From: a virus | UHGV virus genome: UHGV-0133741 | Direction: 5' to 3' (one strand) | Length of the DNA stretch: 64,000 nucleotides | Shown here: one piece after another, positions 1-64,000 of the stretch | How positions within the stretch are numbered: the stretch's first letter is position 1 | How the letters are laid out: each line of letters opens with the position of its first letter | The notes under the pieces: generated by a model | What the model was told of the DNA's origin: nothing | Databases searched by the model: none | The model's input: only the letters and a program-made list of their open reading frames with translations | Position numbers and translations under genes: made by a program

Positions 1-43233: not shown

Positions 43234-44451
43234 TTATCCTTTCCGTTTACGGGCTTCGTTAATTTGTGTCTCAAGAATGCTTCGCGCCTGCGCGGTGGCA
43301 GCGGCCTTGTCCATTCCCTGACTTATGAAAAACTTTATGAGGTTGTTCGCCTGCGTTTGCAGGGCTTTTTTGAGAGCGTCGGCTTCAGCGCGAGCCTGGG
43401 CTTCCCTCACCCGCGAGGCTTTTAGTTCGGCACTCTTCCTGTTTGCCGTGGTGCGAGCTTTTTTTAACAACCGGCGAACGTTGTCCGTGGCGCTATCTTT
43501 GGCGCGTAGTTTTTTGCCTAATGCATCCTGAGATTTCAGATACAGCTCATACTCACGCGCAGCTTTAGCCTGATCCGTCGTTGTTGTCCGGTTGCGCGCG
43601 AGCGATTTAGCCAGTTCGCCTTTGAAATAGGTTGTTGTCTTCCGCTTGTCATCGCCGAAGGCCACCTGTTCAGCTGCTTTTTCCAGGGCAATAATGATGG
43701 CCTTGTGCCATGTGGGAGACTGAAAACGCGTCATAGCGTGCAAAACATGTTTGCAAGCCACACCAGTCAGATCAGGGTTGCGGATTTTGGGGAATGCATA
43801 CTCTTTTGGCGGCGCGACAGCATAGTTACCAGCCGTGGCCATATAACGATACCAGTATTGATGGCGTCCACAATCACAGTCGAAAGATACCCGGCCCTTG
43901 CAGAGATCGGCAGCGATTCGGGCTTTTTTCGCACCGTCTTCAGCAATATCCTCAACGGCTTTATCCCATTCCTCAAATCGAATTCTGACACGGTGATGCT
44001 GGTGGACCGACTCATCCGAGGCATTAACAGATATCAATGCAAGGTTGTGTTTTAGCCCGAGAAATGTCGCGGCTTTGATCCCTGTGCCATCAGAAACTTT
44101 GTTGTTAGCGCGTTTTATATCAATGCTGGTGGACTGCGCCACCAGCTGAGCATAGGTAATGCCGGGTACCGTGCTCTTGAATTTGGTTTTATGAGCCTGC
44201 CTTGAGGTGTTGAAACTGCGTATATCTTCGGGCGTAAAGTAGGTGCCATCTTTCTTTTTCCCAAGGCTGAGGAATGCCTCAAGTTCGCGGTTACGCATCC
44301 CCATAATCCTTGGGGTGAGTGTACGCCGCGCGTTTCGCCGATTCTGACGCTGCTGTTTACGGATAAGATCGAAGACCTTGTTAAAGTCTTTTGCACTTAA
44401 TCCATCAGTCTGATAGCGACCAAGGTTGTCGCGAGCATATTCAGTTGGCAT
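43234..44451 (-). CDS. morphogenesis protein with Cys/His cluster and basic coiled-coil C-terminus
   Basis: 405-aa ORF; ...CKGRVSFDCDCGRHQYW...CKHVLH... Confidence 0.35.
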   Translation of the reverse strand: MPTEYARDNLGRYQTDGLSAKDFNKVFDLIRKQQRQNRRNARRTLTPRIMGMRNRELEAFLSLGKKKDGTYFTPEDIRSFNTSRQAHKTKFKSTVPGITYAQLVAQSTSIDIKRANNKVSDGTGIKAATFLGLKHNLALISVNASDESVHQHHRVRIRFEEWDKAVEDIAEDGAKKARIAADLCKGRVSFDCDCGRHQYWYRYMATAGNYAVAPPKEYAFPKIRNPDLTGVACKHVLHAMTRFQSPTWHKAIIIALEKAAEQVAFGDDKRKTTTYFKGELAKSLARNRTTTTDQAKAAREYELYLKSQDALGKKLRAKDSATDNVRRLLKKARTTANRKSAELKASRVREAQARAEADALKKALQTQANNLIKFFISQGMDKAAATAQARSILETQINEARKRKG

Positions 44452-44460
44452 TCAATTCCC

Positions 44461-44838
44461 TTACGCAATGGATAATGTCCCTATTACCTGGCCGTCGTAT
44501 TGGAAATGGCGAATCATTTCGCGGAGCCAGGTGGCAGGTGGGAGTTTTAATTTTTTGCCAACAGTCATACCCTGAGACTCATCCTCAAGCCCGGCGGCGA
44601 GCGTCACAACCCAGCGTAGCTCTGCTATGCCCCACATACGGTAAGCCAGCAAATCCGGGCGATATTGCTCATCGGGAAGAACGTAATAAATCGTCAGATT
44701 CTTGTCGTTCGATTCACACATAAGCATCACCTCTTTGCGCAGCTCTGCCCTGAGTATTGGATCGGCTATGTTGCGGTCGTCATACCGCGACAGAGGATAT
44801 TGCCGGGTGCTTTGGGTTGTAGTGATTGATGTAGCCAT
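44461..44838 (-). CDS. hypothetical protein, first gene of the minus-strand block
   Basis: 125-aa ORF. Confidence 0.3.
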   Translation of the reverse strand: MATSITTTQSTRQYPLSRYDDRNIADPILRAELRKEVMLMCESNDKNLTIYYVLPDEQYRPDLLAYRMWGIAELRWVVTLAAGLEDESQGMTVGKKLKLPPATWLREMIRHFQYDGQVIGTLSIA

Positions 44839-44912
44839 AGTCAGCCTGCCAGAAATAGATGATGGTGATTCTACTGCTAGTCATTTGTTGATTATTTAAC
44901 TCAATAAAAGAA

Positions 44913-44929
44913 AATTATTAGTGCAATTT
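44913..44929 (-). promoter_or_regulatory. C1 operator-like site in the divergent intergenic region
   Basis: Reverse complement reads AATTGCACTAATAATTT. Confidence 0.35.
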
Positions 44930-44984
44930 TGGTTGTGAAATGTATCATTCTGCCCTTAAGTAGGTTCTTCATGAGGAAACAAAA

Positions 44985-45230
44985 TTGGCAGAACGTGTTG
45001 ATGATGCAGAGCTGAGCATGAATCAGTTAGAAGCTCTCAAAGACATGGCCATCGATAACATCAGAAAGCAGGCACAGGTCGTGAGCCAGGTATTTACAGG
45101 GAAGTGTCGTTACTGCAATGAACCGATTGAATCAGGCATCTATTGTGACGCTGAGTGTGCGCAATGGCACAGGGAAGAGCAGGCCGCAAAACAGCGTAAA
45201 TATGGCATGCGACCGGCAGGATTTGACTGA
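44985..45230 (+). CDS. small zinc-ribbon protein
   Basis: 81 aa with CRYC...C..C pattern. Confidence 0.35.
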   Translation: MAERVDDAELSMNQLEALKDMAIDNIRKQAQVVSQVFTGKCRYCNEPIESGIYCDAECAQWHREEQAAKQRKYGMRPAGFD

Positions 45231-45232
45231 TT

Positions 45233-45811
45233 GTGTTGCGCTTTACTGAGCAAGAGTATCTGGCTTTCAGTAAGCGCAGGAAGAAAGGATGGGCTAAGCC
45301 AAAGCCCAAAAAGGATCCGTTCTTATCACTTGCCCCGGTAAAAGAAGTTTCGCCACATGCGAAGGCGCTTGCAGCACTGGCAAAAAATCCTGATCTGCGA
45401 GTAGGAAATTGCGAGCACTACGAACAGGTTTTCATTTTTGATTACTTCGAGCGCAATTACCCTGAAATTTATGAGCTGTTGCATGCAACGCCTAACGGAG
45501 GGAAGCGTTCAAAAGCAACCGCCGGGAAAATGAAGGCTGAAGGGCAGAAAAAAGGTTATCCGGACATGAGTCTCGATAAAGCATGCGGTATTTATCACGG
45601 CATGCGAATTGAGCTTAAAGAACCAAATGGTAAAGCCCCGACGAAAGAGCAGATCGCCTGGATGCGCAGGCTTAGAGAGGAAGGTTACTACGTCGTTCTT
45701 GCGTATGGTGCAGAACAAGCGATAACCGCCATCCTGGAATACATAAGCCTTAAAAAGGGTGAGGCTATTGAGCATGTATTGAACGGCGACAAGTGGTTGC
45801 ATGCTGCTTAA
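45233..45811 (+). CDS. VRR-NUC domain nuclease-like protein
   Basis: 192 aa; ...CEHYEQVFIFDYFE...TPNGGKRS...GYPDMSL...IELKEP... pattern. Confidence 0.5.
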   Translation: MLRFTEQEYLAFSKRRKKGWAKPKPKKDPFLSLAPVKEVSPHAKALAALAKNPDLRVGNCEHYEQVFIFDYFERNYPEIYELLHATPNGGKRSKATAGKMKAEGQKKGYPDMSLDKACGIYHGMRIELKEPNGKAPTKEQIAWMRRLREEGYYVVLAYGAEQAITAILEYISLKKGEAIEHVLNGDKWLHAA

Positions 45812-46004
45812 AATAATAAATTAATTAGTGCATATGTGCTCTTTGATATAGCGCACATTAACATCGGGAGAATAATCGTGTCATTCAAGGCTAATTATGA
45901 ATCGCTGGCATCGATCATGCCGCGTAATGAACAGGAAGCAGATGCTGTAGTGGACCCGGTAATCGCTGAAATGAATGCTCGCCTGGAGGCTGAATTTGCA
46001 GCTG

Positions 46005-46637
46005 AGAATGAACATACCACCCAGGGCGACTAGGACTGTTTTTTGTGTCGGTAGCGGTCCGTCACTCACTCGTGAGGACTGTGCTGCTATAGAAAAAACT
46101 GGCTGTTCAATCATCGCGGTTAACAATTCCTGGCAGATGTTCGATGACATTTATGCCTTATACGCCGGTGATTTGTCATGGTGGAAGCAATACGGATCCA
46201 CCATACCGGGAGGGAGATTCCGCAAAGTGACAGCCAACCTGGCGGCGGCGAAATCATTTTCGTTGGAGTACAGGCGATATTGTGGACCGGCTGAAGGGGT
46301 TAATAGCGGCGCGCAGGCTATCAGTCTGGCGGCTGAATCAGGGGCTGAAGTAGTTGTATTAGTCGGCTATGACTGTTCTCTGCAAAACGGCCTTCATTGG
46401 CATGGAGCACACCCTCAAGCACTACGGAATCCAACGCAGGTATCTATTTCAAAATGGCAACAGCAGTTCCTGGATACCCGCAAAAAACACGCAGATTTAC
46501 ATATTTTGAATGCAAGTAGGAGCAGTGCAATTCAATGTTTCCCAAGAATAAATTTAGAGGCAGTGATCGCGTTATTATCGTCGGCAGTGGCCCAAGCGCC
46601 GCAAACTTTGTTGCGCCGCGCGGAGTGCCGATTATAG
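46005..46637 (+). CDS. Rossmann-like protein, paralogue 1 (GSGPS motif family)
   Basis: Track ORF 45975-46637; ...VFCVGSGPSLT...CSIIAVNNSWQ...; paralogous to the next ORF. Confidence 0.4.
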   Translation, partial: RMNIPPRATRTVFCVGSGPSLTREDCAAIEKTGCSIIAVNNSWQMFDDIYALYAGDLSWWKQYGSTIPGGRFRKVTANLAAAKSFSLEYRRYCGPAEGVNSGAQAISLAAESGAEVVVLVGYDCSLQNGLHWHGAHPQALRNPTQVSISKWQQQFLDTRKKHADLHILNASRSSAIQCFPRINLEAVIALLSSAVAQAPQTLLRRAECRL

Positions 46638-47161
46638 CGGTCAATGGGGCCATCGACTGGCTTAACCGCGCTTCTTATTTTTTCACACTTGATCCATCGC
46701 CAGACAATATGCGGCGCGTTGGTCGTGGCCGCCGTCGCCGTGGTGTTTGTTATTGCATGGCACTACCCGATGTTAAAGAACGTGAAGTCAGAGATGGCGT
46801 TCTGTGCTTCCGTCGTGTGGCTGAACGCGGCACGGAGCCAAAAAATACGAATTCTCCCGAGTGGTGGGCGTGGCGCTGGTCCGCACATTTCGGCCTTTGC
46901 GAAGATGAGAATGAAATTGCCAGCGGCAATAGTGCATATGGTGCTCTGAACCTGGCTTTCCATATCGGATTCAAACATGTAGCCCTGGTGGGCGTTGACG
47001 CTACGCAAGAAGCACGCGTTCACTCCGGCGGCACGCCAAAAAATCTAAGTCACCTGCCTTTGTTATTCCAGTCTGCGCGTGAACAGATTGACGTTGTTTC
47101 ATGCGGGAAAATGGGAGGTATTCCGCAGATGACTCTTAAAGAATGGCTGAAGAATACATGA
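46535..47161 (+). CDS. Rossmann-like protein, paralogue 2 (GSGPS motif family)
   Basis: 208 aa; ...[12 protein letters not shown]...[12 protein letters not shown]...; annotated 5' end overlaps the previous ORF by ~100 nt, so the real start may lie downstream. Confidence 0.4.
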
Positions 47162-47835
47162 TGGCACCCACAATTTATCACCGTATCGACGGTACCAAAT
47201 ACAGAAATGTCTGGGTTGTTGGTGATCTGCATGGTTGCTACACCAGACTGATGTCCGAACTCCATCGTGTGGATTTTGACCCGGCGCAGGATTTACTGAT
47301 ATCGGTCGGCGACCTTATCGATCGCGGTACTGAAAATGTCGAATGTCTGGAACTATTGCAGATGCCTTGGTTCAGGGCAGTGATGGGGAACCATGAGCGG
47401 TTGATGCTCGATGCGTTAAGTCCTGATGGCAACGTGAATAACTGGCTAATGAATGGCGGTCAATGGTTCTTCATGCTGGACGCTGATCAGGAAATATTAG
47501 CCAGGGCGCTGGTGGAGTTGGTAAGACGACTGCCCTATATCATTGAGTTGAACACCGGGCAAGAAACTATCGTTATAGCCCATGCCGACTATCCGGATAA
47601 TGAATATCAATTCGGTAAGGAGGTGCCGCTTTTCAACGTTGTCTGGGCGCGCGAGCGTATCAGTGATTCGATGGATGATATTGGTGGCGAAATTTCGGGC
47701 GCAGATCGTTTTATCTTTGGTCACACTCCGGTGAAAAGCCCGAAGACATTCTGGAATCAGCATTATATCGACACTGGTGCCGTATTTTGCGGAAACCTGA
47801 CATTGATGAAAGTGAAAGGTGATGGTGCAGCATGA
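47143..47835 (+). CDS. ppp: Ser/Thr protein phosphatase (lambda-PPase-like metallophosphatase)
   Basis: 230 aa; GDLHGC, GDLIDRG and GNHE motifs. Confidence 0.75.
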
Positions 47836-48533
47836 AGATTGCTTTAGTTCTTCGCTCTGGTGGTGACTATAACGCTTCCGATGTGCAGTGGCTGGTTAAT
47901 CAACTGCCAAAAGGCTATGAAATTATTTGCCTGACAGACCTGAAGCGTTTACATGTACCTGGTGTCAAAGTTGTCCCATTGATCAACCAGTGGCAAAAGT
48001 GCCGTGGCTGGTGGGCGAAAATCGAGTTGTTCCGACCGGATATAACCGATGATCTGTTCTATCTGGATTTGGACACGGTTATTGCCGGTGATATACGCCC
48101 AATCCTTGAGAATCCACCAAGCAGCTTCACCATGCTTAGGGATTTTTACCATCCACAATATCGTGGTAGCGGTGCACTGTGGATACCAAATAGTGTAAAA
48201 GCGCATATCTGGAGTGCATTCTGGCAAGATCCGGAAGGTTGGATTTCTCGTTGTGTCACTACTGAGTGCTGGGGTGATCAGGGGTTCTTACGGAAGGTTA
48301 TGGGCGATGATACACCAGCATTTCAGGATCTGTATCCAGGATGGTTTGTAAGTTACAAGGCCGATGTTGTGGAACCTGGTTCAAAATATGCGAGCGCGCG
48401 TTACTCCAGGGGGAATGGGGCATTACCAAAGGACTGCCGAATAATTTTTTTCCACGGCAAACCGCGACCTCGCGAAGTGTCAGAGGATTGGCTTCCCCTT
48501 ATCAGCTCGTTTTTTGAGCAAGAATCAGAATAA
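47832..48533 (+). CDS. hypothetical protein with DXD-like motif (possible glycosyltransferase-like)
   Basis: 233 aa; ...[13 protein letters not shown]... Confidence 0.35.
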
Positions 48534-48534
48534 T

Positions 48535-48600
48535 ATTGCTCTAATAATTCCATATTTTTAAAGCGTGATGTACACTCATCACGTTTTTTATTAGAGCAAT
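48535..48600. promoter_or_regulatory. pair of inverted C1 operator-like sites flanking a terminator-like palindrome (Op86-like)
   Basis: ATTGCTCTAATAATTCC ... GCGTGATGTACACTCATCACGTTTTTT ... TTATTAGAGCAAT. Confidence 0.5.
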
Positions 48601-48614
48601 CCATAAGGTGCACT

Positions 48615-48833
48615 ATGTGGCCATTCCGACGGAAATATCACTACTGGCTGATCGCCTTTGTTACGCCGACCGGCGGTATCAGGCATGTCATCACCAGGTA
48701 TCGCAACAAGAGACTCACCTTAGCCAGAATTTTACAGGCTGCCATAGGTGAGGGACTGGATACAAATTGCGTAGTCCTTCCTCCTTCATACTTAGGAAAA
48801 ATGACCGAAGCACAAGCTAATACGGAACTTTGA
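48615..48833 (+). CDS. small hypothetical protein
   Basis: 72-aa ORF. Confidence 0.25.
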   Translation: MWPFRRKYHYWLIAFVTPTGGIRHVITRYRNKRLTLARILQAAIGEGLDTNCVVLPPSYLGKMTEAQANTEL

Positions 48834-48834
48834 A

Positions 48835-50097
48835 ATGAGCACTTCAGCACAAAACCAATCAATCGAAAATGTATCTATCCCTGATGTCCTGAATGCCGGT
48901 ATCCCGGCCATTATCCAGAACATCCGGGCCGCGCAACGCCGCGTTAGTTGTGATGACCTCACAGCACGTTTTTTTGATAATGCGGTTCAGTCAGCGGAGA
49001 TGCTTCACGCACAGCTTATTGATGTTTATAACGCAGAAGCTGATAGCCATAACTCCCTGGTAGATGCAGCTGAAAATATGCAGTTGGATCTCGGTCTGAA
49101 GGGTAAAGAAATTGAAGAGCTTCAGCTGCAAATTGAACATTTGAAACGCCAGCAACAGGACGCGATCGACGATGCGACGCATGACGCCAACCAGCGTGCT
49201 GATAATGCCGAACGTATAAGCATTGAGCTGGAAACAAAACTCAATGAAATGACCGCGATGGTTGAACTGCGGAACTCACAGATTTCAACGCTAAAATCTC
49301 AATATAAAGAGATCATGAAACTTGATCCTTTTAACCTTGAGAAACGCTATAACAAAGCTAAAAGCGAGCGACAGGAACTGCGTAAGCAGGTCGCCGACCT
49401 TAACCAACAGCTCAAAAAAACTATTAAAGATGCAAGCGAGGCGCGCGTGGCATTTGCTAATAAAAAAGCAGAGGTTACCGCGCTGGTTAATGAGAATGCC
49501 AAATTTGCGACGCTCAAGAAGGAAATGTATGGCATTACTGAGCGCCGTTTCCCTGCAAGCAAACTTCATCCGACGTTAGGGCAAATCTCCTTCTTCCCGC
49601 GCCTCCTGGCTTATGGGATCTCATCGCCTAAAGAGTTCAATAACGAGCGTCCTTATATCGTTTCTAAGCTGGACTTTGCTTATCAGTTCTGCTGCGACAT
49701 GGGCTATGCCATTGATATCCGAATCAACGAATGGTTGATGCCAAACTTCCAGCCGTTGGCAATTTTCCGCGAGTTCCAGCCGGAAGGTTGGGTAGAGTTC
49801 TTCCATGAATTGATCTGTAAAGAGATGGAAAGCCGCCGCCCGGAACTGGTCCGCCGTGTCGAGTGGGCGCAAGAGGTTATGTTGGCAGATGCAGAGCTGC
49901 CGTTCGAACCGGAATTCATTGATGATCTGGCAACTAAAGGGCTGCATACCCTGTTTGATGTGGTTACCCGCCGTCATGAGCAGTTGGTTGTCGAATTGGG
50001 TTTAGAGGAAACAGCGGCAAGAAGACTTCTCGATGTTTGCTATGCACGTAGCGATGCATGGGAAAAAGAGAACGGCGGCACTATTTACGTTCGCTAA
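48835..50097 (+). CDS. coiled-coil protein, unknown function
   Basis: 420 aa; long heptad-like region (residues ~70-220). Confidence 0.4.
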   Translation: MSTSAQNQSIENVSIPDVLNAGIPAIIQNIRAAQRRVSCDDLTARFFDNAVQSAEMLHAQLIDVYNAEADSHNSLVDAAENMQLDLGLKGKEIEELQLQIEHLKRQQQDAIDDATHDANQRADNAERISIELETKLNEMTAMVELRNSQISTLKSQYKEIMKLDPFNLEKRYNKAKSERQELRKQVADLNQQLKKTIKDASEARVAFANKKAEVTALVNENAKFATLKKEMYGITERRFPASKLHPTLGQISFFPRLLAYGISSPKEFNNERPYIVSKLDFAYQFCCDMGYAIDIRINEWLMPNFQPLAIFREFQPEGWVEFFHELICKEMESRRPELVRRVEWAQEVMLADAELPFEPEFIDDLATKGLHTLFDVVTRRHEQLVVELGLEETAARRLLDVCYARSDAWEKENGGTIYVR

Positions 50098-50117
50098 TAG
50101 TTACAGTGTCACTTTTA

Positions 50118-50152
50118 ATGCTGGTGGAGTGCGTCCCACCAGCATTTTTTTC
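50118..50152 (+). terminator. rho-independent terminator
   Basis: GCTGGTGGAGTGCGTCCCACCAGC followed by TTTTTTT. Confidence 0.45.
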
Positions 50153-50170
50153 GTCCAATGAGGAGGGCAT

Positions 50171-50674
50171 TTGAGTATTTTCAATAAACACGCACACCAG
50201 GAACGTCCGTATATCGTCATAGTCGATATTGATGGAACAATATCAGAGGCAACTGAAGACAGACTGCATTTGCTTCCGCCACCAGGTAAAGGTGCATTAA
50301 CAAAGGACTGGAACGAGTTTAATCTCGCCTGTGACACCGATACTCCCATCACTCCAGTTATTGATATGGTGCGCCAGTTATTTAACGTTTACACGGTCTG
50401 GTTTGTAACCGGGCGCTGTGAGATCGCAAGGGATAAAACACGAGCTTGGCTGCGGAAGTACGTAACAAACGGGGCTGAGCCTTTGCTATCTATGCGTCCT
50501 GCCACCGATGACAGAAATGACGGCCCAGCAAAGATTGATCTCCTTAAGAAAATTGGTCTAAGTAAAATCGCGTTCGCGCTGGAAGATAAGATTGAAGTGG
50601 CGCGTGTTTTCAGGAGTCACGGCGTACTTACGTTAATGGTCAGGGAGTATGAAAACGCGCTTCTCCATCAGTAA
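50171..50674 (+). CDS. pap: HAD-superfamily phosphatase-like protein
   Basis: 167 aa; HAD motif I VIVDIDGTIS; gene symbol tentative, by analogy to P1 pap. Confidence 0.5.
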   Translation: MSIFNKHAHQERPYIVIVDIDGTISEATEDRLHLLPPPGKGALTKDWNEFNLACDTDTPITPVIDMVRQLFNVYTVWFVTGRCEIARDKTRAWLRKYVTNGAEPLLSMRPATDDRNDGPAKIDLLKKIGLSKIAFALEDKIEVARVFRSHGVLTLMVREYENALLHQ

Positions 50675-50676
50675 TA

Positions 50677-50693
50677 ATTGCTCTAATAAATCT
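50677..50693 (+). promoter_or_regulatory. C1 operator-like site (Op88-like)
   Basis: ATTGCTCTAATAAATCT. Confidence 0.55.
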
Positions 50694-50775
50694 TGATTTT
50701 TAAAGCAGAGAAAGTGAAAATAAAAACATGCCGCAAGGCGCGGCATGTATCCAATCAATCACAGGAGCTGAAAAT

Positions 50776-50862
50776 ATGAACACGGCATTCAAAATCATTA
50801 TGGCCGCGATCTATTTCTGGCTGTTCTCTATCACTTTTGGCGGCATCGTCGCGCATGGGTAA
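50776..50862 (+). CDS. small hydrophobic peptide (28 aa)
   Basis: MNTAFKIIMAAIYFWLFSITFGGIVAHG with AGGAG Shine-Dalgarno 8 nt upstream; below the 60-aa cutoff of the supplied track. Confidence 0.3.
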   Translation: MNTAFKIIMAAIYFWLFSITFGGIVAHG

Positions 50863-50898
50863 GGGGGATGCATGAAAGGCGAAGTGAAAGAGCGCGGC

Positions 50899-51450
50899 AT
50901 GATTTTCAACGATGAGATGGTCCGGGCAATTCTTGGGGGGAATAAAACACAGACTCGCAGGATTGTTGAAGAAAAATTCTATGGACGGGCAGTGGCCGTA
51001 GAGTTGCTTGCTAAGCATTGTCCATATGGTCAACCGGGCGATCGTATTTGGGTTCGCGAAACCTACCGGGTACATGGCAAAGCGACGGACGTCGCAACGC
51101 TGGTTTATCGCGCAAGCGTGCGTAACTCCTGGACAGAACAAACGCACCGGGTTCCGGTCGAGGTTTGTAATAAACCAGTATCAGAAAAGTGGACGCCATC
51201 AATTCACATGCCGCGCTGGGCTTCGCGTATTTTGCTGGAAATTACCGACGTGCGTGTGGAACGGCTGCATGACATGAGCGAGGCAGATGCTAAAGCGGAA
51301 GGCGCATCTCCGGCGACGTACAAGATTACACCGCCGGAAGCTGTTTATCGCGTTGGTTTCGGTGATATCTGGCGCGGTATTTACGGGCAAGAGAACTGGC
51401 TATCTAACCCGTGGGTATGGGTAATCGAGTTTAAGCGCATTCAGGAATAA
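50899..51450 (+). CDS. ASCH/PUA-like domain protein
   Basis: Track ORF 50872-51450; MIFNDEMVRAILGGNKTQTRR...GQPGDRIWVRETY... resembles the ASCH family. Confidence 0.45.
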   Translation: MIFNDEMVRAILGGNKTQTRRIVEEKFYGRAVAVELLAKHCPYGQPGDRIWVRETYRVHGKATDVATLVYRASVRNSWTEQTHRVPVEVCNKPVSEKWTPSIHMPRWASRILLEITDVRVERLHDMSEADAKAEGASPATYKITPPEAVYRVGFGDIWRGIYGQENWLSNPWVWVIEFKRIQE

Positions 51451-51453
51451 ACC

Positions 51454-52332
51454 GTGAGTATGCATCAAGTCGTCAGCTTTTCAGGTGGACGAACATCAGC
51501 TTATCTCGTTCATCTGATGGAAGCACAGCGAAAAGCTGGCGCTAGCGTCCATTTCATTTTTATGGATACCGGCTGTGAACATCCTCTGACGTATCGCTTT
51601 ATTCGTGAGGTTGTGAAGTTCTGGAACGTACCGCTAACGGTGTTGCAGGTCGATATAAATCCAGAACTTGGGCAGCCAAATGGTTATACGGAATGGGAAC
51701 CAAAGGATATTCAGACGCGAATGCCGGTGATTAAACCGTTTATGGACATGGTTAAAAAGTACGGTACGCCATACATCGGCGGCGCGTTCTGTACTGACAG
51801 GCTAAAACTCACCCCTTTCATGAAATATTGCGATGACCATTTTGGGCGAGGGAATTACATCACATGGCTGGGTATTCGTGCGGACGAACACCGTAGGCTG
51901 AAACTGAAACCGGGCGTCCGGTATCTTGCAGAGCTGTCAGATTTTGATAAGTCGGATGTTATCCGGTGGTGGCGAAAACAACCTTTTGATTTGCAAATCC
52001 CGGAGCACCTCGGGAACTGTGTTTTTTGCATCAAAAAGTCAACGCAAAAGCTGGGGCTTGCATGTAAAGACGAACCTGGTCTGATGCGGGTTTTTAATGA
52101 ACTGGTTACAGGCAAACACGTCAGGGATGGTCATCGCAGAACAGGTAAAGACGTTATGTACCGTGGCCACCTGACGCTTGACGGGATTGCCAGAATGTAT
52201 GCCGACAGTGACTACAGAAATTTGTATCAGGCGATGGTGCTGGCCAAGCGGTTTGATACTGGTTCGTGTTCCGAATCATGTGAAATCTGGGGTGACCAAT
52301 TGGAGTTGAAATTCGAAGAGGTAGTGGAATGA
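51454..52332 (+). CDS. PAPS reductase-family (PP-loop ATP pyrophosphatase) protein
   Basis: 292 aa; PP-loop SFSGGRTS, ...FMDTGCEHPLTY...; CxxC near the C-terminus (GNCVFCIKKS). Confidence 0.6.
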   Translation: MSMHQVVSFSGGRTSAYLVHLMEAQRKAGASVHFIFMDTGCEHPLTYRFIREVVKFWNVPLTVLQVDINPELGQPNGYTEWEPKDIQTRMPVIKPFMDMVKKYGTPYIGGAFCTDRLKLTPFMKYCDDHFGRGNYITWLGIRADEHRRLKLKPGVRYLAELSDFDKSDVIRWWRKQPFDLQIPEHLGNCVFCIKKSTQKLGLACKDEPGLMRVFNELVTGKHVRDGHRRTGKDVMYRGHLTLDGIARMYADSDYRNLYQAMVLAKRFDTGSCSESCEIWGDQLELKFEEVVE

Positions 52333-52532
52333 CAATCGTAAAAACCCATACCGGTACCGTGATCACCAAAGATGGCCCGAAGGTAAAAAAACTGCACCAA
52401 ACAGAGCGGATGTGGGTCGTTGGCAAAAACGAGTTTTACCACAAAGAAACTGGACGCCGCCATTTTGCAGAAAATACGCGCCGCCGACTGCTGTTAGACA
52501 CCATCAAGCCTATCGAGGTGAAGCATGTTTAA
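52329..52532 (+). CDS. small hypothetical protein
   Basis: 67-aa ORF, start overlaps the previous stop. Confidence 0.3.
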   Translation: MTIVKTHTGTVITKDGPKVKKLHQTERMWVVGKNEFYHKETGRRHFAENTRRRLLLDTIKPIEVKHV

Positions 52533-52764
52533 ACAGAACGAAAAAGCTATCGCTCAAATTGCTGATTATATCCCGCGTGCGTGCCGGGGTATGCAGTTGC
52601 AGGAAGCCAAAGCGCGCCTAGAGAAAAAAATTGCGCTCTATATTGATGACGGATGTGATGCCGCCGTTCTTAACGCGGCGTTCGCACCAGCTCTTAACTG
52701 TCACACTCGGGAGTCTTTTTTTTCGTGCATCGCAGCGCAACTCCGCCAAGGAGGCAACCAGTGA
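52525..52764 (+). CDS. small hypothetical protein
   Basis: 79-aa ORF. Confidence 0.3.
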   Translation: MFKQNEKAIAQIADYIPRACRGMQLQEAKARLEKKIALYIDDGCDAAVLNAAFAPALNCHTRESFFSCIAAQLRQGGNQ

Positions 52765-53111
52765 GTAACCGTTTTTACATGATGTGCTTGCGTGAAACCG
52801 TGGGTAATAACGCCTCATTCCATTGCCATAACGGCAATGGTTACAGCTCTGATATCGATCGCGCTCATGTTTACACGCTGGAAGAAGCCCAAAAAGCCTG
52901 GAATTGTGGGCGAGATATCGAGCCACCTATTAGCGCCAATCTTGATGTTGCTGGTGGCAGGCTGGTTTCGGTTCTATTTGGTGATTACCGCGACGACTTC
53001 TTTCAGCCTGAAGAAGTTGATGTAGTGCGAGAAGCATTAAACGAGCTAAGTGTTGATAACGATGATGCTCATGCGGAAATCATCAAAAAAATGGAACTGC
53101 TAACTCACTGA
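52725..53111 (+). CDS. hypothetical protein
   Basis: Track ORF; probable start near 52776 (MMCLRETVG...). Confidence 0.3.
   Translation: MHRSATPPRRQPVSNRFYMMCLRETVGNNASFHCHNGNGYSSDIDRAHVYTLEEAQKAWNCGRDIEPPISANLDVAGGRLVSVLFGDYRDDFFQPEEVDVVREALNELSVDNDDAHAEIIKKMELLTH

Positions 53112-64000: not shown

Follow-up and report, generated by a model that had tools for sequence, protein, structure and literature searches.

P1 is among the most used phages in genetics, and one block of its genes still carries the label 'putative morphogenetic function', with no assigned role. What do these genes do? The question is raised here by the virus genome UHGV-0133741, of which a stretch of 64,000 nucleotides (the window) was analysed. 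The window is a phage P1 relative. The region 44900-48600 is 97.3% identical to P1, and the genes found there are pmgM, pmgO, pmgP and ppp. The preliminary description of this DNA placed three open reading frames within 45233-47161, just upstream of a Ser/Thr phosphatase gene; all three are confirmed, at 45233-45811, 45975-46637 and 46535-47161, as is the neighbour. All genes named here with coordinates lie on the + strand. The first reading frame is pmgM, which encodes a 192 aa VRR-NUC (PD-(D/E)xK) nuclease. The second is pmgO (220 aa) and the third is pmgP (208 aa), a distant pmgO paralogue with the same fold. The phosphatase gene is ppp (47143-47835), encoding a lambda NinI-like Ser/Thr protein phosphatase (Pfam Metallophos, E 1e-15). 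Two predicted glycosyltransferase genes complete the set: pmgQ (47832-48533) and dbn (39043-40041). In P1, the tail/baseplate operon lies between dbn and the others.

The P1 annotation lists pmgN, a 51-aa reading frame at 45878-46033, which overlaps the start of pmgO. Homologues of pmgO begin near 46008, and the ATG at that position is probably its true start. pmgN is essential by CRISPRi and non-essential by deletion (PMC10695390). The 3' end of pmgO shares 103 nt with pmgP, which is in the -1 frame. A programmed -1 frameshift to a PmgO-PmgP fusion was considered, at the canonical heptamer A AAT TTA (46550-46556), which leads from the pmgO frame into the pmgP frame; the heptamer is probably fortuitous. 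It is not kept at that position in the Pantoea, Citrobacter and EP_H11 relatives, and the chance of such a heptamer within 34 codons is estimated at ~7%. pmgP is also provided with an AGGAG and an ATG of its own.

PmgO and PmgP had been described as clearly paralogous products of a tandem duplication. The word 'clearly' is too strong, as BLASTP aligns only the N-terminal GSGPS...IIAVN stretch (14/36 identical, E 0.003). The two family profiles, however, align over 164 columns (hhalign, E 5e-12, 97.5% probability; figures from the PmgO-family alignment without the fusion protein P0051), and the models of the two proteins have identical fold neighbours in identical order. The homology is therefore full-length. 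The tandem duplication stands only as a very old event: Alpha-, Beta- and Gammaproteobacteria and Bacteroidota all have the pair, with the two families already separate.

The same description likened the GSGPS family to DUF115/MptE-like proteins, some of them sialyltransferase-like. This assignment to a fold class is borne out. PmgO and PmgP score 23.4 and 21.0 bits against Pfam DUF115/MptE-like PF01973, below the cut-off of 34.6, with matches confined to the last ~35 model positions. Across the PmgP family, 54/54 members match PF01973 at E<=1 (best E 8.6e-7). In structure predictions both proteins fold like MptE and like the central domain of Maf. Maf is the best match, and GT42 and GT29 sialyltransferases are among the matches; the BFVD viral structure library returns only uncharacterised or DUF115 matches. 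Each protein is predicted to be a stand-alone Maf/GT42-type (DUF115/MptE-like) transferase core of ~200 aa, with a fold of the sialyl/Kdo-transferase type. This fold also includes pyrophosphokinases (MptE, thiamine pyrophosphokinase), so we infer transferase chemistry and do not read it directly from the fold. Conserved in PmgO and PmgP are G-P-S, A-V-N, N-S-G/A and G-x-D, followed by an invariant His (H141/H143 in PmgO, H173 in PmgP). At the level of sequence, the motifs and the His, candidates for the CMP-binding residues and the catalytic histidine of GT42 enzymes, stand in the order expected for Cst-II.

PmgQ is a GT8-like, predicted retaining GT-A glycosyltransferase. A profile built from 15 homologues matches Gat1 (6mw5, E 1.8e-7), glycogenin-1 (E 3.8e-7) and the GT8 enzyme 5gvv (E 1.6e-3) in the PDB, and the alignment with Gat1 and glycogenin extends through the FHGkPRPW region. 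Invariant residues are D79-x-D81, G148-D149 (GDQG motif) and H208...P213. PmgQ has the features expected of GT8: the DxD, similarity to solved GT8 structures and the C-terminal H-x-G-x-x-(K/R)-P motif. As single sequences, PmgQ and a Pseudomonas homologue match no Pfam family at E<=1. The best matches are GT8 enzymes that lengthen glycans attached to proteins (Gat1 on Skp1, glycogenin and 5gvv). Dbn is a GT4-like (GT-B) candidate. It gives only weak matches in NCBIfam (E 0.019), and RefSeq names it 'glycosyltransferase family 4 protein'. A 48%-identical homologue in E. coli phage EP_H11 matches Pfam Glycos_transf_1 (E 2e-5; 24.5 bits, cut-off 26.4), and its gene lies between pmgP-like and pmgQ-like genes. 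EP_H11 has a contiguous pmgO-pmgP-dbn-pmgQ, which ties dbn to the others; dbn-like genes are also found near the cassette in Serratia and Buttiauxella.

These genes travel together. In most of 19 diverse loci, and in further loci, a pmgP-like gene adjoins a pmgQ-like gene, and a pmgO-like gene is adjacent or within ~5 kb. The adjacency of pmgQ-like to pmgP-like genes taken by itself holds at nearly all loci. Natural fusions join the products: PmgO-PmgP (P0051), PmgP-PmgQ (P0179, P0243) and PmgQ-PmgP (P0265). Others include a methyltransferase: PmgQ-PmgP-methyltransferase (P0229), methyltransferase-PmgP (P0260) and, in phage XacN1, TylF-methyltransferase-PmgQ. The constant partners are GT8, GT4-like and Nucleotid_trans-like glycosyltransferases and sugar-type O-methyltransferases, and several are fused to PmgP. 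The conserved adjacency in many unrelated phages, the contiguity in EP_H11 and the fusions uphold the proposed link of the pair to the genes now known as pmgQ and dbn. The pmgO-pmgP pair with pmgQ occurs in phages and prophages of Proteobacteria and Bacteroidota. Carriers include Pseudomonas D3-like phages, Citrobacter phage phiNP, jumbo Xanthomonas, Stenotrophomonas and Klebsiella phages and many prophages; every named host is Gram-negative. The PmgP family comprises 247 clusters at 50% identity (E<=1e-10). A PmgP-profile search of viral contigs found only near-identical P1-like contigs, and the diversity described here is drawn from genome contigs, exact-protein look-ups and GenBank phages. 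We infer one mobile, phage-borne cassette for building a glycan: its core is pmgO, pmgP and pmgQ, to which some carriers add dbn. The genes were already known; the concept of the module appears to be new.

The nuclease gene is a different matter. The VRR-NUC call itself stands. PmgM matches the VRR-NUC protein 4qbl (phmmer against the PDB, E 5.7e-17), with GYPDMSLD...RIELK aligned to GYPDLIID...RIEIK and the catalytic D...E-x-K region in register, and it matches PHROG 5702 'Holliday junction resolvase' at E 4.4e-27. The Pfam VRR_NUC (PF08774) match is sub-threshold (21.1 bits, cut-off 23.8; E 3.3e-4) and spans only the C-terminal half of the model. PmgM is probably a Holliday-junction or branch resolvase. 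It resembles the stand-alone viral and bacterial VRR-NUC resolvases of the 4qbl type; unlike them, it has an extra lysine-rich N-terminal region of ~75 residues, in which no family was detected. Only P1-like genomes have pmgM and ppp with the cassette, ppp between pmgP and pmgQ; at all non-P1 loci that were examined, ppp is absent from the cassette and no pmgM-like gene lies next to it. The nuclease gene had been taken as part of the toolkit, and this distribution does not support it. PmgM is best read as a separate, putatively branch-resolving nuclease, a chance upstream neighbour and no cassette member.

The pmgL-pmgQ transcription block lies between tail/baseplate genes and pmgR. At its left edge is the C1 operator O26/Op82 (44911-44927, - strand; 2 mismatches to consensus; P1 annotation), in the divergent promoter region upstream of pmgL. 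At its right edge is the pair OpmgRa (48535-48551, +) and OpmgRb (48584-48600, -), found by the consensus scan and in the P1 annotation, which begins the next operon (pmgR). With <=3 mismatches allowed, the scan of the window finds 13 sites that fit the C1 operator consensus, where chance alone would give 0.34. The pmgM-pmgN regulatory spacer (45786-45834) holds a sigma-70-like promoter (P1 'PpmgN', 45786-45814, +; 9/12 matches) and, after it, the C1 operator Oppp/Op83 (45818-45834, -; P1 annotation); both names are transferred from the P1 annotation by coordinate offset. The Oppp/Op83 17-mer has 4 mismatches to consensus and is therefore unlisted in the scan. No convincing intrinsic terminator was found inside the block. 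The P1 annotation has a late promoter, LPpmgL, upstream of pmgL, and C1-repressed sigma-70 promoters besides. The 'early region' of the preliminary description is only partly right.

The position of the cassette in other carriers is informative. In the HK97-like prophages of Zhongshania (L096) and Pseudomonas (L102), the full cassette lies between the major capsid and head-tail connector genes, directly after the major capsid gene. D3 has a PmgO-like gene in the slot between capsid and head-tail connector genes. PmgO-like genes of PAJU2 and of a further locus (L113) are in the head-tail adaptor region, in the latter near a collagen-like protein. The PAJU2 PmgO-like ORF010 is labelled 'structural protein'. 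Lambdoid prophages carry the cassette at the start of the late operon, with lysis genes on one side and terminase genes on the other. In P1 it is found among morphogenetic genes, downstream of the annotated late promoter. Chromosomal islands carry the three cassette genes interleaved with genes for Ig-like (Big_1) surface proteins, one of them an inverse autotransporter encoded directly before the pmgO-like gene; this hints at a protein acceptor. Big_1 domains were considered as a common acceptor and rejected as a general explanation. A jackhmmer profile seeded on that inverse autotransporter detected them in two chromosomal island types only (L004 and L090-L094), and neither the P1 window nor any other phage locus that was searched gave a match.

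The reading that best accommodates these observations is that the cassette acts late and glycosylates proteins, of the virion or others, probably with host CMP-Kdo; its probability is put at roughly 40%. PmgO and PmgP would represent the minimal ~200-residue core common to Maf, the GT42 sialyltransferases and, weakly and at motif level, WaaZ. They may act jointly, probably as a heteromer, to transfer a CMP-activated ulosonic acid; such acids are the donors of the characterised glycosyltransferases with this core. In E. coli K-12 the sugar would be Kdo, drawn from the host CMP-Kdo pool. When expressed in E. coli, Maf enzymes carry out Ser/Thr O-glycosylation from CMP-Kdo (PMC11339370). The UDP-sugar-dependent steps, the addition of hexoses, would fall to PmgQ (GT8, DxD, retaining) and Dbn (GT4-like); many relatives also have a sugar O-methyltransferase, which would cap the product. 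The acceptor would most likely be a protein made in lytic growth, with surface-exposed Ser/Thr of the capsid or tail as first choice. Particles would be decorated rather than built. [quoted passage not shown] Several observations speak against this reading. The domains that flank the Maf core on its N- and C-terminal sides are missing from PmgO and PmgP, the sequence similarity to Cst-I/II and WaaZ is below significance, the virion proteins of the carriers are unrelated, so that a shared acceptor is not obvious, and in lytic and jumbo phages the cassette is in DNA-metabolism or early-type regions. P1 virion glycosylation is unreported in the literature, and the P1 virion proteome paper mentions none.

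A broader claim can be formulated, and it is a tentative one, rather doubtful as it stands: PmgO/PmgP, as a heteromer or a fusion of minimal Maf cores, with a GT8 enzyme, and optionally a GT4 enzyme and an O-methyltransferase, may form a widespread, unrecognised protein-glycosylation system of Gram-negative phages that draws on the CMP-Kdo and UDP-sugars of the host and places a short, Kdo-containing and sometimes methylated glycan on capsid or tail proteins.

Envelope modification, which the preliminary description had offered as one role, is a live rival, and the main one. According to this explanation, the cassette remodels the LPS by adding Kdo and hexoses to the inner or outer core of the host, which masks or removes the P1 receptor (terminal core glucose) on cells under infection and on debris; the benefit would be superinfection exclusion, or fewer progeny lost on debris. 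The adsorption target of P1 is the LPS core, all named hosts of the cassette are Gram-negative, and dispensability in the laboratory fits an LPS role. WaaZ-like, GT8 and GT4 enzymes are also the classes that make up the waa locus. The PmgP N-terminus matches NCBIfam WaaZ_KDO_III at E 0.08, the PmgO-PmgP fusion has a 'faint' precomputed Pfam WaaZ_KDO_III match, and K-12 WaaZ compared with both family profiles shows the shared motif order SGP(S/T)...IIAVNG...GxD...N(C/L)S. However, the WaaZ scores fall far short of the cut-off (12 bits, where 200 are required), Cst and Maf are matched at least as well, and the PmgQ profile, which does match WaaJ at 23 bits, is closer to glycogenin/Gat1 at 33 bits. 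In temperate phages the cassette forms part of the late structural operon or opens it, and P1 keeps it under C1 repression. Classical lysogenic conversion has the reverse timing, and such late expression leaves little time to alter LPS in the outer membrane. Gene context leans somewhat towards a protein acceptor, probably of the virion, and LPS remodelling with either benefit is considered possible but unlikely.

Less probable still is that PmgO and PmgP are pyrophosphokinases of the MptE/thiamine-pyrophosphokinase type or nucleotide-binders acting on a small molecule, or that one of them is a non-catalytic partner. The fold allows for this, but the best match is Maf, sialyltransferases of GT42 and GT29 are among the matches, and the glycosyltransferase and O-methyltransferase partners and PmgP fusions point to glycan assembly and not to cofactor metabolism; the proposal is improbable. 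The weakest proposal, very improbable, is the nucleic-acid modification or repair toolkit of the preliminary description, in which the VRR-NUC nuclease and the transferases would cooperate, for example in DNA glycosylation: pmgM does adjoin the cassette, in P1-like genomes only, and DNA-metabolism genes surround the cassette of a Sinomicrobium phage-like contig, but nothing else points there, as non-P1 loci have no pmgM-like gene by the cassette, genes for hydroxymethyl-pyrimidines or other base modifications are absent from its company, the methyltransferases linked to it are of TylF, FkbM or generic small-molecule types with no DNA methyltransferases, and none of the known enzymes matched by the PmgO/PmgP fold acts on DNA bases.

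The broader claim, if true, would mean that the particles of P1, a classic phage, are glycosylated, and it would provide O-linked Kdo on a natural protein substrate. Four orphan genes become one testable unit. If the acceptor is the virion, particle glycosylation would be extended from mycobacteriophages to phages of Gram-negative bacteria, which matters for particle stability, for adsorption and for how the immune system recognises phages in therapy; glyco-engineering in E. coli would also gain very small Maf-type enzymes. With LPS as the acceptor, the cassette would represent a lytic-phase mechanism of receptor masking. The deletion mutants needed for either answer already exist (PMC9024508).

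Several known systems can be compared with the cassette. The Maf (motility-associated factor) proteins, such as those of Magnetospirillum (5mu5) and Clostridium botulinum, are flagellin nonulosonic-acid O-glycosyltransferases with three domains, and the 5mu5 chain has 632 residues; PmgO and PmgP are bare cores of ~200 residues without this architecture. Unlike Maf, they form a paralogous pair or a fusion, are phage-borne and are paired with a GT8 enzyme. Maf is encoded with flagellin and nonulosonic-acid biosynthesis genes; no flagellin, flagellar or nonulosonic-acid genes are seen in the annotated cassette neighbourhoods. The GT42 sialyltransferases Cst-I and Cst-II of Campylobacter jejuni use CMP-Neu5Ac as donor and lipooligosaccharide as acceptor, and E. 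coli K-12 makes no CMP-Neu5Ac. In the PDB, the PmgO profile matches Cst-II and Cst-I only at a non-significant E 0.26-1.3, and the PmgP profile has no Cst match. The name sialyltransferase is therefore a label for the fold, not a demonstrated activity.

WaaZ adds Kdo III to the LPS core and truncates the outer core. Like PmgO and PmgP, it has SGP-S/T, IIAVNG, G-x-D and N-x-S in this order, and its donor, CMP-Kdo, is available in all cassette hosts. Unlike them, it is chromosomal, a single gene of the waa operon, and the scores are far apart: PmgP reaches 12.3 bits against NCBIfam TIGR04437 (WaaZ, GT73; cut-off 200), PmgO has no match to that model, and the two family profiles give K-12 WaaZ only 11.6 and 12.7 bits. 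A specific tie of the cassette proteins to WaaZ or to the GT8 enzymes of LPS was considered and set aside; K-12 WaaZ, WaaJ and WaaO give only weak scores.

A possible functional parallel is found in mycobacteriophages, where glycosyltransferase and methyltransferase genes O-glycosylate the capsid and tail-tube subunits. We know of no Maf/GT42-type enzyme in that system. Its hosts are Actinobacteria, whereas the named hosts of the cassette are Gram-negative. Like the mycobacteriophage system, the cassette is phage-borne, comprises several glycosyltransferases and often an O-methyltransferase, is dispensable for plaque formation and lies near structural genes in several carriers.

The window derives from a P1-like phage (Punavirus). 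Over 44900-48600 its identity is 97.3% to phage P1 and 96.7% to P7, which makes the ORFs of the preliminary description the three P1 genes pmgM (45233-45811), pmgO (45975-46637) and pmgP (46535-47161). pmgP is followed by the Ser/Thr phosphatase gene ppp (47143-47835) and then by pmgQ (47832-48533). The gene dbn (39043-40041), annotated as 'possible glycosyltransferase', lies directly after ban. A 51-aa ORF, pmgN (45878-46033), overlaps the start of pmgO (probable start 46008). Upstream of pmgL, the P1 annotation has the late promoter LPpmgL together with sigma-70 promoters under C1 control; between pmgM and pmgN it has an additional predicted promoter and C1 operator (Oppp/Op83). A scan of the window gave 13 C1-operator matches, against 0.34 expected by chance; those at 44911-44927, 48535-48551 and 48584-48600 bracket the block. 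There is a promoter-like site at 45786-45814, and the Oppp 17-mer (45818-45834) has four mismatches to the C1 operator consensus. pmgL (44985-45230), which is found together with pmgM in P1-like genomes, encodes an 81-aa product with a C-terminal CxxC...CxxxC zinc-ribbon-like motif and a weak Pfam treble-clef match (E 0.047). Elsewhere, 12001-14000 has a G+C content of 0.364, compared to ~0.47 in the rest of the window; it may represent inserted foreign DNA or a separate module.

PmgO and PmgP were at first taken to be the products of a tandem duplication. In pairwise comparison they have the N-terminal motif alone in common (14/36 identical, E 0.003), and PHROGs puts them in separate families with weak cross-matches. 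Homologues of each (51 for PmgO, 328 for PmgP) were gathered and aligned, and the profiles were compared without P0051, a natural PmgO-PmgP fusion present in the PmgO alignment. The profiles align nearly end to end (164 columns, E 5e-12, 97.5% probability). Both families have the same motifs in the same order: G-P-S; (I)-A-V-N, followed by an invariant Asp (D66 in PmgO, D53 in PmgP); N-S-G/A; G-x-D (Asp D133 and D155, respectively); and an invariant downstream His (H141/H143 and H173). PmgO and PmgP are thus true paralogues. However, theirs is an ancient duplication, not one that arose recently in tandem in P1. Residues 59-70 of PmgP (46709-46744) form a strongly basic loop, in part conserved across the family, which could bind membrane, phosphate or nucleic acid.

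A AAT TTA (46550-46556, pmgO frame), a -1 slippery heptamer of canonical form, lies in the 103-nt pmgO/pmgP overlap; a slip here would enter pmgP and give a fusion of ~395 aa resembling P0051. The heptamer is not conserved among relatives, and pmgP has an AGGAG and ATG of its own; the heptamer is thus probably a chance occurrence, and programmed frameshifting was rejected.

Fold comparison gave two values for each neighbour of PmgO/PmgP: 14.0 and 13.3 for the Maf flagellin glycosyltransferase (5mu5), 11.5 and 12.5 for the archaeal MptE pyrophosphokinase (8sd5), and 10.9 and 10.6 for the Campylobacter sialyltransferase Cst-I (2p56). Sequence evidence is weaker: PmgO, PmgP and all 54 PmgP relatives match Pfam MptE-like under its cut-off, the PmgO profile has collinear but sub-significant matches to Cst-I and Cst-II, and similarity to WaaZ (Kdo III transferase) is faint. 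As regards fold and superfamily, then, the initial assignment to MptE-like and sialyltransferase-like proteins was correct. The name 'alpha-2,3-sialyltransferase' given in databases describes the fold; it does not denote an activity that has been demonstrated.

Genes of this family travel in a cassette. Across 19 diverse loci surveyed by tblastn, a PmgP-like gene almost always adjoins a PmgQ-like gene, and a PmgO-like gene is adjacent to the pair or within ~5 kb. Hosts include Citrobacter, Serratia, Pantoea, Pseudescherichia, Zhongshania, Commensalibacter, Methylophilaceae, Brevundimonas and Sinomicrobium; the arrangement recurs in prophages of Pseudomonas and Alloalcanivorax and in the GenBank phages EP_H11, IME392, XacN1, CM1 and RAS14. 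EP_H11 has a gapless pmgO-pmgP-dbn-pmgQ order, and Dbn-like genes are close to the cassette in Serratia and Buttiauxella, which ties P1 dbn to these genes. Searching 1.8 billion representatives gave 247 PmgP-family clusters (E<=1e-10), including PmgP-PmgQ (P0179, P0243), PmgQ-PmgP (P0265), PmgQ-PmgP-methyltransferase (P0229) and methyltransferase-PmgP (P0260) fusions. Adjacency, gene order and fusions bear out the suspected link to the glycosyltransferase-like genes dbn and pmgQ. Methyltransferases of SAM or FkbM type often belong to the cassette, and XacN1 ORF373 is a TylF-type O-methyltransferase fused to PmgQ. By sequence, PmgQ is a GT8-type retaining glycosyltransferase: its profile (15 homologues) matches Gat1 (E 1.8e-7) and glycogenin (E 4e-7), and D-x-D, GDQG and FHGxPRP are invariant. 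In several phages a ~190-aa protein weakly similar to Nucleotid_trans (PF03407) lies after or beside the cassette (L102, Pseudomonas, 10254-10835; L005, 11757-12335; L111, 10210-10740); it is absent from P1 and is probably a further transferase of GT-A type.

A second cassette type, in phages D3 and PAJU2, a Hafnia prophage and jumbo phage Eowyn (PmgO-like gene at 4998-5570 of its locus), combines a PmgO-like gene with a methyltransferase and a PAJU2-gp11-like protein, for which there is a weak hint of GT9. In D3 (orf6.5 and orf7, 5691-6409 of its locus) the PmgO-like match runs from 5855 to 6388 in the orf7 frame, so the annotated start at 5951 appears too far downstream and loses the N-terminal G-P-S region. 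PAJU2 ORF010 (7774-8343 of its locus) was deposited as 'structural protein', a label also given to the capsid and ORF015; it may mean that the PmgO-like protein was detected in virions.

In temperate phages the usual place of the cassette is beside or within blocks of late or structural genes. In Zhongshania and Pseudomonas, HK97-like prophages carry it entire between the major capsid and head-tail connector genes, the slot also occupied by D3 orf7; PmgO-like copies in PAJU2 and locus L113 are among head-tail adaptor genes, the latter near a collagen-like protein. Lambdoid prophages have it between the lysis cassette and terminase, and lytic and jumbo phages in early or DNA-metabolism regions. 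Cassette genes are interleaved with Big_1 (invasin/intimin-type) Ig-like surface proteins in chromosomal islands of two kinds: one in Pseudescherichia-like Enterobacteriaceae (L091, 2235-16419; L090 and L092-L094 are alike in layout), the other in Serratia plymuthica (L004, 10001-17785). One Big_1 protein, a 1178-aa inverse autotransporter, is encoded immediately upstream of the pmgO-like gene; several others are small, with no obvious signal peptide on inspection. These proteins are candidate substrates.

The cassette thus encodes a set of three or four transferase-like proteins that are inherited together and in some cases fused. Tentatively (probability about 0.4), PmgO and PmgP would act jointly to transfer an ulosonic acid, PmgQ and Dbn would add hexoses, and the acceptor would be a protein produced in lytic growth, most likely one on the virion. 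The main rival, rather unlikely, is remodelling of the LPS core to mask the P1 receptor. A pyrophosphokinase-type activity, as in the fold neighbour MptE, is improbable. DNA modification is very improbable, and the proposed inclusion of the nuclease and nucleic-acid modification in one toolkit was wrong. pmgM-like genes occur beside transferase genes in P1-like genomes only, as does ppp with the cassette.

pmgM is therefore treated as an unrelated neighbour. The VRR-NUC assignment of its product holds: it is slightly under the Pfam threshold, but aligns to the stand-alone VRR-NUC structure 4qbl (E 5.7e-17) across the catalytic region GYPD...IELK. Among PHROGs it matches a family with the annotation Holliday-junction resolvase, and it is probably a branch-resolving nuclease.

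pmgM, N, O, P, Q, dbn and ppp have all been deleted in frame, and deletion showed pmgA, B, C, G and R alone to be essential (PMC9024508). CRISPRi concurs for pmgO, P, Q and ppp, and pmgM is not needed for plaque formation (PMC10695390). pmgN is essential by CRISPRi but not by deletion (PMC10695390), a difference that polarity or overlap affecting downstream genes may account for. The individual genes are already annotated; in the literature we found no paper that assigns a function to pmgM/O/P/Q, dbn or ppp. The preliminary observation was real, if partly over-read. What appears to be new is that pmgO-pmgP-pmgQ(-dbn) is recognised as a conserved cassette linked by fusions, with a preferred position beside capsid genes; this is readily testable.

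The folds of the cassette proteins are those of CMP-ulosonic-acid and UDP-hexose glycosyltransferases. To our knowledge, CMP-Kdo is the sole ulosonic-acid donor of this kind in E. coli K-12. Maf enzymes accept CMP-Kdo in E. coli (PMC11339370).

What the first reader, a model, noticed from the sequence alone, without database searches (positions are those of the whole stretch)
50899..52332. ASCH-like reader plus PAPS-reductase-family PP-loop enzyme as the first genes of a C1-repressed operon
Directly downstream of an Op88-like C1 operator, a PUA/ASCH-like protein (a fold that typically binds modified nucleic-acid bases) precedes a PAPS-reductase-family protein with an SGGxxS PP-loop and a CxxC pair. 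PAPS-reductase-like enzymes act in DNA phosphorothioation (DndC/SspD-type) and other nucleic-acid modifications. This pairing of reader and modifier, expressed early, could be a DNA or RNA modification or an anti-restriction module. I do not recall such a function being described for P1.
Basis: partly seen in the sequence, partly recalled or inferred. Interest (0 to 1): 0.55.

Follow-up and report, generated by a model that had tools for sequence, protein, structure and literature searches.

The report
P1-like PmgT (ASCH) plus lambda-type NinC
Two early accessory genes of a P1-like phage-plasmid sit side by side: a PmgT variant with an ASCH hydrolase fold, and a copy of phage lambda's NinC, whose relative in a Vibrio phage helps evade Dnd restriction. 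The genes are real, but they are a lineage-specific juxtaposition and not a conserved reader/writer system.

Summary
A C1 operator identical to P1 Op88 lies at 50677-50693. It is followed by a 28-aa hydrophobic ORF, a 192-aa ASCH-fold protein (50872-51450) and a 292-aa PAPS-reductase-family protein (51454-52332).

- **ASCH gene.** It is a short allele of P1 pmgT. It carries the YqfB-type catalytic set (K25, T28, R30, E143), so it is more likely a hydrolase than a passive reader.
- **PAPS-reductase gene.** It is NinC: 79% identical to lambda NinC, with about 92.5% DNA identity to Stx-phage ninC. It is absent from reference P1. It is not CysH. It has a canonical SGGxxS PP-loop and four invariant cysteines (C113, C189, C192, C276).
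- **Functional leads for NinC.** Family members are fused to Dcm and Dam DNA methyltransferases. One PAPS-Dam fusion, Vibrio phage 44E38.1 p0018 (54% identical), was shown to help a phage escape Dnd restriction when transferred together with a second gene.
- **The pairing is not conserved.** It occurs only in P1-like plasmids, about 10% of them. Lambdoid phages, 78 of 80 diverse genomes and the Vibrio phage have NinC without the ASCH gene, and P1 and SJ46 have PmgT without NinC.

Verdict: a new member of known kinds.

The parts
50677..50693 (+). C1 repressor operator, identical to P1 OpmgT (former Op88), overlapping the predicted PpmgT promoters
   Evidence: Pattern search: 1 mismatch to the consensus, 13 sites in the window vs 0.34 expected. 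Alignment to annotated P1.
50776..50862 (+). 28-aa hydrophobic small ORF (MNTAFKIIMAAIYFWLFSITFGGIVAHG) with an AGGAG ribosome-binding site. It is the first ORF after the operator.
   Evidence: Sequence. 100% conserved in P1 and pZ1322PEC0253-2. Annotated 'membrane protein' in SJ46.
50872..51450 (+). pmgT allele (192 aa): ASCH-fold protein with a YqfB-type GxKxxTxR octapeptide (G23, K25, T28, R30), plus E143 and W167. It carries an insertion of roughly 85 residues with conserved CPYGxPGDRxWVRE and PSIHMPRWASR motifs.
   Evidence: phrog_874, E 1.8e-84. 44% identical to P1 PmgT, with the same first 21 residues. AF2 pLDDT 86 and ASCH-only top Foldseek hits. Motif conservation.
51454..52332 (+). 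ninC (292 aa from the GTG, 290 aa from the ATG at 51460): PAPS-reductase-superfamily PP-loop protein with four invariant cysteines
52329..52532 (+). orf67 (phrog_1226), start overlapping the ninC stop codon. It travels with ninC in Stx phages and P1-like plasmids. Function unknown.
   Evidence: Not found next to distant NinC homologues.
52525..52764 (+). orf79 (phrog_1344), part of the same lambdoid block. Function unknown.
55180..55209 (+). Terminator-like hairpin followed by a T-run. Probable end of the Op88-controlled accessory operon.

Best explanation
The Op88-controlled operon of this P1-like phage-plasmid is a mosaic cassette of early accessory genes. Its two largest genes are independent functions that recombination has placed next to each other.

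Gene 2 is a lambda-type NinC. It is an ATP-pyrophosphatase (PP-loop) enzyme of the PAPS-reductase/DndC/SspD superfamily, and its four invariant cysteines probably hold an Fe-S cluster or act as redox or persulfide cysteines. I infer that it works on DNA, or on the host's DNA-sulfur modification machinery, early in infection. Its likely role is to protect the phage genome from modification-dependent restriction of the Dnd/Ssp type. It could do this by installing or promoting a sulfur-containing mark, or by hijacking or blocking the host system.

Gene 1 is a PmgT allele. It is an ASCH-domain protein that keeps the Lys-Thr-Glu triad and oxyanion Arg of the ac4C amidohydrolase YqfB, so it is probably a hydrolase that removes an acyl-type group from a cytosine-like base in a nucleoside, tRNA or DNA. 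It acts on its own.

Shown here: gene identities, folds, motifs, fusions, distribution and regulation by homology to P1. Inferred: the chemistry, the substrates and the defence system that is targeted.
For: Identity and mosaic origin.

NinC is not CysH. It has a canonical SGGRTS loop where CysH structures show SSSFG. It has no ECGLH tail. The cysH, APS and PAPS models score 13-22 bits against cut-offs of 154-254.

The best named relative is SspD at 1.3e-13, with BrxP and DndC weaker.

In 48 unique sequences at 34-100% identity, S10-G-G-R-x-S15, D38-T-G-x-E-H, C113, C189, C192 and C276 are invariant or nearly so, and C272 is present in 46 of 48.

Fusions link NinC to DNA: Dcm-NinC-Dam in Mixta and Sodalis, and NinC-Dam in Providencia, Erwiniaceae and Vibrio phage.

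Experimental support from a homologue: Vibrio phage 44E38.1 p0018 (P0101) is 54% identical over 283 residues with all motifs kept. Transfer of p0018 together with p0019 gave anti-Dnd infectivity. A 2026 paper cites this result and notes that phage PAPS reductases cluster in anti-defence hotspots.

Neighbours of NinC are replication, recombination, nin and methylase genes. No sulfur-mobilisation or DndD/E genes were seen.

Independence of the pair.

PmgT as an enzyme. The top Foldseek hit is YqfB, at probability 1.0 and TM 0.72 normalised to the target. GxKxxTxR is present in 136 of 150 family representatives. K25, T28 and R30 are invariant and E143 is nearly invariant. hhalign places E143 on YqfB E74. 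YqfB mutagenesis defines K21, T24, R26 and E74 as catalytic. All 19 ASCH proteins tested in a 2026 preprint deacetylated ac4C in tRNA.

Both genes are dispensable for plaque formation in lambda and P1, which fits accessory or anti-defence roles.
Against: - No biochemical activity is known for any NinC-family protein.
- The Vibrio experiment moved two genes, and the protein carries a Dam domain, so the contribution of the PAPS domain alone was not isolated.
- From my own knowledge, not tested here: lambda DNA is a standard 'unmodified' reference and no sulfur modification has been reported in it. That argues against bulk DNA modification by a 79%-identical NinC.
- Fe-S binding is inferred only from the conserved cysteines. 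I had no model coordinates to check their geometry.
- The similarity to SspD, DndC and CysH covers only the N-terminal 100-150 residues.
- For PmgT, the Pfam ASCH score is below threshold, the hhalign probability is low (14.8%), and the family has a large insertion that YqfB lacks.
- In P1-like plasmids the two genes are tightly spaced (3 nt). At least three pmgT alleles precede ninC, so some selection for the adjacency cannot be excluded.
Confidence: 0.55

Rival explanations
1. One reading: the ASCH protein reads a modified base and the PP-loop enzyme writes it, or one erases what the other installs, and the two work as a dedicated two-gene nucleic-acid modification module.
For: The genes are adjacent and nearly translationally coupled, with the stop at 51450 and the next start at 51454. 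In P1-like plasmids, ninC is preceded by at least three different pmgT alleles. In pEc1079_2 a pmgT-like gene is followed by a ninC deletion scar, which shows the arrangement is older than one plasmid. ASCH and PUA domains do recognise modified bases.
Against: There is no co-occurrence outside the P1-like lineage: 0 of 68 lambdoid loci and 2 of 80 diverse genomes, and in those two the genes are not adjacent. The anti-Dnd Vibrio phage has no ASCH gene nearby. P1 and SJ46 keep pmgT without ninC. The PmgT family is vastly larger than the NinC family: 43,383 clusters at 50% identity against about 5,000 clusters at 90% identity. No ASCH-NinC fusion was seen among the hits.
Confidence: 0.12
2. NinC is a tRNA or RNA modification enzyme, for example a thiolase or a TilS-like base modifier, that retunes host or phage translation. 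It is not a DNA-directed anti-restriction factor.
Against: The recurrent fusions are to DNA methyltransferases (Dcm, D12 class, phage Dam) and not to RNA-binding domains. A homologue gave an anti-Dnd phenotype. The genomic neighbours are DNA replication and recombination genes.
Confidence: 0.15
3. NinC is catalytically inert towards DNA and works as a DndC/SspD mimic. It would titrate or redirect host Dnd/Ssp partner proteins (IscS/DndA, DndD/E, or the restriction module) so that phage DNA escapes restriction.
For: It is a stand-alone protein without DndA, D or E partners in any locus examined. It resembles SspD and DndC only in the core domain. No modification has been reported in lambda DNA (my own knowledge). 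An anti-Dnd phenotype exists in a homologue.
Against: The invariant catalytic-looking residues (PP-loop, DTGxEH, four Cys, several Arg and Lys) are conserved down to 34% identity, including an archaeal MAG. This argues for real chemistry and not mimicry of one host's proteins.
Confidence: 0.13
4. The gene is an auxiliary metabolic gene: a true PAPS/APS reductase that boosts host sulfate assimilation.
Against: The curated cysH, APS and PAPS reductase models score 13-22 bits against cut-offs of 154-254. The C-terminal ECGLH motif is absent. It has a canonical ATP-binding SGGxxS loop where CysH has SSSFG. Sequence similarity is confined to the first 100 or so residues.
Confidence: 0.03

Closest known systems
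Phage lambda NinC (Nin290) and the 'NinC' of Stx-converting phages (phrog_424)
   Same: Full-length homology: 79% amino-acid identity to lambda NinC and about 92.5% DNA identity to Stx2a-phage ninC. Same length and the same invariant motifs. Non-essential early gene.
   Different: Here it sits in a P1-like plasmid prophage under a C1 operator, downstream of pmgT. In lambda it lies in the nin region, and in Stx phages in the early-left ea region.
Vibrio phage 44E38.1 p0018 (PAPS-Dam fusion), part of an experimentally shown anti-Dnd determinant (Piel et al. 2022; preprint 10.1101/2021.05.05.442762)
   Same: 54% identity over 283 residues. The PP-loop, DTGxEH, FCTDR, GNCVFCIKK and GSCSESCE motifs are all conserved.
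   Different: The Vibrio protein carries a C-terminal Dam methyltransferase and was tested together with a second gene. The window protein is the bare NinC domain.
DndC / SspD / BrxP (DNA phosphorothioation PP-loop sulfurtransferases)
   Same: PAPS-reductase-superfamily fold with a canonical PP-loop and conserved cysteines. SspD is the best named HMM hit (1.3e-13).
   Different: Scores are far below the family cut-offs (DndC TIGR03183: 16.9 vs 290 bits). Only the N-terminal half aligns. No DndA/D/E or SspA/B/C partner genes are present.
P1 PmgT ('putative morphogenetic function')
   Same: Same locus directly after Op88, identical first 21 residues, 44% identity overall, same phrog_874 family.
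   Different: 192 aa against 309 aa. It lacks P1's internal insertions and C-terminal extension. In P1 pmgT is followed by pmgU and pmgV, not by ninC.
E. coli YqfB and other ASCH-domain ac4C amidohydrolases / tRNA ac4C erasers
   Same: ASCH beta-barrel fold (Foldseek probability 1.0). GxKxxTxR octapeptide. Equivalents of K21, T24, R26, E74 and Y89. VIEFK C-terminal strand.
   Different: About 85 extra residues with their own conserved motifs. Pfam ASCH is below threshold. His70 is replaced by Asp. The substrate is unknown and no phage member has been tested.

Membership tests
NinC family (lambda Nin290 / phrog_424) | Full-length sequence homology to lambda NinC | tested here: met
   79% identity over residues 3-287 to a contig that is 100% identical to lambda J02459 41021-41950, 'Nin 290'. 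phrog_424 E 2.6e-90.
NinC family (lambda Nin290 / phrog_424) | Family-invariant motifs: SxSGGRxS, DTGxEH, C113, GNCxFCxKK, CxxxC tail | tested here: met
   All are present in the window protein and invariant or nearly so in 48 unique homologues at 34-100% identity.
Assimilatory PAPS/APS reductase (CysH) | Score above the curated equivalog cut-offs (NCBIfam PRK02090, TIGR00434, TIGR02055, TIGR02057) | tested here: not met
   13-22 bits against cut-offs of 154-254.
Assimilatory PAPS/APS reductase (CysH) | C-terminal catalytic ECG[LI]H motif and a degenerate PP-loop | tested here: not met
   The tail is GSCSESCEIWGD with no ECGLH. The loop is the canonical SFSGGRTS, whereas CysH structures align SSSFG at that position.
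DndC / SspD phosphorothioation sulfurtransferases | HMM membership at the curated threshold | tested here: not met
   TIGR03183 DndC 16.9 vs 290.4 bits. PADLOC SspD 49 bits covers only profile positions 2-124 of 277.
DndC / SspD phosphorothioation sulfurtransferases | Operon with a cysteine desulfurase, an ATPase (DndD/SspC) and a DNA-binding or nicking subunit (DndE/SspB) | tested here: not met
   None were found in the window operon, nor among 100 neighbouring genes from about 45 diverse NinC loci.
DndC / SspD phosphorothioation sulfurtransferases | ATP pyrophosphatase activity, a [4Fe-4S] cluster, and sulfur transfer to the DNA backbone | not testable with these tools
   Only the PP-loop and four invariant Cys can be shown.
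Phage anti-Dnd PAPS-domain proteins (Vibrio phage 44E38.1 p0018) | Homology of the PAPS domain | tested here: met
   54% identity, E 3e-107, all motifs kept.
Phage anti-Dnd PAPS-domain proteins (Vibrio phage 44E38.1 p0018) | Confers escape from DndFGH restriction | not testable with these tools
   Shown only for the Vibrio gene pair p0018+p0019.
ASCH domain (PF04266) / PUA-like superfamily | Pfam gathering score | tested here: not met
   16.1 bits vs 21.2. Seven of 49 family members reach E <= 0.01.
ASCH domain (PF04266) / PUA-like superfamily | ASCH beta-barrel fold | tested here: met
   The AF2 model has pLDDT 86.3. Foldseek hits 1-10, 12-14 and 16-18 are YqfB, ASCH or closely related small-barrel proteins (YqfB, PH0355, 3s9x, EF3133, ZmASCH), with probability up to 1.0.
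YqfB-type (GK[T/S]R) ASCH amidohydrolases | Octapeptide GxKxxTxR with catalytic Lys, Thr and Arg, plus the acidic Glu | tested here: met
   G23-N-K25-T-Q-T28-R-R30. K25, T28 and R30 are invariant and E143 is nearly invariant. 136 of 150 representatives have GxKxxTxR. E143 aligns to YqfB E74. The residue roles come from PMC6972931.
YqfB-type (GK[T/S]R) ASCH amidohydrolases | N4-acylcytidine or tRNA ac4C amidohydrolase activity | not testable with these tools
   No phage member was tested in the papers read.
P1 PmgT | Homology and synteny directly after OpmgT/Op88 | tested here: met
   Same position, identical 5' end, 44% identity, E 3e-51.

The most novel reading that the evidence does not exclude
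In the P1-like lineage the YqfB-type ASCH hydrolase (PmgT) and NinC have become a functional pair. In this reading NinC adenylates a base or backbone position and adds sulfur or another group to it in phage or host nucleic acid, and PmgT removes or edits an acyl-type mark. Alternatively, PmgT destroys a modified-nucleotide danger signal. More broadly, the enormous PmgT family (more than 43,000 clusters at 50% identity) would be phage-encoded 'erasers' of host tRNA or DNA marks or of immune signals. That would be a new class of anti-defence enzyme.
Probability: 0.1. Interest if true: 0.75.

Novelty: new member of a known kind. Interest (0 to 1): 0.38.

Why it matters
NinC has been an unexplained gene of phage lambda for decades, and PmgT is a mis-labelled 'morphogenetic' gene of P1. 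This analysis turns both into concrete, testable hypotheses.

NinC is proposed as a PP-loop, cysteine or Fe-S enzyme tied to DNA methyltransferases and to escape from Dnd restriction. PmgT is proposed as a YqfB-type ASCH hydrolase. If NinC proves to be a general anti-phosphorothioate-restriction factor, that would explain its spread through lambdoid, Stx and P1-like phages that move resistance and toxin genes among Enterobacteriaceae.

For this window specifically, the practical result is that the 'reader/writer operon' is a recombination product and not a new system.

Tried and rejected
- **CysH orthology:** rejected.
- **Homology between the window PAPS-family protein and P1 PmgT:** none. 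PmgT turned out to correspond to the ASCH gene instead.
- **Direct sequence match of either protein to solved structures:** only weak N-terminal CysH/APS hits for NinC, and nothing for PmgT, even with a profile.
- **A conserved partner gene for NinC:**
  - PmgT-like ASCH: not conserved.
  - orf67 and orf79: not conserved beyond close relatives.
  - Sulfur-relay or Dnd/Ssp partners: none found.
  - DUF3268 zinc-finger genes recur in 8 of about 45 loci, but were not followed up.
- **ASCH gene next to the anti-Dnd Vibrio gene:** none.
- **Literature on NinC or PmgT function:** only non-essentiality data until the anti-Dnd paper was found indirectly.
- **Geometry of the four cysteines in the model:** could not be inspected, because coordinates are not exposed.
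- **Pfam domains in the rest of the operon (52725-55091):** none.
Full report
**What the window is.** The 12 kb around the finding is 97% identical, in pieces, to P1-like phages and phage-plasmids: SJ46, RCS47, P7 and P1. Only 61-77% of the query is covered, because the region is mosaic. The closest full-length matches to 50600-52600 are about 95-kb non-mobilizable E. coli and Salmonella plasmids. The window is therefore a P1-like plasmid prophage and not reference P1.

**Checking the observation.** The C1 operator consensus ATTGCTCTAATAAATTT occurs 13 times in the window with up to 3 mismatches, against 0.34 expected by chance. One copy lies at 50677-50693. That copy and its surroundings align base for base with the P1 feature annotated as 'monovalent C1-controlled operator OpmgT, former Op88', which overlaps the predicted promoters P1pmgT and P2pmgT.

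Downstream lie:
- a 28-aa hydrophobic ORF (50776-50862, AGGAG ribosome-binding site), 100% conserved in P1 and annotated as a membrane protein in SJ46;
- a 192-aa ORF at 50872-51450;
- 3 nt later, a 292-aa ORF at 51454-52332.

The PP-loop (SFSGGRTS), C189xxC192 and a further C272xxxC276 are all present.

**Gene 1 is a pmgT allele with an ASCH hydrolase fold.** Its first 21 residues and its upstream region are identical to P1 pmgT. Overall it is 44% identical to P1 PmgT (309 aa), which has extra insertions and a C-terminal extension.

It belongs to phrog_874, of unknown function. The family is enormous: 43,383 clusters at 50% identity with E <= 0.001. Pfam ASCH scores only 16.1 bits against a cut-off of 21.2, and 7 of 49 diverse relatives reach E <= 0.01.

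An AlphaFold2 model built on 49 diverse homologues has pLDDT 86.3. All of its significant Foldseek matches in the PDB are ASCH-type proteins: YqfB ac4C amidohydrolase (probability 1.0, TM 0.72 normalised to the target), PH0355, the L. crispatus ASCH domain, EF3133 and ZmASCH.

The protein carries the octapeptide G23-N-K25-T-Q-T28-R-R30, which is the YqfB-type 'GK[T]R' version. K25, T28 and R30 are invariant in the alignment, and 136 of 150 family representatives match GxKxxTxR. hhalign places the nearly invariant E143 on YqfB E74. The 'DIW' and 'VIEFK' segments match YqfB's 'DIY89' and 'VIEFK'.

In YqfB, Lys21, Thr24 and Arg26 are essential. Glu74Ala lowers turnover 100- to 1000-fold, and a Thr-Lys-Glu triad with an Arg oxyanion hole was proposed (PMC6972931). 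A 2026 preprint reports that all 19 ASCH proteins tested, from bacteria, archaea and humans, remove ac4C from tRNA, and that the octapeptide Lys and Glu/Thr are needed. No phage member was tested.

I therefore read PmgT as a probable hydrolase and not a passive reader. Its substrate is unknown. It also has an insertion of about 85 residues with its own conserved motifs (CPYGxPGDRLWVRE, PSIHMPRWASR) that YqfB lacks. P1 pmgT is non-essential.

**Gene 2 is NinC.** From 51463 onwards the DNA is 92.5% identical to Stx2a-converting phages, where the gene is annotated NinC or PAPS reductase. The protein is 79% identical to lambda Nin290 (NinC). This was established through lambda-contaminant contigs that are 100% identical to J02459 41021-41950.

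Reference P1 has no homologue, and P1 PmgT is unrelated to it.

NinC is not CysH:
- The curated cysH, APS and PAPS reductase models score 13-22 bits against cut-offs of 154-254.
- There is no ECGLH tail.
- The loop is a canonical ATP-pyrophosphatase SGGxxS, where CysH has SSSFG.

The best named relative is SspD (PADLOC, 1.3e-13, N-terminal half only), followed by BrxP and DndC.

In 48 unique family members at 34-100% identity, including an archaeal MAG, S10-G-G-R-x-S15, D38-T-G-x-E-H, C113, C189, C192 and C276 are invariant or nearly so. C272 is present in 46 of 48. The pattern fits an Fe-S or redox-cysteine PP-loop enzyme, but I could not check the geometry because coordinates are not exposed.

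**What NinC probably does.** Three lines of evidence point to DNA and to phage-host conflict.
- Fusions. The NinC domain is fused to DNA methyltransferases: Dcm-NinC-D12 Dam in Mixta, Dcm-NinC-Dam in Sodalis, and NinC-Dam in Providencia, Erwiniaceae and Vibrio phages.
- Neighbours. In about 45 diverse loci the neighbouring genes are replication, recombination, nin, antiterminator and methylase genes. No sulfur-relay or DndD/E-type genes appear.
- A tested homologue. One homologue in my hit list, P0101 ('Dam methyltransferase with PAPS reductase domain', Vibrio phage 44E38.1), is 54% identical over 283 residues with every motif kept. It is gene p0018 of Piel et al. Moving p0018 and p0019 into a sensitive sister phage let that phage grow to 10^11 PFU/ml on a host that still carried the Dnd system (its retron had been deleted). 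[quoted passage not shown] A 2026 NAR paper cites this result and notes that phage PAPS reductases sit in variable anti-defence hotspots and in Aca-regulated operons.

The mechanism was not determined. The test used two genes and a fusion protein. As far as I know, no sulfur modification has been reported in lambda DNA. I therefore hold 'anti-Dnd/Ssp-type counter-defence, acting on DNA or on the host modification machinery' as the most likely function. Direct phosphorothioation by NinC itself is only one of several possible mechanisms. Lambda ninC is non-essential.

**Is the pairing meaningful?**
- Among 80 close NinC loci in IMG/VR, the 12 with NinC at least 97% identical to the window's have a PmgT-like gene immediately upstream, in three length variants. 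The 68 lambdoid loci, with NinC at or below 96% identity, have none within 4 kb.
- Among 80 loci from one-genome-per-species bacteria and archaea, only two Xenorhabdus loci have a PmgT-like gene within 5 kb, and it lies downstream and not adjacent.
- The anti-Dnd Vibrio phage has none.
- Conversely, P1 and SJ46 have pmgT without ninC.
- In PLSDB about 64 plasmids carry this ninC, against roughly 520 non-mobilizable plasmids with the Op88 region.
- One plasmid, pEc1079_2, keeps a pmgT-like gene, the first 70 nt of ninC, and then orf67 and orf79, which is a ninC deletion scar.
- orf67 and orf79 move with ninC between Stx phages and P1-like plasmids, but are not found near distant homologues.
- Diverse PmgT-like genes sit in early accessory regions, often near DNA methylases and Acb2/Tad1-like genes. 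This suggests an anti-defence neighbourhood but not a link to NinC.

I conclude that the adjacency is a lineage-specific recombination product inside a hypervariable C1-controlled accessory operon. That operon probably ends at the terminator-like hairpin at 55180-55209. The rest of the operon has no Pfam domains.

**Comparison with known systems and novelty.** Both genes belong to named families, P1 PmgT/ASCH and lambda NinC. A NinC-family member already has an anti-Dnd phenotype in the literature. Neither protein passes the membership tests for CysH or for DndC/SspD proper. This is a new member of known kinds in a new genomic setting.

What this analysis adds is threefold. PmgT is recognised as a YqfB-type ASCH with an intact catalytic set. 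The NinC family's invariant PP-loop plus four-cysteine signature and its Dcm/Dam fusions are documented. Lambda and P1-like NinC are linked to the Vibrio anti-Dnd determinant. Interest is moderate-low for the finding as stated (0.38). The residual novel reading, a functional ASCH-NinC pair or PmgT-family 'erasers' acting as anti-defence enzymes, is possible but unsupported (probability about 0.1).

Noticed in passing
window 50776-50862 (+): A 28-aa strongly hydrophobic ORF (MNTAFKIIMAAIYFWLFSITFGGIVAHG) with a good Shine-Dalgarno sequence lies between Op88 and pmgT. It is 100% conserved in P1, where it is not annotated, and in other P1-like plasmids. SJ46 annotates it as a membrane protein. 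It would be the true first product of the Op88 operon.
   Followed up: partly
window 50726-50748: A perfect 10-bp GC-rich hairpin (ACATGCCGCG-CCT-TGCGGCATGT) sits just after the operator. It scores as an intrinsic terminator only on the minus strand, where a T-run follows it. It might stop antisense transcription or act as an RNA element in the pmgT leader.
   Followed up: no
window 50171-50674 (+): The gene upstream of Op88, P1 'pap' (annotated as a putative acid phosphatase), matches the polynucleotide kinase/phosphatase 3'-phosphatase HAD domain (Pfam HAD_PNKP 7.6e-12; phrog_415 'polynucleotide kinase'). This suggests a nucleic-acid end-repair role and not acid phosphatase activity.
   Followed up: partly
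L119:3402-6698 (Mixta tenebrionis), L123:3396-6530 (Sodalis sp.): Proteins of about 1,050-1,100 aa have the architecture C5-cytosine methylase - NinC domain - N6-adenine methylase (D12 class or phage Dam). NinC-Dam two-domain versions occur in L122 and L128/L129.
   Followed up: partly
L006 (plasmid pEc1079_2, NZ_CP081308.1) 2652-2735: A pmgT-like gene is followed by only the first 70 or so nucleotides of ninC and then orf67 and orf79. This is a clean deletion scar showing that ninC has been lost from an ancestral pmgT-ninC arrangement.
   Followed up: partly
L087, L089, L092-L094, L096 and others (genome-contig hits): Contigs of about 48.5 kb, some at low coverage, in assemblies of unrelated taxa (Pseudomonas, Oceanobacillus, Shewanella, Neobacillus, and small contigs in Bradyrhizobium, Enterococcus and others) all carry the same NinC protein. 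The one checked, L087, is 100% identical to phage lambda at this gene, so the set most likely reflects lambda DNA contamination of those assemblies.
   Followed up: partly
about 45 diverse NinC loci (L098-L158), alignment A4: DUF3268 (zinc-finger-containing domain) genes are the commonest Pfam family among the immediate neighbours of NinC (8 of 100 neighbour ORFs). SSB is directly upstream in several Xenorhabdus prophages.
   Followed up: no
L167 6649-7473, L176 2800-3015: Diverse PmgT-like ASCH genes in metagenomic phage contigs lie within a few kb of genes with the Acb2/Tad1 hairpin domain (anti-CBASS/anti-Thoeris sponge family) and of DNA methylases. They therefore sit in apparent anti-defence gene clusters.
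   Followed up: no
window 52725-55091 (+): The rest of the Op88 operon (ORFs of 128, 129, 54, 214 and 142 aa, including an ead/Ea22-like protein) has PHROG matches of unknown function and no Pfam domain. It looks like lambdoid 'ea'-region cargo moved into a P1 backbone.
   Followed up: partly
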